Of a stretch of DNA of 7,960 nt, positions 1 to 7,960 are shown in pieces (within the stretch, counting starts at the first letter, position 1; each line of letters opens with the position of its first letter). The stretch lies in assembly GCA_000004985.1 (NCBI GenBank), contig GG739099.1, one strand, 5' to 3'. The position numbers were made by a program, and so were the translations under genes. This stretch comes from Naegleria gruberi. Lineage: Eukaryota. The notes under the pieces were generated by a model that saw nothing but the letters and a program-made list of their open reading frames with translations, ran no database searches and was not told the origin of the DNA.

Positions 1-12
1 TCAAAATTTCTC

Positions 13-777
13 TCAAGAGTCAGGTTCACATCCTGGACAGATATTATCTCTTTGTGGTGCAACTCCAAACTTTTCGACATGTTGAGTAAATTTCAAATAA
101 TGGTCAATAAATGATTTTTGATAAAGACCTCCAGGATAAATGATATCTCTATAGAGATCGAATGGAGAGCTTACTGATGCAACTGCAACCAAACTCTTGT
201 GATTCAATGAAACTAAGAAATCACTAACCATTCCATCATACGAAATACCTGTTGATACAATCTTTCCATTACTGAATTTTTGCTTTACAACCCAATCCAT
301 AATTTCTCCAAAATCTTGAACTTCATCTCTATGAAAATCATAAGGACGACTTCCAAAACTTGCACCAGTACCTCTAGTATCACATGAAACCACAGCATAT
401 CCTCTGGCAACAAACTTCTTGAATGGAATGCCTCTAATACTGAGCTTTTCTCCAAACAAGTAATTGAATGGAAAATTCACTTTAAATGATCTATTATATC
501 TAGTAATATGCAAAAGAGTTGGTAATCTATGATTTTCATTCACTGCTCTATAAGGTAAATACAAATCACAGGCAATCTTTACACCATCCCTCATTGTTAA
601 ATATTCATCACTAAAAATTGTTCCATCATTTTCATACAACATTCGGGGAAAGTAATTCTTTGATCGGAATGTTGGACAATCACTGCCAAGCACACCACAA
701 CAACTCACGATCAACAATCCCAAAACCAAATACAATACAAAATTCATAACATTTCCTTGTGAATTGTTTTTATGCAT
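13..777 (-). CDS. CocE/NonD-family alpha/beta hydrolase (peptidase S15, X-Pro dipeptidyl-peptidase-like), N-terminal part with signal peptide. The 3' end lies beyond the window start.
   Basis: 254-aa ORF on the minus strand with no stop before the window edge. The N-terminus MHKNNSQGNVMNFVLYLVLGLLIVSCCGVLG is a hydrophobic signal or anchor. An alternative start is the Met at 747. The motifs MRDGVKIACDLYLP, GYAVVSCDTRGTGASFG, DEVQDFGEIMDWVVKQKFSNGKIVSTGISYDGM (GxSxG nucleophile elbow) and SSPFDLYRD…YPGG are collinear with the Rhodococcus cocaine esterase CocE N-terminal hydrolase domain (MRDGVRLAVDLYRP / GYAVVIQDTRG / GNVGMFGVSYLG / ADLYRAPWYGPGG). Confidence 0.85.
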   Translation of the reverse strand: MHKNNSQGNVMNFVLYLVLGLLIVSCCGVLGSDCPTFRSKNYFPRMLYENDGTIFSDEYLTMRDGVKIACDLYLPYRAVNENHRLPTLLHITRYNRSFKVNFPFNYLFGEKLSIRGIPFKKFVARGYAVVSCDTRGTGASFGSRPYDFHRDEVQDFGEIMDWVVKQKFSNGKIVSTGISYDGMVSDFLVSLNHKSLVAVASVSSPFDLYRDIIYPGGLYQKSFIDHYLKFTQHVEKFGVAPQRDNICPGCEPDS

Positions 778-1059
778 TTTTTTTTAATTTTTGATATTTC
801 ATTAAAGAACTTAAACATTTGAAAATCTAATGTGCAAGTGGCATGATTGCAAATATGAAATTCCCATTATTGAGAATGGCCTAGACCAGGCAGAGCAAAG
901 AAAACAATTCCCAATTGAACAATTTTCTGAACCGCACTCGATACAACAAACACTATTCCCATAGACGAATCTTGGGAGAATTAATGCTAAAGTTCTTGAG
1001 GTGATTGGGAGGGCAATTGCTGAATAACTCTCCTAACACACTACAATCAAGATGAACTT
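778..1059. promoter_or_regulatory. Divergent intergenic region, presumed to hold promoters for both flanking genes, between the hydrolase (minus) and the F-box-like ORF (plus).
   Basis: 282-bp AT-rich non-coding spacer between two divergently oriented ORF starts. A short motif aattccca(t/a)t occurs twice (about 849-860 and 908-918). No specific element was identified. Confidence 0.3.
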
Positions 1060-1746
1060 TTGAATCTTGTTCCTTTTGTTACAATTAAACATTTTTCACT
1101 GAAATTGTCTCATGTTACCGACACAAATCTCTCTACAAAACTAGCAGATTCCGACAATAATCCTTCGTTATGGAGCCAAATACCTAGCGAATTAATTATT
1201 CACATTGCCATGTATTGTCAATTGGGAGAGCTGGTTGGTTTTTCACAAGCAAATTCTGCACATTTGAAAATACTTTTTAATCAAGAGCCGAGAGAAAAGA
1301 AAATTGAAAAGCCTGTAAATGATGAAAGTGTAGATTTTCATTATGTTCAAACTCATATCTGGAAACCTTTAGTTTGTTTCTATTTTCCAAGATTCGAAAA
1401 GGCACTTAACATTAAGAATTGGATGCATGTTTTGAGAAGGAGAAAAGCTCACATTAAGATTCATGGTAATGATTTCAGAATTCCATCTGAAACATGGAAT
1501 GATGAAGACAAAAGTTTGAGTAGTATTAGTTTTATTGAGAATTGTGAATATATTTACAAGTGCCCATTACAATTCAGCATGTTAGAGGATACTTGGTCAA
1601 ATGAAAGTTTTTGTAAGGAGTGTAAAAAGACTGTGTATAATGTTCAAGATGTTGAGACATTCAAAGATTATTCTTCAAAAGGATATTGTGTTTCTCTGGG
1701 ATATGACCAGTTCAAAGAGGGAGAAATGTGCTACTTTGATGATTAA
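1060..1746 (+). CDS. Hypothetical protein with an F-box-like motif and a Cys-containing C-terminal region.
   Basis: 228-aa ORF. Residues about 36-72, SLWSQIPSELIIHIAMYCQLGELVGFSQANSAHLKIL, fit the F-box pattern (L..IP.EL..HI…L……KIL). The C-terminus has spaced Cys residues (CEYIYKC…CKEC…C…C). It is convergent with the PPR gene (stop TAA at 1744-1746). There is no other recognisable domain and no upstream ATG in frame. Confidence 0.45.
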   Translation: MNLVPFVTIKHFSLKLSHVTDTNLSTKLADSDNNPSLWSQIPSELIIHIAMYCQLGELVGFSQANSAHLKILFNQEPREKKIEKPVNDESVDFHYVQTHIWKPLVCFYFPRFEKALNIKNWMHVLRRRKAHIKIHGNDFRIPSETWNDEDKSLSSISFIENCEYIYKCPLQFSMLEDTWSNESFCKECKKTVYNVQDVETFKDYSSKGYCVSLGYDQFKEGEMCYFDD

Positions 1747-1932
1747 AGTAATTTCTGAACTAGTTCAGTTTCGCATTCCTAAAAACTAATTATGTTCGTT
1801 CCAAAAACGATGCCAATATCAATATTGAAAATTGTCTGTTATGCTATTCCAATAACATCGATAGTTTGTAGTGTTCAGTCTTAATAACATGATTCATTTA
1901 TGCACCTATTGTCATGCTAGATCTGATCCTCC

Positions 1933-3654
1933 TTACCAATATCCGTCACAACTACATTTACCATCTTTAAAATGGTGATATCTATTTGCATCTCTAATAA
2001 TTATTTCAACATCCATCACTTTTGAAATGAATTCTGTGGCAGTATGACAATCATTGCAAACACGAAGATTTGCCGCTAAAATAATTGATTTTCTCTTTGG
2101 ATTCAAAACAAATGCATGAGCTGTTGCTGTCTTCTCAGCATGTCTACAAAGTGAATCTAATTTTTCTTCTTCAGTTAATAATTTTGAGTTAGTTACCCAT
2201 CTAGTATCTGGCTCAAAACCAGCTTGGATTATTTTTCTGTAAATCTCCTCTCTCATTTTCTCAATTTCCTTAAATCTTTCATATTTTTTTGATCCAGAAA
2301 CAAATTGGTATGATTTACCATCCTCTTCCTGATACACAATTCCTGGTATCTTTTTAATTCCATTTTCAATCATTAATTGTCTTATATTGTCAGCTTTTTC
2401 AACATTATTGAACTTTCTACATCCTGCCATTAAAGCACTCCACAAAGAATAATTCATTCTTTCGTTAATTATTTTTTCTGCCTCATGAAATCTTCCTGAA
2501 CGGGCAAAGACATCAACCATTACACAGTCTACAATTACTGATGGATTATGGTTGTATTTTGTCTTCATTTCTCCATAAAGTTGATTCGCCTCATCAATCA
2601 TTCCACAATGTGAAAATGTGTTCAGCATGATTGTGAATGTGTTCTCGTTCATTTCAACGTTCTTAGCAACCATTTCATTAAATAAATTCATGGCTTGTGT
2701 TCCTTTTCCATGTTGAGCGTAACATGACAACATGTTATTATATGTTATGATGGATAGACGTTTTTGGGCTGATTCTTCGACAAGCTTTTCAAATAGTTGT
2801 TGTGCAGTTGATTGATAAGCAATTCTTGAATAAAAGTAGATCATAACACTGACTATCTCCTCATGAACATCCATTCCTTTTAGTTTGAGTTCATCAATAA
2901 TATCCAGTCCCATCTTTCTAGCAAAATATTCTCCACATCCAGCCAACAATATGAGGTAGGTTATCTTATCTGGTTCAATATGTTCCTTCATCTCATTAAA
3001 AACCACCATTGCTTTGTTCAGTCCATATTCTATTGTAGATGGGTTTTGGGTATTTGTTGTACTTTGAATATGTGCTTGAATTAAACAATTCCAAATAGCA
3101 ACATCGTTCATTAATCCCTTTGATTTCAATTGTTCACATTCCTCAATTGAAACCTCTGGATGTCCACATTTTGTGTAAAAGTTGACAATAGATGCTAAAA
3201 GTTCAGAAGAGTGATCTTTCAAGGTGCCAGTTGCAAGTTTGTGAATTGCCTTTCCTTCTTCAAACAATTTTGAATCAGCACACGCTGTGAGTAAAATGTT
3301 AAAAGTGGTAGAGTTTGGTTCAACACCACAATCTTGCATTTCTGTGATTATTTTAATTGATTTTGGAACTTCCTTAGTTTGAATATGTGCTTGAATTAAA
3401 CAATTCCAAACAGCAACATTGTTCATTAATCCCTTCGATTGTAATTTTTCACATTCTCCAATTGACACCTCTGGATGTCCACATTTTGTATAAAAACTAA
3501 TAATTGATGTCAAAAGTTCAGTAGAGCAATCTTTAACATTTTCTATTGCTTGTTCATGAATCAATTTACCTTCTTCAAACAAATTAAAATCAGTACATGC
3601 CTTAAGTATAATAGTATAGGTTGTAGAATCAGGGTTCAATCCAAATTGTTGCAT
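1933..3654 (-). CDS. PLS-class PPR protein with DYW deaminase domain, C-terminal segment. It contains two full P-L-S triplet repeats plus P2-L2-S2, a short E region and DYW, and has its own stop.
   Basis: 573-aa ORF. Motifs match the plant PLS consensus: P (VWNCLIQAHIQ…EMQDCGVEPN), L (TFNILLTACADSKLFEEGKAIHKLA) and S-like (LLASIVNFYTKCGHPEVSIEECEQL, compare YAKCG). P2 is TYNNMLSCYAQHGKGTQAMNLFNEM, compare WNAMIAGYAQHGHGKEALELFEQM. Then come L2/S2 (CGMIDEANQLYGEM…, VMVDVFARSGRFHEAEKII), an E-like region (LWSALMAGCRKFNNVEKADNIRQLMIENGIKKI) and DYW. The frame is open upstream into the N gap at 3695, so the 'M' at 3654 is an internal Met of a repeat unit. Confidence 0.9.
   Translation of the reverse strand: MQQFGLNPDSTTYTIILKACTDFNLFEEGKLIHEQAIENVKDCSTELLTSIISFYTKCGHPEVSIGECEKLQSKGLMNNVAVWNCLIQAHIQTKEVPKSIKIITEMQDCGVEPNSTTFNILLTACADSKLFEEGKAIHKLATGTLKDHSSELLASIVNFYTKCGHPEVSIEECEQLKSKGLMNDVAIWNCLIQAHIQSTTNTQNPSTIEYGLNKAMVVFNEMKEHIEPDKITYLILLAGCGEYFARKMGLDIIDELKLKGMDVHEEIVSVMIYFYSRIAYQSTAQQLFEKLVEESAQKRLSIITYNNMLSCYAQHGKGTQAMNLFNEMVAKNVEMNENTFTIMLNTFSHCGMIDEANQLYGEMKTKYNHNPSVIVDCVMVDVFARSGRFHEAEKIINERMNYSLWSALMAGCRKFNNVEKADNIRQLMIENGIKKIPGIVYQEEDGKSYQFVSGSKKYERFKEIEKMREEIYRKIIQAGFEPDTRWVTNSKLLTEEEKLDSLCRHAEKTATAHAFVLNPKRKSIILAANLRVCNDCHTATEFISKVMDVEIIIRDANRYHHFKDGKCSCDGYW
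1936..2346 (-). other. DYW-type cytidine deaminase domain, from the PG box to the C-terminus.
   Basis: PGIVYQEEDGKSYQFVSGSK (PG box, compare PGCSWIEV…HVFVAGD). HAE at 2142..2134 (HxE zinc/catalytic motif, compare HSEKLAIAFGLI). CNDCH at 2058..2044 (CxDCH). Then …RDANRYHHFKDGKCSCDGYW followed by the stop at 1933-1935 (compare RFHHFKDGSCSCGDYW). Confidence 0.88.
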
Positions 3655-3694
3655 TTCTGTGATTATTTCAATTGCTTTTTGAGGCTCATTGTTT

Positions 3695-3744
3695 NNNNNN
3701 NNNNNNNNNNNNNNNNNNNNNNNNNNNNNNNNNNNNNNNNNNNN
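3695..3744. other. Assembly gap of 50 N inside the PPR-DYW coding region.
   Basis: Run of n. Reading frames are open on both flanks (…KMKTKG | gap | NNEPQKAIEIITEMQQFG…). Confidence 0.95.
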
Positions 3745-3745
3745 A

Positions 3746-4351
3746 TCCTTTGGTTTTCATCTTTTCAAATTGATCAATAGCTATTATTGGATGTCCGCAT
3801 TTTGTGTAAAAATTAATTATACTATTGTTCAACTCTATTGTAGGATTATTGAGCACTTGACCAGATGCTTGATGCAGTAATTTACCTTCTTCAAATAATT
3901 TTGAATCAGCACATGCTTTAAGTAAAATGTTAAAAGTGGTAGAGTTTGGTTCAATACCATAATCTTGCATTTCTGTGATTACTTCAATTGCCTGTCGAAC
4001 TTCCTTATTTTGAATATATGCTTGAATTAAACAATTCCAAACAATATTGTTCATTAATCCTTTCGATTTCAATTGTTCACATTCCTTAATGGCTGTTTCT
4101 GGATGTCCACATTTTGTGTAAAAGTTGACAATAGATGCTAAAAGTTCAGAAGAGTAATCTTTCAAGGTGCCAGTTGCAAGTTTGTGAATTGCCTTTCCTT
4201 CTTCAAACAATTTTGAATCAGCACACGCTGTGAGTAAAATGTTAAAAGTGGTAGAGTTTGGTTCAACACCATAATCTTGCATTTCTGTGATTATTTCAAT
4301 TGCCTGTCGAACTTCCTTATTTTGAATATATGCTTGAATTAAACAATTCCA
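3746..4351 (-). CDS. Same PPR-DYW gene, middle segment of about two P-L-S triplet units. The frame is open into the 50-N gap on its 3' side, and a frameshift lies on its 5' side.
   Basis: Translation is WNCLIQAYIQNKEVRQAIEIITEMQDYGVEPNSTTFNILLTACADSKLFEEGKAIHKLATGTLKDYSSELLASIVNFYTKCGHPETAIKECEQLKSKGLMNNIVWNCLIQAYIQNKEVRQAIEVITEMQDYGIEPNST…TKCGHPIIAIDQFEKMKTKG, then the gap. In this frame a TAA at 4378..4376 closes it upstream, so homology resumes only from the W codon at 4351. The 'M' at 4282 used by the ORF track is an internal repeat Met. Confidence 0.8.
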
Positions 4352-5393
4352 TCCATAATACTTTTTGATATCTTTTTACATTCATTAATTGCAATATCTG
4401 GATGTCCACATTTTGTGTAAAAATTAATAATTGATGTCAAAAGTTTAAGAGAGCTATTATCTCTCAAAGTATTATTTGCAATTTTGTGAATCAATATTCC
4501 CTCCTTATATAATTTCAACTTAGCGCATGCGGTAAGCAAAATGGAGAATGTGGTAGCGTTTGGAGTAACCTTGAATTGTTTCATTTCAGTAACTGTGTCG
4601 ATGGCTTTTTGTATTTCATTTATTTGAATGTATGCTTCAACTAGACATGTAAAAGAAACAACATTCATTAATCCCTTTGATTTCATCTTTTCACATTCGT
4701 TGATTGCAATCTCTGGATGTCCACATTTTGTATAAAAATTAATAATGGATGTCAATAGTTCAACAGAGCAATTATCTTTCAAAGTGTTAGTTGTAATTTT
4801 GTGAATCAACTTTCCTTCTGCAAATAACTTGGTATTAGCACAAGCTGTTATGAGAATGTTAAAAGTTGCCGAATCTGGACAAATACCATTATCTTTCATT
4901 TCATGAATAACATCAATCGCTTTCTTAATATTGTTCTCTTGAATATATGCTTGAATTAAACTATTCCATGTTATGATTGTCATCCATTTTTGTTGTTTCA
5001 CTAATTCAATTTCTTCTATTACCAACTCTGGTTTTCTTAATTTCAATGCAAATGATATAATTGTCGTTGATAATTGAGGACTTGCTAAATTACTCTTTTT
5101 TACAAGTTGGTAAAGTGTCATTCCAACTTGAATGTTTTTCTTAACAGTGGCTGCTTTTAAAAGTGGGATATAAATTGCATAGTTTGGTTCAATATCTTTG
5201 CCTTTCATATTCAACACAATTGCTAATGCTCTTTCCAAATCATCATTCCAAATACAATTATTAATAAAGTGAGTGTATAAAAATACATTCATTGCGCCAT
5301 GTTGCTCTAATTCATTAACAATTTGTTCACAAAATTCAACTTGNGTATTACCTACAGAGCAAACTTTAAGTATGGCAGTTAATGTAAATAAAT
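4339..5393 (-). CDS. Same PPR-DYW gene, N-terminal-ward segment. It has divergent P-type motifs, then two P-L-S triplets, and ends at a premature stop created by the frameshift. The 5' end is lost in the 1.5-kb N gap.
   Basis: 317-aa ORF from the Met at 5292. The frame stays open upstream to the gap edge (…TAILKVCSVGNTQVEFCEQIVNELEQHGA-MNVFLYTHFINNCIWNDDLERALAIVLNMKGKDIEPN…); the n at 5344 falls in ACN, which is Thr whatever the base. The last S-like motif reads LLTSIINFYTKCGHPDIAINECKKISKSIMDGIV* instead of the canonical …NECEKMKSKGLMNVV…WNCLIQ. That indicates roughly 12 nt missing plus a 1-nt frame change between 4342 and 4375. Confidence 0.8.
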
Positions 5394-6895
5394 NNNNNNN
5401 NNNNNNNNNNNNNNNNNNNNNNNNNNNNNNNNNNNNNNNNNNNNNNNNNNNNNNNNNNNNNNNNNNNNNNNNNNNNNNNNNNNNNNNNNNNNNNNNNNNN
5501 NNNNNNNNNNNNNNNNNNNNNNNNNNNNNNNNNNNNNNNNNNNNNNNNNNNNNNNNNNNNNNNNNNNNNNNNNNNNNNNNNNNNNNNNNNNNNNNNNNNN
5601 NNNNNNNNNNNNNNNNNNNNNNNNNNNNNNNNNNNNNNNNNNNNNNNNNNNNNNNNNNNNNNNNNNNNNNNNNNNNNNNNNNNNNNNNNNNNNNNNNNNN
5701 NNNNNNNNNNNNNNNNNNNNNNNNNNNNNNNNNNNNNNNNNNNNNNNNNNNNNNNNNNNNNNNNNNNNNNNNNNNNNNNNNNNNNNNNNNNNNNNNNNNN
5801 NNNNNNNNNNNNNNNNNNNNNNNNNNNNNNNNNNNNNNNNNNNNNNNNNNNNNNNNNNNNNNNNNNNNNNNNNNNNNNNNNNNNNNNNNNNNNNNNNNNN
5901 NNNNNNNNNNNNNNNNNNNNNNNNNNNNNNNNNNNNNNNNNNNNNNNNNNNNNNNNNNNNNNNNNNNNNNNNNNNNNNNNNNNNNNNNNNNNNNNNNNNN
6001 NNNNNNNNNNNNNNNNNNNNNNNNNNNNNNNNNNNNNNNNNNNNNNNNNNNNNNNNNNNNNNNNNNNNNNNNNNNNNNNNNNNNNNNNNNNNNNNNNNNN
6101 NNNNNNNNNNNNNNNNNNNNNNNNNNNNNNNNNNNNNNNNNNNNNNNNNNNNNNNNNNNNNNNNNNNNNNNNNNNNNNNNNNNNNNNNNNNNNNNNNNNN
6201 NNNNNNNNNNNNNNNNNNNNNNNNNNNNNNNNNNNNNNNNNNNNNNNNNNNNNNNNNNNNNNNNNNNNNNNNNNNNNNNNNNNNNNNNNNNNNNNNNNNN
6301 NNNNNNNNNNNNNNNNNNNNNNNNNNNNNNNNNNNNNNNNNNNNNNNNNNNNNNNNNNNNNNNNNNNNNNNNNNNNNNNNNNNNNNNNNNNNNNNNNNNN
6401 NNNNNNNNNNNNNNNNNNNNNNNNNNNNNNNNNNNNNNNNNNNNNNNNNNNNNNNNNNNNNNNNNNNNNNNNNNNNNNNNNNNNNNNNNNNNNNNNNNNN
6501 NNNNNNNNNNNNNNNNNNNNNNNNNNNNNNNNNNNNNNNNNNNNNNNNNNNNNNNNNNNNNNNNNNNNNNNNNNNNNNNNNNNNNNNNNNNNNNNNNNNN
6601 NNNNNNNNNNNNNNNNNNNNNNNNNNNNNNNNNNNNNNNNNNNNNNNNNNNNNNNNNNNNNNNNNNNNNNNNNNNNNNNNNNNNNNNNNNNNNNNNNNNN
6701 NNNNNNNNNNNNNNNNNNNNNNNNNNNNNNNNNNNNNNNNNNNNNNNNNNNNNNNNNNNNNNNNNNNNNNNNNNNNNNNNNNNNNNNNNNNNNNNNNNNN
6801 NNNNNNNNNNNNNNNNNNNNNNNNNNNNNNNNNNNNNNNNNNNNNNNNNNNNNNNNNNNNNNNNNNNNNNNNNNNNNNNNNNNNNNNNNNNNNNN
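5394..6895. other. Assembly gap of 1502 N. It contains the 5' end of the PPR-DYW gene.
   Basis: Run of n. The minus-strand ORF is still open at 5393. Sequence after the gap (6896 onward) has stops in all minus-strand frames. Confidence 0.95.
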
Positions 6896-7590
6896 CCTAG
6901 CTAAATATATAATAATTATTTAAATATGAATGTGCACAAATATGAACAAATTTCGGAATACATAGTTAGATCCAATATTTCAAAAGAGACAACAACTTAC
7001 TTTCATAGAGAACATGAGAACGACCACAATACATCCTCAAAACTCTCTCCTGATCATCAATCAACGTACAAGGCTTAAATACTTGACGATCATTCACATC
7101 AGCAACCCGAGCCAATTGCATACTTGCATTATTTCCTGCACTCTTTAATTGATGATCATCTTAATCAGAGGTTCATGCCCAAAAAACCTACATAAAATTG
7201 TTTCATATTTTTTTTTAAAATAAAAATAGAATATGACAAGCAGAGTTCATATTTGTAATTTCATTATAAACATTTAATTAATAATTGAACATAGTAAAGT
7301 GTTGATATTATGTAATTTACAAAGAGACGTTGTTTTAGTCAGTGAAGGATAAAGATCACATCTTGCCATAACAAAGGCAATAACGTTTAGTCACTTGAAG
7401 AACTATGGATGAGTCATTTTACTGTCAAATGTCAACTCATCACAAAAAAAATTGATCAAAGTGTTACCAACATCATCCTATTAGTAATAATCACAACAAT
7501 TTTATTTTACTACTAAACAACACACTTTCATCAAAATTTCCCATCAACATTGACATCCTCATAATATTAATATATAAATAACAAACAATA

Positions 7591-7959
7591 ATGGATTCTA
7601 AATTAGTTATTCGTGTCTACTTTGTAGATGATTCCTTCAAAACCATTGCCGTTAGTCCAACCATCAGTGCTCGTGATTTATCGATTGTTGTCGCTGATAA
7701 GATTGAATTGGAACAACGTGAAACTTTTGCGCTCTTTTTCTACAAGAACGGAGAGTGTAGATGTTTAGATGATGATGAACAACCGTGCAAATTGATGGTC
7801 TATGAAACTGTTGGTTCTGATGCAGACTTTCAAAAGTATGTGAATGATAAACAAGAATGGGAAAAATTAAAGAAAGACTGGGAGAAGGACTCTAAATTAG
7901 TATTCAAGAGAAGAGTCTTTTTAAAGCACAAGGCAATTCCACGGAACAAGAAAAGTTTT
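7591..7959 (+). CDS. N-terminus of a protein with a ubiquitin-like FERM-N/Ras-association-type fold signature. It continues past the window end.
   Basis: ATG at 7591 is the first Met after an in-frame TAA at 7579. 123 codons follow with no stop to 7959: MDSKLVIRVYFVDDSFKTIAVSPTISARDLSIVVADKIELEQRETFALFFYKNGECRCLDDDEQPCKLMVYET…KLVFKRRVFLKHK. The pattern (β-strand start, 'hot' residue, …LxFKRRxFL) resembles the FERM F1 lobe / RA domain motif (L.F.FR.KFF). It was not in the supplied ORF track, presumably because it lacks a stop. A TATA-like tatataaata sits at 7571-7580. Confidence 0.55.
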   Translation, partial: MDSKLVIRVYFVDDSFKTIAVSPTISARDLSIVVADKIELEQRETFALFFYKNGECRCLDDDEQPCKLMVYETVGSDADFQKYVNDKQEWEKLKKDWEKDSKLVFKRRVFLKHKAIPRNKKSF

Positions 7960-7960
7960 G

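Follow-up and report, generated by a model that had tools for sequence, protein, structure and literature searches.

A PPR-DYW gene of a Naegleria-specific subclade with a single hybrid E motif

Layout of the gene and its PPR array

The window (the whole stretch of DNA analysed here, 7,960 nucleotides) carries on its minus strand a PPR-DYW gene that extends from position 1933 to at least 5393. As assembled, the gene reads in three frames, the open portions of which we refer to as pieces A, B and C, and its start codon is absent from the assembled letters. Piece A (4342..5391, minus strand, 350 aa; Pfam PPR_2 2.2e-40) consists of a non-repetitive N-proximal PPR region and two P1-L1-S1 triplets; it contains a single-N base at 5344 and is open to the edge of a 1502-N run (5394..6895), a scaffold gap. 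Homology to the N. gruberi protein P0170 (NAEGRDRAFT_45423, XP_002682649.1) suggests that the missing N-terminus (approximately 120 aa) and the start codon should sit in this gap. The frame of piece A is ended by a TAA at 4339-4341, at a frame break between pieces A and B (4339..4361, minus strand) that was delimited by comparing the DNA of the junction with that of a paralogous repeat; the S1/P1 junction at the break is 13 nt short relative to the paralogous junction near 4063. Piece B (3746..4360, minus strand; PPR_2 8.1e-30) comprises two P1-L1-S1 triplets in a frame that differs from those of pieces A and C. Inside the PLS array there is a further scaffold gap, a 50-N run (3695..3744) that, judged by the register of the repeats, masks about 16 aa, namely the tail of an S1 motif plus residues 1-13 of a P1 motif.

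The PLS array of piece C (2752..3693, minus strand) was segmented manually into a P1 tail with its L1-S1, a full P1-L1-S1 triplet, and a P1-L1-S1 triplet whose P1 motif contains a 10-aa insertion. Within piece C, the ATG at 3654 is the start of a 573-aa ORF (3654..1933, minus strand), the C-terminal ORF named in the original prediction. The array is followed by a terminal P2-L2-S2 triplet (2452..2751, minus strand, also from manual segmentation; IITYNNMLSCYAQHGKG... / ENTFTIMLNTFSHCGMIDEA... / VIVDCVMVDVFARSGRFHEA...), a single hybrid E motif of 32-34 aa (2356..2451, minus strand), a DYW cytidine-deaminase domain of 140 aa (1936..2355, minus strand) and a stop codon (1933..1935, minus strand), at which the ORF terminates after ...CSCDGYW. 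With three frames, a 50-N gap, a frame break and a lacking N-terminus, the earlier description of the locus as an apparently intronless 3.4-kb gene was overstated.

Assignment of the protein to the PLS class, which had been proposed on the basis of its P, L and S motifs and a P2-L2-S2 block, is borne out by profile matches, by the repeat period and by alignment to consensus sequences. In particular, Pfam PPR_2, PPR, PPR_3 and PPR_1 matches occur in pieces A, B and C; the 573-aa ORF scores 6.8e-46 against PPR_2 and 2.6e-33 against PPR, and the ORF pieces 4375..3746 and 5391..4342 give strong PPR scores too. The tandem period of the array is 315 nt, equivalent to 105 aa or one P-L-S triplet, and the register of this repeat is unbroken across the 50-N gap. 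Manual segmentation reveals at least eight P-L-S triplets (note that any comparison of PLS-unit counts with the N. gruberi relatives described below involves two assemblies that are both broken within the array). The P2-L2-S2 triplet aligns with the P2-L2-S2 consensus that plant and protist relatives share, fits the plant consensus ...W..MI.GYA.HG... TF..LL.ACSH.G.V.EG... MVDL.GRAG.L.EA (alignment A1), and is predicted by AF2 to form helix hairpins with high pLDDT.

At the base composition of the window a stop codon is expected roughly every 12 codons, whereas pieces A, B and C are each open over 210-586 codons; the chance of finding 573 codons open is roughly 1e-22, and for 351 codons it is about 3e-14. 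Among repeat units on either side of the frame break dN/dS is 0.13-0.50, with values of 0.13-0.32 for piece A against the other units. The gaps and the frame break fall within near-identical 315-nt repeats. Because coding constraint is evident on all of the pieces, we favor an assembly error at the frame break, and the gaps and the break most likely reflect faults of assembly or sequence quality and not a decaying gene.

The deaminase domain and the hybrid E motif

The Pfam profile DYW_deaminase (PF14432) matches aa 479-573 of the 573-aa ORF over its full length (profile positions 1-93 of 93; 1.2e-33), and the last 171 aa match the PDB sequences of a synthetic PPR-DYW protein (9kfx, 3.9e-43), OTP86 (7o4e, 5.7e-27) and DYW1 (7w86, 1.8e-23), in agreement with the predicted DYW domain. 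An AF2 model (pLDDT 89.4, pTM 0.81) finds its best Foldseek match in the RNA-bound synthetic PPR-DYW protein (9kfx_A, TMq 0.78, E=6.4e-23) and also matches 7o4e, 7o4f and 7w86. The catalytic and zinc-ligand residues of the domain are all intact, as are the HxE...CxxCH arrangement, the second zinc site (H...CxC) and the C-terminal tripeptide, and alignment A1 shows no variation at residues H215, E217, C243, C246 and H247. The corresponding signatures, all on the minus strand, are HAE (2134-2142), CNDCH (2044-2058), HHF (1969-1977), CSC (1948-1956) and the terminal GYW (1936-1944). The catalytic signatures claimed earlier, HAE, CNDCH, CSC and the terminal GYW, are thus present, as is a PG box (2302-2355, minus strand; KKIPGIVYQE..., KKIPGIVYQEEDGKSYQF), which is divergent. 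Relative to the consensus PGxSWIEvxgxxHxF, K-K-x-P-G and the last F are kept, VYQE stands in place of the SWIE of land-plant PPR-DYW proteins, and the His of 'VHxF' is missing. The PG boxes of two sister proteins from N. gruberi, P0001 and P0002, are divergent likewise.

Between the S2 motif and the deaminase domain, helix a of E1 (YSLWSALMAGCRKFNNVE) is fused to helix b of E2 (KADNIRQLMIENGI) without loss of register. BLASTP comparison with P0001 yields one clean gap, 34 aa long, that covers helix b of E1 and helix a of E2; both helices are present in P0001. In a 13-sequence alignment that includes 12 relatives, E1 and E2 are kept in all ten of those that reach this region, and the window gene alone has the deletion. 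Consistent with these findings, the region scores 25.3 bits against the Pfam E_motif profile, under the cut-off of 27.3, and the AF2 model has one helix hairpin at this position (H112-124/H128-140). Separate E1 and E2 hairpins were absent from the window protein by alignment, by Pfam and in the AF2 model, and the E-like region that had been predicted therefore corresponds to one hybrid motif rather than to E1 followed by E2. At the level of individual residues the hybrid motif appears to retain R(12,E1), R(24,E2) and K(last,E2) and to have lost N(9,E2). Since this motif replaces E1 and E2, the linker from S2 to the active site is one hairpin shorter.

Relatives and origin of the gene

In a search of 1.84 billion representative proteins, the three best relatives were all from N. 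gruberi, namely P0001 (55-59% identity), P0170 (49%) and P0171 (NAEGRDRAFT_32040; 38%), and N. gruberi proteins were the top three of 17,723 HMMER matches. Willaertia magna came next at 35% identity, and plant proteins were 22-30% identical. The searched collection contained no protein with at least 90% identity to the 573-aa ORF. P0170 and P0001, an 822-aa 'predicted protein', lie on one N. gruberi scaffold of 1,001,995 bp and together are collinear with the whole visible window gene, P0170 corresponding to the N-terminal PLS part and P0001 to the C-terminal PLS-E-DYW part. Specifically, the first 145 aa of piece A are collinear with residues 124-266 of P0170 (49% identity), and piece C is collinear with P0001 (55% identity), the unusual insertion QSTTNTQNPSTIEYGLNKA included. 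Common to the window gene and this pair are the 105-aa P-L-S unit, the S motif FYTKCG(H/Y), an insertion of 10 aa within the final P1 motif and a terminal GYW as the DYW variant; between the two loci, the DYW domains are about 70% identical. The N-terminus of P0170 is basic, hydroxylated and presequence-like (MLARKLFGKCTTNNRHLVLKSSQYATKFYSTSG). At 49-59% identity, the window gene is distinct from P0170/P0001, being either a paralogue or an orthologue from another species.

In a neighbor-joining tree of DYW domains, the window domain forms a clade with P0001 and P0002 (100% bootstrap) that is enclosed in a clade of Naegleria and Willaertia sequences (92% bootstrap), the next-closest domains being further ones from N. 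gruberi and W. magna. The window gene thus belongs to a Naegleria-specific DYW subclade and not with plants, as the original prediction of a non-plant, Naegleria-type protein had anticipated. Other heterolobosean DYW PPR proteins share its PLS-E-DYW architecture, among them, encoded like it in a protist nuclear genome, P0002, NAEGRDRAFT_32040, NAEGRDRAFT_51788 and NAEGRDRAFT_70351 of N. gruberi, as well as KAL9657062.1 and KAL9655006.1 of W. magna; their DYW domains are 47-68% identical to that of the window, and the family has undergone lineage-specific expansion. Unlike the window gene, those included in our alignment keep both E1 and E2. (Fu et al. grouped the Acrasis DYW PPR proteins with those of Physarum, not Naegleria.) Land-plant PPR-DYW factors and their consensus derivatives, represented by consPPR-DYW (9kfx), OTP86 (7o4e/7o4f) and DYW1 (7w86), follow the same grammar, (P1-L1-S1)n-P2-L2-S2-E-DYW, with the same deaminase fold and zinc ligands. 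However, the window protein is only 22-36% identical to them, its S motifs span 34-36 aa where theirs span 31 aa, it has a single hybrid E motif where they have E1 and E2, and its host would be an amoeba without a plastid.

Land plants typically have the PLS-E-DYW architecture, and many proteins of ferns, lycophytes and angiosperms match the window protein with E<1e-60, as might be expected if the window came from a land-plant nuclear genome or if the assembly were contaminated with plant DNA. We nonetheless reject a plant origin, the chance of which we consider negligible, because the collinear N. gruberi proteins are far closer (49-59% against 22-30% identity), because the DYW domain is nested among those of Naegleria and Willaertia, and because of the neighboring genes and the base composition. 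Protein searches with the neighboring genes returned no N. gruberi match, no named Naegleria protein and no close plant relative, their best relatives being encoded on protist-like environmental contigs (67-75% identity). The GC content of the window, earlier put at about one-third, is 32.0%, which fits the 33-37% reported for Naegleria genomes (PMC12482156) and differs from the W. magna locus (27.7%) and the N. lovaniensis locus (38.3%). A 40-mer searched for as an exact match had no occurrence in any of the three DNA collections screened. Piece A could also be one gene and pieces B and C another, a PLS-only gene in tandem with a PLS-DYW gene, given that, past the in-frame stop at 4339-4341, the next frame offers an ATG at 4282 and that P0170 and P0001 are separate models. 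This arrangement is improbable: intergenic DNA is lacking, the register of the repeats passes straight across the break, and it would be unusual for a PLS array to lack a P2-L2-S2 end and a C-terminal domain. Moreover, the end of P0170, the start of P0001 and the start of the 573-aa ORF all fall partway through a PPR motif, which looks like truncation of the models.

The differing frames of pieces A and B, the short junction between them and the E deletion found in no other aligned relative might alternatively be real lesions in a decaying paralogue of the Naegleria DYW-PPR family that has lost editing. The surplus of Naegleria DYW genes over editing sites (PMC4202320) and the want of a protein model at least 90% identical in the collection fit such a pseudogene, which we regard as unlikely. 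Against it stand the long open frames, the dN/dS values and the intact catalytic and zinc-ligand residues; the E deletion, too, removes exactly one motif in register and leaves a well-modelled hairpin, and defects in near-identical repeats beside N runs and a single N are typical of draft-assembly error. An intact protein might instead have a non-editing role, in cleavage, stabilization or processing of mitochondrial RNA, or as a DYW domain acting in trans. The number of DYW proteins in N. gruberi and A. kona surpasses that of verified sites (PMC4202320), and the short E linker departs from the geometry needed for precise editing in consPPR-DYW (PMC13324415), but conservation of the HxE...CxxCH and second zinc sites and of the C-terminal tripeptide is what a catalytic role, and not a solely structural one, would lead one to expect, and we give this reading little credence. 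We therefore prefer, with a probability of about 0.7, the interpretation that the window carries a nuclear gene from a heterolobosean amoeba in the Naegleria clade, either N. gruberi itself or something closely related to it, and that this gene encodes a very long PLS-class PPR protein with a C-terminal DYW cytidine deaminase.

Predicted function and significance

DYW-PPR genes and mitochondrial C-to-U editing in N. gruberi have been in print from about 2010-2011. By analogy with the literature on plant and synthetic PPR-DYW proteins, the window protein would be imported into the mitochondrion, where its PLS array would read a specific single-stranded RNA at one nucleotide per motif and its DYW domain would change a C located a few nucleotides downstream into U by deamination. 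In the structure of consPPR-DYW, E1-E2 touch nucleotides -3..-1 and +1/+2 and form an RNA tunnel jointly with the DYW domain (PMC13324415). The fusion of E1 and E2 removes a hairpin between S2 and the deaminase, and so would probably shorten the spacing from the recognized sequence to the edited C by about 1 nucleotide, or weaken editing; loss of the hairpin might even disable correct placing of the target C.

According to PMC4202320, which cites Knoop & Ruedinger 2010 and Ruedinger et al. 2011, N. gruberi has 10-11 DYW-type PPR proteins and two verified mitochondrial C-to-U sites. Naegleria and Acrasis each have 11-12 DYW proteins, 12 of them known from A. kona, and only two verified editing sites, and the authors raise endonucleolytic or splicing roles for the surplus proteins; horizontal transfer from plants is how the literature interprets such DYW PPR proteins (PMC4202320). 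Because DYW proteins far outnumber verified sites in Naegleria and Acrasis, a given member may lack an editing target. With the phenomenon already published for the Naegleria clade, the window gene is an unexceptional addition to an oddity already on record, and its only notable feature is the shortened linker before its deaminase domain.

Architecture and integrity of the PPR-DYW gene

The minus strand of the window (7,960 nt, GC 32.0%) carries a PLS-class PPR-DYW gene in three consecutive open stretches, each in another frame: piece A (5391..4342, 350 aa), piece B (4375..3746, 210 aa) and piece C (3693..1936, 586 aa, which includes the 573-aa ORF quoted in the original prediction). At the composition of the window a stop would be expected every ~12 codons, and the chance of an open frame is ~3e-14 for 351 codons and ~1e-22 for 573 codons. 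Pfam PPR_2 matched pieces C, B and A with E-values of 6.8e-46, 8.1e-30 and 2.2e-40, respectively. The tandem period is 315 nt, which makes a unit of 105 aa, or three motifs of 35 aa each, in which the P motif reads (V)xxWNCLIQAYIQ...EM...G..PN, the L motif STTFNILLTACA....EEGK.IH and the S motif ELL.SI.NFYTKCGHPE.... Motif segmentation placed at least eight P-L-S triplets before a P2-L2-S2 block (2452-2751, minus strand), a single E-type hairpin (2356-2451, minus strand) and a 140-aa DYW domain (1936-2355, minus strand). The C-terminus is a complete DYW deaminase (PF14432, 1.2e-33, profile positions 1-93 of 93), and its last 171 aa match the solved structures of a synthetic PPR-DYW protein (9kfx, 3.9e-43), the OTP86 DYW domain (7o4e, 5.7e-27) and DYW1 (7w86, 1.8e-23). 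The domain carries HAE, CNDCH, HHF, CSC and a terminal GYW, and its zinc ligands are invariant across an alignment of 19 sequences. The Pfam and solved-structure matches, the signatures and the open frames together bear out the original prediction of a PLS-PPR protein with a DYW deaminase, including the expectation that its C-terminus would score as a DYW domain in a profile search.

Compared with the paralogous junction near 4063, the one between pieces A and B lacks 13 nt. Pieces B and C are separated by a run of 50 N (3695-3744) that, by repeat register, hides ~16 aa, comprising the last part of an S motif and residues 1-13 of a P motif; because the size of this gap is an estimate, the frame changes across it. 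A single N lies at 5344, and a run of 1502 N (5394-6895) contains the position of ~120 missing N-terminal residues, as judged from collinearity with P0170, a PLS protein of N. gruberi. Between the repeat units on either side of the A/B break dN/dS is 0.13-0.50, and the whole PLS array has therefore evolved as coding sequence. The defects could reflect either pseudogenisation or errors of assembly or base calling, and error is the more likely, since they fall in near-identical repeats of a draft scaffold that contains N bases. Two non-adjacent PLS units on the minus strand, C2 (3103-3417) and B1 (4049-4351), show 18 differences in ~300 nt (dS ~0.10, versus 0.5 to >1 for other unit pairs), and this near-identity indicates a putative recent duplication or gene conversion inside the array. 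Near-identical units of this kind are the likely cause of the assembly gaps. (Plus-strand ORFs at 3550-3880 were rejected; they are antisense to the PPR frame, pass through N and are unsupported. Rfam and tRNA scans of the window found nothing.)

Piece C is collinear with P0001, an 822-aa N. gruberi "predicted protein", and the two share even an unusual insertion of 10 aa in the final P1 motif. Piece A begins with non-repetitive sequence that aligns collinearly, at 49% identity, with residues 124-266 of P0170 (NAEGRDRAFT_45423, XP_002682649.1), a PLS-only model that shares a 1,001,995-bp N. gruberi scaffold with P0001. From this collinearity on one scaffold we infer that the window gene corresponds to one N. 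gruberi gene, divided in two by annotation. P0170 ends and P0001 starts in mid-PPR motif, and P0001 and the 573-aa ORF of the window begin at the same motif position (the M of ...EMxxxG); P0170 and P0001 thus have the appearance of one PPR-DYW gene split into an N- and a C-terminal half, which suggests that the repeat array disrupts gene models across the heterolobosean DYW-PPR family in general. The N-terminus of P0170, MLARKLFGKCTTNNRHLVLKSSQYATKFYSTSG, looks by its sequence like a mitochondrial presequence.

Beyond the large gap lies a short exon-like ORF (MQLARVADVNDRQVFKPCTLIDDQERVLRMYCGRSHVLYE; ~7002-7121, minus strand), followed immediately by a splice-donor-like GTAAGT and then by the 1502 N. 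This ORF had no Pfam match; its acidic character makes a PPR presequence unlikely, and it probably represents exon 1 of a different gene. Further out, the N-terminus of an RA/FERM protein (7591-7960, plus strand; Pfam RA_2, 3.1e-11) extends past the end of the window; its closest relative (75% identity) is on a Logan contig of SRR22388222, where FERM_M and FERM_C follow. At the opposite edge is a secreted CocE/NonD-type Peptidase_S15 hydrolase (13-777, minus strand; Pfam 1.1e-33) with a eukaryote-style signal peptide (MNFVLYLVLGLLIVSCCGVLG), whose best relative, 67-72% identical, is on an ENA metagenome contig (ERZ929261) and has a short intron at a place where the window has none. The window ORF ends at 13-15 after 254 aa and the metagenome gene continues to >600 aa, so there is probably an intron or an error at the window edge. 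No Naegleria homologue of the hydrolase or of the RA/FERM protein appeared by name among the relatives returned. Between hydrolase and PPR gene, a 228-aa ORF (1060-1746, plus strand; start listed as TTG) contains a stretch resembling an F-box (LWSQIPSELIIHIAMYC) and, towards its C-terminus, a Cys-rich part (C..YIYKC...CKEC...C...C); it had no Pfam match.

Placement among DYW-PPR proteins

In a word-indexed protein search the best match was P0001 (55% identity, 100% coverage, E=9e-292), followed by its N. gruberi paralogue P0002 and, further down, by Balamuthia (30% identity) and plants (20-28%). When 1.84 billion representative proteins were scanned with HMMER, 17,723 matched, and the top three, P0001, P0170 and P0171 (NAEGRDRAFT_32040), are all from N. 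gruberi; identities were 35% for Willaertia magna and 27-29% for ferns and lycophytes. When the DYW domain alone was ranked, five N. gruberi and two W. magna proteins came ahead of any plant. A tree built from 26 DYW domains by neighbour joining on Kimura distances, with 200 bootstrap replicates, grouped the window sequence with P0001 and P0002 at 100%, inside a Naegleria plus Willaertia clade at 92%; pairwise identities among the three (70.7, 67.9 and 66.4%) amount to a near-trichotomy. These matches and this placement among plant and protist domains uphold the earlier view of a non-plant, Naegleria-like DYW-PPR gene, including the guess at the organisms, and on sequence identity and the DYW tree we rejected plant contamination. 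The GC content of the window lies between those of the W. magna (27.7%) and N. lovaniensis (38.3%) loci and fits Naegleria, for which genome values of 33-37% have been reported (PMC12482156). The source is about as likely to be N. gruberi itself, in which case the gene would be a third paralogue there, as another Naegleria of low GC.

No protein at least 90% identical to the 573-aa ORF was present in the protein collection searched, and none of three DNA collections (metagenome, prokaryote-genome and viral contigs) contained an exact match to a 40-mer from the DYW domain. When metagenomes were scanned with the C-terminal 283 aa, no locus exceeded 29% identity; the W. magna and N. lovaniensis loci are not syntenic with the window. 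Two PPR-DYW genes 29% identical to the window gene, one at a locus on contig ctg132359 (ENA ERZ25073694) and the other encoding P0006, lie on eukaryotic contigs of 741 kb and 328 kb, have highly self-similar PLS triplets, and fall with plant sequences, not in the Naegleria clade, in the neighbour-joining tree.

DYW-type PPR proteins of Naegleria, and the mitochondrial C-to-U editing that goes with them, have been known from publications since ~2010-2011, and the reports were later extended to Acrasis, Willaertia, malawimonads, amoebozoans and diplonemids. The window gene is a member of the published heterolobosean family, which branches from within the plant-type PLS-DYW editing factors, and is possibly among the 10-11 N. 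gruberi DYW PPRs already counted, if the scaffold is N. gruberi itself. Horizontal transfer of these genes is a published hypothesis (PMC4202320); a 2026 preprint stresses lineage-specific expansions and losses over horizontal transfer (10.64898/2026.09.04.749523).

The window contains a gene of the Naegleria clade under coding constraint that has a PLS array, a P2-L2-S2 block, one E hairpin and a catalytically complete DYW domain. By analogy with plant and synthetic PPR-DYW proteins (PMC13324415, PMC6397227), its PLS array would bind a particular single-stranded RNA, with each motif taking up one nucleotide, and its zinc-dependent DYW domain would convert a C further downstream to U by deamination; published work on the clade suggests that the substrate would be a mitochondrial mRNA (PMC4202320 and papers cited there). 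Verified editing sites number two each in N. gruberi and Acrasis kona, compared with 11-12 DYW proteins (PMC4202320 and its references), and many members are therefore without a known target.

A fused E motif between S2 and the deaminase

The window gene shares its PLS array, P2-L2-S2 block and complete DYW domain with plant-type PLS-DYW factors and is placed within the Naegleria/Willaertia clade; however, unlike plant-type factors, it does not have separate E1 and E2 motifs, the helix hairpins between S2 and the DYW domain. Its protein aligns to P0001 with one clean 34-aa gap, which corresponds to the deletion of exactly one motif, in register, such that helix a of E1 (YSLWSALMAGCRKFNNVE) is joined to helix b of E2 (KADNIRQLMIENGI). 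In an alignment of 13 sequences, 10 of the 12 relatives extend over this region, and all 10 keep both motifs (among them three N. gruberi, a W. magna, a Balamuthia, two other eukaryote and two plant sequences); the window gene (2356-2451, minus strand) is alone among the aligned relatives in having a fused hybrid E motif. No second case was found in the metagenome scan for relatives of the C-terminal 283 aa. An intron as the cause of the gap was rejected, as the window has less DNA there, not more. Because the two motifs are fused by the deletion, the Pfam E_motif match stays below threshold (25.3 versus 27.3 bits). An AlphaFold2 model of the last 283 aa (pLDDT 89.4, pTM 0.81) has one confident hairpin (H112-124, H128-140) between S2 and the deaminase, and the best Foldseek match was the RNA-bound consPPR-DYW structure 9kfx_A (TMq 0.78), aligned over 313 columns, ~30 beyond the query, as expected since one hairpin is missing.

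In the consPPR-DYW crystal, E1-E2 touch nucleotides -3 to -1 and +1/+2 and form an RNA tunnel with the DYW domain (PMC13324415). To judge from the alignment, the hybrid motif would retain R(12,E1), R(24,E2) and K(last,E2), whereas two E2 residues, N(9,E2) and the one that stacks from position 2, would be lost. The likely outcome of the fusion is either that the target C lies one nucleotide closer to the recognised sequence or that editing is reduced or lost. The stronger proposal, that the window protein is a functional natural short-linker PPR-DYW that still edits, with recognition one nucleotide nearer the target C (S2 opposite -3, not -4), we consider improbable, at roughly 15%. If it were true, nature would have provided a test of the spacing rule ascribed to E1-E2 from the 2026 consPPR-DYW structure.

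The window gene has little significance beyond cataloguing. For annotators, it is a reminder that Naegleria-type DYW-PPR genes break draft assemblies and gene models because their 315-nt PLS repeats are near-identical. The deletion that fuses E1 and E2 is the sole feature of possible specialist interest; if the protein is active, it would offer a natural test of the way in which linker length sets the editing position, with a bearing on the engineering of PPR-DYW base editors.

Follow-up and report, generated by a model that had tools for sequence, protein, structure and literature searches.

PLS-class PPR proteins of the DYW subgroup alternate P motifs (35 aa), L motifs (35–36 aa) and S motifs (31–32 aa) and carry a C-terminal P2-L2-S2-E1-E2 extension. 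Compared with the organellar C-to-U editing factors of this class in land plants (e.g. OTP86; 7o4e), the gene described here, which lies in a 7,960-nt stretch of DNA (the window), has the same P-L-S order, P2-L2-S2 triplet, PG box, HxE...CxDCH signature and C-terminal DYW-like tripeptide, but differs in its host, which is not a plant, in its S-like motifs (33–35 vs 31 aa) and in its single E motif. The likeness of its units to one another is far above the angiosperm level and comparable to that in fern and lycophyte proteins. A designed rather than natural protein, the synthetic consensus PLS-DYW 9kfx, is the best match in both sequence and structure and has near-consensus P-L-S repeats differing mainly at the specificity positions; its units are 101 aa long and its E1-E2 pair is complete, whereas the window units vary at many scaffold positions too. 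TAL effector repeat arrays are likewise modular, reading one base per unit, with recombination of units inside the gene and a grouping of the units by gene or by species; unlike these, the window array consists of old units, and variation among the related Naegleria gruberi units is not significantly placed at code positions.

A DYW-type PPR family has reportedly been described in N. gruberi by Knoop & Ruedinger in 2010, and we take NAEGRDRAFT_45423 and NAEGRDRAFT_45424 to belong to it. For this species, the literature documents 11 PPR proteins of the DYW type along with two sites of C-to-U editing in mitochondria (PMC4202320), and with so many proteins for only two known editing sites, many family members may not edit. 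The initial annotation had viewed the window array in a plant frame of reference, which does not hold, as the nearest relatives of the window protein are N. gruberi proteins. We consider it likely that the window carries the RNA-binding array of a nuclear PLS-class PPR-DYW gene, presumably acting in mitochondrial editing, whose units were amplified or homogenised long ago and in which only unit C has exchanged sequence recently.

Organisation of the gene

The assembled part of this single PLS-class PPR-E-DYW protein gene runs along the minus strand from a 1502-N gap, which its 5′ end enters, to a stop codon at 1933–1935. Three long minus-strand ORFs (317, 198 and 573 codons, in a sequence of 32% GC) make up the gene, joined by one frameshift and one gap, and Pfam PPR_2, PPR, PPR_3 and PPR_1 match all three pieces. 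Its features are as follows; P/L/S boundaries were set by hand, using the consensus motifs reported by Cheng et al. 2016.

1933–5391, minus strand: PLS-class PPR-E-DYW gene, assembled part (ORFs, Pfam, collinearity with N. gruberi proteins P0135 and P0001)
5394–6895, no strand: 1502-N assembly gap over the N-terminus (N-run location; alignment of Z to P0135)
4978–5391, minus strand: diverged leading triplet Z (4978–5292) and a partial motif before it (5293–5391), 49% identical to P0135 residues 124–258
4663–4977, minus strand: unit A, motif lengths 35 aa (P), 36 aa (L) and 34 aa (S) (code pairs P N/D, L N/S, S T/N)
4361–4662, minus strand: unit B, P code T/N, S motif truncated (unit alignment, 302-nt spacing)
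4049–4360, minus strand: unit C, 312 nt, mosaic (tract matches to D and F)
3745–4048, minus strand: unit D, 3′ end lost in the 50-N gap (unit alignment)
3695–3744, no strand: 50-N gap across the D/E junction (N-run location, frame change)
3418–3694, minus strand: unit E, 5′ end including P-motif position 5 within the gap (unit alignment)
3103–3417, minus strand: unit F, 35+35+35 aa, near-identical to C (290/315 whole-unit match)
2752–3102, minus strand: diverged terminal triplet G, P motif with an insertion of ~10 aa (motif parse, alignment, model)
2446–2751, minus strand: P2-L2-S2 triplet, 35+36+31 aa, canonical plant-like form (alignment to 9kfx, motif parse)
2350–2445, minus strand: single hybrid E motif, E1 helix A plus E2 helix B (34-aa gap relative to P0001)
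1936–2349, minus strand: DYW cytidine-deaminase domain (PF14432, 1.2e-33; alignments to 9kfx and 7o4e)

The assembled gene is not intact: it contains a frameshift and a 50-N gap, and its N-terminus is missing. The N runs in the window measure 50 nt (3695–3744) and 1502 nt (5394–6895), with a single N at 5344, and the larger one hides ~122 aa of N-terminus by comparison with P0135, including any targeting presequence. The frame is lost at ~4352–4362, precisely where unit C has its 5′ boundary; the B/C junction there is short by 13 nt, and ECKKISKSIMD runs into WNCLIQ in a shifted frame. The frame also changes across the 50-N gap, whose D and E flanks are in unit register if the missing length is ~48 nt, with or without a multiple of 315 nt added to it. 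With a gap and a frameshift inside the array and a 1502-N gap abutting it, all overlooked in the initial annotation, the unit number and some junctions are unreliable. A short intron was rejected by sequence reading as the cause of the frameshift, the sole frame-restoring GT...AG being 29 nt long and its removal cutting the core WNCLIQA out of a P motif. The window contains no tRNA and no Rfam match.

An intact deaminase domain and a single E motif

The C-terminal end of the gene encodes a DYW deaminase, and all its signatures are intact in alignments to 9kfx and 7o4e: the PG box KKIPGIVY, HAE, CNDCH and the C-terminal CSCDGYW. A sequence search of solved structures returned the synthetic PPR-DYW protein 9kfx as the best match (1.9e-98), with HxE, CxDCH and CSCxxYW aligned, and an AF2 model (pLDDT 89, pTM 0.83) shows 24 helices, i.e. 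12 hairpins, followed by an alpha/beta domain. Foldseek with this model also placed 9kfx_A on top (E 9e-30, TM 0.68). The P motif of triplet G contains an insertion, STTNTQNPSTIEYG, that is shared with N. gruberi and that the model renders as a low-confidence loop (pLDDT <50, residues 200–208).

Of the C-terminal P2-L2-S2-E1-E2 extension, P2-L2-S2 is present, and E1 and E2 are merged into one motif. Exactly 34 aa, the length of one E motif, are missing relative to N. gruberi P0001 and 9kfx in a clean, in-register gap; the alignments of E1 and E2 of 9kfx overlap on the query, where the model has one hairpin (H402–414, H418–430). Loss of one E motif could alter or abolish the editing geometry. 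Together with the frameshift at ~4352–4362 and the excess of N. gruberi DYW genes over editing sites (PMC4202320), this deletion might be read as marking a decaying or non-editing copy, in which the frameshift is real, editing is disabled by E-motif loss and the likeness of the units is historical, or as marking a protein that merely binds RNA. We regard this as unlikely, as all catalytic and zinc-binding signatures are intact, the three ORFs are still open at 32% GC, dN/dS between units is 0.16–0.38, and the E deletion removes exactly one motif in register, with the model staying confident through it.

A regular array of old units

The region is a PLS-type PPR array, as annotated, with a clear P-L-S order and a Pfam PPR_2 match of 6.8e-46. 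Six core P-L-S units (A–F) of 104–105 codons, with P motifs of 35, L motifs of 35–36 and S-like motifs of 33–35 aa, are flanked by the diverged triplets Z and G. The gene is best read as running from Z through the six units to G, P2-L2-S2, the hybrid E motif and the DYW domain. A tandem periodicity of ~315 nt was confirmed by TRF, which found a period of 315 with 4.1 copies at 3063–4351 and 1.9 copies at 4370–4952, and the S-like motifs of units A–F are indeed longer than the 31 aa of plants, a length seen here in S2 alone. In the assembly, the 312–315-nt period does not remain a multiple of three throughout: along the minus strand, successive units begin at intervals of 315, 302, 312, 316+315 across the 50-N gap, and 315 nt. 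The C-to-D step is 312 nt, and the 302-nt step from B to C changes the frame.

The similarity of the units proved lower than first described. At least six triplets had been held to be 90–100% identical; TRF reports matches of 68% and 73%, and nucleotide identity among A–F is 62–76% in 14/15 pairs, C/F alone reaching 92%. A pair of near-identical segments does exist, with 3178–3330 matching 4121–4273 at 151/153 positions, but the partner originally given, 4118–4270, is 3 nt out of register and matches at only 40/153. In the 14 pairs other than C/F, dS is 0.5–1.7 (0.6–1.7 in the 13 pairs left when C/D is set aside as well), against a dS of 0.11 for C/F; dN/dS is 0.16–0.38. Since dS lies mostly at 0.6–1.7 with such low dN/dS, it is mainly purifying selection that keeps the units alike. 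Significant identical runs were found in C/F (115 nt, P=2e-4) and C/D (57 nt, P<5e-5) and in no other pair, the runs in the remaining pairs being 17–34 nt long (longest D/F, 34 nt).

The initial annotation had proposed that the whole array arose by very recent tandem amplification or ongoing homogenisation, its near-identical units reading a simple repetitive pyrimidine pattern. The regular period, the 92% identity of C and F with its 115-nt exact run, the N/N or N/D codes of most P motifs and the truly high identity of the N. gruberi orthologue's units (77–97%) speak for this proposal. The dS values of the other 14 unit pairs contradict it, and amino-acid identity among the window units (47–72%, one pair at 88%) equals that to the N. 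gruberi units (48–60%), so that the window units are not much more alike than they are to the orthologue's units; of the two genes, only that of N. gruberi shows such a contrast. As the P codes of B and Z (T/N) and the unit-to-unit differences in S and L code residues also run against it, we consider a recent origin of the whole array very unlikely. Recent homogenisation is thus retained for the conversion tracts of unit C, and the array as a whole is old.

Within the window protein, 60-aa segments have a best-partner identity of median 60% and maximum 97%, compared with 23–32% and 37–47% in angiosperm PLS-DYW proteins. The premise that successive PLS motifs are diverged in plants stands for angiosperms but does not extend to fern and lycophyte proteins, and high triplet similarity occurs in several other protist DYW proteins as well.

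Unit C is a recent mosaic

Sequence exchange between units has taken place, as had been suggested, and its recent tracts are confined to unit C, which matches unit D at 78/79 nt (C 4273–4351, D 3961–4039) and unit F at 173/174 nt (C 4098–4271, F 3155–3328). Only unit C is young; the remaining units are old. A recent event of gene conversion or unequal exchange has overwritten it, with D as the source of the P motif and F as that of the L-S part. As 8/9 differences between P motifs of the C/D type and the F type change an amino acid, positive selection was also considered, and was set aside on so small a sample.

The near-identity of C to each of its two partners, the out-of-frame B/C junction with its 13-nt shortfall and the gaps could alternatively be artefacts of assembling a repeat from short or low-coverage reads, in which case C would be chimeric or misplaced. 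Draft quality is evident from the N runs and the single N at 5344, the loss of frame coincides with the 5′ boundary of C, and the N. gruberi orthologue, too, is divided between two gene models inside its array. However, C is not an exact copy of D or F: a patch at ~4087–4097 (ETAIK), the 5′ junction and isolated substitutions are private to it, and because of this private sequence we treat C as a real unit. False haplotype duplication over the 50-N gap, which predicts C~E and D~F, was rejected, as C resembles F (92%) and D is only 66% identical to E and 73% to F; the C-D and E-F order is in this respect unlike such a duplication. Proteins from N. gruberi, ENA, ferns and lycophytes moreover show high identity between units independently. 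Taken together, an assembly artefact is quite improbable, and a genuine recent overwriting of unit C within an old array remains our preferred reading.

Comparison with the N. gruberi orthologue

Judged by sequence, the gene is the collinear orthologue of NAEGRDRAFT_45423 and NAEGRDRAFT_45424, and its source is a Naegleria-like heterolobosean. The two N. gruberi models (EFC49905.1 / EFC49906.1; P0135 and P0001) are adjacent on one scaffold and collinear with the window region, the Z region being 49% identical to P0135 residues 124–258 and the C-terminal part 55% identical to P0001. By position, Z is orthologous to the leading triplet of 45423, with which it pairs at 100% bootstrap (wZ with g45423_157). 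Both genes share the Z triplet, P2-L2-S2 and DYW; in both, the 104–105-aa P-L-S units of the array have the cores WxCLIQAY and NFYTKCG, and the terminal triplet carries an EYGLNKA insertion. They differ in the array itself, with at least eight units at 77–97% identity in N. gruberi against six at 47–72% (one pair 88%) in the window, in the E region, where N. gruberi keeps E1 and E2 and the window protein has one hybrid motif, and in the P-motif codes, which are T/D-rich in N. gruberi vs N/N and N/D in the window.

Independent homogenisation had been suggested as a question for orthologue comparison, and the units do cluster by species rather than by position (bootstrap 89% for N. gruberi, 57.5% for the window), although the monophyly of the window units is weakly supported at this latter value. 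As the units group by species, their common source is an ancestral unit that was amplified or homogenised in this gene's own lineage. This indicates independent amplification or homogenisation, which appears recent in N. gruberi and old in the window gene. In the window organism, the event dates far back (dS ~1), and purifying selection on the helical scaffold keeps the units similar.

Further searches returned little. A metagenome scan for orthologues of the gene yielded relatives at 26% identity only, and a protein search with the N-terminal part gave nothing closer than the relatives already found. In the protein database searched, a neighbouring peptidase had no Naegleria match, and neither it nor the 573-aa ORF had an identical entry; the closest contig to the peptidase, L001, is not syntenic with the window. 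A literature search by the gene identifiers was negative. The first residues of P0135 form a basic stretch without acidic residues, a feature only suggestive of organellar targeting.

Code residues and putative function

P motifs had been described as near-invariant, with N at position 5 and N or D at the last position. This applies to A, C, D, F, G and P2, which read N/N or N/D, but not to B and Z, which read T/N; the P-motif code of unit E is unreadable because the 50-N gap covers its position 5. As S and L code positions also vary between units, a plain low-complexity pyrimidine target pattern is not borne out. The P2 code pair differs between the orthologues, N/N here vs T/D in P0001 (the latter read by eye). 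A TALE-like clustering of variation at code positions was tried for the N. gruberi units and dismissed, 4/6 code columns and 26/98 other columns being variable (p ~0.06 by hand calculation, not significant). The plant 5/last code is a borrowed frame for heteroloboseans, and code-based targets here are putative.

By analogy with its class, the protein would be imported into mitochondria and bind single-stranded RNA, one nucleotide per motif, via residues 5 and last. The DYW zinc deaminase would then come to lie downstream of the bound RNA by a few nucleotides and convert C to U.

Discussion

The PPR-DYW gene is an ordinary member of a known family and no new kind of system; what it contributes is a further orthologue of a DYW-type PPR gene of Naegleria, from a species not represented in the protein databases searched. 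Since the gene breaks at its repeat array in both species, counts of DYW genes and of motifs from draft assemblies are unreliable. The unit of duplication and conversion in this family is the whole P-L-S triplet, not the single motif, and the extent of homogenisation differs sharply between orthologues of related species.

It is conceivable, if speculative and in our view improbable, that amplification of whole P-L-S triplets, and conversion between them, has repeatedly rebuilt the RNA-reading array of a single orthologous PPR-DYW gene within the Naegleria lineage. The array is near-uniform in N. gruberi and mosaic in the window gene; if this reading is true, nominally orthologous factors would gain different, partly periodic RNA specificities, or could instead act on targets beyond the two known editing sites. 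Such arrays would be nature's equivalent of designed consensus PLS arrays, and their rebuilding could explain why DYW genes far outnumber editing sites in heteroloboseans. The window gene and N. gruberi 45423/45424 provide a concrete pair for asking how PLS arrays change specificity.

Organisation of the PPR-DYW gene and its neighbours

Three long minus-strand ORFs match PPR families, and three-frame translation shows them to be fragments of a single gene in the AT-rich window (32% GC, N excluded). The first of these additionally matches DYW_deaminase (PF14432, 1.2e-33) and, less strongly, the E motif.

Features and N runs in the window
13-777, minus: S15/CocE-NonD family hydrolase, N-terminal part (PF02129, 1.1e-33)
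1060-1746, plus: 228-codon ORF between the hydrolase and PPR genes
1933-3654, minus: long ORF matching PPR families (Pfam)
3686-4282, minus: long ORF matching PPR families (Pfam)
4339-5292, minus: long ORF matching PPR families (Pfam)
3695-3744: 50 N
5344: single N
5394-6895: 1502 N
7591-7960, plus: start of a gene extending beyond the window, RA-like/Ras-association ubiquitin-fold N-terminus (PF21989, 3.1e-11; PF00788, 1.3e-8)

The reading frame is open as far as 5391, abutting the 1502-N gap, so the gene as assembled lacks its 5' end. The frame switches twice, once at the 50-N gap, where a switch is uninformative, and again at about 4352-4362, where ...ECKKISKSIMD abuts WNCLIQAY.... This second site is the junction of repeat units B and C (4339-4362, minus), which falls 13 nt short of the other junctions; it may mark a misjoin, a genuine frameshift, or the loss of 4 codons together with a sequencing error of one base. 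A genuine frameshift would make the gene a pseudogene; against this reading stand the long open frames despite AT-rich DNA, dN/dS below 0.5 between units and the intact catalytic motifs. The 50-N run lies almost exactly in repeat register (unit alignment expects ~48 nt to be absent), a position more in keeping with a gap that was sized or masked than with an arbitrary spacer; whole additional units could also be hidden within it.

The hydrolase (peptidase) at 13-777 has a hydrophobic, signal-like N-terminus. Most of its matches are metagenome proteins, the best being a 67%-identical fragment on the low-GC metagenome contig L001; all homologues with an organism name are bacterial, and no Naegleria homologue was found among the protein database matches. 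The gene may have been acquired laterally. A Pfam search with the 228-codon ORF gave no significant match, and no protein identical to the window ORFs or the neighbouring peptidase was found in the databases searched. The DNA is accordingly assigned to a relative of N. gruberi that lacks annotation, and not to N. gruberi NEG-M.

Domain structure and proposed function

The C-terminal 389 aa align best with the synthetic consensus PPR-DYW protein 9kfx (1.9e-98), and also with the DYW domains 7o4e and 7w86, and the HxE, CxDCH and CSCxxYW signatures are all kept. The 573-aa ORF is predicted with confidence by AlphaFold2 (pLDDT 89, pTM 0.83) to form 12 hairpins (24 helices) followed by an alpha/beta domain, and the top PDB match of this model in Foldseek is 9kfx_A (E 9e-30, TM 0.68). 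Motif boundaries, placed manually with the consensus for land plants (Cheng et al. 2016) as guide, give lengths of 35 (P), 35-36 (L) and 33-35 aa (S-like) in the repeated units, followed by canonical P2 (35), L2 (36) and S2 (31 aa) motifs. These results show, for the window protein, the fold, the order of the motifs and a deaminase whose active site is intact; the protein belongs to the heterolobosean DYW-type PLS PPR proteins, a known type.

Two local departures were observed.

2350-2445, minus: single hybrid E hairpin in place of E1 and E2
2968-3102, minus: G.P, the last repeated P motif, with an insertion of ~10 aa

At the hybrid hairpin, 34 aa (E1 helix B and E2 helix A) are absent relative to 9kfx and to the N. 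gruberi proteins P0001 and P0002. The clean 34-aa gap against P0001, together with the overlap of the E1 and E2 alignments to 9kfx, shows that exactly one E motif has been lost, in register. The model remains confident across the hybrid motif. Lack of the second motif may displace the catalytic domain or put it out of working position, and may move the target register by one nucleotide. The G.P insertion (STTNTQNPSTIEYG) lies between the two helices, is kept in N. gruberi as MSNTHTPSDAEYG, and is predicted to be a disordered loop (pLDDT <50).

By analogy with land-plant PPR-DYW factors and the 9kfx structure, RNA-bound according to its PDB naming, the solenoid would bind single-stranded RNA with one motif per base, and the DYW domain would deaminate a C immediately 3' of the bound sequence. 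Since N. gruberi has 2 mitochondrial C-to-U editing sites versus 11 DYW genes (PMC4202320), an editing role for the window gene is plausible but far from certain.

Most units are old and unit C is a recent mosaic

To delimit the triplet units, we anchored their starts at the W/F codon at P-motif position 4 and named them in gene order.

Triplet units
4978-5292, minus: unit Z, diverged
4663-4977, minus: unit A
4361-4662, minus: unit B
4049-4360, minus: unit C
3745-4048, minus: unit D
3418-3694, minus: unit E
3103-3417, minus: unit F
2752-3102, minus: unit G, diverged

The periodic array described in the initial annotation is borne out by TRF (period 315, matches 68% and 73%) and by unit-start spacings of 315, 302, 312, 631 (two units spanning the gap) and 315 nt. 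The same annotation had described six near-identical units; we find one such pair, C/F, at 92% nucleotide identity, the other A-F pairs lying at 62-76%. Its example of a near-identical pair is sound, with the partner offset by 943 nt, not 940.

Sliding comparison against the other units revealed unit C as a mosaic: the P-motif part matches D at 78/79 nt, the L-S part matches F at 173/174 nt, and a short private patch comes next. The longest identical runs are 115 nt for C/F (P=2e-4) and 57 nt for C/D (P<5e-5), with the differences of each pair placed at random, while the remaining pairs have runs of 17-34 nt, mostly within the conserved NFYTKCGHP segment. Such a mosaic could have arisen in assembly, but this is unlikely, given the private sequence in C and the recurrence of high unit similarity in independent assemblies.

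Nei-Gojobori estimates for the 15 unit pairs gave dS of 0.6-1.7 in 13, with 0.50 for C/D and 0.11 for C/F, and dN/dS of 0.16-0.47; protein identity among the units is 47-72%. Silent sites thus show most units to be old, with purifying selection holding their protein similarity, and recent sequence exchange is confined to unit C. Recent amplification of the entire array, which near-identical units would suggest, is contradicted by these dS values.

We compared this self-similarity with that of other proteins, as the best-partner identity of 60-aa windows inside one protein.

Self-similarity within PPR proteins (median; maximum)
Angiosperm PLS-DYW proteins: 23-32%; 37-47%
Window protein: 60%; 97%
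N. gruberi 45423: 87%; 98%
N. gruberi 32040: 57%; 97%
ENA eukaryote protein P0004: 58%; 97%
Adiantum and Diphasiastrum proteins: 57-73%; 75-90%

Given the high values in the N. gruberi, ENA, Adiantum and Diphasiastrum proteins, strong similarity between triplets recurs outside angiosperms. We found no literature on inter-triplet similarity of Naegleria genes in a search whose scope excluded the key 2010-2013 papers.

Code positions and predicted target

In the plant PPR code, the fifth and last residues N/D specify U, N/N and N/S specify C or U, T/N specifies A and T/D specifies G.

Residues at the fifth/last positions, in gene order
P motifs: Z T/N, A N/D, B T/N, C N/N, D N/N, E ?/D, F N/N, G N/D, P2 N/N
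L motifs: N/S, S/S, N/S, N/T, T/S, N/S
S motifs: T/N, T/?, A/N, N/?, T/N, A/D

With S motifs carrying A5 left out, the plant code predicts a U/C- and A-rich target with a three-nucleotide rhythm, and not the pure pyrimidine repeat proposed initially, as the T/N pairs of Z and B predict A as well. C and F share five of six code residues, differing in the last residue of the S motif (N vs D); the conversion of unit C thus nearly duplicated one reading triplet. In the N. gruberi orthologue T/D and T/N predominate among P motifs, and the P2 pair is T/D in P0001 (sequence read by eye) versus N/N in the window protein. If the plant code holds, the two orthologues would read different sequences.

Relatives and history of the array

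The closest relatives of the window protein are N. gruberi P0001 (EFC49906.1/NAEGRDRAFT_45424; 822 aa, 55-59% identity) and P0135 (EFC49905.1/NAEGRDRAFT_45423; 749 aa, 49%), neighbouring models on one 1.0-Mb scaffold. P0135 carries 4.75 units behind a Z-like triplet and an N-terminal region, and P0001 starts mid-unit and contains 3.75 units and the C-terminus. Jointly the two are collinear with the window gene; they represent the N-terminal and C-terminal halves of a single PPR-DYW gene that was split within its array of near-identical units, which makes the true N. gruberi unit number uncertain too. A 295-aa same-strand gene model with faint PPR matches lies directly upstream of the Willaertia magna DYW homologue P0140 (L002 5064-8427); together the two models may represent a further PPR-DYW gene divided during annotation. 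Separately, N. lovaniensis P0028 has 104-106-aa triplet units of the same type, without an E or DYW domain, and N. gruberi NAEGRDRAFT_32040 (P0136) has a two-unit higher-order repeat of about 208 aa, with alternate units nearly identical.

The N. gruberi units share 77-97% identity (median 88%), and the window units are no more similar to each other than to these. In a bootstrapped NJ tree of Z triplets, window A-F, N. gruberi units and units from relatives, the two Z triplets pair as positional orthologues (100%), while the core units cluster by species, not by position: one clade holds the N. gruberi core units (89%) and another, long-branched, holds window A-F (57.5%). The two core sets join each other (73.5%), apart from units of the paralogue NAEGRDRAFT_32040, N. 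lovaniensis, Willaertia and an environmental relative. Grouping by species in this way is the mark of amplification or homogenisation that took place independently in the two lineages, at a recent date in N. gruberi and long ago in the window lineage. A comparison of this kind was the check suggested initially; its outcome supports amplification or homogenisation as the history of the window array, though not a recent one. In that array, unit C is the sole recent event, a single intragenic conversion, and the contrast between this array and that of the N. gruberi orthologue is informative.

Follow-up and report, generated by a model that had tools for sequence, protein, structure and literature searches.

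A putative single-E variant of the PPR-DYW protein end, with replaced autoinhibition residues, in Naegleria gruberi

Introduction

PPR-DYW proteins are being engineered into programmable C-to-U RNA editors. The closest described systems are the plant DYW:PG enzymes, represented here by A. thaliana OTP86 (PDB 7O4E/7O4F), a consensus PPR-DYW protein (consPPR-DYW, 9KFX) and P. patens PPR56. Two TPR-like extension motifs, E1 and E2, of 34 amino acids each are typical of PPR-DYW proteins and lie between S2 and the DYW domain. The linker that they form is considered to determine the exact 4-nt register; on the basis of an RNA-bound structure from 2026, the pair has been argued to fix this register and to help form the RNA tunnel; position 9 of E2 is an RNA phosphate contact that is conserved in nature. 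Within plant DYW domains the DYW-specific Lys91 ion-pairs with the catalytic Glu, and K104 normally forms a salt bridge with the D of the DYW tripeptide. For the serine at DYW position 5 (OTP86 S828) we take the role described in PMC7611903.

Several of these residues have been mutated. The lysine of OTP86, K915, has a role in activation and not in catalysis, and replacing the corresponding lysine of KP6 by alanine strongly enhanced C-to-U editing; with K91A, PPR56 edited neither of its two targets in E. coli. The OTP86 D958A variant and the equivalent DYW1 mutant were impaired. The S893A substitution in the HSE motif of OTP86 had only a slight effect on editing as summarised in PMC13324415, unlike the reduction in editing on changing HSE to HAE that is given in PMC9478123. 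PMC9478123 reports that HAE is, among plant DYW domains, peculiar to the DYW:KP (U-to-C) type. In N. gruberi about ten DYW-type PPR genes stand against only two known editing sites (PMC4202320), which makes redundant paralogs plausible, and only C-to-U sites have been reported from the mitochondria of N. gruberi and Acrasis.

Results

We analysed a 7,960-nt stretch of N. gruberi contig GG739099.1 (assembly GCA_000004985.1), hereafter the window, which carries on its minus strand the end of a PPR-DYW gene. The features that define this gene are as follows.

1933..3654, minus strand: ORF with PLS-type PPR repeats, one E motif and a DYW deaminase domain (Pfam)
3063..4952, minus strand: upstream PPR array of 315-bp (105-aa) tandem units, 74-87% identical between units
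4339..4352, minus strand: frame break between ORF 4339-5292 and ORF 3686-4282 (by comparison with sister repeats)
3695..3744, no strand: 50-N assembly gap within the gene (read from the sequence)
5394-6895: second assembly gap, 1502 N

The ORF at 1933-3654 comprises 573 codons plus a stop codon at 1933-1935, and forms the 3' part of a longer gene that is itself fragmentary. Its C-terminal translation runs FARSGRFHEAEKIINERMNYS-LWSALMAGCRKFNNVEKADNIRQLMIENGIKKI-PGIVYQEE, followed in order by LCRHAEKTA, RVCNDCH and a terminal KCSCDGYW. A PLS-type PPR array upstream of the E-DYW region is evident both from Pfam (PPR_2, 6.8e-46; PPR, 2.6e-33; also PPR_1 and PPR_3) and from the 315-bp units, which are consistent with PLS triplets. 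The DYW_deaminase profile (PF14432) scored 115 bits against a cutoff of 24 (E-value 1.2e-33), and the E_motif profile reached 25.3 bits, under its cutoff of 27.3, with profile positions 23-59 of 63 matched. No stop interrupts the 573 codons of the ORF, against 27-65 in the five alternative frames over the same region, and the ORF is therefore real coding sequence and not a chance opening.

At the upstream frame break the sequence is about 10-13 nt shorter than the sister copies of the repeat, and because of this break, near 4345, and the two N gaps, neither the full ORF nor any targeting peptide can be reconstructed. The gene has a hydrolase gene as its neighbour, for which the best match was only 67%; at the locus of the hydrolase's best relative (P0242, contig L001) the upstream gene is unrelated and a DYW gene is lacking, and this synteny comparison yielded no orthologous locus.

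Between the PPR tract and the DYW domain the following features were placed.

2452..2547, minus strand: last PPR motif, S2, about aa 370-401, ending VIVDCVMVDVFARSGRFHEAEKIINERMN (aligned with S2 of relatives and of consPPR-DYW; boundaries approximate)
2350..2451, minus strand: single hybrid E motif of 34 aa, aa 402-435 (MAFFT, HMM)
2395..2400, minus strand: deletion junction E419/K420 (MAFFT, HMM; ambiguous by a few residues)

An earlier note on this DNA, made from the letters alone, had described a compact E region in which the first half of E1 is joined to the second half of E2. On the translation, 33 residues indeed separate MNYS from PG, and the alignment agrees with the proposed fusion: MAFFT gave a clean 34-residue gap against all relatives, between NNVE and KADN, and a profile HMM matched states 5-57 and 85-108, with NVEKADN claimed by both halves. 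What remains is E1 positions 1-18 (YSLWSALMAGCRKFNNVE) followed by E2 positions 19-34 (KADNIRQLMIENGIKK), numbered after PMC13324415. The 102 bp (34 codons) absent at the junction are present in every relative spanning the region, and one N. gruberi relative reads NNIE[IAEKIFEILTKIEPTDPSPYILLSNIYMFKGNNT]KASEIRGLM across the deletion site. The distance from W to KKxPG is 29 residues in the window gene versus 63 in the N. gruberi proteins P0096 and P0001. In 195 relatives the span from S2 to PG lay within -10 to +10 residues of the HMM of the canonical region, and -34 was found only in the window gene; none of the 195 relatives that span the E region has a similar deletion. A homolog search with the P2-L2-S2-E segment gave no match at E <= 1e-10. 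Among the relatives that span the region, the short E is confined to this gene. Both N. gruberi paralogs with the HAE motif (see below) whose models reach the E region keep E1 and E2, so that no conservation argues for the short form. The model of the closest paralog, at 132 aa, is truncated and stops before the E region.

The removed residues correspond to helix B of E1 and helix A of E2. The RNA-backbone contacts R12(E1), R24(E2) and K34(E2) are kept in the hybrid motif, and E2 positions 9 and 2 fall inside the deleted segment. In an AlphaFold2 model, helices were predicted in the E region at model residues 169-181 and 185-197, with a block pLDDT of 88-92. We also considered a missing exon or intron and rejected it, since the ORF is continuous over the junction and splicing could not restore sequence that is lost relative to homologs.

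A potential explanation that would not need to invoke a genuine deletion is that the 102-bp gap, and perhaps the frameshift, come from scaffold mis-assembly, as the gene is full of 315-bp repeats and N gaps lie at 3695-3744 and 5394-6895. However, the E region is not repetitive and the nearest tandem repeat lies about 600 bp away, and the overlap between E1 and E2 at the protein level is only seven residues (NVEKADN), too little to expect collapse by an assembler. The loss is also exactly 34 codons, in frame, with its junction at equivalent positions of both repeats, as would be expected from unequal recombination and not from the mis-joining of reads. We consider an assembly artefact very unlikely.

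The DYW domain was annotated as follows.

2341..2355, minus strand: PG box KKIPG, aa 434-438; P2 and G3 canonical
1936..2349, minus strand: DYW deaminase domain, aa 436-573 (Pfam PF14432, PDB sequence matches, AF2, Foldseek)
2335..2337, minus strand: V440, DYW position 5 (OTP86 S828; alignment)
2134..2142, minus strand: H505-A506-E507; zinc ligand, Ala in place of Ser (OTP86 S893), catalytic Glu (alignment)
2071..2073, minus strand: A528, DYW position 91 (OTP86 K915, PPR56 K91, KP6 K713; alignment)
2044..2058, minus strand: CxxCH zinc-binding element C533-N-D-C536-H537, intact (alignment)
2032..2034, minus strand: E541, DYW position 104 (OTP86 K928, consPPR-DYW K578; alignment)
1936..1956, minus strand: tail C567-S-C569-D570-G571-Y572-W573; CxC ligands of the second zinc intact (alignment)

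It can be seen that the chemical core of the domain is retained. The region gave PDB sequence matches to 9kfx, 7o4e and 7w86, the last two aligning with the DYW part of the protein. All zinc ligands, the catalytic Glu70 and the base-stacking Leu93 are kept; the HxE(x)nCxxCH catalytic zinc signature with its catalytic Glu is present, and the spacing from HAE to CNDCH is 28 residues, as in all relatives. The second zinc site is complete (H537, H560, C567 and C569), in columns that are invariant or near-invariant in relatives. The earlier description of the CxDCH and final CxC elements as intact is therefore correct. The PPR-interface residues R94, R117, R121 and H124 are likewise kept, with Y instead of F at position 122.

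Around this core, the window gene departs from its relatives at positions where most of them agree. Position 5 is S or T in 213 of 231 relatives and V in five; position 69 is S in 218 and A in six; position 91 is K in 219, with A found solely in the window gene; and position 104 is K in 199, with Glu in the window gene. Neither the HSE serine nor the DYW-specific Lys91 is present (A506 and A528), and with V5, A69 and A91 all three autoinhibition residues are non-polar. The tail reads G-Y-W with the D one residue earlier, Y135 and W136 being kept, and there is no D-Y-W tripeptide with its D salt-bridged to K104. Position 134 is D in 200 of the 231 relatives and G in 11, and the DG order was seen once. 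Positions 104 and 134 co-vary (198/5/6/22, Fisher 8e-21 over 231 relatives, kinship being ignored in the statistic), which matches the K104-D134 salt bridge of the crystal structures. Counted over conserved DYW columns, the window gene ranks third of 231 in departures. The alignment thus bears out that HAE and the CSCDGYW terminus are uncommon, and the question of whether such states might be common is answered in the negative both for HAE (6/231) and for the short E region (0/195). The K91A, S5V and K104E changes, the upstream frameshift and the assembly gaps were absent from the earlier note.

As the alanine of HAE is reported to be specific to DYW:KP proteins in plants and matters for their activity, it could signal a U-to-C or otherwise altered reaction. 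However, the PG box and V95 of the window gene are of the PG type; the sole KP-like sequence sampled (P0172) has M95, no PG box and no DYW tail; and the Lys that is essential for U-to-C editing in KP6 is Ala here. Alanine is moreover the normal middle residue of HxE in other cytidine deaminases (A66 of mouse cytidine deaminase and A71 of APOBEC3A), and mitochondria of N. gruberi and Acrasis report C-to-U sites only. Of the features that define DYW:KP proteins in PMC9478123 and PMC11713852 (KP, M95, HAE, altered triplet, essential Lys), HAE alone matches the window gene. Changed chemistry is highly improbable.

The comparison with a structural model that the earlier note had called for was carried out with AlphaFold2 (model pLDDT 95). 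Against the RNA-bound consPPR-DYW structure 9kfx the model gave a TM score of 0.83 at 3.4 A, and the structural alignment had 374 columns for 340 residues, so that the 34-residue deletion is seen there too; a control N. gruberi protein with the full E region gave 0.91 at 2.0 A. How the DYW domain sits with respect to the PPR tract was judged from these global TM and rmsd values, and since AlphaFold2 was supplied with an alignment of full-E homologs, the docking of the domain may be inherited from them.

The nearest match was N. gruberi XP_002677116, at 74% across that protein's 132-aa model and about 73% in the alignment of DYW domains; XP_002682650 (59%) and P0001 (53%) came next, ahead of Willaertia magna proteins, and the searches returned no identical protein. 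In a neighbour-joining tree rooted on the KP-type sequence, the HAE proteins form a heterolobosean clade (94% bootstrap; 99.5% for its Naegleria part). Three N. gruberi paralogs fall in this clade, which branches from within the HSE paralogs of Heterolobosea. This nesting implies that the HAE states arose after acquisition of the family and are derived, and the suggestion that HAE and GYW might mark the donor of a horizontal transfer falls. The heterolobosean HAE subfamily is a grouping defined in this analysis, and all of its marks are found in the window gene (HAE, V or C at position 5, loss of K104, S or A in place of D20, and monophyly). D20S, S69A, R112V and the loss of K104 are common to the window gene, P0001 and P0096; H23Y and the loss of K91 are common to the window gene and P0001 only. 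P0097 likewise lacks K91 and has Ile there.

The earlier note had further read these features as lineage traits and not decay. In part this is supported, as the DYW substitutions are shared with N. gruberi paralogs and there is no acceleration in rate; the short E region, being private to this gene, does not fit. The gene could instead be a recently inactivated paralog, either a young pseudogene or a non-catalytic remnant, in which the deletion, K91A and the frameshift would be lesions and not adaptations. The deletion is unique among 195 relatives and K91A among 231, the same K91A kills editing by PPR56, the frame is broken near 4345, and the departures at conserved columns (third of 231) could be read in the same way; the DYW genes of heteroloboseans also greatly outnumber the known editing sites, in a family that is expanded and partly redundant.

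Constraint was gauged by an amino-acid relative-rate test and an ORF-survival calculation. Unique DYW changes in the window gene versus a sister numbered 10 versus 11, 15 versus 8 (p = 0.21) and 8 versus 11, so that the domain has evolved no faster than that of its N. gruberi sister. There are 307 one-step routes to a stop within the 573-codon ORF, and the fact that it has stayed open in AT-rich DNA limits neutral drift to about d < 0.03. Most departures are common to annotated N. gruberi paralogs, the catalytic and zinc residues are all intact, the deletion is in frame and takes exactly one repeat unit from a fold that is still confidently predicted, and the frameshift could be an error of the draft assembly. 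We regard inactivation as doubtful, while giving it serious weight.

Discussion

We favour, with moderate confidence, reading the ORF as the S2-E-DYW end of a PLS-class PPR-DYW protein that belongs to a derived Naegleria subfamily with replaced latch residues, and that has itself lost one E repeat. The subfamily has replaced residues that hold the active site inhibited in plant DYW:PG enzymes, through changes of S/T to V or C at position 5 and of S to A at position 69, with K91 lost in some members (Ala in the window gene), and it has dismantled the K104-D134 salt bridge, which braces the tripeptide at the C-terminus. In this gene specifically, a 102-bp in-frame deletion has taken one helical hairpin of the E1-E2 linker and left a hybrid 34-residue TPR-like motif.

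Judged from its sequence, the protein probably is, or very recently was, a mitochondrial deaminase of the C-to-U RNA-editing type. Its active site would lack the Lys-Glu autoinhibitory latch, and its catalytic domain would lie one repeat closer to the PPR tract, which would change the distance from the last PPR-read nucleotide to the target, canonically 4 nt. The minor effect of OTP86 S893A, the non-catalytic role of K915 and the stimulation of KP6 by the Lys-to-Ala change fit with activity. The inactivity of PPR56 K91A, the impairment of OTP86 D958A and the deletion of E2 positions 9 and 2 count against it, as do the lack of any natural single-E DYW protein among 195 relatives and the frame break and two N gaps in the gene. 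A stronger version, in which the protein would be a working minimised editing module with a single hybrid E motif, a target one nucleotide closer than 4 nt, and a Ser-Ser-Lys latch shed to leave it constitutively open, seems to us unlikely.

A natural one-E protein would directly test whether the two-motif linker is obligatory, and Ala, Ala and Val at the Lys, the HSE serine and the position-5 serine would test the need for the Lys-Glu latch. The Naegleria subfamily has lost the K104-D134 salt bridge and the latch together, which offers independent support for couplings proposed from plant crystals. Were the protein a working module, it would be the first natural evidence against an obligatory E1-E2 pair and a compact, ready-made scaffold for designer C-to-U editors; were it a dying paralog, its interest would be limited to turnover in an expanded, horizontally acquired family. 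The single-E architecture together with the replaced self-inhibition residues appears to be a rare variant of the PPR-DYW end.

Among known systems, the nearest are the other N. gruberi members of the HAE subfamily, XP_002677116 / NAEGRDRAFT_33704, XP_002682650 / NAEGRDRAFT_45424 and P0001. Like the window gene these are PLS-E-DYW proteins with a PG box of the KKIPGIVY form, HAE, V at position 5, loss of K104 and non-canonical tails (NDYW, GGYW or GNYW), and their DYW domains are 66-74% identical to that of the window gene. They differ in having K, S and I at position 91, where the window gene has A, and T, A and T at position 104, where it has E; the DG tail order is found in the window gene alone, and P0096 and P0001 have both E motifs where it has one hybrid.

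The plant DYW:KP proteins (designer KP2, KP3 and KP6) share with the window gene the Ala in HxE. However, the window gene keeps the PG box and V95, is without the essential Lys (KP6 K713) and shows no sister relationship to DYW:KP in the neighbour-joining tree, and HAE here arose independently within the heterolobosean family.

With the plant DYW:PG enzymes the window gene has in common the same fold, the catalytic and structural zinc sites, the catalytic Glu, the stacking Leu, the PG box and four of the five DYW-PPR interface residues (the fifth being F to Y). It differs from them in having one E motif in place of E1 and E2, V, A and A in place of S5, S69 and K91, and Y-E in place of H23-P24, and the K104-D134 salt bridge of the plant enzymes is absent.

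A single hybrid E motif

The 573-codon minus-strand ORF of the window matched Pfam PPR_2 (6.8e-46) and DYW_deaminase (1.2e-33; 115 bits vs a cutoff of 24), while E_motif scored 25.3 bits, under its 27.3 cutoff, with profile positions 23-59 of 63 covered. The gene and its motifs are as follows.

1933-3654, minus strand: PPR repeats, then DYW deaminase domain (573-codon ORF)
aa 505-507, minus strand: HAE, in the ORF translation
aa 533-537, minus strand: CNDCH, in the ORF translation
C-terminus of the ORF, minus strand: CSCDGYW in the translation, with the stop directly after

The protein text quoted in the earlier note (...EKIINERMNYS, LWSALMAGCRKFNNVEKADNIRQLMIENGIKKI and PG..., then HAE, CNDCH and CSCDGYW) was found letter for letter in this translation, and its description of the E region as a first half of E1 fused to a second half of E2 was borne out. 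When the C-terminal 235 residues were aligned with those of 15 relatives using MAFFT, there was a single clean gap, with 34 extra residues in all of the others between ...NNVE and KADN... (in the N. gruberi paralog P0001, NNIE[IAEKIFEILTKIEPTDPSPYILLSNIYMFKGNNT]KASEIRGLM). Numbered as in the RNA-bound consensus PPR-DYW crystal structure (PMC13324415), the hybrid motif consists of E1 positions 1-18 (YSLWSALMAGCRKFNNVE) and E2 positions 19-34 (KADNIRQLMIENGIKK), giving again a total of 34 residues. Likewise, a canonical S2-E1-E2-PG HMM matched in two pieces, states 5-57 and 85-108, and since the seven residues NVEKADN fall in both, the junction is at equivalent positions of the E1 and E2 repeats. 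Judged from sequence, this is what unequal crossover would produce; that the deletion is an artefact is improbable.

The short E region is unusual, as had been supposed: S2-to-PG length differences ran from -10 to +10 among 195 full-span relatives, and -34 was seen in the window alone. Both N. gruberi HAE paralogs with models reaching the E region, P0096 and P0001, have E1 and E2, and compared with these the single-E state is private to the window gene. The literature searched, with the original Naegleria papers lying outside it, gave no account of a naturally occurring DYW protein with one E motif. The closest homolog, P0097 (XP_002677116), has a 132-aa annotation that begins directly behind the PG box, and this gene model is probably truncated; the E region of its locus would date the deletion in the window gene.

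HAE is a trait of one subfamily

Whether searched by word index or exhaustively with HMMER, the window protein had its top matches in N. gruberi (XP_002677116, the 132-aa model, 74% identity; XP_002682650, 59%; P0001, 53%). Other DYW proteins of N. gruberi and Willaertia magna, and environmental sequences, came next, with plants appearing later at 30-36%. Neither the homolog search nor an exact look-up found an identical protein on record. These matches point to a Naegleria-like heterolobosean as the source. For N. gruberi and Acrasis, two mitochondrial C-to-U sites and some ten DYW-type PPR genes per genome were already known (PMC4202320).

Residues were counted in an alignment of 231 complete DYW domains, alignment with curated DYW domains having been proposed in the earlier note, and both HAE and GYW proved uncommon. 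Position 69 is S in 218 sequences, A in six, G in three, C in two, and T and P in one each. The six with Ala69 are the window protein, P0001, P0096, the environmental P0002 and P0006, and a KP-like relative, P0172, which is without a PG box and has M95 and the tail GDSP; the 132-aa P0097 also reads HAE. In a neighbour-joining DYW tree, the window gene, three N. gruberi paralogs and three environmental sequences grouped together (94% bootstrap; 99.5% for the Naegleria part, 65% for the pair of window gene and P0097). This clade was placed among HSE paralogs of N. gruberi and W. magna, with a nesting support of only 44-56%; on this placement HAE is derived and belongs to a single heterolobosean subfamily, in which it has been upheld across several duplications. 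A trait derived inside Heterolobosea gives no information on the donor of a presumed horizontal transfer, and its suggested use as a donor-clade marker is not sustained. One environmental member of the clade, P0020 (164 aa), has lost the HxE histidine (LYPEKMA vs LCxHAEKxA) and deviates at 8 conserved columns; apparently it really is degraded, and the window gene can usefully be set against it.

In the inactive OTP86 structure, the HSE Ser side chain and S828 tether K915 to the catalytic Glu (PMC7611903), and in an RNA complex this Ser touches O2 of the target base (PMC13324415). The S893A change in OTP86 has been summarised as affecting editing slightly (PMC13324415), whereas a change of HSE to HAE is elsewhere reported to lower it, and among plant domains the Ala has been described as peculiar to the DYW:KP type, which edits U to C (PMC9478123). 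Ala at this position is also present in mouse cytidine deaminase (A66) and APOBEC3A (A71). HAE is the sole match of the window protein to a DYW:KP enzyme; that assignment is contradicted by the PG box, by V95 and by the missing essential Lys, and a changed reaction type is on these grounds very improbable.

The tail salt bridge and the proposed autoinhibitory latch

Substitutions in the window protein at conserved DYW positions
Position 5 (OTP86 S828): S/T in 213/231; window Val
Positions 23-24 (HP dipeptide): H in 213/231, P in 163/231; window Y-E
Position 91 (OTP86 K915): K in 219/231; window Ala (unique)
Position 104 (OTP86 K928): K in 199/231; window Glu
Position 134 (OTP86 D958): D in 200/231; window Gly

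In crystal structures the Asp of DYW is bonded to a conserved Lys 30 residues upstream (D958-K928 in OTP86, D608-K578 in consPPR-DYW), and Ala mutants of this Asp are impaired. The two positions co-vary strongly among the 231 domains: 198 have K/R104 together with D/E134, 22 have lost both, and 5 and 6 have lost a single one of the two (Fisher p 8e-21, without correction for shared ancestry). The window protein has E104 and G134; all HAE-clade members are without K104 (A, T or E) and most are without D134 (N or G). Tails of the form x-G-[YF]-W occur in about 11 of the 231 sequences and the DG order once. We conclude that the DGYW tail is one visible end of a lost salt bridge, and is a subfamily-level change and no isolated oddity. 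The earlier term lineage-specific suits HAE and the tail, and does not suit the short E region. W136, which covers the second zinc, and the final CxC ligands are intact, as is the CxDCH element, in agreement with what had been claimed. Joint loss of Lys104 and the DYW Asp is found in several lineages unrelated to one another, Arcella and some environmental sequences among them, and looks like a recurrent route to dismantling this bridge.

The changes at positions 5, 23-24, 91 and 104 had not been listed previously. K915 is a DYW-specific lysine that is ion-paired to the catalytic Glu and was assigned by the OTP86 authors a role in activation, not catalysis (PMC7611903). With Val5, Ala69 and Ala91, the proposed autoinhibitory latch (S828, S893, K915) is entirely non-polar in the window protein. 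Throughout the HAE subfamily position 5 is V or C and position 69 is A; Lys91 is retained by P0096, P0002 and P0006, and P0001 has S there and P0097 has I. Two mutants of Lys91 have been published, with opposite outcomes: PPR56 K91A abolished editing in E. coli, whereas the equivalent change in KP6 abolished U-to-C editing and greatly stimulated C-to-U editing.

What the deletion keeps and removes

In the RNA-bound structure 9kfx, the E1-E2 pair touches nucleotides -3 to +2, mostly via backbone, and with the DYW domain forms a tunnel for nucleotides -3 to -1 (PMC13324415). The window protein keeps E1 helix A, including the conserved phosphate contact R12 (R413), with S and A instead of V and T at positions 2 and 6 and K instead of V at position 13, and also E2 helix B with R24 (R425) and the last-position K34 (K435). 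Changes of the last-position Lys (PPR56 K34A, consPPR-DYW K474D) cut editing sharply. Lost are E1 helix B and E2 helix A, the latter with A2, which stacks on base -1, and N9, which contacts the phosphate of the edited nucleotide. The PPR-docking positions 94, 117, 121, 122 and 124 (R568, R591, R595, F596 and H598) are R, R, R, Y and H.

AlphaFold2 modelling of the last 340 residues with 61 homologs gave a mean pLDDT of 95 from an input alignment of full-E homologs, with the hybrid E motif as a normal helix-turn-helix (model residues 169-181 and 185-197; block pLDDT 88-92). In the structural comparison, also proposed earlier, Foldseek aligned the model to 9kfx_A over 374 columns (340 + 34) with TM 0.83 and rmsd 3.4 Å, vs TM 0.91 and 2.0 Å for a control model of P0001, which has both E motifs, the fit being judged from global TM and rmsd. 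These values suggest a predicted architecture that is kept yet measurably distorted. The catalytic domain would lie one repeat nearer the PPR tract, in which case the spacing to the last PPR-read base, canonically 4 nt and credited to the E1-E2 linker (PMC13324415), should change.

Constraint or decay

The window DNA is AT-rich (about 32% GC) eukaryotic draft sequence, and upstream of the E-DYW part the following features were found.

3063-4952, minus strand: PPR array of 315-bp (105-aa) tandem units
4339-4352, minus strand: frame break in the array (stop at 4339-4341; next ORF from ATG 4282)
3695-3744 (50), 5344 (1) and 5394-6895 (1502): N runs, inside and upstream of the PPR gene

The array units are consistent with PLS triplets. 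Copies are 74-87% identical to each other, and certain short stretches that are near-identical between them point to recent intragenic triplet duplication or gene conversion. The frame changes because ~10-13 nt are missing relative to sister copies; the break, ~690 bp upstream of the ORF start and followed by the 50-N gap, could reflect a true lesion, the boundary of a gene or an error in the draft assembly. Together with the N gaps, it puts the full coding sequence, the 5' end and any mitochondrial presequence beyond recovery from the window.

On balance we regard this as a constrained, derived PPR-DYW gene, with a module predicted still to fold and probably still to deaminate. It is possible, with a lower probability, that the gene is instead a recently disabled paralog, as might be read from the single-E state and K91A, both unique to it, from the missing E2 N9, and from the upstream frame change, which in a draft scaffold could be lesion or error alike. 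However, although the window protein departs at 7 of the 35 columns that 85% or more of the sequences conserve (rank 3/231), P0001 likewise departs at 7, six of them in common. Where the three N. gruberi paralogs agree, the window protein has 7 unique changes, mostly conservative, no more than P0096 and P0001 (7 each), and relative-rate counts against its sister P0097 were, with three outgroups, 10 v 11, 15 v 8 (p = 0.21) and 8 v 11. The ORF has also stayed open despite 307 single-nucleotide routes to stop, with stop-free survival < 5% above a neutral divergence of ~0.03 per site. These observations argue for the constrained gene.

The window also has two ORFs beyond the DYW gene. One (13-777, minus strand) crosses the left end of the window and encodes the N-terminal part of a hydrolase of the CocE/NonD type (Peptidase_S15), which begins with a hydrophobic, signal-like segment; the top match (67%) is on an environmental contig, named matches are mostly bacterial or metagenomic (one oomycete) at 35-46%, and the amoeba gene may have a bacterial origin. 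Between it and the DYW gene, and convergent with the 3' end of the latter, a 228-aa ORF (1060-1746, plus strand) gave no Pfam match at E <= 0.01; it carries a stretch resembling an F-box (LWSQIPSELIIHIAMY...), and its C-terminal part is rich in Cys.

Comparison with known editing factors

The earlier interpretation is thus upheld in part, and the finding is richer than first noted: a one-repeat linker deletion, a dismantled autoinhibition latch and a lost tail salt bridge, in a fragmentary gene model. As far as its sequence indicates, the window gene descends from, and would work like, DYW:PG editing factors, with which it shares PLS repeats, the PG box, both zinc sites, the catalytic Glu, the stacking Leu and the PPR-docking residues. 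Of the family features examined, three are absent from it: the two E motifs, the pair of Ser69 and Lys91, and the Asp of DYW along with the Lys that it pairs with. It is best labelled a new variant inside the known Naegleria DYW family.

What the first reader, a model, noticed from the sequence alone, without database searches (positions are those of the whole stretch)
4342..4375. Local frame disruption inside one repeat unit: genuine pseudogenisation versus collapsed-repeat assembly error
The unit at 4390-4340 is about 36 bp shorter than its neighbours; ggatgtcc landmarks are 279 bp apart there, against 310-335 elsewhere. It also changes frame by one nucleotide. The upstream frame therefore hits TAA at 4341..4339 (…NECKKISKSIMDGIV*), and homology (WNCLIQAYIQ…) resumes in another frame from 4351.

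Trying to read this as an intron fails. The only GT…AG candidate (gtaaaaagatatcaaaaag) is 19 nt long, and removing it does not restore the WNCLIQ frame.

Everything else in the gene is intact. The site lies inside a high-identity tandem array bounded by N gaps, so an assembly or basecalling error is at least as likely as a real truncating mutation. If the shift is real, the DYW domain would not be translated from the upstream start.
Basis: seen in the sequence. Interest (0 to 1): 0.5.

Follow-up and report, generated by a model that had tools for sequence, protein, structure and literature searches.

The report
Ten-base deletion breaks Naegleria PPR-DYW gene
In a tiny draft scaffold of the amoeba Naegleria gruberi, an otherwise intact plant-type RNA-editing (PPR-DYW) gene has lost one copy of a 10-base direct repeat, which shifts the reading frame; this is an ordinary young null allele or a draft-sequence flaw, and only the raw reads can say which.

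Summary
The frame break is real in the deposited sequence. The upstream frame ends at TAA 4341..4339 and WNCLIQ resumes at 4351 in the -1 frame.

The window is a complete 7,960-bp Naegleria gruberi scaffold. It carries NAEGRDRAFT_76707, and a 177/178-identical twin gene lies on a 395-kb scaffold. The gene is an unannotated PLS-class PPR protein with an intact DYW deaminase domain. It is cut by two N gaps.

The lesion is exactly the loss of one copy of a 10-nt direct repeat, GGAATTGTTT. Putting it back gives ...SIMDGIVWNCLIQ..., colinear with the neighbouring unit, and a stop-free 552-codon frame. The rest of the gene has no stops in 1,137 codons.

This signature fits a physical slipped-repeat deletion, meaning a very young null allele or copy. 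I rate that about 0.55. A base-calling error or a collapsed repeat unit fits less well. A consensus or cloning artefact in this fragmented mini-scaffold stays plausible at about 0.38. An intron and programmed frameshifting are not supported.

The finding is ordinary and of low interest. The Sanger traces, or a PCR across 4250-4450, would settle it.

The parts
4341..4350 (-). Surviving copy of the 10-nt direct repeat GGAATTGTTT, which marks the deletion site. Its last three bases plus the next two form ...GTT TAA.
   Evidence: re-inserting one GGAATTGTTT here gives ECKKISKSIMDGIVWNCLIQAYIQ and a stop-free 552-codon frame over 5391..3745; a 10-nt gap relative to the other units.
4339..4341 (-). 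Premature TAA that ends the upstream frame.
4342..5391 (-). Segment A: 350 codons of PPR repeats. The frame is open right up to the 1,502-N gap, so the start codon is not in the assembled sequence.
   Evidence: translation. (0 stops against 35 and 39 in the two off-frames). (51% identical to paralogue P0052 from its residue 124). (Pfam PPR_2, 2.2e-40).
3745..4351 (-). Segment B: 202 codons of PPR repeats in the -1 frame. It begins WNCLIQAYIQ.
   Evidence: 0 stops against 15 and 22 in the off-frames..
4098..4351 (-). High-identity mosaic block immediately 3' of the break. The first 57 nt are identical to the next unit (from 4039). The following roughly 170 nt differ by one mismatch from the unit three repeats away (from 3408).
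   Evidence: mismatch offsets. (D1 reference copy 4147-4352, 95% to 3204-3409).
4029..4045 (-). Homologous S-to-P junction in the neighbouring unit. It carries both copies of the direct repeat (ATTGTTT GGA ATTGTTT, period 10).
   Evidence: one of only two period-10 direct repeats of 7 nt or more in 1933..5393.
3695..3744 (.). 50-N assembly gap inside the gene. The flanks are in repeat register, and 49 nt would keep the frame.
   Evidence: this unit measures 316 nt with the Ns against 315.
1933..3693 (-). Segment C: 586 codons holding the last PLS repeats, an E-like region and the DYW deaminase domain (about 2220..1936). It carries HAEK, CNDCH and a C-terminal CSCDGYW.
   Evidence: DYW_deaminase 1.2e-33, profile positions 1-93 of 93. 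(motifs). (0 stops against 46 and 67 in the off-frames). (55% identical to N. gruberi P0001).
5394..6895 (.). 1,502-N gap. By comparison with the paralogue it hides about 123 N-terminal codons, including any targeting peptide.
5344..5344 (.). Single ambiguous base (N) inside the coding frame, 50 nt from the contig end.
1210..1746 (+). Neighbouring gene NAEGRDRAFT_76707. It identifies the window as a whole N. gruberi scaffold.

Best explanation
The window is a small, redundant scaffold of the Naegleria gruberi NEG-M draft genome.

Its minus strand carries one long PLS-class PPR gene that ends in a DYW cytidine-deaminase domain. This is the plant-type, site-specific mitochondrial C-to-U RNA-editing factor family already described in this amoeba. 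In that family the PPR array reads the RNA upstream of the target C, and the DYW domain deaminates it.

In this copy one of two adjacent copies of the 10-bp sequence GGAATTGTTT has been physically lost. The site is the boundary between an S motif and the next P motif. The likely cause is strand slippage, or a recombination or gene-conversion event 10 bp out of register between repeat units.

The loss shifts the frame by -1 and creates TAA at 4341..4339. This copy would therefore make only an N-terminal PPR fragment without the E/DYW part.

Because the other 1,137 or more codons are untouched, the deletion must be very young. It is most likely a null allele (or a duplicate copy) in a heterozygous laboratory clone.

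Shown here: the anatomy of the lesion, the intactness of the rest of the gene, and the identity of the scaffold. Inferred: that the deletion exists in the amoeba's DNA rather than only in a clone or in the consensus, that it is allele-specific, and that the gene functions in RNA editing.
For: - Re-inserting one GGAATTGTTT at 4350..4341 restores ...ECKKISKSIMDGIVWNCLIQAYIQ.... This is colinear with the neighbouring unit ...ECEQLKSKGLMNNIVWNCLIQAYIQ... and gives a stop-free 552-codon frame.
- The neighbouring unit has ATTGTTT twice at a 10-nt period at the homologous place. Only two such repeats exist in the 3.4-kb gene. A random 10-nt loss would rarely land there.
- BLASTP aligns the upstream-frame tail KKISKSIMDGIV with EKIKQSELMNVI of the paralogue. 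The upstream frame is therefore homologous right up to the stop, and exactly WNC(L) is missing.
- The distance from KCG to the next P-motif start is 22-23 residues in the 12 units measured in the window and in paralogues P0052 and P0001. With the repair it is 21.
- The break coincides with the start of a near-identical block. One out-of-register recombination event would produce both the block boundary and the deletion.
- There are no other lesions: 0 stops in 349+202+586 codons against 7-11% stops in the off-frames. HxE, CxxCH and the C-terminal CSCDGYW are intact.
- The scaffold's base-level accuracy looks good elsewhere. The neighbouring 178-aa gene differs at a single residue from its twin on a 395-kb scaffold.
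- Only two editing sites are known against about 11 DYW genes in N. gruberi (PMC4202320). Heterozygosity of N. gruberi is reported (PMC9928731). A tolerated null allele is therefore plausible.
- The closest paralogue is also split into two gene models. The first ends ...ELSQHNY*, where the repeat units read ELSNTIINFY. That is what a 1-nt shift would give (my back-translation).
Against: - No reads, no second assembly and no transcript could be examined.
- The site lies in a 1,649-bp contig between two N gaps, on a 7,960-bp leftover scaffold of a Sanger draft. There is an ambiguous base in the same contig. Coverage is probably only a few reads.
- In such conditions a deletion in a single clone, or a consensus path that switches reads at a misaligned tandem repeat, could give the same sequence.
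- An intact catalytic domain and the absence of any second lesion are also exactly what an artefact predicts.
- The paralogue's break is inferred from protein sequence only.
Confidence: 0.55

Rival explanations
1. Draft-sequence artefact. The amoeba's gene is one continuous frame of about 1,270 codons or more. The 10 nt were lost in a plasmid or fosmid clone in E. coli, or when the consensus was built from very few, poorly aligned reads at a short tandem repeat on the edge of a homogenised repeat block.
For: - The window is a 7,960-bp leftover scaffold made of three short contigs (3.7, 1.65 and 1.07 kb). It has 50-N and 1,502-N gaps and a stray N, all inside or next to this gene.
- It duplicates, at 177/178 residues, a gene that also sits on a 395-kb scaffold.
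- The source is a Sanger draft.
- Everything else in the gene is intact, including the deaminase active site.
- The break lies about 600 nt from one contig end and about 1,040 nt from the other, roughly where the tails of end-anchored reads would meet (inference).
- The block just 3' of the break is a mosaic of two other units, as a pile-up of reads from different units could produce.
Against: - Base-calling errors are typically 1-nt indels, not the exact loss of one 10-nt repeat copy.
- A collapsed repeat would join units in register and in frame.
- Assemblers do not join reads on overlaps of 7-10 nt (established practice; not tested here).
- The rest of the scaffold shows no other frameshift in 3.4 kb of coding sequence, and only one amino-acid difference from the twin gene. 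Its general error rate is therefore low.
Confidence: 0.38
2. The break is bridged or used biologically. Either the ribosome shifts -1 between 4375 and 4342 and makes the full-length protein, or the two frames are expressed as separate proteins: a PPR-only protein and a shorter PPR-DYW protein starting at an internal Met such as 4282. The second case would resemble plant editing factors whose DYW domain is supplied in trans.
For: - Both frames are long and intact.
- The closest paralogue is also annotated as a PPR-only model (P0052) plus a PPR-DYW model (P0001) on one 1.0-Mb scaffold.
- The shift needed is -1, and the permitted interval contains A-rich runs (TCA AAA AGT).
Against: - There is no X XXY YYZ heptamer in the permitted interval (sequence).
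- The 103 nt from the site onward fold no better than shuffles (z = +0.56).
- The paralogue's break is at a different position in the repeat (the L/S boundary) and of a different kind, so no recoding site is conserved.
- The lesion is fully explained as a simple repeat-copy loss.
- There is no evidence of a promoter or transcript for the downstream part.
Confidence: 0.04
3. A very short or unusual spliceosomal intron removes the stop and restores the frame.
For: Fifty-eight GT..AG pairs of 400 nt or less, with length = 2 mod 3, give an open joined frame. One example is the 29-nt GTATTATGG...TTCAAG.
Against: - The unit is shorter than its neighbours, not longer, so there is no extra sequence to remove.
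- Every listed candidate deletes conserved repeat residues (WNCLIQA, or part or all of a PLS unit), and none keeps the repeat register.
- The would-be intron sequences are themselves stop-free coding repeats.
- That many GT..AG pairs is expected in AT-rich repetitive DNA.
Confidence: 0.01

Closest known systems
DYW-type PPR genes of Naegleria gruberi (Knoop and Rudinger 2010, as cited in PMC4202320). The nearest paralogue is annotated as two models: P0052 (749 aa, PPR only) plus P0001 (822 aa, PPR-DYW).
   Same: - Same species.
- Same architecture: a unique N-terminal region, then roughly 104-residue P-L-S units with ...NFYTKCG...WNCLIQAYIQ..., then the ...EYGLNKA... linker, an E-like region and DYW.
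- 51-55% identity over full coverage.
- The paralogue's array is also interrupted by an apparent frameshift.
   Different: - This locus has no gene model in the protein collections searched.
- Its repeat units are more diverged (60-95%).
- Its break is a 10-nt repeat-copy loss at the S/P boundary, not the apparent 1-nt shift at the L/S boundary seen in the paralogue.
Land-plant PLS-class PPR-DYW RNA-editing factors. Moss DYW-type PPR proteins alone edit C to U in E. coli (PMC6397227), and DYW domain structures are available (PMC7611903).
   Same: - P-L-S repeat organisation.
- A DYW_deaminase domain matched end to end (1.2e-33).
- HxE and CxxCH zinc-site signatures and a C-terminal CxCxxYW.
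   Different: - The organism is a protist, not a plant.
- The C-terminal tripeptide is GYW rather than DYW.
- The S motif is 3-4 residues longer than in the plant proteins (22-23 against 19 residues between KCG and the W of the next motif).
- The E motif scores below the Pfam cut-off (25.3 against 27.3 bits).
- The target site is unknown.
- This copy is frameshifted.
Slipped-strand mispairing, meaning deletion between short direct repeats (the classic Streisinger / Levinson-Gutman mechanism; named from general knowledge).
   Same: Exactly one repeat period (10 nt) is missing, one copy survives, and the homologous site in the neighbouring unit carries both copies.
   Different: - The ancestral two-copy state of this particular unit is reconstructed, not observed.
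- The same footprint could arise in a bacterial clone.
Programmed -1 ribosomal frameshift sites (dnaX or retroviral type).
   Same: A -1 shift would be needed, and an A-rich stretch lies in the permitted interval.
   Different: There is no canonical slippery heptamer, no downstream structure and no conservation in the paralogue.

Membership tests
PLS-class PPR protein with DYW domain (RNA-editing factor type) | Tandem pentatricopeptide repeats in a P-L-S pattern | tested here: met
   Pfam PPR, PPR_2 and PPR_3 match all three segments. The repaired A+B segment scores PPR_2 2.6e-77. The period is 312-316 nt, about 104-105 residues, which is one P+L+S triplet.
PLS-class PPR protein with DYW domain (RNA-editing factor type) | C-terminal DYW cytidine-deaminase domain with HxE and CxxC(H) zinc-binding signatures | tested here: met
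   PF14432 at 1.2e-33, covering profile positions 1-93 of 93. HAEK, CNDCH and a terminal CSCDGYW are present.
PLS-class PPR protein with DYW domain (RNA-editing factor type) | E motif(s) between the PPR array and the DYW domain | tested here: inconclusive
   PF20431 E_motif scores 25.3 bits, below the 27.3 cut-off. A PG-box-like PGIVYQEEDGKSYQF is present.
PLS-class PPR protein with DYW domain (RNA-editing factor type) | One continuous reading frame linking the PPR array to the DYW domain | tested here: not met
   In the deposited sequence the frame is broken at 4341..4339. It is also interrupted by N gaps at 3695-3744 and 5394-6895. The frame is restored by adding 10 nt.
PLS-class PPR protein with DYW domain (RNA-editing factor type) | Organelle targeting and site-specific C-to-U editing activity | not testable with these tools
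   The N-terminus lies in the 1,502-N gap. Two mitochondrial editing sites are known in N. gruberi, but none has been assigned to a factor (PMC4202320).
Slipped-repeat (direct-repeat-mediated) deletion | The missing length equals the repeat period, and one copy is retained at the junction | tested here: met
   the 10-nt copy GGAATTGTTT is retained at 4350..4341. The neighbouring unit has the repeat at a 10-nt period at the homologous site.
Slipped-repeat (direct-repeat-mediated) deletion | The deletion is present in genomic DNA, supported by independent reads or an amplicon | not testable with these tools
Old (decayed) pseudogene | Several independent disabling lesions and loss of conserved residues | tested here: not met
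   There is a single lesion, 0 other stops in 1,137 codons, and the catalytic motifs are intact.
Collapsed tandem-repeat assembly | Loss or merger of whole repeat units, joined in register | tested here: not met
   The shortfall is 10 nt (plus a separate 3 nt) within a unit, not a multiple of about 315 nt. The flanking units are distinct sequences.
Programmed -1 ribosomal frameshift | Slippery heptamer X XXY YYZ in the permitted interval | tested here: not met
   The interval 4375..4342 reads AAA GAT ATC AAA AAG TAT TAT GGA TGG ... and contains no such heptamer in the upstream frame.
Programmed -1 ribosomal frameshift | A stable downstream RNA structure | tested here: not met
   The minimum free energy is -9.6 kcal/mol against a shuffle mean of -11, z = +0.56.
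Spliceosomal intron | Extra GT..AG-bounded sequence whose removal restores colinearity with homologues | tested here: not met
   The unit is shorter than its neighbours. None of the listed GT..AG removals keeps the repeat register.

The most novel reading that the evidence does not exclude
Long PLS-DYW genes of Naegleria gruberi are recurrently, and functionally, divided by frameshifts inside their homogenised repeat arrays. This locus and its closest paralogue (P0052 plus P0001) would both be examples. The cell would then make a PPR-only RNA-binding protein and a separate PPR-DYW deaminase that cooperate in trans, or it would rejoin the two by ribosomal frameshifting.
Probability: 0.03. Interest if true: 0.55.

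Novelty: already known. Interest (0 to 1): 0.12.

Why it matters
It matters little beyond curation.

It shows that one N. gruberi DYW-type PPR gene is missing from the public protein set. Its locus sits on a gap-ridden leftover scaffold with a 10-nt frameshift. Counts of editing factors in this species (10-11 genes against two known sites) therefore depend on how such loci are treated.

If the deletion is real, it is a snapshot of how concerted evolution in PPR repeat arrays can kill a gene through a small out-of-register slip. It would also fit the idea that some of the surplus DYW genes are dispensable.

If it is an artefact, the gene is simply one more intact editing factor, and the scaffold needs repair.

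Tried and rejected
- **Intron.** I enumerated all GT..AG removals of 400 nt or less that reopen the frame (58). None of those listed keeps the repeat register, and the unit is too short rather than too long.
- **-1 frameshifting.** There is no heptamer and no downstream structure.
- **Single-base miscall as the whole story.** Any 1-nt insertion between 4378 and 4340 reopens the frame. But that leaves a unit lacking WNC or the NIV-type residues. The 10-nt repeat-copy repair is the only one tried that is colinear with the neighbouring unit and with the paralogue.
- **Microhomology at ATGGA/TGGA.** My first alignment placed the gap between ATGGA and TGGAAT, with no repeat at the junction. This was superseded by the equivalent placement that exposes the 10-nt repeat.
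- **Finding the same locus elsewhere.** Two protein searches gave only paralogues at 55% identity or less. Exact-protein look-ups of N. gruberi models and window ORFs returned 'not on record'. Junction patterns found nothing in JGI metagenomes (two scans) or GTDB genomes (one scan).
- **Synteny through the neighbouring CocE/NonD ORF.** The best hit is a 7.4-kb metagenome contig (L001) that is not syntenic.
- **Primary papers.** Rudinger 2011 and Fritz-Laylin 2010 are not held. I did not look up Knoop & Rudinger 2010.
Full report
**What the window is**

The window is AT-rich, with about 31-34% G+C in its assembled parts. It contains three N runs: 3695-3744 (50 N), 5344 (1 N) and 5394-6895 (1,502 N).

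The ORF at 1210..1746(+) is 178/178 identical to Naegleria gruberi NAEGRDRAFT_76707 (XP_002668377.1). The contig recorded for that protein is 7,960 bp, which is exactly the window length. The window is therefore one complete small scaffold of the Sanger-sequenced NEG-M draft. That draft is described as 40.9 Mb and 35% G+C in PMC9928731.

A twin protein, NAEGRDRAFT_69407, is 177/178 identical and lies on a 395,411-bp scaffold. The window is therefore a redundant scaffold, either allelic or unmerged, or else a very recent duplicate. Heterozygosity of N. gruberi is reported in the literature (PMC9928731).

**The gene**

The minus strand carries a single long PPR gene in three pieces:
- Segment A runs 5391..4342. 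It is 350 codons and is open right up to the big gap.
- Segment B runs 4351..3745. It is 202 codons and lies in another frame.
- Segment C runs 3693..1933. It is 586 codons and lies beyond the 50-N gap.

Pfam finds PPR repeats in all three segments. It also finds a full-length DYW deaminase domain at the C-terminus (1.2e-33, profile positions 1-93 of 93). The HxE (HAEK) and CxxCH (CNDCH) signatures and the terminal CSCDGYW are intact.

The coding frame has 0 stops in 349+202+586 codons. The off-frames carry 7-11% stops. The whole gene has therefore been under selection until very recently.

The closest proteins are two N. gruberi models on one 1.0-Mb scaffold:
- P0052 is 749 aa, PPR only, and 51-52% identical to segment A (alone, or joined to B).
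- P0001 is 822 aa, PPR-DYW, and 55% identical to segment C.

Segment A starts at residue 124 of P0052. About 123 N-terminal codons are therefore hidden in the 1,502-N gap.

No protein of 90% identity or more exists in the collection searched, so this gene has no public model. The family is the known set of plant-type DYW PPR proteins of N. gruberi. About 11 genes are reported against two verified mitochondrial C-to-U sites (PMC4202320).

**Checking the observation**

The measurements are not. GGATGTCC occurs at 3158, 3473, 3789, 4101, 4400 and 4715, which gives spacings of 315, 316, 312, 299 and 315. The odd unit is thus 13-16 nt short, not 36. No interval of 279 nt exists.

A MAFFT alignment of the units shows two separate gaps. 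One is an in-frame 3-nt gap. The other is a 10-nt gap at the S-to-P motif junction.

**Anatomy of the lesion**

The minus strand reads ...ATT ATG GAT GGA ATT GTT TAA TTC AAG.... The neighbouring unit reads ...TTA ATG AAC AAT ATT GTT TGG AAT TGT TTA ATT CAA G....

The neighbouring unit contains ATTGTTT twice, 10 nt apart. The broken unit has one copy, within GGAATTGTTT at 4350..4341.

Re-inserting one GGAATTGTTT gives ECKKISKSIMDGIVWNCLIQAYIQ. This is colinear with ECEQLKSKGLMNNIVWNCLIQAYIQ, and it opens a stop-free 552-codon frame from 5391 to 3745.

Only two period-10 direct repeats of 7 nt or more occur in the whole 3.4-kb gene. One of them is this homologous site in the adjacent unit.

BLASTP independently aligns the upstream tail KKISKSIMDGIV with EKIKQSELMNVI of the paralogue. 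The upstream frame therefore stays homologous up to the stop.

The distance from KCG to the next P-motif start is 22-23 residues in the 12 units measured in the window and in P0052 and P0001. With the repair it is 21.

The gap can be slid across the repeat.

**Context of the break**

Immediately 3' of the break lies a block that is a mosaic of two other units:
- The first 57 nt are identical to the next unit.
- The following roughly 170 nt differ by one mismatch from the unit three repeats away.

This is the pattern of gene conversion in a tandem array. One recombination event that paired 10 nt out of register at the ATTGTTT repeats would explain both the block boundary and the deletion.

**Alternatives tested**

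Intron: 58 GT..AG removals of 400 nt or less reopen the frame. All of those listed delete conserved residues or part or all of a repeat unit. The unit is also short, not long.

Programmed -1 frameshift: the permitted interval (4375..4342) has no X XXY YYZ heptamer. The downstream 103 nt fold no better than shuffles (z = +0.56). The paralogue's break lies elsewhere in the repeat.

Single-base error: any 1-nt insertion between 4378 and 4340 reopens the frame. None restores colinearity as the 10-nt repair does.

Collapsed repeat: the shortfall is not a multiple of the unit, and the flanking units are distinct sequences.

**Real or artefact?**

This cannot be settled here. Scans of metagenomes and prokaryotic genomes for the junction found nothing.

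For an artefact:
- The site is in a 1,649-bp contig between two gaps, on a leftover 7,960-bp scaffold.
- An ambiguous base lies nearby.
- Everything else in the gene is intact.

For a genuine deletion:
- The exact loss of one 10-nt repeat copy at a rare period-10 repeat is the footprint of slippage in DNA. It is not the footprint of base-calling (typically 1-nt indels) or of unit collapse (in register).
- The rest of the scaffold shows no other frameshift in 3.4 kb of coding sequence.
- The neighbouring gene differs from its twin at one residue only.
- A heterozygous, long-cultured clone with about 11 DYW genes for two known sites can tolerate a null allele.

I put a genuine, very young deletion at about 0.55. 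This could be an allele or a duplicate copy. I put a clone or consensus artefact at about 0.38, and biological bridging or use of the split at about 0.04.

**A related observation**

The closest paralogue is annotated as two abutting models. P0052 ends ...KVFTIELSQHNY, where its other units read ...FTIELSNTIINFYTKCG. Back-translation (TCx AAC ACA ATT ATT AA with one base inserted gives CAA CAC AAT TAT TAA) shows that this is what a 1-nt shift would produce. P0001 then starts at an internal Met of a P motif.

Arrays of this gene pair therefore seem prone to frame breaks, or to assembly trouble. The two breaks differ in place and kind, which argues against a conserved recoding signal.

**Verdict**

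This is an ordinary finding. It concerns a known gene family in a known organism and a small, mechanistically mundane lesion. The question of real allele against draft error can be answered in an afternoon with the original traces or a PCR.

Noticed in passing
window 1-7960 (whole); 1210-1746 (+): The window is an entire 7,960-bp N. gruberi scaffold carrying NAEGRDRAFT_76707. A 177/178-identical twin gene (NAEGRDRAFT_69407) lies on a 395,411-bp scaffold. This scaffold is therefore a redundant allelic or unmerged piece, or a very recent duplication.
   Followed up: partly
N. gruberi proteins P0052 and P0001 (1,001,995-bp scaffold; not in the window): The closest paralogue is split into a PPR-only model ending ...ELSQHNY* and a PPR-DYW model starting at an internal Met. 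The odd C-terminus is what a 1-nt frameshift of the repeat consensus ELSNTIINFY would give. P0052 also has one unit lacking 4 residues (KKH-DSTTF).
   Followed up: partly
window 13-777 (-): An unannotated 254-codon ORF with a signal-peptide-like start and a Peptidase_S15 (CocE/NonD hydrolase) domain (1.1e-33). It has no N. gruberi protein match. Its best relative is an uncharacterised eukaryote-like metagenome contig (67%), and the named ones among its other hits are bacterial (35-46%). It may be of bacterial origin and is missing from the annotation.
   Followed up: partly
window 3695-3744: The 50-N gap sits in repeat register. The flanks need 49 nt (plus any multiple of about 315) to stay in frame, so segments B and C look out of frame only because of the placeholder length.
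   Followed up: partly
window 4098-4351 versus 3155-3408 and 3983-4039: The unit after the break is a mosaic. Its first 57 nt are identical to the next unit. The following roughly 170 nt differ by one mismatch from the unit 943 nt away. This suggests gene conversion (concerted evolution) within the PPR array.
   Followed up: yes
window 6993-7150 (-): A short open frame (...MQLARVADVNDRQVFKPCTLIDDQERVLRMYCGRSHVLYE) is followed by GTAAGT, like an exon with a splice donor, and lies next to the 1,502-N gap. It has only a weak, sub-threshold RCC1-repeat match (E = 0.019).
   Followed up: partly
window 7591-7959 (+): An ORF starting MDSKLVIRVYF... with an RA-like (Ras-association) domain (RA_2, 3.1e-11) runs off the end of the scaffold.
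   Followed up: no
window 1060-1746 (+): The neighbouring 178-aa protein belongs to a sizeable family. There are 102 cluster representatives with E up to 0.001, and the cluster of the second-best hit includes a 1,952-aa N. gruberi protein. It has no Pfam domain. The C-terminal part is Cys-rich.
   Followed up: no
window 5344: A single ambiguous base (N) lies inside the coding frame, 50 nt from the contig end. It is direct evidence of a weak consensus in the same 1,649-bp contig that holds the frameshift.
   Followed up: no
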